NCBI GenBank assembly: GCA_020351835.1
Contig: CP070669.1
Location: 2,107,918-2,124,978 of the forward strand
DNA: 17,061 nucleotides
From: Nitrospirota bacterium
GTDB taxonomy: Bacteria; Nitrospirota; Thermodesulfovibrionia; Thermodesulfovibrionales; BMS3Bbin05
Reading direction: 5' to 3'
A program made the position numbers and the translations under genes. Shown here piece by piece: positions 1 through 17,061 of the stretch. The notes beneath the pieces are model-generated. The model made no database searches, had not been told where the DNA came from, and saw nothing but the letters and a program-made list of their open reading frames with translations. How positions within the stretch are numbered: position 1 is the first letter of the stretch; every line of letters starts with the position of its first letter.

Positions 1-2830
1 ACGATTCGGCCTTAGCGTAAGCTATACCGAAATCCGCGTCGATCCCCATCACCTCTCCTGTAGACTTCATCTCGGGGCCGAGGATAGTATCGACATTAGA
101 GAACCTGTCGAAAGGAAAGACAGCCTCCTTCACGGCAATATGCTCTATGACAGGGTCATTAACAAGTCCCAGGTCCTTCAGCTTTCGTCCGGCCATTACC
201 TTAGCTGCCATCTTAGCAAGCGGTATCCCCGTAGCCTTGCTCACATAGGGTATGGTCCTTGAAGCTCTCGGATTGACCTCAAGAATGTAAATATCATTAT
301 CCTTCACGGCGAACTGGACGTTCATCAGGCCTATTACTCCAAGTTCCATGGCAAGCTCTCTGGCCTGTTTCTTTATCTCTTCGACCACCGGTGTCCCGAG
401 CGAATAAGGAGGTATTGAGCACGCCGAGTCACCTGAATGCACTCCCGCCGCCTCGATATGCTCCATGACTCCTCCGATGATGACATCATCTTCATCCGAC
501 AGAGCATCCACATCTACCTCGGTAGCATCCACTATATATTTATCCACAAGTACAGGATGTTCGGGGGAGGCCTTGACTGCCCTTTGCATATAATCTATAA
601 GGGATGCTTCATCATAAACTATCTCCATCGCCCTCCCGCCCAGCACATAAGACGGTCTGACCATACATGGATAACCTATCTCAGAAGCCACACTTACCGC
701 TTCATCAGAGCTCATTGCTGTTCCACTGTCGGGCTGTTTAAGTCCCAGCTTGTGCAGGAGATCTTTGAACCTCTTACGGTCCTCTGCTCTGTCGATGGCA
801 TCTGGAGGTGTGCCAAGTATCTTTACCCCTTCCTTTTCAAGAGGGACGGCAAGCTTAAGAGGTGTCTGCCCTCCGAACTGCACTATTACGCCCTCGGGCC
901 TCTCGACCTCTATTATGTTCATTACATCCTCAAGCGTAAGCGGTTCAAAATATAACCTGTCGGATGTATCATAATCCGTACTGACAGTTTCCGGATTGCA
1001 GTTGACCATTATTGTCTCGAAGTCCTCTTCCTTAAGTGAGAAAACGGCATGTACACAGCAATAGTCGAACTCTATCCCCTGCCCTATCCTGTTAGGGCCG
1101 CTGCCGAGTATCATTACTTTCTTCCTTTCTGAAGGTAACGATTCACATTCTGTGACAGGGGTCTGCGCTTTTTTGCCTTTCAGTATGCTCCTGAACGGCT
1201 TTTCATAAGTGGAATAAAGGTACGGTGTGTACGCTTCGAACTCGGCGGCACAGGTATCGACCATCTTGTAGACGCCTCTCATGCCGGCAGACGCTCTGGC
1301 GCCGCGTATATCTTTCTCTTCAACACCTACCAGCTCAGCTATCCTTCTGTCCGAAAATCCCATGGACTTTGACTTAAGAAGCATATCGCGGTCTTCCATG
1401 ATCCTGTTCCCCTTCTCAGAGATTATCGCTTCGAACTCTACTATCTCGCGCATATTATTAAGGAACCATGGATCGATCATCGTTATCTCATATATCTCGC
1501 CAATGTTCATTCCACGACGGATAGCCTCAGCTACATACCATATCCTGTCGCTGTTAGGCACCTTCATCTTCTCCCTCAGTTCCTCATCGTCACAGTCCCT
1601 GTTCTCCAACCCATAGCTATCCAGTTCGAGGCTCCTTATTGCCTTTTGAAATGACTCCTTAAAAGTCCTTCCTATTGACATGACCTCACCTACGGACTTC
1701 ATCTGGGTCGTAAGCGTCGGGTCGGTCTCCGGGAACTTCTCGAAAGCGAAACGGGGCACCTTGGTCACTACGTAATCTATGGTAGGCTCGAAGCTCGCGG
1801 GGGTCTCTCTCGTTATATCGTTCTTTATCTCGTCAAGGGTAAGCCCTATCGCAAGCTTTGCCGCGATCTTAGCTATGGGGAAACCCGTCGCCTTTGAAGC
1901 AAGCGCTGAGGATCTCGACACACGCGGGTTCATCTCAATAACTACCATCCTGCCGTCCTCAGGGTTAAGGGCGAACTGTATATTACTGCCCCCGGTATCC
2001 ACTCCTATCTCCCTTATGATATCTATAGATGCATCCCTCATCCTCTGATACTCTTTGTCACTCAGGGTCTGTGCCGGGGCAACGGTTATCGAATCACCGG
2101 TGTGAACACCCATCTGGTCAAAATTCTCTATAGAACAGATGATGACGACATTATCGGCATTGTCCCTCATTACTTCGAGCTCGAACTCCTTCCATCCTAT
2201 AATGGATTCTTCAACAAGTACCTGACTGACAGGGCTGAGCTTAAGGGCGTTCTCAAGCAACACTTTATACTCTTCCATATTGTATGCAACGGCCCCTCCG
2301 GTACCTCCCAGCGTGAACGCCGGCCTTAATATAGCAGGGAACCCTATCTTGTCGATTATATCCATACCATCATCCATCTTCTCCACAGCCGCTGACACAG
2401 GCAGGTCAAGACCTATCTTATACATCGCATCCCTGAACAGGTCACGGTCCTCTGCTTTCTTGATGGCCGGAAGCTTCGCCCCGATAAGCTCTACCCCGTA
2501 TTTATCAAGGACACCTCCTTCGGACAGTTCTACGGCGAGATTAAGTGCGGTCTGGCCTCCCATCGTGGGCAGAATAGCGTCAGGCCTTTCCTTCTCTATA
2601 ATGAGCTCAAGTATCTCTTTCGTTAAGGGCTCAACATATGTTGAATCTGCCATCTCGGGGTCGGTCATAATTGTGGCCGGATTGGAGTTCACCAGTATCA
2701 CCCTGTAGCCCTCTTCCCTGAGGGCCTTGCAAGCCTGTGCGCCCGAGTAATCGAACTCGCACGCCTGACCTATCACGATCGGCCCCGACCCGATTATAAG
2801 AATGTTTTTTATGTCATCTCTCTTAGGCAT
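1..2830 (-). CDS. carB: Carbamoyl-phosphate synthase large subunit, C-terminus cut off by the left window edge
   Basis: Reverse-strand frame starting at ATG 2828-2830 reads [29 protein letters not shown]..., the canonical CarB N-terminus. The left end reads ...[27 protein letters not shown], a canonical CarB motif. It is absent from the ORF track because the stop codon is outside the window. Confidence 0.97.
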
Positions 2831-2841
2831 ATATCCTTCTG

Positions 2842-3447
2842 TCAGGTCTTCACCACATAACTGTTCAGAGTATCTACCACTTTTTTTGCCTCGGCATCGG
2901 AAGTAGTCGTGAAAACGACCTGATCGCTGTCTGCAAAGCGGGCAACTACGTTATAGAACTCCTTTACCTCTCCAAAGCCCGGGATCACAGTCCCGTGCTG
3001 AAGCGCTATCTTCTCTACCACGGCCACGCCATCAGGGTTTTCGGGCTCTATCCTTATATATTCGACATCGAACTGTCTTAGTTCGCTAAAGTCTTTTCCA
3101 ATGACCCTGCTTCCCAGGTTCCTTTTAAGGGTAAGAGTGACGACACCTGACCCCTTGTCGACCTCGGTAATAAGAACGGGGGCCTTGAATATGAACGTCC
3201 GGGACAACGGGAATATTATCACAAATATGACCGCTGCAACCAGGTAATGTATAAGACCGATCTCTCCAAGAACAGCCATAGAAATGAGATATATAACGAT
3301 AAACACAGCCGACACAAAACTTGAAGCGAGTTCCTTATTGAATATACCGCTATGAAGGACACTGCCCCTGTCCACCTTAAACGATGATGTCTGAAGCATT
3401 ACACTGTCCGCTCCTGTCCTTATCTCATGTCCTCCTTCAAGTCCCAC
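2842..3447 (-). CDS. Conserved membrane protein of unknown function inserted between carA and carB. The annotated start is GTG; an internal ATG at 3397-3399 is an alternative start.
   Basis: Open frame of 201 aa filling the carA-carB gap. Two hydrophobic segments ([22 protein letters not shown] and [17 protein letters not shown]) are followed by a soluble domain. Short spacing to both neighbours. Confidence 0.75.
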
Positions 3448-3453
3448 CGGGTT

Positions 3454-4578
3454 TTATCCTTTCAAGATCAACTCTTTGAATCTGTTGAATATATGCGAGG
3501 AATCGTGAGGGCCCGGGCCAGCCTCGGGATGATGCTGCACTGAAATGACAGGGAGTTCCACATGCTCCATGCCTTCCTCGGTACCGTCATAAAGGTTCCT
3601 GTGTGTAAGCTTTACTTTATCCCCGAGGCTCTTTATATCAACGCAATAGTTATGGTTCTGGGAAGTTATCTCAACTCTTCCGGTTGCAAGGTCCTTCACG
3701 GGATGGTTCCCGCCATGGTGGCCGAACTTCAATTTATATGTATCTCCGCCCATAGCAAGACCGAGGATCTGGTGTCCCAGGCATATACCGAACACCGGTT
3801 TCTTACCCAGAAGTTTTTTTGCATTTTCTATCCCGTACTTAACAGCTCCGGGATCACCGGGGCCGTTGCTCAAAAAGACCCCGTCGGGATCCATCTCCAG
3901 AACTTTGTCTGCCGGCGTCCTGGCCGGAACGACCTTGATATCGAAACCGGCATCATTCATGTGACGCAATATGTTCAGCTTGACCCCGAAATCATAAACT
4001 ACCACTGTGGGTAAGCGACCCTTGTTGCTCTTGTCTTCCGATCCATGCTCCCACCTCCAGACGCTTTCATGAGGATTATACTCTTTTTTTGACGTTACCA
4101 GCTCGACAAGATCAACCCCGTCTATGCCGGGATGCTGTCTGACCTTATCTAACAGGTACTCGGGCTCTGATCCCGTTGATGAGATAACACCCATCTGGGC
4201 GCCGTTATCCCTGATATGTCTCGTGAGCGCTCTGGTATCTATCCCCTGAATGCCTACTATTCCGTTGTCCTCAAGATATTGTCCGAGCGAACCCCTGGAG
4301 CGCCAGTTGCTCGGATACTCGAGGTACTCCTTTACGATAAATCCCTCGACCTTAGGACCACCTATCGATTCGATGTCCTCCTCGTTAACCCCGTAATTAC
4401 CCATCTGAGTATAGGTCATAGTTACTATCTGCCCCTTATATGAGGGATCGGTAAGGATCTCCTGATAACCAGTCATGGATGTATTGAACACTACCTCTCC
4501 TATGGTCTCTCCGAACGCGCCGAAGGGCTCTCCATCAAATACTGTACCGTCCTTAAGTACCAGACAGGCCTTCTTCAT
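3454..4578 (-). CDS. carA: Carbamoyl-phosphate synthase small (glutaminase) subunit
   Basis: 374 aa: LKDGTVFDGEPFG...GEVVFNTSMTGYQEILTDPSY, LSNGPGDPGAV and glutaminase nucleophile motif VFGICLGHQILGLAMG...QHHPEAGPGPHDS. Confidence 0.98.
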   Translation of the reverse strand: MKKACLVLKDGTVFDGEPFGAFGETIGEVVFNTSMTGYQEILTDPSYKGQIVTMTYTQMGNYGVNEEDIESIGGPKVEGFIVKEYLEYPSNWRSRGSLGQYLEDNGIVGIQGIDTRALTRHIRDNGAQMGVISSTGSEPEYLLDKVRQHPGIDGVDLVELVTSKKEYNPHESVWRWEHGSEDKSNKGRLPTVVVYDFGVKLNILRHMNDAGFDIKVVPARTPADKVLEMDPDGVFLSNGPGDPGAVKYGIENAKKLLGKKPVFGICLGHQILGLAMGGDTYKLKFGHHGGNHPVKDLATGRVEITSQNHNYCVDIKSLGDKVKLTHRNLYDGTEEGMEHVELPVISVQHHPEAGPGPHDSSHIFNRFKELILKG

Positions 4579-5870
4579 CTCTCATCCACCATGAGGTCGT
4601 GAACTTTCCCCTTGCATAAGGTCATTACCGGCCTCCCCTTTAATATCATGCCGTTAAAAGGCGTGTTCTTTCCCTTTGATAAGAATCTATCGCAGTCGAC
4701 CTCGAACTCTGCTTCTCTGTCCACGATAACTACATCGGCATCTGATCCCTCGCTCAACGTTCCCTTATTCAATCCAAGGATAGACGCAGGCGACAGAGAC
4801 ATCTTTGATACCAGTCCGTTCATATCCAGTACACCTTGCACAACGAGTCCGAGGCTCATTGACAGGGCCGTCTCGAGACCCGATATCCCTGGGGCGGCCT
4901 TATCGAACTCGCAAAGCTTCTCATCCTGATGATGGGGAGCATGGTCCGTAGCTATAACATCTATTGTTCCATCGGAAAGGCCTCGTTTTATAGCTTCCAC
5001 ATCCCTATCGGTCCGGAGAGGAGGATTGACCTTTGCAAAGGTGTTATATCCCATTGCCAATTCTTCTGTGGTCGTGAAATAGTGAGGACATGTTTCCGCA
5101 GTAACGTTTATTCCATCGCTTTTTGCCCTTCTGACCGCCTCCACCCCCTCTTCTGTTGATATATGCGCAATATGCAGCCTTCCTCCGGTAAGACCGGCAA
5201 GATCGATGTCCCTTTTTATCATGATTATTTCGGCTTCGCGGGGTATTCCCTTTAATCCGAGAAGGTTAGACAACCTTCCCTCGTTCATTACGCCATCCGC
5301 CGACAGCGAACTATCCTCTGCATGAGATATTACCGGCGTGCCGAAGACCTTGGTGTACTCAAGTGCCCTTCTCATGATCATGCTGTTCATTACCGGACGG
5401 CCGTCATCAGAGAAAGCAATACATCCGGCATCGAACATCATCCCCATCTCCGCAAGTTCGGCACCTTCCTGTCCCTTGGTTATTGCTCCTATCGGATACA
5501 CATAACAGGACCCTTCGGCAAAGGCCTTCCTCAGGATGAACTCCGTAACGGTCTCATTATCATTTACCGGTTTTGTATTAGGCATGCAGCATACTGAAGT
5601 AAATCCCCCCCTTACAGCGGCCAGTGTACCGGTCCGTATCGTCTCCTTATACTCGAAGCCGGGCTCCCTAAGATGAACGTGCATGTCAACAAGACCAGGC
5701 ATTACGTAAAGACCTGACGCATCTACTATCCTGATCTCAGGATCGTTGGCCTTTACCTTTATGTTCTTCCCTGTCTTTAATATTGTACGGCCCTCGACAA
5801 GCAGGTCACCTTTGGAATCCAGTCCCTGCGAGGGATCTACGATATGCCCGTTCCTGATAAGAACCTTCAT
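4575..5870 (-). CDS. pyrC: Dihydroorotase
   Basis: 431 aa with metal-binding [43 protein letters not shown] and [12 protein letters not shown]. Overlaps carA by 4 nt. Confidence 0.97.
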
Positions 5871-6802
5871 TGCTCTTTCTCCTTTGACCTGCCCAGGAGA
5901 TAAATAACGGCCATCCGTACGGCAACACCGTTCGTCACCTGCTCAAGAATGACCGAACGCTCATCATCAGCCACCTCCGATGCGATCTCTATGCCTCTGT
6001 TCATCGGTCCCGGATGCATCACTATAGCCTCAGGATCCGCCATATTCAGTCTTTCACGTGTAAGGCCCCAGAACCTGGAATACTCATCGCTTGACGGGAG
6101 GAACCCTCCTCCCTGTCTTTCCCTCTGTATCCGAAGCATCATTATCACATCAGCTCCCTTTAGCCCTTCATCCATGTCATAATGGATATCGATACCCTCT
6201 TCGTTTATATGAGAAGGCACGAACGTGGGAGGGGCTATAAGTCTGACCTCGGCACCGAGCTCCCTGAGGCAATATATGTTCGATTTGGCAACCCGGCTGT
6301 GAAGGATATCACCTACTATGGCTATCTTTAGCCCTTCGATCTGTGTCTTATGCTCCATGATCGTAAATGCATCGAGGAGGGCCTGGGTCGGATGTTCGTT
6401 TATCCCGTCACCTGCATTAAGTACCGATGCATCAGAGTGCTGAGCTATAAAATGCGGTACGCCGCTTGAGGCATGGCGTATTATTATGTAATCAACTCCA
6501 TATGACTCGATAGTAGCGATAGTATCCAGAAGGCTCTCTCCTTTTACCACGCTGCTTGTAGGGACAGAAAAGTTCACAACATCGGTGCTCAATCTCTTTG
6601 CAGCAAGCTCAAAAGATGTTCTCGTCCTTGTCGAAGGCTCGAAAAAAAGATTGAACACCGTTCGTCCGCGAAGGGCCGGGACCTTCTTAATGTCACGCTT
6701 CAGAACGTCCTTAAAACCCGAGGCCGTTTCAAGAACAAGGGATATCTGCTCTCTGGTCATTCCCCTTATGCCAAGAAGGTCCTTTTGTCCAAGCGAGCTC
6801 AC
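5867..6802 (-). CDS. pyrB: Aspartate carbamoyltransferase catalytic subunit
   Basis: 311 aa with carbamoyl-phosphate binding motif [19 protein letters not shown], and [12 protein letters not shown] and [11 protein letters not shown]. Overlaps pyrC by 4 nt. Confidence 0.98.
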
Positions 6803-7347
6803 TCTTCACCCTCTGATCTTTTCAATATTACCTCGTCCTTTCCTGCATCTTCCTTGAACACAACCTCTATCGTTTCGTTCTTTGAGGTCGGGATATTCTT
6901 CCCGGCATAATCAGCCCTTATCGGAAGTTCTCTGTGTCCACGGTCTATCAATACCGCAAGCTGAATTACCGCGGGCCTGCCTATGTCCATCAATGCGTCC
7001 ATAGCCGCTCTTATGGACCTGCCGGTAAAAAACACGTCATCTACAAGGATGACTACCTTTCCGTTAATATCGAAAGGGACATCGGTCCTTCTTATCCTCG
7101 GCTGCTCGTCCCGTATGTCCAGGTCATCCCTGTACATCGCTATGTCAAGAGTGCCGACCTGTACTTTCTGCCCCTCTATCAGATCTATCCTATCGGAGAG
7201 CCTCCTCGCCATATGAACCCCTCCCCTCTGTATACCGATCAGGCAGACATCCACAACCCCCTTATTGTTCTCTATTATCTCGTGCGCTATTCTGGATATA
7301 GCCCGTTCCATGTCGCTCTTGTCCAGCAGTATTTTAGGATCTGTCAT
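6799..7347 (-). CDS. pyrR: Bifunctional pyrimidine operon regulator PyrR / uracil phosphoribosyltransferase
   Basis: 182 aa with PRPP-binding motif [23 protein letters not shown]-terminal [14 protein letters not shown]...[15 protein letters not shown]. First gene of the pyr operon, overlaps pyrB by 4 nt. Confidence 0.96.
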
Positions 7348-7380
7348 AGGTCATTCCCCGATCAATAAAGGTCTTTGGAC

Positions 7381-7413
7381 AAAAAAAAACCTTTCCCCGA
7401 TCAGAGGAAAGGT
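7381..7413 (-). terminator. Intrinsic terminator in the 5' leader of pyrR (attenuator)
   Basis: Minus strand: ACCTTTCC-TCTGATCGG-GGAAAGGT (8-bp stem, arms 7406-7413 and 7389-7396) followed directly by an 8-nt T tract (7381-7388). It lies about 35 nt upstream of the pyrR start codon. Confidence 0.85.
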
Positions 7414-7447
7414 CTCGTTATTATCTTTTTTTCCAACAGTATCTCCT

Positions 7448-7484
7448 TTACCTTATTAGCCGCGCGGGACTAATTTAAAAGTAA
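7448..7484 (-). promoter_or_regulatory. PyrR-binding-loop-like anti-antiterminator hairpin in the pyr leader
   Basis: Minus strand UUACUUU-UAAA-UUAG-UCCCGCGCGG-CUAA-U-AAGGUAA. The outer stem UUACUUU/AAGGUAA (7478-7484 / 7448-7454) has one U-G pair; the inner stem is UUAG/CUAA. The core AGUCCCGCGCGGCU (7458-7471) closely resembles the B. subtilis-type PyrR binding loop AGUCCAGAGAGGCU and is followed by an UAAGG element. Confidence 0.75.
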
Positions 7485-7493
7485 TGCTTGTCT

Positions 7494-7522
7494 ATTAAAG
7501 CATATCCGGAAGAAATTGTCAA
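7494..7522 (-). promoter_or_regulatory. Sigma70-type promoter for the pyr operon
   Basis: Minus strand TTGACA (7517-7522), 17-nt spacer, TTTAAT (7494-7499). The predicted start near 7487 is just upstream of the PyrR-binding-like hairpin. Confidence 0.75.
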
Positions 7523-7558
7523 AAAAGACATACTCCGGTCGAGATACAGTTTTGATGG

Positions 7559-8542
7559 TCAAACGATCGCCAGCATCTTGTCGAGTGCCTCTTTGGCGGG
7601 GACCCTGATATCCTCGGGGACCTTGATAACATTTACCATGTTCTCAAGGGCGTTCACGACACTTTCAAGACGCGTCTTCTTCATGTTAGGACATATCATG
7701 TCCTTTCTCAGCGGGTGGAACATCTTCCCGGGGTTCTCTTTCCCTAGCCTGTACATCAGGCCTACCTCCGTACCCACTATGAACTCTTTAGCATCAGATC
7801 CCCTGGCAAACCTGAGCATCCCTGAAGTGCTCGTTACATGATCGGCGGCCTCACAGACCTCGAGCCGGCATTCCGGATGTGCCATCAGGACCGCATCAGG
7901 ATGGTCAGCTCGCGCTTTCTCAACATCCTTTACAGTGATCCTGTCATGTACATGGCAGAAACCATCCCATGCAATGATCTTCTTGCCGGTGTTCCTGGCC
8001 GCCCACATTGACAGGTTCTTGTCCGGTATGCAAATGATCTCCTCCTGCGGGATGGATTCAATGACCTTAATTACATTTGATGACGTGCAACATATATCAC
8101 TCTCGGCCTTGATGTCCGCTGTTGTATTAACGTAGGTCACTACCGCCGCATCAGGATATTTCTCCTTTATATCCCTCAGGGTAAAATCGTGGGGGAAAAC
8201 GAAAGCCGGCTGCTCAGTATAACCCGGGAAGTTCTTCCATACCTTCCTCTCACCCCTTACTCTGATCATATCTGCCATGGGGCAGTTCGCTTCAAGTTCC
8301 GGAAGCAATACCGTTTTATCGGGAGAAAGGATCGAAGCGCTCTCAGCCATAAAATTGACACCGCAGAACACTATTACATCGCAGTCCACCCCGGCGGCCT
8401 GCCTTGACAGCTCAAGAGAGTCGCCAGTAAAGTCCGCTATGTCCTGAACCTCGTCCCTCTGGTAATTATGCGCAAGTATAACGGCGTTGCGCTTTTTCTT
8501 CAAACTGATGATCCGGTCCTGGAGAACTGCGATATCGGTCAT
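7559..8542 (-). CDS. nadA: Quinolinate synthase (4Fe-4S)
   Basis: 327 aa: ILAHNYQRDEVQDIADFTGDSLELSR, VFCGVNFMAESA, HPECRLEV and DMICPNMKKT, the characteristic NadA cysteine and active-site motifs. Confidence 0.97.
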   Translation of the reverse strand: MTDIAVLQDRIISLKKKRNAVILAHNYQRDEVQDIADFTGDSLELSRQAAGVDCDVIVFCGVNFMAESASILSPDKTVLLPELEANCPMADMIRVRGERKVWKNFPGYTEQPAFVFPHDFTLRDIKEKYPDAAVVTYVNTTADIKAESDICCTSSNVIKVIESIPQEEIICIPDKNLSMWAARNTGKKIIAWDGFCHVHDRITVKDVEKARADHPDAVLMAHPECRLEVCEAADHVTSTSGMLRFARGSDAKEFIVGTEVGLMYRLGKENPGKMFHPLRKDMICPNMKKTRLESVVNALENMVNVIKVPEDIRVPAKEALDKMLAIV

Positions 8543-9247
8543 CTAAAAGCTTTCATCCGTGAACTCAAGGGGGGTGTCAGTAAAGAGAAGCGTGCCGTCG
8601 CTCAGAACGATCTTGAATATCGGCCTGGATATGGCGTCTTTTTTCATCGGCACATAGCTGAACCTTTCCTCACCGCCGTACAGTGCCAGTATCTTTCTTA
8701 CATATTTGTATGTCTCCGTGTTCTTCGAGAAGTTTACTTTCTTCATCACCCTCGTAGGTCCGGCGTTGTATGCGGCAAGGGACTTTCGAAGGTCCCCCTT
8801 GAACATGTCAAGAAGCATCCTGAAGTATCTTACCCCTCCGGAAATGTTCTCCTCAGGGTCGAACGGATCACTAACAGAAAGGGATTTGGCCGTCATAGGC
8901 ATAAGCTGCATCAACCCCATTGCACCCTTTGAGGAGATCGCCTCGGGATACCAGTTCGATTCAACCGTGATCATGGCCCTTATGAGCTCGGGGTCTACGG
9001 AGTATTCTTCAGCTAATCTTTTGGCAATGGGGAAATATTTACCTACGTTCTTATAGAAATTGCCCTTCACCAAATTAAGGCTGTTTGAAGCGTACTGCTT
9101 GGACCTGGATAAAAGGCTTGCACTACCTTCATAAGGGATATCCGAGTACACTATAACACCTTCAGCATTCTCGTACCTGTAAATATCGGCTGTTACCGGA
9201 CTACATAATGATAACAATACAATTAAAAGAATAGAGCTCCTCAACAT
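8543..9247 (-). CDS. Exported lytic transglycosylase (SLT/GEWL domain) with an N-terminal DUF4124-like segment
   Basis: Signal peptide MLRSSILLIVLLSLCSPVTA, then DIYRYENAEGVIVYSDIPYEG, then SLT motifs ITVESNWYPEAISSKGAMGLMQLMPMTA...NISGGVRYFRMLLDMFKGDLRKSLAAYNAGP. The stop codon abuts the nadA start. Confidence 0.93.
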   Translation of the reverse strand: MLRSSILLIVLLSLCSPVTADIYRYENAEGVIVYSDIPYEGSASLLSRSKQYASNSLNLVKGNFYKNVGKYFPIAKRLAEEYSVDPELIRAMITVESNWYPEAISSKGAMGLMQLMPMTAKSLSVSDPFDPEENISGGVRYFRMLLDMFKGDLRKSLAAYNAGPTRVMKKVNFSKNTETYKYVRKILALYGGEERFSYVPMKKDAISRPIFKIVLSDGTLLFTDTPLEFTDESF

Positions 9248-9253
9248 ACTGTG

Positions 9254-9282
9254 ACTATAGCACTATCAGATAAATAAGTCAA
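9254..9282 (-). promoter_or_regulatory. Sigma70-type promoter for the lytic transglycosylase-nadA pair
   Basis: Minus strand TTGACT (9277-9282), 17-nt spacer, TATAGT (9254-9259), ending 6 nt before the ATG at 9245-9247. Confidence 0.65.
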
Positions 9283-9346
9283 TATTTACAATGTGTTATG
9301 GCACCGATATTAAAGCCGGCCCGCTTAAAGGCAACAAGGGGAACTT

Positions 9347-9634
9347 TTAGTGACCTTTTGAAGCATTTATCCTGATAAGAAACACCAGTTCCCCGGCCGA
9401 TTCCTTCGTATCGATCATCTCATGGCCATACCTTCCGGCAAAGGATATCATATCAGCTTTCGATCCCGGGTCCGATGAAATAATCTTAAGGACCTGACCA
9501 TCTGCCATTTGCCCTATCTCCTTTTTAGCACTGAGTACGGGTATGGGACAGTTGAACCCCTTAACATCTAAAGTTCTGTCAGCCCGGTGTTCTTCCTTTA
9601 GTTCATCTGGTCCATTATCTTTATCAATATCCAT
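9347..9634 (-). CDS. TusA-like sulfur carrier/sulfurtransferase family protein
   Basis: 95 aa with the TusA/SirA signature LDVKGFNCPIPVLSAKKEIGQMADGQVLKIISSDPGSKADMISF (CPxP motif). A GGGG-type Shine-Dalgarno lies upstream. Confidence 0.88.
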   Translation of the reverse strand: MDIDKDNGPDELKEEHRADRTLDVKGFNCPIPVLSAKKEIGQMADGQVLKIISSDPGSKADMISFAGRYGHEMIDTKESAGELVFLIRINASKGH

Positions 9635-9777
9635 TAATTACCCCTTTGTCACAGGATAAATCATAATTCTATTCAGGACCAAATTGCAATTCATCTGCAA
9701 TTGATTATAATTCAGATCAAAACCCATAAATACATTTGTCTTGACAAGCCATTGATCTTTCATGTAAAAGTAATAAC

Positions 9778-10086
9778 ATGAAAAGATATAAATCACTTAT
9801 ACCGCTACTCCTGGTCAGTATATTCACTTTTTTTGTTATCGTGCCGGTCAATATTGCTGAGTCAGGTGATGACTGGAAGGATGAACTGAGAGAAGTATGC
9901 TCAAAGGTCCAGATAGCGGATGAGCTCAGTATCAAGGAGCTTCAGGACCTCATAGCTCAGGCAGATGAGCTGACGATCAAGATAAGCACATCAGGGGACA
10001 GAAGGATGAAGATATTCGTGATGAGACTTCAGAAGTGCAAGTCATTTTTTGAGTTTACGATAGAGACAAAAGAGCCAAAGAAGTGA
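9778..10086 (+). CDS. Small exported protein of unknown function
   Basis: 102 aa with signal-peptide-like N-terminus MKRYKSLIPLLLVSIFTFFVIVPVNIAES, charged helical remainder with two cysteines, convergent with the next gene. The overlapping reverse ORF 9717-9935 looks less plausible. Confidence 0.6.
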   Translation: MKRYKSLIPLLLVSIFTFFVIVPVNIAESGDDWKDELREVCSKVQIADELSIKELQDLIAQADELTIKISTSGDRRMKIFVMRLQKCKSFFEFTIETKEPKK

Positions 10087-10100
10087 ACCTGCCGTGTCTG

Positions 10101-11810
10101 TTACTGGGTGCCTATACCACCGACAACAATTGAAGAGTACTTACCTGCAGATACGTCACTTACGACAGATACATCCCACATTCTGACCGGTGCAGGCTTG
10201 ACAGGCTGGTCATGCAGGTCCTTACCCCATACCCATGTAGTCCCGTCGTTCATAAGTGCCAATGTATGATACATACCGGCCGAAACCTTCTTAATACTTC
10301 CTACCCCCGGTATCTTAAAGGCTACCGAACCGTTTGCGTCCTTTTTCCCGAGCTGACCGAACTCATTGCCTCCCCAGGCCCAGACCGAACCGTCCTTCTT
10401 AAGAGCTACGGTATGATAAAGCCCTGCCGATATCCCTATCATCCCTGACAGGCCTGGAACCTTAATTGGCGATGTCCTCATCTTTCGTGACCTGTCCCCC
10501 AGTATTCCGTTAATGTTCCAGCCCCAGGCCCAGACCGAACCGTCAGAACCCTGCGCTACCGTGTGGTGAAGTCCGGCCGAGGCGTTCTTTATGCCTGTAA
10601 GTCCCTTTACATTCACCGGGGCCTCCCTTGATCTAGTCGAACCGTCACCCAACTGCCCCTGGACATTCCATCCCCAGGTGAACACTGATCCGTCCTGCTT
10701 TACGGCCACATTATGGAACATTCCTGCATCTACAGAAACTATGTTATTCAGGCCTTTCACTTTGACAGGTTCATTACTGTCCCTGGTCGACCCGTTACCA
10801 AGCTGACCGTAAGAGTTACCGCCCCATGCCCACACGGACCCGTCAGCGCTGAGAGCTATTGTATGGTACATGCCTGCAGAAACATCCGTTACCCTCATCA
10901 GGTCCTTCACCAGCACCGGGATCTTACTGTCTATGTTGTCGCCGTTGCCAAGCTGTCCACGGTTGTTGCGCCCCCATGTCCAGGCCGATCCATCTGATTT
11001 GATGGCAACAGAATGGTCTACTCCCGAAGCGACACTGATCACGTCTTCCATTCCGCCGATAGGCAAAAGGCCCTCCCTGCTATTATTGCTCCCATCTCCC
11101 AACTGTCCATATTCGTTAAGGCCGCCTGTCATCACCGCACCGGCGACTGCTTTTTTAGGCATCCAGCTCGAACGGACCGGCCACAGGAACTTGTAACTGC
11201 AGGCTGACATATAGTCTATTGTCATCTCTCCGGATGCGATATCAAGGATCCATACGTAGTCGATTATATCCCTGCCGGTAGACGCCGACCAGTAAAAATG
11301 GTTCTGTACACCGTCAAAGGGATGTCCAACCTGAAGAGCAGGATAGAACTTTGACCTGTCTATAAGGGTCTGAAGCTCGTTTATCGCCGGGAGCCTCCAG
11401 TCCGTATATCCGAAATTAGGTCTTATACCGCTGTTCATCTCCTGGATGTACTGTCTGGCACCAAGCCATGGAAGAGGAAGTTTGTGTATATTGGCGTCCT
11501 TCATCCATATAAGCCCGGTATCCCTGTCGAGTACGGTACCGTCCCCATTGTCCGCGAACCTGTGAGAGGTGCCGGAAGAGACCTTTTGAGTGCTTTTCTT
11601 AGACTGAACCTTGCCGGTCTTCTTCTCTGCAGCTGTAGATTGGATTGCAAATGTAAGCGAAAAGAACACGATGGTGACCATGCAGATAAACCTGATCAAA
11701 GGGATTTTTCTTTCGATATCAATCATTTTTATTAGCTCAATACCCTTGTTAACACAAAAACCGGCTTTATTGTAATGAAAGCCGGTCGTCAATATCAAGC
11801 GCTCATACAT
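10101..11810 (-). CDS. Exported DUF1566 (Lcl C-terminal-like) + RCC1/BLIP-II-type beta-propeller repeat protein. The likely start is the internal ATG at 11724-11726.
   Basis: Hydrophobic signal sequence IPLIRFICMVTIVFFSLTFAIQSTAA. DUF1566-like segment RFADNGDGTVLDRDTGLIWMKDA...YTDWRLPAINELQTLID...YWSAST...LWPVRS. Several RCC1 units of type VSAGMYHTIALSADGSVWAWGGNSYGQLGNGSTRDSNEPVKVKGL. Confidence 0.9.
   Translation of the reverse strand: MYERLILTTGFHYNKAGFCVNKGIELIKMIDIERKIPLIRFICMVTIVFFSLTFAIQSTAAEKKTGKVQSKKSTQKVSSGTSHRFADNGDGTVLDRDTGLIWMKDANIHKLPLPWLGARQYIQEMNSGIRPNFGYTDWRLPAINELQTLIDRSKFYPALQVGHPFDGVQNHFYWSASTGRDIIDYVWILDIASGEMTIDYMSACSYKFLWPVRSSWMPKKAVAGAVMTGGLNEYGQLGDGSNNSREGLLPIGGMEDVISVASGVDHSVAIKSDGSAWTWGRNNRGQLGNGDNIDSKIPVLVKDLMRVTDVSAGMYHTIALSADGSVWAWGGNSYGQLGNGSTRDSNEPVKVKGLNNIVSVDAGMFHNVAVKQDGSVFTWGWNVQGQLGDGSTRSREAPVNVKGLTGIKNASAGLHHTVAQGSDGSVWAWGWNINGILGDRSRKMRTSPIKVPGLSGMIGISAGLYHTVALKKDGSVWAWGGNEFGQLGKKDANGSVAFKIPGVGSIKKVSAGMYHTLALMNDGTTWVWGKDLHDQPVKPAPVRMWDVSVVSDVSAGKYSSIVVGGIGTQ
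10110..11090 (-). repeat. Degenerate in-frame tandem repeat array encoding roughly 50-residue RCC1-type units (approximate boundaries, about 7 units)
   Basis: Recurring (D/N)ASAG.YH.VAL..DGSVWAWG.N..GQLG.G......P..V.GL in the translated minus strand. Confidence 0.85.
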
Positions 11811-11932
11811 AAGAGTTCCCTATTAGTTCATAAACAACTTTACAATTAAGTTAACGATATGATAGTCTGATGAGTTTTTACGATCAGTCTTTGATTTTAC
11901 CCATTTAACTACGATCTGAGAGGGAGTTTATT

Positions 11933-13357
11933 ATGACAATCAAATCTAAGTACTCTCCATTAATCGCGATCATCTTCTTTCTGGCCATCGGTGTTAATTT
12001 CGCATTCGCTGCTAATATGAGCGAGGACTTCGCATTTAAGATCTCGTTAGAGAACCACCTGGAGAAGAGGCTGAAACACATAATCACCGAGATCACCGGA
12101 AGCGACAGGGGTGTCATCATAATCAATGCCGATATCGGCACGGTCAAGGGCGGTGATTCCAACAAAGGAAGTATAACAAAGAAAAAGAGCCAGGATGCGC
12201 TAGTATTGCCCGGAGTTCCGGTAAAGAAAGAGTTCGGTACGGGCCTTAAGGAGACTGCTGAGCTTCTCTTCCCCGGAGCGGGCGGCAGTAAATATAAGGT
12301 AAACAAAATGAGCGTCTCCATATGGCTTGATAAAGGGCTTTCACAGTCAATTGTAGACCTTGTAGATAACCTTGCAAAGCAGGTTGTCGGTTACAACGAG
12401 ACGAGAGGGGATAAGGTTGAAATAGTTCCGATCGACTTCAAGGGAGAGAAGTTCTACTGGTCCTCGATATTCTATCCCAAGAACCTTTTCATACTAGCAC
12501 TTGGCCTTGCGGCGGCCCTTTTCTTTCTCGCTGGAGCGTCGTTCCTGTCGGACCCTCTTAAGAACCTTTCAAACGCAATTGCTTCGGTCGACTGGGACCA
12601 GGTAAGGGGCGCAAACGCAGGGATAGAAGCATATAGCCCCAGCTACGAGATGGAAGAACCCGGAATAAGCAGTGATATTACTGGAGCATACGATGCAGGC
12701 GAGCAGCAGCCTTTCTCTTTCATATCCGAGAGAGACCTCTCTAACCTGTCATATCTTCTTAAAGACAGATCGGCTGAGGATATAGCAACGGTAGCTAACT
12801 TCCTCGAGATAGATCTGGCGGCAAAATTGCTCGAATCTTTCGGCACGGATGAACAGGCAGAGGTTGCCCTGCACCTTAGCAATGAGAAGGTCGACCCGGA
12901 CGGGGTAAAGAAGCTCGAGTCCGAGATAAGAGAACAACTAAGCTACGTTGTCGGGGGAGAGAGGAAGTTCATATCGCTCATGAGACTTTCGGATGATGAT
13001 GTCAGGGAAAAGGCTATGGGCATGATGGAGCAGAAGGACAGGGATACCGCATCCCGACTGAAGACCAGGGTAAAGAGCTTCGATGATACAATATCAGATC
13101 TTCCGGCACAGGGCATAAGGGCACTTTACAGAAGGACCAACCCTCTCATCTTCGCGCAGATCGTAAAAGGCTCGTCAGATAAGGTAATAGAGAAGATCCT
13201 GGGATCGCTCAGTGAGGGCGCGGTCGAAAGGCTCAAGCAGGAGATGGAGCTCAGCCAGCCTCTTTCACCCGGACGCCTTCGCAAAGAAAGAATAAACCTC
13301 ATGATGCGCCTTGCAAGCCTTATGGATGAGGGAGCAATAGAAGGAGTGAACAACTGA
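11933..13357 (+). CDS. Exported/membrane FliF C-terminal-domain + FliG fusion protein (rotor-like)
   Basis: SD GAGAGGGAG before ATG. aa 1-27 signal peptide. aa ~38-70 LENHLEKRLKHIITEITGSDRGVIIINADIG resembles the FliF EKRV...VRVxVNADVDF segment. aa ~123-170 VNKMSVSIWLDKGLSQSIVDLVDNLAKQVVGYNETRGDKVEIVPIDF resembles the FliF C-terminal AVGYDxxRGDxVxVVNMPF block. TM at aa ~184-205. aa ~262-472 is FliG-like, including GG..KFISLMRLSDDDVREKAMGMM, LKTRVKSFDDTISDLPAQGIRALYRR and KGSSDKVIEKILGSLSEGAVERLKQEME...INLMMRLASLMDEG. Confidence 0.82.
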   Translation: MTIKSKYSPLIAIIFFLAIGVNFAFAANMSEDFAFKISLENHLEKRLKHIITEITGSDRGVIIINADIGTVKGGDSNKGSITKKKSQDALVLPGVPVKKEFGTGLKETAELLFPGAGGSKYKVNKMSVSIWLDKGLSQSIVDLVDNLAKQVVGYNETRGDKVEIVPIDFKGEKFYWSSIFYPKNLFILALGLAAALFFLAGASFLSDPLKNLSNAIASVDWDQVRGANAGIEAYSPSYEMEEPGISSDITGAYDAGEQQPFSFISERDLSNLSYLLKDRSAEDIATVANFLEIDLAAKLLESFGTDEQAEVALHLSNEKVDPDGVKKLESEIREQLSYVVGGERKFISLMRLSDDDVREKAMGMMEQKDRDTASRLKTRVKSFDDTISDLPAQGIRALYRRTNPLIFAQIVKGSSDKVIEKILGSLSEGAVERLKQEMELSQPLSPGRLRKERINLMMRLASLMDEGAIEGVNN

Positions 13358-13358
13358 T

Positions 13359-14135
13359 ATGGATTTTATGACTATCATAGGACTGCTCCTCGGCGGCGCA
13401 ACGGTTTATCTCGTAATGCTTCAGGGAAATATTCTTGACATGGTACTTAACCCTGTCGCCGCACTGCTCGTGTTTGGAGGAACTTTCAGCGCTACACTAA
13501 TAGCATATCCGTGGGACCTTATAAAGCAGACCGTTCCATCTTTCAGACTTATGTTCTTCCCTAAGAGGAACACATATGAATATCTTGAGGAGGTCGTTGA
13601 GTCGATGACCTCATTGGCAGAGAAGGCGAGAAGACAGAGCATAGAAAGCCTTCAGGGAGACCTTGGCAAGATAGAGAGCAAGTTCTTTTCGCATGGCATG
13701 CAGATGGTTATAGATGGCCTGGACCCGGCCATAGTCAGGGATAACATGGAAAAAGAGATCCTGTATACCAGACAGAGCTTCCAAAAAGTGTGCGGAGTGT
13801 TCCGTACAATGGCAACACTTTCTCCGATATTCGGGCTTCTCGGTACCCTCATAGGAATAGTCGGGGTCCTCCGCAATCTTGCTGACCCTGCATCTATGGG
13901 AAGCAATATGGCAATCGCTATAACGACCACATTTTATGGTATATTCGCCGCAAACTTTCTTTTTCTGCCGATCTCCATAAAGCTGAACGAACACAGTGAA
14001 CGGGATGTCCTGATCAAGGAACTTATAGCAGAAGGCATTATTGCCATTCACAGCGGTGACCTGCCGCTCATAGTCAGGAAGAAACTCAACGCATTTCTTT
14101 CATCCCACATAAGGGAAAAAAGCGAAAGCAAATAA
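13359..14135 (+). CDS. MotA-like proton/sodium channel stator protein
   Basis: 258 aa: NPVAALLVFGGTFSATLIAYPW, LAEKARRQSIESLQGDL, VIDGLDPAIVRDNMEKEI, TMATLSPIFGLLGTLIGIVGVLRNL...MAIAITTTFYGIFAANFLFLPISIKL. Starts 1 nt after the previous stop. Confidence 0.95.
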   Translation: MDFMTIIGLLLGGATVYLVMLQGNILDMVLNPVAALLVFGGTFSATLIAYPWDLIKQTVPSFRLMFFPKRNTYEYLEEVVESMTSLAEKARRQSIESLQGDLGKIESKFFSHGMQMVIDGLDPAIVRDNMEKEILYTRQSFQKVCGVFRTMATLSPIFGLLGTLIGIVGVLRNLADPASMGSNMAIAITTTFYGIFAANFLFLPISIKLNEHSERDVLIKELIAEGIIAIHSGDLPLIVRKKLNAFLSSHIREKSESK

Positions 14136-14818
14136 TGCTCCTTAAGCGTATCTATTCCGACCAGCACAGAAAAAGGTCGAGCCCATTGTGGCTCATCATA
14201 TTCTCCGACATGAGCACTAATCTCATGCTCTTCTTCCTTATACTCTTCGCCATGACAAGGATGAGCGATCCCGAGAGGCAATTGATGATAGAGGGAATGG
14301 AGCATGCGGTAAGCGATGAGGTAAGGAAGACCGAGCTTAAAGGAGAAAAGCTCCTGAGGCAGATCAAGGATGAAGATGCCATCAGTAACCTGCGGAACGC
14401 AATAACATACGGCAAACTGGCCGGCCACGCAAAACTGGAAGTTGACGAGAACGAGGTAAAGGTCACACTGAACCTGCCGCGTTTCTTTTCTATCGGAAGT
14501 GCGGAACTGAACGACAATATTACCGATGCACTGTCAAGTCTTGCGGAGCCTCTGAGCCGCTTTCCTAATGACATTGTCATAGAGGGCCATACCGATAACG
14601 TGCCTGTAAGGGGCGGGAGATACCGATCGAACTGGGAGCTGTCCGTAGCTCGCGCGGTGAGCGTTATAGATTTCTTTACCAAAAGGGGATTATTGCCGGA
14701 ACAGCTAATATCAGCAGGGTACGGTGAGTACCACCCTGCATACCCTAACGACACTGAAGATAACAGGTCGCGCAATCGACGGATAGAGATCAACATAATA
14801 AGGAAACAGAGGCTATAG
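14135..14818 (+). CDS. MotB-like stator protein with C-terminal OmpA peptidoglycan-binding domain, TM aspartate retained
   Basis: WLIIFSDMSTNLMLFFLILFAM (D25 at the MotB D32 position) and OmpA-like domain IVIEGHTDNVPVRGGRYRSNWELSVARAVSV...NRSRNRRIEI. Overlaps the motA stop by 1 nt (TAATG). Confidence 0.93.
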   Translation: MLLKRIYSDQHRKRSSPLWLIIFSDMSTNLMLFFLILFAMTRMSDPERQLMIEGMEHAVSDEVRKTELKGEKLLRQIKDEDAISNLRNAITYGKLAGHAKLEVDENEVKVTLNLPRFFSIGSAELNDNITDALSSLAEPLSRFPNDIVIEGHTDNVPVRGGRYRSNWELSVARAVSVIDFFTKRGLLPEQLISAGYGEYHPAYPNDTEDNRSRNRRIEINIIRKQRL

Positions 14819-14822
14819 CTAT

Positions 14823-15473
14823 ATGCTATCTTTTACTAAACTTATAATAGCTTCAGAAAGGGACCGCGATGACAGCTCGCTCTGGATGCTTCCCTACAGT
14901 ACCCTGATGCTTATACTGCTCATTTTCTTTGCAATCCTGTTTGTTGATTCATATAAGCAGTCAATAGACTATGAGATGGCTATTGCTGAACTTGACGATA
15001 CGAACGAAGGCCTGAAGAAAGAGATAATCCTTGCCAAGAACATGCAGAAGTATATAAACGATAATAATATGAACGATATCGCGGAGATTAAAGTATCGGC
15101 TCGTTTTATAAAACTTGACCTCAAAAGCCCGGCTCTGTTTGAAAGCGGTTTGGCAGACCTTAAACCGGGTATACTGCCTCTGTTCAGAGAGCTAGCGGAT
15201 AACCTGAAGAATGTAGATAACACTGTCGTGGTAGAGGGCCATACCGATAACATCCCTATACATAACAGGTTCTTCGATTCGAACTGGGAGCTTTCATCTG
15301 CCAGGGCATTCAGTGTATTATATTTCCTTATAAATAAAGAGATCGATCCGGAAAGACTTATTGCCCACGGTTTCGGCGAGTTCAGGCCGATCTTTTCGAA
15401 CGATACAGCGGATAACAGGGCTCGTAACAGACGGATCGAGATCACTATCATAAGGAAGGGTAGAGAAGCATGA
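14823..15473 (+). CDS. Second MotB-like protein with OmpA domain, TM aspartate replaced by Thr
   Basis: WMLPYSTLMLILLIFFAILF followed by VVVEGHTDNIPIHNRFFDSNWELSSARAFSVLYFL...DNRARNRRIEITIIRK. Starts 4 nt after the first MotB-like gene. Confidence 0.9.
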   Translation: MLSFTKLIIASERDRDDSSLWMLPYSTLMLILLIFFAILFVDSYKQSIDYEMAIAELDDTNEGLKKEIILAKNMQKYINDNNMNDIAEIKVSARFIKLDLKSPALFESGLADLKPGILPLFRELADNLKNVDNTVVVEGHTDNIPIHNRFFDSNWELSSARAFSVLYFLINKEIDPERLIAHGFGEFRPIFSNDTADNRARNRRIEITIIRKGREA

Positions 15474-16768
15474 GGAAGATAGCGGTCATACTTGTGCTCT
15501 TAATGAGCTTTTCATCGTCGGCTGATGCCATTACTGCCCGACAGCTGGAGAAGGTAGAGGAACTCAAGACAGAGGCTTTAGAGCTGCTTCGCAAAAAGGA
15601 GTTCGATAAAGCTGTCCCGGTCCTGAATGAGATACTCGCAATAGACCCTCTTGAAAAGACAGCTAACAGGTACCTTAACCTTGCCAAGCAACAGGCGATG
15701 GAGCCTTTCTGCCAGGAGGCGGCCGAGGCTTTCATGAAAGATGATTATGCCAGCGCTATAGACTCATGGGAAAAGATATTAAGGATGAACCCTGGGGATC
15801 AAAGGTTCTCACGCCTGATAGAGATCACAAAGAACCTCGTCTCTGACAAGACCATCGATGAGATGTATTCGCGTGCGAATGACTTTCTAGAAAAGGGCGA
15901 CAGGAACTCGGCTGCCAATGAGCTCGAGAAGATCCTTTCCATTAAACCTTACGACCGGCGTGCACGAGAAATGCTTGCCAAGGCCAAACAGTCGGTCTCA
16001 AGCGCAAAGACCAAGAAACACTACGATCAGGCTGACCAGTATATGAAGCAGAAGAAATACGACCTGGCCATAGAGGAGTGGAACAAAGTACTCGCGATAG
16101 ATGACAGCCAGCAAGCCGCAAAAAGGCTTATTGCATCGGCCATAAGAGAGAAGATACAGATACAGTACTCCGAGGCTGAGAAACTTTACAGGAAGGGCGA
16201 TTACCTTTCCGCGCGCGACAACTACTACAAGATCCTGGTCGATAATCCGACCGATCTTGATGTAAAGACGATCATATCCAACCTTGACGATACCACAAAG
16301 ATCGTAAACCGGATGGATGAAAGAGGAAAGGCTTACGATATCATGAGGACCTCTCTATCCAACCATATAGCGATAGACGGCAACAAGAAAGCGGCCGTAG
16401 CTGCTGCATGGTACGCAGTACAGATAGACCCCCAGAACACTACGGCACTTGCTATCAAGAACTACATGGAAATGAAGTATGCAACTCTCGTAGCTACAAT
16501 GGAACCCCCTATTGGTTCTATGAACATAATCGACCAGTATCTGTTCGCCGCCCTTAACCACATATATGAGGGGCGCTATGATATGTCGATACAGGAAACT
16601 GGGATAGTGATAGCGCTCGACCCGGACAGCCTTCTCGCATGGAAAAGGCTCGGATCGGCTTACTTTGCGATGGGAGAGAAGAAGAAGGCGCGTAATGCGT
16701 GGCAAAGGGCGCTGAAGATAGACCCCAATGATAAAGAGCTGAAACAGTTCATTAAACAGGCAAAATGA
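15470..16768 (+). CDS. Exported tetratricopeptide-repeat protein
   Basis: Signal peptide MRKIAVILVLLMSFSSSADA and multiple TPR units, e.g. YDQADQYMKQKKYDLAIEEWNKVLAIDDSQQAA, YSEAEKLYRKGDYLSARDNYYKILVDNPTD and LLAWKRLGSAYFAMGEKKKARNAWQRALKIDPND. 4-nt overlap with the upstream gene. Confidence 0.93.
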   Translation: MRKIAVILVLLMSFSSSADAITARQLEKVEELKTEALELLRKKEFDKAVPVLNEILAIDPLEKTANRYLNLAKQQAMEPFCQEAAEAFMKDDYASAIDSWEKILRMNPGDQRFSRLIEITKNLVSDKTIDEMYSRANDFLEKGDRNSAANELEKILSIKPYDRRAREMLAKAKQSVSSAKTKKHYDQADQYMKQKKYDLAIEEWNKVLAIDDSQQAAKRLIASAIREKIQIQYSEAEKLYRKGDYLSARDNYYKILVDNPTDLDVKTIISNLDDTTKIVNRMDERGKAYDIMRTSLSNHIAIDGNKKAAVAAAWYAVQIDPQNTTALAIKNYMEMKYATLVATMEPPIGSMNIIDQYLFAALNHIYEGRYDMSIQETGIVIALDPDSLLAWKRLGSAYFAMGEKKKARNAWQRALKIDPNDKELKQFIKQAK

Positions 16769-17061
16769 TGACAAACACAAAATTACTATATAGACTTCTG
16801 CTTTTGGTCCCGGTCGTTATGTTCACGATATCCGTTACCGGCAATGTATCGGCTGCAGACAAGAAAGATTGTCTTGAATGCCATGGAGCCATGACCAAGG
16901 CGACAATAGTGCACAAAGCTATCGATAAAGGGTGCAACTCCTGTCACGGCAACTCACACGCAGGCGGATCGCCGCAGCTTGCACTTAAAGGTGACCAGCC
17001 CAGGCTCTGTTATGACTGTCATAGATCCGGTCAGTTCAGAAAGAAGCACCAGCATGTGCCA
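16765..17061 (+). CDS. Exported multihaem c-type cytochrome (doubled-CXXCH-like), truncated by the right window edge
   Basis: Frame from ATG 16765 (or 16768) reads MMTNTKLLYRLLLLVPVVMFTISVTGNVSAADKKDCLECHGAMTKATIVHKAIDKGCNSCHGNSHAGGSPQLALKGDQPRLCYDCHRSGQFRKKHQHVP. Three CXXCH motifs follow a signal peptide, and it overlaps the TPR gene stop (ATGA). Confidence 0.9.
   Translation, partial: MMTNTKLLYRLLLLVPVVMFTISVTGNVSAADKKDCLECHGAMTKATIVHKAIDKGCNSCHGNSHAGGSPQLALKGDQPRLCYDCHRSGQFRKKHQHVP

Follow-up and report, generated by a model that had tools for sequence, protein, structure and literature searches.

A FliF-FliG fusion protein encoded with MotA, MotB, and TPR proteins: a candidate rotary motor cassette of Nitrospirota

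The stretch of Nitrospirota DNA analysed here (17,061 nt, hereafter the window) encodes a FliF-FliG fusion protein, a MotA, two MotB-type proteins, and an exported TPR protein (Table 1). This cassette probably encodes the part of a flagellar-type motor that generates torque, reduced to a self-standing module operating without a flagellum. If so, it may specify a rotary machine not yet described, one that is encoded beside cytochrome genes instead of other flagellar genes. An earlier note on this DNA had proposed a self-contained ion-driven machine. The rotor and stator homologies, the conservation of the genes as a unit under selection, and the co-variation of an R90-D289-type charge pair all favour that proposal, whereas the Margulisbacteria-type modules, half of which adjoin flagellar genes, count against it.

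Table 1. Features of the cassette and of its conserved neighbours in the window
Feature	Position	Strand	Length	Basis
Small exported protein (signal peptide, two conserved Cys)	9778-10086	+	102 aa	Position and alignment in relatives
RCC1 beta-propeller protein with Lcl_C (DUF1566), exported	10101-11810	-		Pfam WD40_RLD (269 bits), RCC1 x6, Lcl_C (84 bits)
FliF-FliG fusion, candidate one-protein rotor	11933-13357	+	474 aa	ORF; Pfam, NCBIfam, PDB profile search, AF2, Foldseek
N-terminal hydrophobic segment, aa 8-27	11954-12013	+		Hydropathy scan
Periplasmic ring-building motif, FliF RBM3-like, aa 30-170	12020-12442	+		DSSP of models, Foldseek, Pfam
beta1-beta2 insertion with signature L-P-G-V-P, aa 72-118	12146-12286	+		Alignment
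TM2, aa ~179-206	12467-12550	+		Hydropathy; model helix 182-217
FliG middle domain, aa ~258-340, starting at conserved PFSF motif	12704-12952	+		Pfam FliG_M, alignment to T. maritima FliG
FliG C-terminal torque domain, aa 365-470	13025-13342	+		Pfam FliG_C
MotA, flagellar MotA/PomA clade	13359-14135	+	258 aa	ORF; Pfam MotA_ExbB (91.4 bits), MotA_N
MotB: plug, TM helix with channel Asp (FSD), OmpA-like peptidoglycan-binding domain	14135-14818	+	227 aa	ORF; Pfam MotB_plug, OmpA
MotB': MotB architecture, channel Asp replaced (P-Y-S-T-L-M)	14823-15473	+	216 aa	ORF; Pfam OmpA, sub-threshold plug match
Exported TPR protein, partner of the fusion	15470-16768	+	432 aa	ORF; Pfam TPR families, signal peptide
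Start of sixth gene, exported multihaem cytochrome c, cut at window end	16768-17061	+		ATG/stop overlap, CXXCH

Gene order and selection

The five genes lie on the same strand with spacings of 1, -1, 4, and -4 nt and are translationally coupled. The ORF positions bear out the earlier description of five packed genes, and the Pfam inventory confirms that the window contains no flagellar export, rod, hook, or filament genes; its other genes are carB, carA, pyrC, pyrB, pyrR, nadA, and those for an SLT transglycosylase, TusA, and the RCC1 protein. The suggestion that the five genes are self-contained stood only in part: they do form a conserved unit, but it is not closed, as the ATG of a sixth, coupled gene at position 16768 shares 1 nt with the TPR stop codon, and in Nitrospirota the RCC1/Lcl_C protein, the small exported protein, and three multihaem cytochromes also belong to the set.

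Across 18 species-level Nitrospirota genomes, the order RCC1/fusion-MotA-MotB-MotB'-TPR-cytochrome recurs at 16 loci, that is, in every related locus long enough to show it (16/16), and all six cassette genes, with dN/dS values of 0.04 to 0.17, are under purifying selection. Because of this repeated order and these values, the arrangement is far beyond chance. They also weigh heavily against the view that the genes are left over from a lost flagellum, are decaying, and serve no function today. Decay would explain why flagellar genes are represented only in part and why genes look frameshift-split in three long-read MAGs (L014, L016, and L019). However, the split genes are limited to a single long-read series, the MFD MAGs, and this suggests errors of assembly, whereas the window and at least 13 further loci have all six frames intact, the order is kept across species and the core across phyla, and new motifs (LPGVP and the Asp-less MotB') are fixed family-wide. 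We regard decay as highly improbable and already close to refuted.

The rotor-like protein and its stators

From its N to its C terminus, the fusion protein comprises a signal peptide or TM1, a ring-building domain resembling RBM3, TM2, a linker, FliG_M, the Gly-Gly hinge, and FliG_C. Its Pfam matches exceed the gathering cutoffs: FliG_C scores 46.5 bits (cutoff, 23.3), FliG_M 30.9 (25), and YscJ_FliF_C, which spans aa 120 to 169, 28.7 (23.8). Searched against PDB, the family profile retrieves FliG (1lkv; E = 3.8e-30) and FliF (8z5s; E = 0.0027), and Foldseek searches with the AF2 model (pLDDT 83.6) retrieve FliG (E ~5e-10) and the FliF RBM3/S-ring (E = 8e-4 to 5e-3). The FliF/FliG homology that had been proposed from the sequence is thus upheld by profile, solved-structure, and fold searches.

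The N-terminal hydrophobic segment, either a cleavable signal peptide (AFA/AN) or TM1, is seen in most of 147 representatives of the fusion family. The ring-building motif that follows has the order alpha-beta-[insertion]-beta-alpha-beta, with a core pLDDT of 94 to 97, and its residues E40, G56, R158, and D160 are nearly invariant among 138 representatives. The insertion occupies the place of the beta-collar in FliF RBM3 and may form a collar, although its confidence in the monomer models is low; within its signature, P93 is found in 137, G94 in 133, and L92 in 121 of the 138 representatives. Alignment of FliG_M to T. maritima FliG shows that the FliM-binding EHPQR motif is absent; the EHPQ/R columns, which read R-S-A-E/H in the window protein, are variable across the family. 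FliG_N and the FliF domains RBM1 and RBM2 were not found in the fusion by Pfam or PDB profile alignment. FliG_C superimposes on that of a MotAB stator-bound complex (8ucs_H) at 1.5 A over 79 columns; K412 is the equivalent of K264 and E437 that of D289, G429 stands in place of R281, and R448 is invariant. Conservation within the protein is highest in the ring-building motif, the nearly invariant Gly-Gly hinge, and the FliG_C fold.

The best PDB matches of the cassette MotA are flagellar MotA (E = 1.5e-48) and PomA (3.6e-35). TolQ (E = 1e-4) and ExbB (0.04) are far more distant, and a TolQ/ExbB-type assignment was rejected; ZorA gave no match. Both conserved TM prolines align with those of flagellar MotA, and the cytoplasmic torque domain is intact. 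R91 preserves the R90 equivalent, Q99 is found at the E98 equivalent, and all three PomA Na+-site positions are Thr. The channel Asp of MotB is kept in 16 of 16 orthologues. MotB' (dN/dS, 0.04 to 0.12) has an intact OmpA domain; its channel Asp site is occupied by Ser-Thr in each of the 15 Nitrospirota orthologues and by Gly-Asn at L025, a locus of the Elusimicrobiota type. Accordingly, the earlier reading of all three as stator-like genes agrees with their homology in Pfam and PDB searches but has to be qualified for MotB', which lacks the channel Asp.

In Escherichia coli, MotA R90 pairs with FliG D289, and E98 pairs with R281 (PMC7564593, PMC12505986). The D289 equivalent of the fusion is Glu wherever the adjacent MotA has Arg or Lys at the R90 position (Nitrospirota, L025, L029, and L030), and in L026 and L028 both partners are lost together (Tyr and Gln). 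These alignments, in which the coupled loss is one event, support co-variation of the D289-R90-type pair between the fusion and its own MotA. Since the E98-R281 pair has no counterpart and the alignment shows no conservation of the R297 equivalent, the interface differs from the canonical one.

The loss of half of the canonical torque-interface charges would fit a non-rotating envelope complex, in which MotA, MotB, and MotB' would act as an energiser of the Tol/Ton kind or as a tether to peptidoglycan and the FliG-like domain would only dock or gate, for example, as an ion-motive force sensor or a cell-wall anchor for a periplasmic TPR/cytochrome assembly. The two OmpA-type anchors and a MotB' unable to bind the coupling ion are consistent with such a complex, as are the envelope, polysaccharide, and signalling genes (Wzy_C, PMT_2, and GGDEF) that often adjoin related loci and the family members without nearby motAB (L027, L032, and the P0172 context have none within 10 kb), which suggest an own role for the TPR-fusion pair. 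We nevertheless find this unlikely: the parts of the fusion conserved best are those listed above, MotA belongs to the flagellar clade and retains its torque domain, and the R90/D289-type pair is kept and co-varies. In addition, all MotA5B2-type units with solved structures are, to our knowledge, rotary.

Distribution, genomic context, and proposed machine

The fusion is one of many members of an unnamed family, which has 734 matches at E <= 1e-30 and at least 150 clusters at 50% identity; nearly all of the top 150 of the 734 representatives are full-length and share the same TM-LPGVP-TM-FliG_MC plan. A pattern-based genome scan, which could miss some members, found the family in Nitrospirota in uncultured MAGs only and not in the cultured flagellated genera of this phylum. 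The family is also present in Elusimicrobiota and Margulisbacteria; its genes nearly always adjoin an orthologous TPR gene, and motAB is usually near; the core that is constant across phyla comprises only the TPR-fusion pair, usually with motAB. The C-terminal ~240 aa of the TPR protein are colinear with fusion-adjacent TPR genes of other phyla (E = 1.5e-28 to 2e-21), and this protein was shown to be periplasmic and orthologous wherever the fusion family occurs.

In 18 Nitrospirota genomes, the cytochrome, the RCC1/Lcl_C gene, and the small exported ORF are conserved with the cassette. The visible 98 aa of the sixth-gene product contain 3 CXXCH motifs; full-length orthologues have 485 to 491 aa, 19 CXXCH motifs, and nine Paired_CXXCH_1 matches. 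This cytochrome gene directly follows the TPR gene in 12 of 15 loci, and the downstream set encodes the 19-haem and two 6-haem periplasmic cytochromes, a link to the cassette that consists in gene order and holds for Nitrospirota only. Hence, where the earlier note had envisaged a normal flagellar cluster beyond the right edge as a refuting result, related loci carry cytochromes instead. An RCC1/Lcl_C orthologue (48 to 65% identity) lies divergently upstream of the fusion in 15 of the 16 Nitrospirota loci extending that far; the true start of this gene in the window is probably the Met at about 11726. The small exported protein, which has no Pfam family, keeps its gene position and 20 invariant columns in relatives whose fusion proteins are 42% and 56% identical.

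Those two relatives have no flagellar genes within 10 kb of the fusion, and tblastn searches with 12 flagellar proteins detected none in the ~400 kb of flanks searched around 24 related loci. None are found near the 16 Nitrospirota loci, L025, or L027 to L030, and this argues against an accessory or alternative rotor associated with the flagellum, in which the fusion and its dedicated stators would form an extra ring or second rotor in the ordinary motor of the host. Every part does derive from flagellar proteins, and the distant Margulisbacteria-type subgroup has its module among flagellar genes in two of four contexts: in L026, TPR-fusion-MotA-MotB is directly followed by a fliK-like gene, flhB-C, flgF, flgG, flgA, flgH, flgI, and fliE, and in L031, the module is embedded between flagellar genes of the same type. 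Because of these loci, a flagellar link of the family as a whole stays conceivable. In L029 and L030, motAB is preceded by the gene for FlbD, a small protein of flagellar operons. However, free-living Elusimicrobiota without flagellar structural genes retain motAB, flbD, and fliG homologues (preprint), a pattern matched by L025, L029, and L030; the other two Margulisbacteria-type contexts lack flagellar adjacency; the pattern-based genome scan, with its chance of missed members, gave none in the cultured flagellated genera of Nitrospirota; and the fusion lacks the known docking surfaces, namely, FliG_N for FliF, EHPQR for FliM, and RBM1/2 for the export gate. An accessory rotor thus seems to us improbable, about as much so as a non-rotating complex.

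For the self-standing motor that we favour, we envisage that the fusion protein would oligomerise into a membrane ring with an S-ring/collar-like cup on its periplasmic face and a ring of FliG_C domains on its cytoplasmic face. MotA5 units would contain MotB, possibly as a MotB/MotB' heterodimer, and would be held on peptidoglycan through the OmpA domains and positioned by the TPR protein. Conducting H+ or Na+, these stators would push FliG_C through the R90-D289-type charge pair and so turn the ring, and the FliM/FliN switch, export gate, rod, and hook would have no part in the machine. Its mechanical output would pass to lineage-specific envelope partners, in Nitrospirota presumably the RCC1/Lcl_C beta-propeller, the small Cys protein, and the three periplasmic cytochromes. 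Candidate outputs are surface movement, envelope or polymer handling, and the positioning or assembly of the cytochrome apparatus.

Comparison with known systems

In its rotor protein, the cassette shares with the flagellar motor core (FliF MS-ring, FliG, and MotA5MotB2/PomAB) the RBM3-type domain, the Gly-Gly hinge, and the middle and C-terminal domains of FliG. On the stator side, it shares a MotA of the flagellar clade that keeps the R90 equivalent and a MotB in which the plug, the channel Asp, and the OmpA-like domain are all present; the D289/R90-type pair is likewise retained. Unlike that core, it combines the rotor functions in one 474-aa chain without RBM1/RBM2, FliG_N, or EHPQR, lacks the E98/R281 pair, and has a second, Asp-less MotB, an obligatory TPR partner, and cytochrome and beta-propeller neighbours, with no genes for fliM/fliN, export apparatus, rod, hook, or filament nearby. 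The NCBIfam equivalog scores of its proteins are all far below the cutoffs.

The alpha-beta-beta-alpha-beta ring-building motif is also that of SctJ/PrgK of injectisomes and SpoIIIAG of sporulation, and SpoIIIAG, like FliF RBM3, has an insertion between the first two strands. However, these proteins have no FliG domains or stator partners, and the ring matches among the top 50 fold matches of the fusion are all FliF RBM3/S-ring, with no SctJ/PrgK or SpoIIIAG. Covalent 1:1 joining of FliF to FliG is known from engineered or spontaneous fusions in Salmonella and Vibrio, which assemble MS-ring-like rings (PMC10941966, PMC11481574, PMC6079021). Those laboratory-made proteins unite full-length FliF and full-length FliG (about 900 aa; the PDB 8z4d chain has 945 aa) inside a complete flagellum, whereas the cassette protein is natural, half the size, outside a flagellar locus, and devoid of the FliF C-terminal tail and FliG_N, the region at which those proteins are joined.

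The genetic tie between the exported TPR protein and the stator genes recalls PflA/PflB of Campylobacter, TPR arrays that hold 17 stator units round the rotor (PMC12222027). NCBIfam and Pfam gave generic TPR matches only and revealed no sequence relationship to PflA/PflB. The cassette protein also differs from these in that it accompanies the rotor protein more constantly than any other partner, even at loci without an adjacent motAB.

Use of a MotAB-type unit for purposes other than swimming is shared with ExbBD-TonB, TolQR-TolA, AglRQS (Myxococcus gliding), GldLM (gliding and T9SS), and ZorAB (Zorya defence). The combination of one A type with two different B types resembles AglRQS, for which a 5:2 AglR5-AglQ-AglS motor with a heterodimeric B pair has been predicted (PMC11761067), and loci related to the cassette carry genes for giant surface proteins, CHU_C/PorV, and Roadblock, a likeness to gliding systems. 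None of these machines has a FliG ring; they exert their action by way of a periplasmic B-subunit arm or of a partner (TonB, TolA, GldM, or the ZorA tail), whereas in the cassette a MotA of the flagellar clade is paired, on the cytoplasmic side, with a FliG_C domain.

Architecture of the FliF-FliG fusion protein and its stators

The first gene of the cassette encodes a protein, hereafter the fusion, that scores above the Pfam gathering thresholds for FliG_C (46.5 bits; threshold 23.3), FliG_M (30.9 bits; threshold 25), and YscJ_FliF_C (28.7 bits; threshold 23.8). Searched against the PDB, a profile of 28 fusion orthologues retrieves T. maritima FliG_MC with an E value of 3.8e-30 and FliF chains with E values of 0.0027 and 0.0042. 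The AlphaFold2 monomer model (138 family representatives) has a mean pLDDT of 83.6, with values of 94 to 98 in the folded domains; in Foldseek it matches FliG structures (E of ~5e-10), and its FliG_C domain superposes on that of the MotAB-FliG complex (8ucs_H) with an rmsd of 1.5 Å. The periplasmic domain matches the FliF RBM3/S-ring/collar entries 6scn, 6sd1, 7cg7, and 8z4d (E from 8e-4 to 2e-2, mostly <5e-3; probability, 1.00; TM(target), ~0.5), with no injectisome or sporulation ring proteins among its top 50 Foldseek matches. The FliF/FliG homology proposed in the earlier note is thus upheld by Pfam, by the PDB profile search, and by AlphaFold2 with Foldseek.

Even so, the fusion is not an equivalog of either FliG or FliF: it reaches only 48.5 bits against TIGR00207 (FliG; cutoff, 226.7), covering profile positions 108-302 only, and 22.5 bits against TIGR00206 (FliF; cutoff, 129.75). 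FliG_N, which binds the C terminus of FliF, has no Pfam match in the fusion. The EHPQR motif, through which FliG_M binds FliM, is absent, the T. maritima E-H-P-Q...R columns being occupied by R-S-A-E...H and variable across the family. RBM1 and RBM2 of FliF, which house the export gate, are absent as well, and the periplasmic region of ~150 aa contains a single RBM. All flagellum-specific docking surfaces are lost, and the ring-building, hinge, and, in part, torque elements are retained. Conservation among the 138 representatives is highest at E40, P93/G94 (Pro in 137 of 138), R158-G159-D160, F261 (in PFSF), G341-G342, and G467, positions that mark out the ring-building domain in the periplasm and the hinge of FliG.

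Judged by its sequence relationships, gene 2 encodes a MotA of the flagellar clade rather than a protein of the TolQ/ExbB type. It matches MotA_ExbB (91.4 bits) and MotA_N (30.6 bits), and among solved structures it is closest to flagellar MotA (E = 1.5e-48) and PomA (E = 3.6e-35); a Tol/Ton reading was rejected on the much poorer values for TolQ (E = 1e-4) and ExbB (E = 0.04). All nine NCBIfam matches, including those to named flagellar stator equivalogs, fall below their cutoffs, the best being PRK08124 with 183.7 bits (cutoff, 340). Gene 3 encodes a complete MotB, with the plug (MotB_plug, 38.6 bits), an OmpA domain (63.8 bits), and the transmembrane Asp, present in 16 of 16 orthologues. 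The gene 4 product, MotB', has the same architecture and an intact OmpA domain (68.1 bits), and its channel Asp is replaced by Thr, in the context P-Y-S-T-L-M, in all 15 Nitrospirota orthologues; the Elusimicrobiota-type locus L025 has Asn there (P-Y-G-N-L-M). In Vibrio, PomA residues T158, T185, and T186 are essential for Na+ conduction (PMC6677748). The window's MotA carries Thr at all three equivalent positions (T163, T190, and T191), which hints at Na+ coupling; the T185-equivalent position is Ala in many MotA orthologues. Membership in the Zorya systems, whose ZorA has a long cytoplasmic tail, was also considered and rejected: MotA has no PADLOC match, to ZorA or otherwise, the ZorB models (62-78 bits) are outscored by flagellar MotB/MotD models (142-149 bits), and ZorC/D/E-type effector genes are absent.

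In E. coli, according to two studies (PMC7564593, PMC12505986), MotA R90 interacts with FliG D289 and E98 interacts with R281. Eleven pairs of fusion and MotA sequences were compared at these positions by alignment with T. maritima FliG and Clostridium MotA, respectively. The D289 equivalent is Glu and the R90 equivalent is Arg or Lys in the Nitrospirota and in loci L025, L029, and L030, whereas these positions are Tyr and Gln, respectively, in the Margulisbacteria-type loci L026 and L028. In the window they correspond to E437, invariant in Nitrospirota, and R91, conserved in Nitrospirota (Lys in locus L013). This paired replacement, a single coupled event, suggests that one canonical charge pair (D289-R90) has been kept and co-varies. 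The E98-R281 pair, by contrast, appears from the alignments to have been abandoned. At the R281 position the eleven pairs have Gly, Ser, or Ala, the window's fusion having an invariant Gly; at the E98 position their MotA proteins have Gln, Ala, or Val, with Glu in L029 and L030. The E98 equivalent is Gln in the six Nitrospirota of the residue table and Ala or Ser in some of the 16 orthologues aligned with MAFFT. At the remaining positions of the charged ridge on the torque helix, K264 corresponds to K412 (Lys kept) and D288 to Gln or Glu, and the R297 equivalent is a nonconserved Ser by HMM and MAFFT alignment, with an invariant Arg (R448) three residues downstream.

Gene neighborhood in Nitrospirota

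The five plus-strand genes are closely packed, as first described, with spacings of 1, -1, 4, and -4 nt (see the table below); the protein identifier in the source Nitrospirota MAG is JSV21_11255. A ribosome-binding site, GAGGGAG, precedes the first ATG, and the base-composition skew changes sign at ~11.9 kb, which fits a divergent transcription unit. In the 122-nt divergent intergenic region, a promoter scan gave weak sigma-70-like matches only, and inspection by eye found no sigma-28 or sigma-54 motif. The fifth gene encodes a TPR protein with a Sec-type signal peptide. Its stop codon is overlapped by the ATG of a sixth gene, which is translationally coupled to it and encodes an exported multihaem cytochrome; full-length orthologues of the latter have 485-491 aa, 19 CXXCH motifs, and nine Paired_CXXCH_1 units.

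Positions of the features discussed, in nucleotides of the window or of the named locus, or in residues of the fusion protein
Feature	Sequence	Position	Strand	Length	Remark
Predicted membrane protein	window	2842-3447	-	201 aa	no Pfam family
SLT lytic transglycosylase	window	8543-9247	-		N-terminal DUF4124
Exported protein	window	9778-10086	+	102 aa	two conserved Cys, no known family
RCC1/Lcl_C protein	window	10101-11810	-		exported RCC1 beta-propeller + Lcl_C (DUF1566)
Gene 1, fusion	window	11933-13357	+	474 aa	
Gene 2, MotA	window	13359-14135	+	258 aa	
Gene 3, MotB	window	14135-14818	+	227 aa	
Gene 4, MotB'	window	14823-15473	+	216 aa	
Gene 5, TPR protein	window	15470-16768	+	432 aa	
Sixth gene, cytochrome	window	16768-17061	+		ORF cut at window end
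Signal/TM1	fusion	8-27			hydrophobic segment
Ring-building motif	fusion	30-170			alpha-beta-[47-aa insertion]-beta-alpha-beta, from the model
Candidate collar insertion	fusion	72-118			low confidence in monomer prediction
TM2	fusion	~180-206			
Linker, then FliG_M	fusion	C-terminal to TM2			linker partly disordered
Gly-Gly hinge	fusion	G341 G342			invariant; between FliG_M and FliG_C
FliG_C	fusion	C-terminal domain			
Multihaem cytochrome	L021	3831-5693	-	620 aa	internal OmpA-like domain
Large protein 3' of fusion	L027	13138-15630			
MotA fused to MotB TM/plug segment	L028	11447-12649		400 aa	no OmpA domain
Giant protein preceding TPR gene	L029	1-8208		8833 aa	
Large protein 3' of fusion	L029	11955-15230			
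Large protein 3' of fusion	L030	12159-15731			
Large protein 3' of fusion	L032	6070-8970			

A scan of one genome per species found 19 loci in 18 genomes, all of them uncultured Nitrospirota or unclassified bins. The order fusion-MotA-MotB-MotB'-TPR is kept in 16 of 16 sufficiently long loci. The RCC1/Lcl_C gene lies divergently upstream of the fusion gene in 15 of 16 loci, and a multihaem cytochrome of ~490 aa is encoded directly 3' of the TPR gene in 12 of 15. In two diverged Nitrospirota genomes, the sixth-gene orthologue is followed by two six-haem Cytochrome_C7 proteins, and the ORF for the 102-aa exported protein keeps its position, convergent with the RCC1 gene. The outer flanks differ, with sulfur-carrier and amino-acid genes in one of these genomes and, in the other, additional cytochromes next to a sigma-54 two-component pair, so that the conserved block comprises the small ORF, RCC1, and fusion-MotA-MotB-MotB'-TPR-MHC19-MHC6-MHC6 (MHC19 and MHC6 being the 19-haem and six-haem cytochromes). 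The idea of a self-contained five-gene unit therefore holds for the gene order but not for its extent: the unit is larger, with a sixth, coupled cytochrome gene, the RCC1 gene, and the small ORF. In locus L021, the 620-aa cytochrome gene lies upstream of the cassette and adjoins another multihaem cytochrome gene and a gene for an NHL beta-propeller.

The gene set is conserved under purifying selection, dN/dS in closely related pairs being 0.04-0.17 for all six genes, MotB' included. These values led us to reject the view of the cassette as a decaying relic, which we rate as highly improbable. Separately, in L014, L016, and L019, which come from MFD long-read MAGs, cassette genes appear split by frameshifts into two or three ORFs, probably through long-read assembly error rather than pseudogenisation.

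The remaining genes of the window are carB (running off the left edge), carA, pyrC, pyrB, pyrR, and nadA and those for the 201-aa membrane protein, the SLT lytic transglycosylase, a TusA-like protein, the 102-aa exported protein, and the RCC1/Lcl_C protein. The pyrimidine operon is standard except for the membrane protein gene inserted between carB and carA (carB-x-carA-pyrC-pyrB-pyrR). In NCBIfam, the transglycosylase is matched best by the catalytic domain of a flagellar-assembly transglycosylase from spirochaetes, at 81.6 bits (cutoff, 234), and the window's transglycosylase gene is not adjacent to the cassette in other genomes. The GC content dips to 0.40 at 9000-10000 (window mean, ~0.48), in the intergenic region between the TusA gene and the small ORF, where the housekeeping genes give way to the conserved block.

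Distribution and genomic contexts of the fusion family

An exhaustive HMMER search over 1.84 billion representatives identified 734 fusion-family proteins at E<=1e-30, extending a family that had stayed at 43-58 clusters in word-indexed profile searches with wider alignments. The best 150 of these 734 all have E<=1e-65. With few exceptions, their alignments span the full profile, their lengths run from 430 to 734 aa, and their layout is the same: an N-terminal hydrophobic segment, L-P-G-[VIY]-P near residue 90, a TM segment near 180-220, and FliG_MC. The few representatives with taxonomic names come from Nitrospirota, Elusimicrobiota, and Candidatus Margulisbacteria. Two members, P0168 and P0211, carry the NCBI labels "Thermoproteota archaeon" and "Thermoprotei archaeon"; given the bacterial MotAB partners of the family, these most likely reflect mis-binning.

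Outside Nitrospirota, the surroundings of the fusion gene are diverse. Thus, L025 has the order TPR (842 aa)-fusion-MotA-MotB-MotB' (Asp-less), followed by sensor kinase/GGDEF genes. L029 encodes a TPR protein, a fusion with a C-terminal TPR, and a coiled-coil protein of ~1100 aa, with FlbD-MotA-MotB close by; its neighbors include Wzy_C/PMT_2 and HEAT genes, a Kelch beta-propeller gene near the fusion module, and a gene for a giant protein that precedes the TPR gene. L030 is similar but lacks the giant protein. In L027 and L032, a TPR or AAA gene, the fusion gene, and a gene for a large uncharacterized protein follow one another, and motAB is missing within 10 kb; near the L027 module lie a Roadblock/LC7 gene and T9SS-type cargo/PorV genes. 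Members of the 630-700-aa subfamily carry a C-terminal TPR extension, and the gene after theirs invariably encodes a large protein (830-1190 aa) that belongs to no family; those of L027, L029, and L030 show weak coiled-coil-type Pfam matches only. L028 has the arrangement TPR-fusion-MotA::MotB (TM only). The C-terminal ~240 residues of the window's TPR protein are colinear with the TPR proteins of L030, L027, L029, and L025 (E from 1.5e-28 to 2e-21). The TPR genes next to the fusion gene are thus orthologous, and the constant core is TPR plus fusion, usually with motAB.

In agreement with the earlier note, ORF and Pfam analysis of the window found no gene for flagellar export (flhAB, fliPQR), for the rod or hook (flgB-G, flgE), or for the filament; nor did it find one for the switch (fliMN). 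Beyond the right edge, where a flagellar cluster had been set as the refuting test, a near-identical contig and relatives carry the cytochrome gene and no such cluster. No flagellar genes lie within 10 kb in four further loci (L021 to L024), and tblastn with twelve flagellar proteins (FlgF, FlgG, FlgA, FlgH, FlgI, FliE, FliK-like, FlhB-C, a sigma factor, and others) gave no match in ~400 kb covering 25 loci and the window. The Margulisbacteria-type subgroup, ~23% identical and with the motif ILPGYP, includes two loci of another kind: in L026, TPR-fusion-MotA-MotB is directly followed by flagellar rod, ring, and export genes, and in L031 the fusion module is embedded between flagellar rod/ring/export-type genes. 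These contexts point to an evolutionary connection with flagellar loci, if to nothing more, and leave a role of the module as a flagellar accessory or alternative rotor in play as a rival reading. Two further Margulisbacteria-type contexts have no flagellar gene nearby, and we consider such a role unlikely.

Literature searches for natural FliF-FliG fusions, FliG paralogues, and orphan motAB/fliG returned a single passing remark on Elusimicrobiota, and those for FliF-FliG fusions returned engineered Salmonella or Vibrio proteins only. A preprint reports that free-living Elusimicrobiota without flagellar structural genes keep motAB, flbD, and fliG homologues, a gene set that matches L029 and L030. 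The fusion system is widespread in uncultured phyla and was essentially undescribed before.

A putative minimal rotor-stator machine

The MS-ring formed by FliF is a ~33-34-mer with a beta-collar. On the basis of the observed domain content, topology signals, and conserved gene set, we propose that the fusion would assemble into a ring in the membrane, with its RBM3-like domains arranged on the periplasmic side as a cup resembling the S-ring, the LPGVP insertion taking the place of the FliF beta-collar, and its FliG_C domains making up a torque ring in the cytoplasm at a fixed 1:1 stoichiometry. MotA5 units with MotB, or with a MotB/MotB' heterodimer, may bind peptidoglycan and be positioned by the TPR protein; ion flow would then rotate MotA against FliG_C and turn the ring. 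There are precedents for ring formation by FliF-FliG fusions (PMC10941966, PMC6079021), for TPR proteins as stator scaffolds, in PflA/PflB (PMC12222027), and for two different B subunits, in the predicted AglR5-AglQ-AglS motor (PMC11761067). The earlier interpretation, a non-flagellar rotary motor, is largely right as to the homologies, the gene set, and the lack of flagellar neighbors and incomplete as to the size of the unit; rotation, and independence from a flagellum in this host, are proposed features of the machine. The alternative of a non-rotating energiser or anchor is given a low probability.

Candidate partners of the proposed motor are the beta-propeller protein and multihaem cytochromes in Nitrospirota and giant surface proteins, coiled-coil proteins, Wzy_C/PMT_2, and GGDEF/response-regulator genes elsewhere. 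This change of partners from lineage to lineage points to a motor of general use whose envelope cargo can be exchanged. In its boldest form, the proposal is that the family represents an unrecognised class of rotary nanomachine, a fusion ring spun by MotA/MotB/MotB' and capped by the TPR protein, without secretion or filament, that arose as a pre-flagellar rotor-stator offshoot or by early exaptation and in Nitrospirota serves periplasmic or extracellular multihaem cytochromes, e.g., by assembling, extruding, or moving their arrays. This full picture is speculative, and we regard it as rather improbable. If it is true, extracellular electron transfer would be tied to ion-motive force in a manner not known for any organism, and the possible mechanical link to multihaem cytochromes is one reason for interest in the module. 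It is also a candidate mechanism for energy-dependent envelope processes in Nitrospirota, Elusimicrobiota, and Margulisbacteria and could cover the puzzling motAB/fliG of non-flagellated, possibly magnetotactic Elusimicrobiota. Annotation pipelines name the fusion proteins "flagellar motor switch protein FliG," so that motility by flagella is predicted from genomes more often than is warranted.

FliG and FliF are regarded as flagellum-specific, and, to our knowledge, all known non-flagellar motors of the MotAB type (Ton, Tol, gliding, T9SS, and Zorya) have no FliG ring. A module that is conserved, under selection, and spread over several phyla, and that has kept no more than the rotor ring, torque interface, and stators, would be a minimal rotor-stator pair made by nature. 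It would be much less complex than the flagellar basal body and of use in structural and single-molecule torque work, as well as a test case for the evolution of the flagellar motor: were rotor and stator together before the export apparatus and filament? Judged by its sequence features, the system is best seen as a variant form of the rotor-stator arrangement of flagella, one that is natural, minimal, and fused and that lacks the switch and export apparatus.

Follow-up and report, generated by a model that had tools for sequence, protein, structure and literature searches.

To our knowledge, FliG is the only partner of flagellar-type MotAB stators and is thought to act only within the flagellum, where FliF and FliG are two separate polypeptides and RBM1 and RBM2 of FliF encircle the type III export gate. 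Other 5:2 motors, such as AglRQS, GldLM/T9SS, ExbBD-TonB, TolQR-TolA and ZorAB, couple an ion-driven stator to a non-swimming task in the envelope. Their force passes via the B-type subunit or via a TonB/TolA/GldM-like partner, none of them is known to have a FliG rotor, and the Agl gliding motor uses two different B-type subunits. The RBM fold also occurs in SpoIIIAG and other ring proteins of sporulation and type III secretion, which build large periplasmic or intermembrane rings and have neither FliG domains nor a MotAB partner. Covalent FliF-FliG links, engineered or arisen spontaneously in Salmonella and Vibrio, still allow rings to assemble (PMC6079021, PMC11481574). Those fusions join full-length FliF to full-length FliG inside a complete flagellum.

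We analyzed a 17,061-nucleotide stretch of a Nitrospirota genome (the window) that encodes a natural and trimmed counterpart of such fusions, comprising RBM3, a transmembrane (TM) helix and FliG_MC, in a non-flagellar operon. Its likeness to the flagellar core with MotA5B2 stators extends from an RBM3-type periplasmic domain followed by a TM helix, through FliG_M and FliG_C with the torque helix and one retained charge pair (D289-R90), to a flagellar-type MotA and a MotB that has the channel Asp, the plug and an OmpA domain. As to differences, one polypeptide replaces two, and a signal-peptide-like segment stands where FliF has TM1; RBM1/RBM2, FliG_N and the EHPQR and MFXF motifs are lacking, and neither partner retains a second charge pair (R281-E98). 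The module also includes a further MotB paralogue and a TPR protein, and FliM/FliN, rod, hook and filament genes are not found nearby. Full-text literature searches yielded engineered fusions, stator phylogenies and one survey that mentions orphan rotor proteins, but neither a natural FliF-FliG fusion nor this operon was described in what they returned.

Domain composition of the fusion protein

The fusion gene runs from an ATG start through its stop codon, with a GAGGGAG ribosome-binding site 7 nt 5' of the start. Its parts, with the evidence on which each was placed, are as follows.

11933..13357, + strand: fusion gene, 474 aa; signal-peptide-like N-terminus, FliF RBM3-like domain, TM helix, linker, FliG_M, FliG_C
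11933..12010, + strand: signal-peptide-like segment, aa 1-26 (sequence, hydrophobicity, A-x-A sites kept in homologues)
12020..12439, + strand: RBM3-like domain, aa 30-169 (Pfam YscJ_FliF_C, PDB profile matches, Foldseek, secondary structure)
12467..12553, + strand: single TM helix, aa 179-207 (hydrophobicity; model helix 182-217)
12554..12706, + strand: cytoplasmic linker, aa 208-258 (low-confidence, poorly conserved part at aa 226-256)
12707..12952, + strand: FliG middle (ARM_M) domain, aa 259-340 (Pfam, family alignment, PDB profile)
13025..13342, + strand: FliG C-terminal domain with torque helix, aa 365-470 (Pfam, alignment, PDB profile)

Two hydrophobic segments are present, at aa 6-30 and aa 179-207. 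The latter, which includes NLFILALGLAAALFFLAGASFL, is the counterpart of the second TM helix of FliF. The former consists of a short h-region and an A-x-A site: within aa 1-26, a K-rich n-region is followed by 13 hydrophobic residues and then by FAFA/AN, and equivalent A-x-A sites are present in the homologues. These features fit a putative cleavable signal peptide.

The FliF similarity that a preliminary description had reported for the periplasmic part was recovered by three approaches. Pfam YscJ_FliF_C (PF08345) matched aa 120-169 (E=2.1e-6; 28.7 bits against a gathering score of 23.8) as well as 21 of 22 family members, with the relative at locus L006 covering the full profile (1-147). A profile of the periplasmic part, searched against the PDB, matched FliF 9yh6 over the whole domain (E=2.2e-4) and Salmonella FliF at 239-279 and 410-438, which are both halves of RBM3. 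The same profile matched SpoIIIAG 5wc3 weakly (E=0.015); both proteins have an RBM fold whose first two strands are separated by an insert, but the similarity is far weaker than that to FliF RBM3. The AF2 periplasmic domain is predicted to fold as alpha-beta-insert-beta-alpha-beta, and its top 18 Foldseek matches in the PDB were all to the FliF RBM3/S-ring (E=5.5e-5 to 8e-4, probability 1.00, TM ~0.5). The insert, at ~50 aa compared with ~110 aa for the FliF beta-collar, carries an invariant LPGVPxKK and is unmodelled in the AF2 monomer models, which were of moderate confidence (pLDDT 71.5 and 63.7). The preliminary description had also held that the ring-building domains are missing; this was mistaken, because the periplasmic blocks that remain correspond to both halves of RBM3, the motif that builds the S-ring of FliF. 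As judged from sequence, the absent parts of FliF are RBM1/RBM2: Pfam YscJ_FliF (PF01514) had no match in the fusion at E<=1, and only ~150 periplasmic residues are available. Without RBM1/RBM2, the protein has nothing to house a type III export gate. It also scored below the cut-off of the NCBIfam FliF equivalog TIGR00206 (22.5 vs 129.75 bits).

Beyond the TM helix, Pfam FliG_M (PF14841) matched aa 272-340 (E=3.2e-7; 30.9 bits against a gathering score of 25) and FliG_C (PF01706) matched aa 365-470 (E=4.8e-12; 46.5 bits against 23.3), so that all three Pfam domains of the fusion lie above their gathering scores. FliG_M was found in 21 and FliG_C in all of 22 relatives. The family profile matched T. 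maritima FliG_MC (1lkv) over aa 259-468 at E=3.9e-30, with the ARM_M domain starting at an invariant PFSF motif; the NCBIfam FliG equivalog TIGR00207 was again below its cut-off (48.5 vs 226.7 bits). The FliG_N profile (PF14842) had no match in the fusion. It did match 7 of the 22 relatives, and at L006, for which alone a position was reported, the match fell on the FliG_M region. The place of the FliF C-tail and FliG_N is taken by the linker, in which aa 226-256 have pLDDT <50 and variable alignment columns. As only ~50 largely disordered residues separate the TM helix from FliG_M, there is no room for FliG_N. Sequence profiles and fold comparison thus agree with the earlier proposal of a FliF module and TM helix joined to FliG_M/FliG_C in one natural polypeptide, without FliG_N and with a signal-peptide-like N-terminus in place of the N-terminal half of FliF.

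Several residues by which FliG functions in the flagellum have changed. The EHPQR motif for FliM binding is not kept, EHPQ aligning with R-S-A-E here and with R-T-P-Q in many relatives, nor is the MFXF switch hinge, where MFVF aligns with V-K-S-F and the Lys is invariant. The counterparts of E. coli FliG K264, D289 and R281 in the torque helix are K412, E437 and G429. K264 is therefore kept, D289 has become an invariant Glu and R281 an invariant Gly; R297 is replaced by Ser, and at the D288 position this protein has Q, whereas part of the Nitrospirota lineage has E. We count against a motor both the loss of the two motifs and the fact that two of the five classical charged residues of FliG are not conserved in the family.

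The stator operon and its recurrence in other genomes

The fusion is the first gene of a tightly packed operon in which six genes abut or overlap, with one 1-nt gap and ATGA-type overlaps. The neighbouring genes are listed below in window coordinates.

9778..10086, + strand: small secreted protein, 102 aa; no Pfam match; kept beside the RCC1-like gene in Nitrospirota loci
10101..11810, - strand: secreted RCC1-like beta-propeller with Lcl_C domain; divergently transcribed; conserved beside the module in Nitrospirota
13359..14135, + strand: MotA, flagellar-type stator A subunit, 258 aa (Pfam MotA_ExbB, MotA_N; PDB)
14135..14818, + strand: MotB1, 227 aa; channel Asp (IIFSD), MotB_plug, OmpA-like peptidoglycan-binding domain
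14823..15473, + strand: MotB2, 216 aa; MotB paralogue with OmpA-like domain
15470..16768, + strand: periplasmic TPR protein, 432 aa, with signal peptide; conserved neighbour
16768..17061, + strand: start of a multihaem cytochrome gene; signal peptide; CLECH, CNSCH, CYDCH; runs past the window end

The motA gene begins 1 nt past the fusion stop codon, and the start of motB1 overlaps the motA stop. MotA matched a solved MotA (9lu9) over its full length at E=1.5e-48 and, together with the Asp, plug and OmpA-like domain of MotB1, presents the features of a flagellar-type stator, the A subunit of which has four TM helices and a cytoplasmic torque interface. Unlike the non-flagellar 5:2 motors, the stator belongs to the flagellar and not to the generic clade. 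MotA scored below the cut-offs of the NCBIfam MotA/MotP/PomA models, and MotB1 likewise below that of its equivalog; among the matches listed in a MotA homologue search, there were only orthologues of the module's own MotA. In MotB2, Thr replaces the channel Asp (WMLPYSTLML), and the absence of this essential residue in the present lineage is a further point against a motor. The Asp has been lost from MotB2 in two lineages. Both paralogues keep it in loci L029 and L031, which rules out MotB2 as a universally dead subunit. Full-length orthologues of the cytochrome are ~490 aa with ~19 CXXCH motifs. An Rfam scan for regulatory RNA upstream of the operon returned only a PyrR site, elsewhere in the window. 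A Zorya anti-phage system was also considered and rejected: PADLOC gave only a generic MotB-ZorB similarity, and MotA (with no ZorA-type match), the fusion and the TPR protein were all without a match.

The architecture of the fusion is widespread. It was found in at least 136 protein clusters (50% identity), all of whose members come from uncultured samples, and a search of representatives returned 666 clusters at E<=1e-30. Among the top matches, 136 of the 137 full-length cluster representatives had the same topology, as did 51 independent homologues at 35-64% identity and 19 GTDB species representatives; because the architecture recurs in so many independent homologues, the fusion is not a misassembly, a possibility that the preliminary description had raised. 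Hundreds of independent assemblies contain intact ORFs with this architecture (20-64% identity), and 40 alignment columns are invariant over 26 Nitrospirota-type homologues. Frameshifted copies were seen in two MAG loci (L019 and L021).

Most known loci have the order fusion-MotA-MotB-MotB, usually with an adjoining TPR gene, which lies directly up- or downstream of the fusion or its stator genes in most lineages examined. The same core is found in Nitrospirota, in Elusimicrobiota-type lineages and in other uncultured ones. The genes around it differ, being cytochromes in some, type IV pilins with PilC in others, and large surface proteins (CHU_C-type) in Elusimicrobiota-type genomes. In Elusimicrobiota-type loci and at L029, the genes immediately after the module encode histidine kinases, response regulators and a GGDEF protein; such signalling genes are absent from the Nitrospirota loci.

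No FliM/FliN, type III export gate, rod, hook or filament genes were found in the 17-kb window. Scanning more widely, with full Pfam tables for L002-L006 and BLAST against 8 flagellar reference proteins for the other loci of >=5 kb, we found the 10 kb on either side of the module free of flagellar genes in ~50 loci outside one subgroup. That subgroup (P0058/P0165), with the order TPR-fusion-MotA-MotB, is the only one set among flagellar genes (FliK, FlhB-like, FlgF, FlgG, FlgA, FlgH, FlgI, FliA and FliE), a point against a non-flagellar reading of the family.

Rotor-stator interface residues

In the flagellar motor, MotA and FliG are paired through R90/D288-D289 and E98/R281, as cited in bioRxiv 10.1101/2024.07.22.604496. 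We compared the corresponding residues over 39 non-redundant loci. In 37 of these, FliG has Glu at the D289 position without exception and MotA retains R90 as K/R; in the same 37, the R281 position is always Gly and the E98 position of MotA is never acidic. The window follows this pattern, with R91 of MotA at the R90 position and Q99 as the equivalent of E98. The two exceptions, L026 and L027, make up the flagellar-adjacent subgroup, which has a single MotB and no acidic residue at the D289 position; MotA of L026 retains E98. Because one charge pair is kept and the other lost, each on both partners, the sequence pattern argues for a co-adapted, working interface between rotor and stator.

A proposed rotary machine and competing explanations

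A covalent FliG_MC-FliF ring module with a co-adapted stator, lacking export, switch and filament parts and accompanied by cytochromes, pilins or surface proteins, suggests a second, undescribed use of the flagellar rotor-stator core. It points to an undescribed and widespread flagellar-type rotary engine that serves a non-flagellar purpose. We consider that the fusion probably supplies the rotor subunit for a self-contained, flagellar-motor-type engine that is driven by the proton motive force, has no switch and is not a flagellum. The earlier term "reduced rotor" is reasonable as to the rotor; the protein is most likely a non-flagellar rotor rather than part of a reduced flagellum.

After export and presumed cleavage of the signal peptide, the fusion would be a single-pass membrane protein whose RBM3-like domain, by homology, would oligomerize in the periplasm into an S-ring-like ring, with the TM helices forming a ring within the inner membrane. 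The covalently attached FliG_M and FliG_C would then form a FliG ring below the membrane, making FliG_N, FliM and FliN dispensable. MotB would tether the co-encoded stator units, of MotA5-MotB2 type, to peptidoglycan, and the stators, powered by a proton or sodium gradient, would push against the torque helix of FliG_C and so rotate the ring. Such a rotor would probably be unidirectional, because the FliM-binding and MFXF switch motifs are absent. The Asp-less MotB2 probably partners MotB1 in the stator or else may serve as an extra peptidoglycan anchor, and the near-universal TPR partner is probably a scaffold on the periplasmic side. Work would be delivered in the envelope in a lineage-dependent manner, linked here to the secreted multihaem cytochromes and the beta-propeller protein.

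The module might instead be an accessory or alternative part of a genuine flagellar motor: an extra membrane ring or one that recruits stators, placed round the MS-ring, or else a rotor serving a second flagellar system, with the adjacent MotAB as a flagellar stator. The P0058/P0165 module does lie directly beside flagellar genes, MotA is of the flagellar type, TPR proteins are stator scaffolds in Campylobacter-type motors, and cultured Thermodesulfovibrio species are flagellated. We nevertheless judge this unlikely. The ~50 other loci free of flagellar genes within +/-10 kb include all those of Nitrospirota and of Elusimicrobiota type, and it is the flagellar-adjacent subgroup that diverges, in its single MotB, its non-acidic D289 position and the E98 kept at L026. 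The module carries its own stator genes, and a fusion without RBM1/RBM2, FliG_N and the FliM-binding motif cannot replace flagellar FliF or FliG.

Less likely again is a non-rotating regulator, in which a membrane-anchored FliG-like decoy or sensor would bind MotAB and thereby sense the ion gradient, dissipate it, or signal. Such a role would suit the kinases, response regulators and GGDEF protein that follow the module in Elusimicrobiota-type loci and at L029, the loss of the MotB2 channel Asp in two lineages, and the loss of the switch and FliM-binding motifs. However, the most conserved parts of the fusion are the RBM3 module and the torque-helix residues facing MotA R90; MotB1 retains its Asp, plug and peptidoglycan-binding domain, both MotB paralogues of L029 and L031 have the Asp, and the Nitrospirota loci do without signalling genes. 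That the gene is an artefact (a misassembled or frameshift-joined fliF/fliG) or the functionless remnant of a lost flagellum is effectively refuted, and we give it almost no credence. Isolated rotor proteins do persist in some non-motile species (PMC12199754), and L019 and L021 carry frameshifted copies, but the intact ORFs of hundreds of independent assemblies, the 40 invariant columns, the conserved partner genes in a tightly coupled operon and the interface changes coordinated between both partners all stand against decay.

If the fusion is indeed the rotor of an ion-driven engine, it would offer a fresh angle on flagellar origins. The module would also provide a minimal three- to five-protein system for the study of torque generation, and the role of isolated rotor proteins in non-motile genomes, raised in recent surveys, becomes testable.

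More tentatively, and as a possibility to which we give somewhat less than even weight, the fusion, MotA, MotB1/MotB2 and the TPR protein might constitute an autonomous ion-driven rotary machine, derived from the flagellar motor core without export apparatus, rod, hook or filament, that powers an envelope device with lineage-specific cargo. In this genome the cargo would consist of multihaem cytochromes; in sister lineages it would be a PilC-like platform together with type IV pilins, and in Elusimicrobiota-type genomes large CHU_C-type surface proteins. Such an engine would represent a new class of bacterial rotary machine and a living "half a motor", with direct bearing on how rotor and stator might have been paired earlier than, or independently of, the flagellum. 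In the organism studied here, the module may couple an ion gradient to the deployment of extracellular electron-transfer proteins.

Domain composition of the fusion protein

The fusion gene is preceded by a ribosome-binding site (GAGGGAG) lying 7 nt 5' of its ATG. Matches to Pfam were judged against gathering scores, and three domains surpassed them within the one polypeptide, as the preliminary description had proposed in joining the FliF C-terminal region to FliG:

11933-13357, + strand: fusion ORF, ATG start, 474 aa
aa 120-169 of the fusion: YscJ_FliF_C (28.7 bits; gathering score 23.8)
aa 272-340 of the fusion: FliG_M (30.9 bits; gathering score 25)
aa 365-470 of the fusion: FliG_C (46.5 bits; gathering score 23.3)

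MgtE_N matched more weakly and under its own Pfam cut-off, so the FliG similarity is not merely that of generic ARM or MgtE repeats. The NCBIfam equivalog models, judged against their own cut-offs, scored far under them (fliG, 48.5 vs 226.7; fliF, 22.5 vs 129.75); the protein contains FliF and FliG domains, yet by these scores is an orthologue of neither. Its N-terminus has a lysine-rich n-region, a 13-residue h-region and an A-x-A site (FAFA↓AN) with equivalents in the homologues. The segment looks like the signal peptide that had been suggested, and would be cleaved.

The same description held that the ring-building domains were missing, which applies to RBM1 and RBM2 only. A profile restricted to aa 27-182 and searched against the PDB matched FliF (9yh6) over the whole domain (E=2.2e-4) and Salmonella FliF twice, at 239-279 and 410-438, the two halves of RBM3; SpoIIIAG was matched more weakly (E=0.015). 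In AF2 models the periplasmic part has the order alpha(30-55)-beta(61-70)-[unmodelled insert 72-119]-beta(121-133)-alpha(138-152)-beta(161-167), and Foldseek against the PDB gave FliF RBM3/S-ring structures in each of its top 18 positions (E=5.5e-5 to 8e-4, probability 1.00, TM ~0.5). YscJ_FliF_C was also detected, as a separate match, in 21 of the 22 family members. On profiles and predicted fold, the retained module is therefore the motif that builds the S-ring, with its collar insert shortened; this insert bears an invariant LPGVPxKK motif.

A family profile of 26 homologues matched T. maritima FliG_MC (1lkv) in the PDB from an invariant PFSF motif to the C-terminus (E=3.9e-30), and this alignment was used to map the classical E. 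coli FliG residues.

Equivalents of E. coli FliG residues and motifs in the fusion
K264: K412
R281: G429, invariant
D288: Q436; part of the Nitrospirota lineage has E
D289: E437, invariant
R297: S445
EHPQR (FliM binding): R-S-A-E
MFXF (switch hinge): V-K-S-F, Lys invariant
GG hinge: kept

FliG_N is absent from the fusion: the stretch from the TM helix to FliG_M comprises only ~50 residues, most of them modelled as disordered (pLDDT <50 at 226-256).

Stator genes and the putative rotor-stator interface

Five genes follow the fusion on the same strand, each abutting or overlapping its neighbour:

13359-14135, + strand: MotA, flagellar type
14135-14818, + strand: MotB1, with channel Asp, plug and OmpA domain
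14823-15473, + strand: MotB2, with Thr in place of the Asp
15470-16768, + strand: TPR protein with signal peptide
16768-17061 (window end), + strand: secreted multihaem cytochrome, cut after three haem motifs

By its PDB matches the MotA is of the flagellar type, scoring best against the solved MotA 9lu9 (E=1.5e-48), then against Clostridium and Bacillus MotA and Vibrio PomA. To our knowledge, the ion-binding Asp is present in every functional MotB. In MotB1 it lies within IIFSD; the MotB2 position is Thr (WMLPYSTLML) in every Nitrospirota orthologue and Asn in the second MotB of Elusimicrobiota-type loci, whereas L029 and L031, two loci of relatives, keep Asp in both paralogues. This distribution hints at a MotB1/MotB2 heterodimer that would need only one Asp.

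The canonical contacts, as cited in a preprint, pair R90 of MotA with D288/D289 of FliG and E98 with R281 (bioRxiv 10.1101/2024.07.22.604496). We compared 39 non-redundant fusion/MotA pairs, 37 of them outside a divergent, flagellar-adjacent subgroup (proteins P0058/P0165, loci L027/L026). In all 37, the D289 equivalent is Glu and the R90 equivalent K/R; in the same 37, the R281 equivalent is Gly and the E98 equivalent is in no case acidic (Q, A, S or T). Nitrospirota MotA has an invariant Glu three residues before the E98 position; in the fusion, the residue four past the R281 position is a largely conserved Arg, with Leu at two loci. In L026/L027 the D289 position is not acidic; E98 is kept in L026. 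One charge pair kept and one lost on both proteins is the pattern that a working, co-adapted interface would show, unlike a relic in decay.

Gene neighbourhoods and a candidate rotor

Upstream of the fusion are two genes conserved with the module across Nitrospirota:

9778-10086, + strand: secreted 102-aa protein, no Pfam match
10101-11810, - strand: secreted RCC1-repeat beta-propeller with Lcl_C domain, divergent from the fusion

The cytochrome start codon overlaps the TPR gene stop. Full-length orthologues (a relative is at L007 14900-16357) have ~490 aa, nine Paired_CXXCH_1 units (E=2.9e-112) and ~19 CXXCH motifs, and two six-haem c7-like genes often lie 3' of them.

Gene order at loci of the fusion family
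Nitrospirota: small protein, RCC1-like, fusion, MotA, MotB, MotB, TPR, 19-haem cytochrome, two 6-haem cytochromes
L048 and L077 (35-37% identity to the window fusion): Nitrospirota core, cytochromes replaced by T2SS-F/PilC-like (E=2.7e-61) and 3-6 pilin/pseudopilin genes
Elusimicrobiota type (~25 loci): fn3/CHU_C/FlgD_ig surface protein, TPR, fusion, MotA, MotB, MotB, histidine kinase, response regulators
L029: fusion, MotA, MotB, MotB, kinase, 1248-aa Kelch propeller (instead of the RCC1-like one)
L028 and L030: TPR, fusion with C-terminal TPR; stator not adjacent
L027/L026: TPR, fusion, MotA, single MotB, among flagellar genes (FliK, FlgF/G/A/H/I, FliA, FliE)

The constant set is the fusion, MotA and two MotB, usually with an adjoining TPR gene; the partners that differ between loci are proteins that are secreted or lie at the surface.

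We regard the module as a flagellar rotor-stator pair, trimmed and fused, in a non-flagellar setting; the window contains no flagellar genes. The best-supported reading, towards which we lean, makes the fusion a minimal rotor that has no switch and is turned by MotAB stators of its own; ring formation, rotation and output are inferred. RBM3 would form a periplasmic ring, the single TM helices a ring in the membrane and FliG_MC a ring in the cytoplasm, making a rotor that would lack export-gate housing, FliM/FliN binding and axial structure. Its target is probably in the envelope or extracellular, differing by lineage, and in the window genome would be tied to the multihaem cytochromes. The existence of one flagellar-adjacent subgroup would suit an accessory of a true flagellum, which we consider unlikely, and the kinase and GGDEF genes that adjoin the module in some lineages would suit a non-rotating sensor or decoy, which appears less likely again. 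An artefact or decaying relic is highly improbable, as interface residues are kept and lost in coordination on the fusion and MotA.

Engineered FliF-FliG fusions are known (PMC6079021, PMC11481574), as are stator phylogenies (PMC12505986); the literature searched yielded no description of a natural fusion of this build or of its operon. Should the reading as an autonomous machine be confirmed, it would represent a new class of rotary machine.

In L048 (14900-17510) and L077 (15055-20974), the PilC/GspF-like platform and type IV pilin/pseudopilin genes occupy the position of the cytochrome in the window; of the genes within 10 kb that were labelled, none is an assembly ATPase. One might speculate that a FliG ring drives a type IV filament platform in these lineages.

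Family distribution and remaining genes

The window fusion is identical to hypothetical protein JSV21_11255 of a Nitrospirota MAG, and its full-length homologues number 51, with 35-64% identity; Elusimicrobiota relatives are at ~26% (~580 aa). Among GTDB species representatives, 19 carry it, almost every one bearing the Nitrospirota label. When 1.84 billion cluster representatives were searched exhaustively with the profile, 666 clusters reached E<=1e-30, the best 150 of which were all below E=3e-65. Among the top-scoring clusters, 137 representatives were 429 aa or longer; a hydrophobic segment lies within residues 140-290 in 136 of these, an additional N-terminal one occurs in 97, and 107 carry an LPGxP-type motif. 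Where a source annotation exists, it is 'hypothetical protein' or 'flagellar motor switch protein FliG', and no cultured organism was identified among the cluster sources. Elusimicrobiota-type fusions such as P0053 (L006 10001-11755) and its relatives (P0052-P0057) are ~100 aa longer, with an extra C-terminal TM helix, and they match FliG_C, as well as YscJ_FliF_C over its full length, more strongly than the window fusion does.

The remaining window genes are housekeeping (TusA, SLT transglycosylase, nadA, pyrR-pyrB-pyrC-carA, carB), together with a 201-aa ORF (2842-3447, - strand) that has a hydrophobic stretch, no Pfam match and an unusual place between carA and carB; on its left side the window ends within carB. 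A PyrR binding site (Rfam RF00515; 7382-7485, - strand; 54.7 bits vs gathering 54) lies 5' of pyrR-pyrB-pyrC-carA and is ordinary pyrimidine operon attenuation.

Follow-up and report, generated by a model that had tools for sequence, protein, structure and literature searches.

The flagellar rotor–stator interface is a textbook case of electrostatic torque coupling, and the two arms of the charged ridge of FliG_C have been proposed to serve the two senses of rotation. Outside the flagellum, ExbBD–TonB, TolQR–TolA, AglRQS, GldLM and ZorAB are ion-driven motors with a 5:2 subunit composition. Natural systems that keep part of the rotor–stator interface are useful controls for deciding which contacts are essential.

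In the structure solved for C. sporogenes MotAB bound to FliG_C, the conserved charges at the ends of the torque helix grip two adjacent MotA subunits, an arrangement described as a 'pincer grip' (PMC11302681). The A subunits of ExbBD, TolQR, AglRQS, GldLM and ZorAB are of the 'generic ion transporter' type, with neither a torque-generating interface nor a FliG-like partner, and a survey of MotAB evolution placed flagellar-type A subunits in flagellar systems only and made no mention of a fusion of the kind described below (PMC12505986). An engineered Vibrio FliF–FliG fusion is reported to make rings (PMC11481574). Engineered proteins were the only FliF–FliG fusions in the literature searched, and none of the full texts searched described a FliF/FliG-like fusion that is natural and accompanied by a dedicated MotAB.

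The locus examined here encodes such a combination. We consider it probable, at roughly 0.7, that it is a conserved operon encoding a minimal rotor and stator of the flagellar type, that R91 of its MotA and E437 of its rotor-like protein (the equivalents of E. coli MotA R90 and FliG D289) are constrained and form the likely push contact, and that the second classical charge pair, E98/R281, was lost by sequential relaxation.

Organization of the cassette

Five tightly packed genes on the plus strand of the window (the whole 17,061-nt stretch of Nitrospirota DNA that was analysed) occupy positions 11933–16768 and encode, in order, a rotor-like fusion protein, MotA, two MotB proteins and a TPR protein (Table 1). 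At three of the four junctions the stop codon overlaps the next start codon or is separated from it by 1 nt, and the gap between MotB1 and MotB2 is 4 nt. The divergently transcribed Lcl_C/RCC1 gene is a conserved neighbour in the Nitrospirota loci only.

Table 1. Features of the cassette and its conserved neighbour in the window
Feature	Position	Strand	Evidence
Lcl_C + RCC1-repeat protein, 569 aa, divergently transcribed	10101..11810	-	Pfam; synteny
Rotor-like fusion, 474 aa	11933..13357	+	Pfam YscJ_FliF_C, FliG_M, FliG_C; AF2 model; Foldseek
Fusion codons K412–S445, torque-helix region	13166..13267	+	phmmer, BLASTP, MAFFT, hmmalign
MotA, 258 aa, PomA/MotA-type stator A subunit	13359..14135	+	Pfam MotA_ExbB and MotA_N; PDB stators
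MotA codons R91–Q99	13629..13655	+	BLASTP, phmmer, MAFFT (two alignments)
MotB1, 227 aa: plug, TM helix with channel Asp (FSDMSTNLM), OmpA-like peptidoglycan-binding domain	14135..14818	+	
MotB2, 216 aa: MotB1-like architecture, channel Asp replaced by Thr (PYSTLMLIL)	14823..15473	+	
TPR protein, 432 aa, N-terminal signal-like sequence; last cassette gene	15470..16768	+	Pfam TPR families

The window MotA matched Pfam MotA_N and MotA_ExbB (91.4 and 30.6 bits, each above the cut-off), and phmmer aligned it with stators in the PDB over residues 1–250 (E 1.5e-48 to 1.8e-17). The channel prolines, equivalent to P173 and P222 of E. coli, are both conserved in the window MotA and in every full-length MotA of the cassette family. 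Scores against the NCBIfam MotA/PomA/MotP models fell below the cut-offs (at best 183.7 bits against 340 for PRK08124 and 182.2 against 237 for PRK09109). As for the rotor-facing charges, the equivalent of R90 is present (R91) and that of E98 is Gln. The adjacent MotB1 combines MotB_plug, the OmpA domain and the channel Asp, which is replaced by Thr in MotB2. The window MotA may also serve a true flagellar motor.

The rotor-like fusion protein

From its N-terminus, the fusion comprises a TM helix, a periplasmic domain resembling RBM3 of FliF, a second TM helix, and the middle and C-terminal domains of FliG on the cytoplasmic side. Its sequence is identical to that of a protein on record from a Nitrospirota MAG. 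Pfam detected a fragment of YscJ_FliF_C at residues 120–169 (28.7 bits), FliG_M at 272–340 and FliG_C at 365–470, the two FliG domains scoring 30.9 and 46.5 bits, respectively, each above the cut-off. In the AF2 model (mean pLDDT 75.6, and about 90 over most of the FliG part, residues 261–460) the TM helices lie at 8–21 and 182–217, the FliG MC unit at 266–466 and the torque helix at 428–440. The periplasmic unit (29–167) was modelled as alpha-beta-beta-alpha-beta, with a low-confidence insert at 73–117. In Foldseek searches, the C-terminal half matched FliG MC structures (E 3.5e-9 and above) and the N-terminal half matched FliF RBM3/collar chains (E about 1e-3, target TM-score 0.5–0.6).

Several parts of the flagellar proteins are missing. 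The periplasmic part, at about 155 aa, is short and has neither RBM1 nor RBM2. FliG_N was not found in the fusion by Pfam, and the FliG part begins at about residue 258, straight after the TM helix and a linker. The EHPQR motif for FliM binding is also missing, the corresponding columns reading R-S-A-E..H in the window fusion and being unconserved across the family. Of the five classical torque-helix charges of FliG, only the equivalents of K264 and D289 are left. Scores against the equivalog models for FliG (TIGR00207, 48.5 bits against a cut-off of 226.7) and FliF (TIGR00206, 22.5 bits against 129.75) were likewise below threshold. The protein resembles a natural FliF–FliG fusion in miniature that has no switch, and its predicted fold suggests that it may form a ring.

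No gene of the cassette should be annotated as a genuine flagellar component. This applies to MotA because it scores below the equivalog cut-offs and has one of the two rotor-facing charges missing, and to the fusion because it scores below the FliG and FliF cut-offs and is without the defining domains.

Distribution, gene order and selection

A protein search recovered 58 relatives of the fusion, and scans of genome and metagenome contigs yielded 51 loci. The cassette is widespread in the Nitrospirota and is also found in the Elusimicrobiota and other lineages, with synteny that spans about 45 loci. In about 40 loci of the Nitrospirota the order is invariable, namely Lcl_C/RCC1 (minus strand), fusion, MotA, MotB1, MotB2, TPR. 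The Elusimicrobiota loci have the order TPR(-LysM), fusion, MotA, MotB, MotB, with the TPR gene upstream of the fusion. No flagellar genes were found in the DNA flanking the 51 loci, up to 8 kb on each side, and fliM and fliN were absent from every locus examined.

MotA homologues of this clade number more than 700, with 731 recovered at E<=1e-10. A HMMER search with MotA gave 150 representatives with 30–62% identity. In a neighbour-joining tree of MotA sequences, those of the cassette formed a clade of their own (38 of 177 sequences). The genomic contexts of the nearest non-Nitrospirota MotA representatives (L055, L058, L061, L062, L064, L067 and L068) include variants of the cassette. L062 encodes a 554-aa protein with YscJ_FliF_C, FliG_M and FliG_C, accompanied by MotA, a single MotB, a TPR protein and one giant protein, and in L058, L061, L064, L067 and L068 a FliG_C protein is encoded directly upstream of MotA. 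L055 includes MotA and two MotBs, with no FliG-like gene.

Synonymous sites are saturated when the window is compared with L003, the locus closest to it, so dN/dS was calculated from closer pairs. Two moderately diverged pairs of loci gave values of 0.04–0.10 for all five genes, which argues that selection maintains the cassette and that it is no decaying remnant.

Residue equivalences

A preliminary description of this DNA had aligned E. coli MotA and FliG with the window proteins by eye. Its placement of MotA R90 at R91 and of E98 at Q99 was recovered in the same register in four alignments, made using BLASTP against E. coli MotA, phmmer against the PDB stators, MAFFT with 42 cassette MotAs and MAFFT with 150 cluster representatives. 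In the phmmer alignments, 'karrqsieslq' stands opposite 'arregvlale' and 'karregllsle' of the solved stators. The FliG residues K264, R281, D288, D289 and R297, placed at K412, G429, Q436, E437 and S445 of the fusion, also kept their register in four alignments. These were made using phmmer with the FliG proteins of T. maritima and Vibrio, BLASTP with that of E. coli, MAFFT, and hmmalign, by which E. coli FliG was placed on a profile of 51 members of the fusion family. The BLASTP segment shared by the fusion and E. coli FliG was weak (E 0.89), with the register unchanged. Profile alignment thus shifted none of these columns and the equivalences stand.

The codons for R91 (AGA) and Q99 (CAG) of MotA are at 13629–13631 and 13653–13655, respectively. 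Those of the fusion are at 13166–13168 (K412), 13217–13219 (G429), 13238–13240 (Q436), 13241–13243 (E437) and 13265–13267 (S445). The span originally assigned to the interface, 13359–13700, holds its MotA half; the FliG-like half sits upstream of it.

The retained charge pair

The R90–D289 pair had been described as kept, and the family alignments bear this out. Among 120 close homologues, MotA column 91 is Arg in 106 and Lys in 13 (119 basic in all), and E437 is invariant in the 51-member fusion alignment. A basic residue at 91 was found together with an acidic residue at 437 in 36 of 39 distinct protein pairs. The three exceptions are all distant variants: L058 (H/W), L068 (R/H) and L064 (K/Q, with a Glu one residue earlier).

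The constant gene order, the coupled gene junctions, the low dN/dS values and the retained R91/E437 pair together make it very likely that MotA and the fusion are partners. The earlier proposal that the two proteins form a torque-generating interface in modified form is borne out to this extent, for the gene partnership and the retained pair; the co-varying lost pair that was part of it is not supported by the data set out below. R91–E437 is most likely the contact by which an ion-driven MotA pentamer would push the torque helix, given the homology with the flagellar motor, from which contact between these two residues would be expected. As R91/E437 is conserved and E98/R281 is gone, one jaw of the pincer grip appears to have been kept in the cassette. 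R91 and E437 could alternatively be conserved for intramolecular roles.

The lost charge pair

The R281 column is Gly in all fusions of the Nitrospirota and Elusimicrobiota and is E, T or D in four more distant variants, and no basic residue was found there in any cassette protein examined. FliG of Salmonella, Vibrio and Thermotoga has Arg at this position. The rotor Arg is missing opposite every inspectable MotA with a FliG-like neighbour. Both G429 and K412 are at least 90% conserved in the 51-member alignment, and the equivalents of R297 and, often, D288 are uncharged in the family.

The stator side is more variable. In the 120 close homologues, MotA column 99 is Q in 74, A in 22, S in 9, E in 6, G in 3 and D in 1, with others (L, T, H or R among them) in 5, and is non-acidic in 113. 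Nitrospirota sequences have Q, A or S here. Of the 139 nearest MotA representatives that fall outside the cassette clade, 121 have an acidic residue in the E98 column, as do three of the 38 inside it. These sequences share kinship, so that the counts are not independent events; at the level of the clade, the loss of charge in these alignments is beyond chance.

It had been proposed that the two charges of this pair co-varied. The alignments refute this, as position 429 is a constant Gly while MotA 99 varies on its own, and independent variation at the two sites is what the preliminary description itself had named as evidence against its proposal. Acidic residues at 99 do occur with Gly at 429, which is invariant in the Nitrospirota and Elusimicrobiota and leaves no room for strict co-variation. 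In the Elusimicrobiota cassettes L019 and L020, MotA 99 is Glu and the rotor residue is Gly. In L070, a Nitrospirota-type cassette with the MotB2 Thr, MotA 99 is Asp and the partner protein reads ASLPEGAVDRVTQEMDL, with Gly at the rotor site.

Coupling of MotA 99 with a different rotor position, 436, was also considered. MotAs with A at 99 are always found with E at 436 and those with S always with Q, but each state is essentially confined to one clade of the neighbour-joining tree and the association was therefore read as shared ancestry. MotA representatives with a reversed charge (K or R at 99) were considered as a sharper test and set aside: the residues of P0184 are unreliable because it is on a frameshifted nanopore contig, the ORF upstream of P0279 is not FliG-like, and the remaining representatives are on contigs too short to hold a partner gene.

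A fixed rotor Gly opposite a variable stator site fits sequential relaxation of the E98/R281 pair and not a compensatory double change. The rotor Arg would have given way to Gly in an ancestor shared by the entire fusion family, and the stator Glu, then freed from constraint, would have drifted to Q most often, followed by A, S, E or D and others. Loss of the rotor Arg first and relaxation of the stator Glu second is the simplest and likeliest history, although the number and order of the losses at MotA 99 are beyond the resolution of the tree of 177 sequences, which is weak and on which several independent losses and a single loss with a reversion are equally parsimonious.

Charges specific to the cassette

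MotA column 96 is Leu in 120 of the 139 representatives outside the cassette clade and Glu or Asp in 34 of the 38 inside it; it is acidic in 110 of the 120 close homologues. On the rotor side, the column of residue 433 is hydrophobic in canonical FliG (I in E. coli and Salmonella, M in Vibrio, L in Thermotoga); at least 90% of the fusion family has Arg there. E96 and R433 each lie about one helical turn from the lost charges, and both are nearer the retained pair.

This raises the possibility, which we hold only tentatively, that the E98–R281 pair was not lost and instead slid by one turn to MotA E96 (i-3) and rotor R433 (i+4), a new register in which the spacing between charges falls from 8 residues in each protein to 5 in MotA and 4 in the rotor. 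The opposite character of columns 96 and 433 inside and outside the family is what such a shift would leave. Among the distinct protein pairs, an acidic residue at 96 was found with Arg at 433 in 27 and without it in five, and a non-acidic residue was never found with Arg and was found without it in seven. In L040, the only locus of the Nitrospirota type in which MotA 96 is Q, rotor residue 433 is Met. However, the 27 concordant pairs belong essentially to one clade and these counts are not independent. E96 is retained beside Leu 433 in L013 and L015, and in the Elusimicrobiota and L064 the Arg is at rotor position 431 and not 433. Positions 96 and 433 may also be buried in the canonical proteins, away from the interface, and the argument from spacing is complicated by the solved complex, in which the two ends of the torque helix contact different MotA subunits (PMC11302681).

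Switching, stator binding and decay

The one-sided loss of charge could alternatively reflect the loss of bidirectional switching, with only the half of the ridge that would serve one direction (K264 and D289) being kept. In a rotor without FliM and FliN, R281, R297 and partly D288 would be dispensable, and the pattern observed, with K412 and E437 kept and the equivalents of R281, R297 and D288 lost or variable, is the one expected, as are the absence of FliG_N, of the EHPQR motif and of fliM and fliN from the loci examined. Sequential relaxation is preferred to this explanation, which we regard as rather unlikely, because the same torque-helix charges are engaged in the models of both CCW and CW rotation (PMC11302681) and because the retention of Glu in the MotA of the Elusimicrobiota would be left unexplained.

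It is less likely still that the fusion is a membrane-anchored decoy or regulator, whose FliG_C-like domain binds MotA and, for example, parks or brakes the stators of a flagellum encoded elsewhere. The R91–E437 pair would suit binding as well as torque, and productive coupling could be weaker with one half of the 'pincer' missing. A decoy is at odds, however, with an operon that has its own MotA and two MotBs, which are found together with the fusion in different phyla. The cassette MotAs also stand apart as a clade from the bulk of MotA representatives, and a periplasmic domain matching the ring-forming RBM3/collar of FliF would be needless in a decoy. That the cassette is a decaying flagellar remnant with neutral substitutions, uninformative about the interface, is strongly disfavoured and hardly credible to us: the variability of MotA 99 and the MotA, FliG and FliF NCBIfam equivalog scores far under the cut-offs might point that way, but the five genes are intact and in conserved order in dozens of genomes of at least two phyla, dN/dS is 0.04–0.10, many residues are invariant (including E437, with R91 nearly so), and the channel prolines and the MotB1 Asp are retained.

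A possible device

We infer torque generation and physical contact between MotA and the fusion from these observations. In the device that we envisage, a MotA5B2 complex anchored to peptidoglycan would turn ion flow into rotation of the MotA pentamer, which would push the torque helix of the fusion via R91–E437 and possibly also via E96–R433. The ring of the fusion, if formed, would turn in the membrane. The TPR protein and, in the Nitrospirota, the Lcl_C/RCC1 protein would be candidate periplasmic or surface partners.

The most complete version of this device would be a rotary module independent of the flagellum, in which a FliF-RBM3/FliG-MC ring is driven by its own MotA5–MotB1–MotB2 stator, with the R91–E437 contact kept and E98–R281 replaced by E96–R433. 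We put this forward as a possibility that we would not favour at present. If true, the module would be a descendant or relative of the core torque-generating unit of the flagellum and a minimal system for coupling of a 5:2 stator to a FliG ring. If the cassette does encode a working rotary device, the origin and the minimal needs of stator–FliG coupling could become experimentally tractable. The R90–D289-type pair is near-invariant despite the loss of the switch, of FliG_N, of most of FliF and of the second charge pair, and its survival of all these losses points to it as the minimal conserved contact.

Comparison with known systems

The cassette shares with the flagellar interface, as known from E. 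coli MotA/FliG and from C. sporogenes MotAB–FliG_C (PDB 8UCS), the MotA_N/MotA_ExbB architecture, the torque helix of FliG_C, the R90–D289-type pair, the K264 equivalent and the MotA channel prolines, and its MotB has the plug, channel Asp and OmpA-like domain of a flagellar stator. It differs in that the equivalents of R281, R297 and often D288 are uncharged and that of E98 is neutral and variable, in the new charged residues at MotA 96 and rotor 433, and in being without FliG_N, the EHPQR motif and FliM/FliN, with the rotor domain fused to a putative membrane ring domain.

Like the engineered Salmonella and Vibrio FliF–FliG fusions (PDB 8Z4D/8Z4G), the window fusion joins parts resembling an MS-ring protein and FliG in a single polypeptide, and phmmer matched it to the PDB chain of the engineered fusion in both the FliF and FliG parts. 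In contrast to those proteins, it is natural, 474 aa rather than 945 aa in length and encoded outside any flagellar gene set, and its FliF part is limited to an RBM3-like domain that carries a short insert, RBM1, RBM2 and FliG_N being missing.

The cassette also resembles ExbBD–TonB, TolQR–TolA, AglRQS, GldLM and ZorAB as an A5B2-type motor that would serve a task other than driving a filament. Unlike these motors, whose A subunits are of the generic ion transporter type, it pairs a FliG-like domain with a MotA of the PomA/MotA type found in flagella.

The MotB paralogues

The channel aspartate, equivalent to D32 of E. coli MotB, was present in MotB1, both in the window and across loci L003–L053. 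In MotB2 it was replaced by threonine in all of the Nitrospirota loci, save for a serine in L041, and in the Elusimicrobiota locus L019 both MotB paralogues carried the aspartate. The pairing of Asp in MotB1 with Thr in MotB2 suggests, from these sequences, a MotB1/MotB2 heterodimer that would have a single protonatable Asp.

Features of the cassette, its neighbours and related loci
Feature	Locus and position	Strand	Remarks
SLT domain + DUF4124 lytic transglycosylase	window 8543–9247	-	about 2.7 kb upstream of cassette
Lcl_C + six RCC1 repeats protein	window 10101–11810	-	569 aa; N-terminal hydrophobic segment
Motif in RBM3-like domain insert	window 12200–12240		fusion residues 90–102; invariant motif L-x-LPGVP-x-x-K-x-x-G
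Fusion R433 codon	window 13229–13231
MotA E96 codon	window 13644–13646
MotB1	window 14135–14818		compared with MotB2
MotB2	window 14823–15473		also compared across L003–L053
Cassette-flanking genes	L017 1738–3945	-	multihaem cytochromes and sigma-54 response regulator; examples in L017, L008 and L021
	L008 14293–15282	+
	L021 12838–14229	-
FliG_M/FliG_C/TPR fusion with its neighbours	L048 3443–11819		fusion of 643 aa; activated-sludge contig
YscJ_FliF_C/FliG_M/FliG_C variant	L062 3273–10756; L063		554-aa protein
Close MotA relative	L055 4490–7219		with OmpA protein and MotB

Genomic context

The Lcl_C/RCC1 gene, transcribed divergently from the cassette, was found at the same position in approximately 30 Nitrospirota loci and was present in all of those with enough upstream sequence other than L015, L040 and L041. 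It was not found beside the Elusimicrobiota cassettes. The lytic transglycosylase gene is probably unrelated to the cassette, as no other locus was found to have one close to its cassette. The G+C content at 9001–10000 was 0.40, compared to approximately 0.49 elsewhere; this drop falls in the region between these two genes, which contained only short ORFs. In many Nitrospirota loci the cassette was flanked by a sigma-54 response regulator and by multihaem cytochromes, one of which includes an OmpA domain. As these genes are missing from the window, they probably represent lineage-specific synteny.

Variant loci

The fusion in L048 has Gly at the column of FliG R281. Its neighbours are a TPR protein on one side and a protein of 1616 aa on the other, with no MotA adjacent to it. 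In L062 and L063, the YscJ_FliF_C/FliG_M/FliG_C protein was accompanied by one MotB and a MotA with Pro at the E98 column. The other genes there encode an unknown protein of 484 aa, a small TPR protein and one that exceeds 3700 aa. In the MotA of L055 both rotor-facing charges are neutral (Q and Q); this gene and those for the OmpA protein and MotB adjoin response regulators and a histidine kinase, and no FliG-like gene was found within 5 kb.

Conserved positions in the fusion and MotA

The invariant motif of the fusion lies in the periplasmic insert of its RBM3-like domain, where model confidence was very low, as would be expected if folding of the insert needs an oligomer or a partner. Among the variants, the charges at MotA 96 and fusion 433 tend to disappear jointly. 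E96 and R433 may form a relocated salt bridge; both positions are charged in the cassette family and hydrophobic in canonical flagellar proteins.
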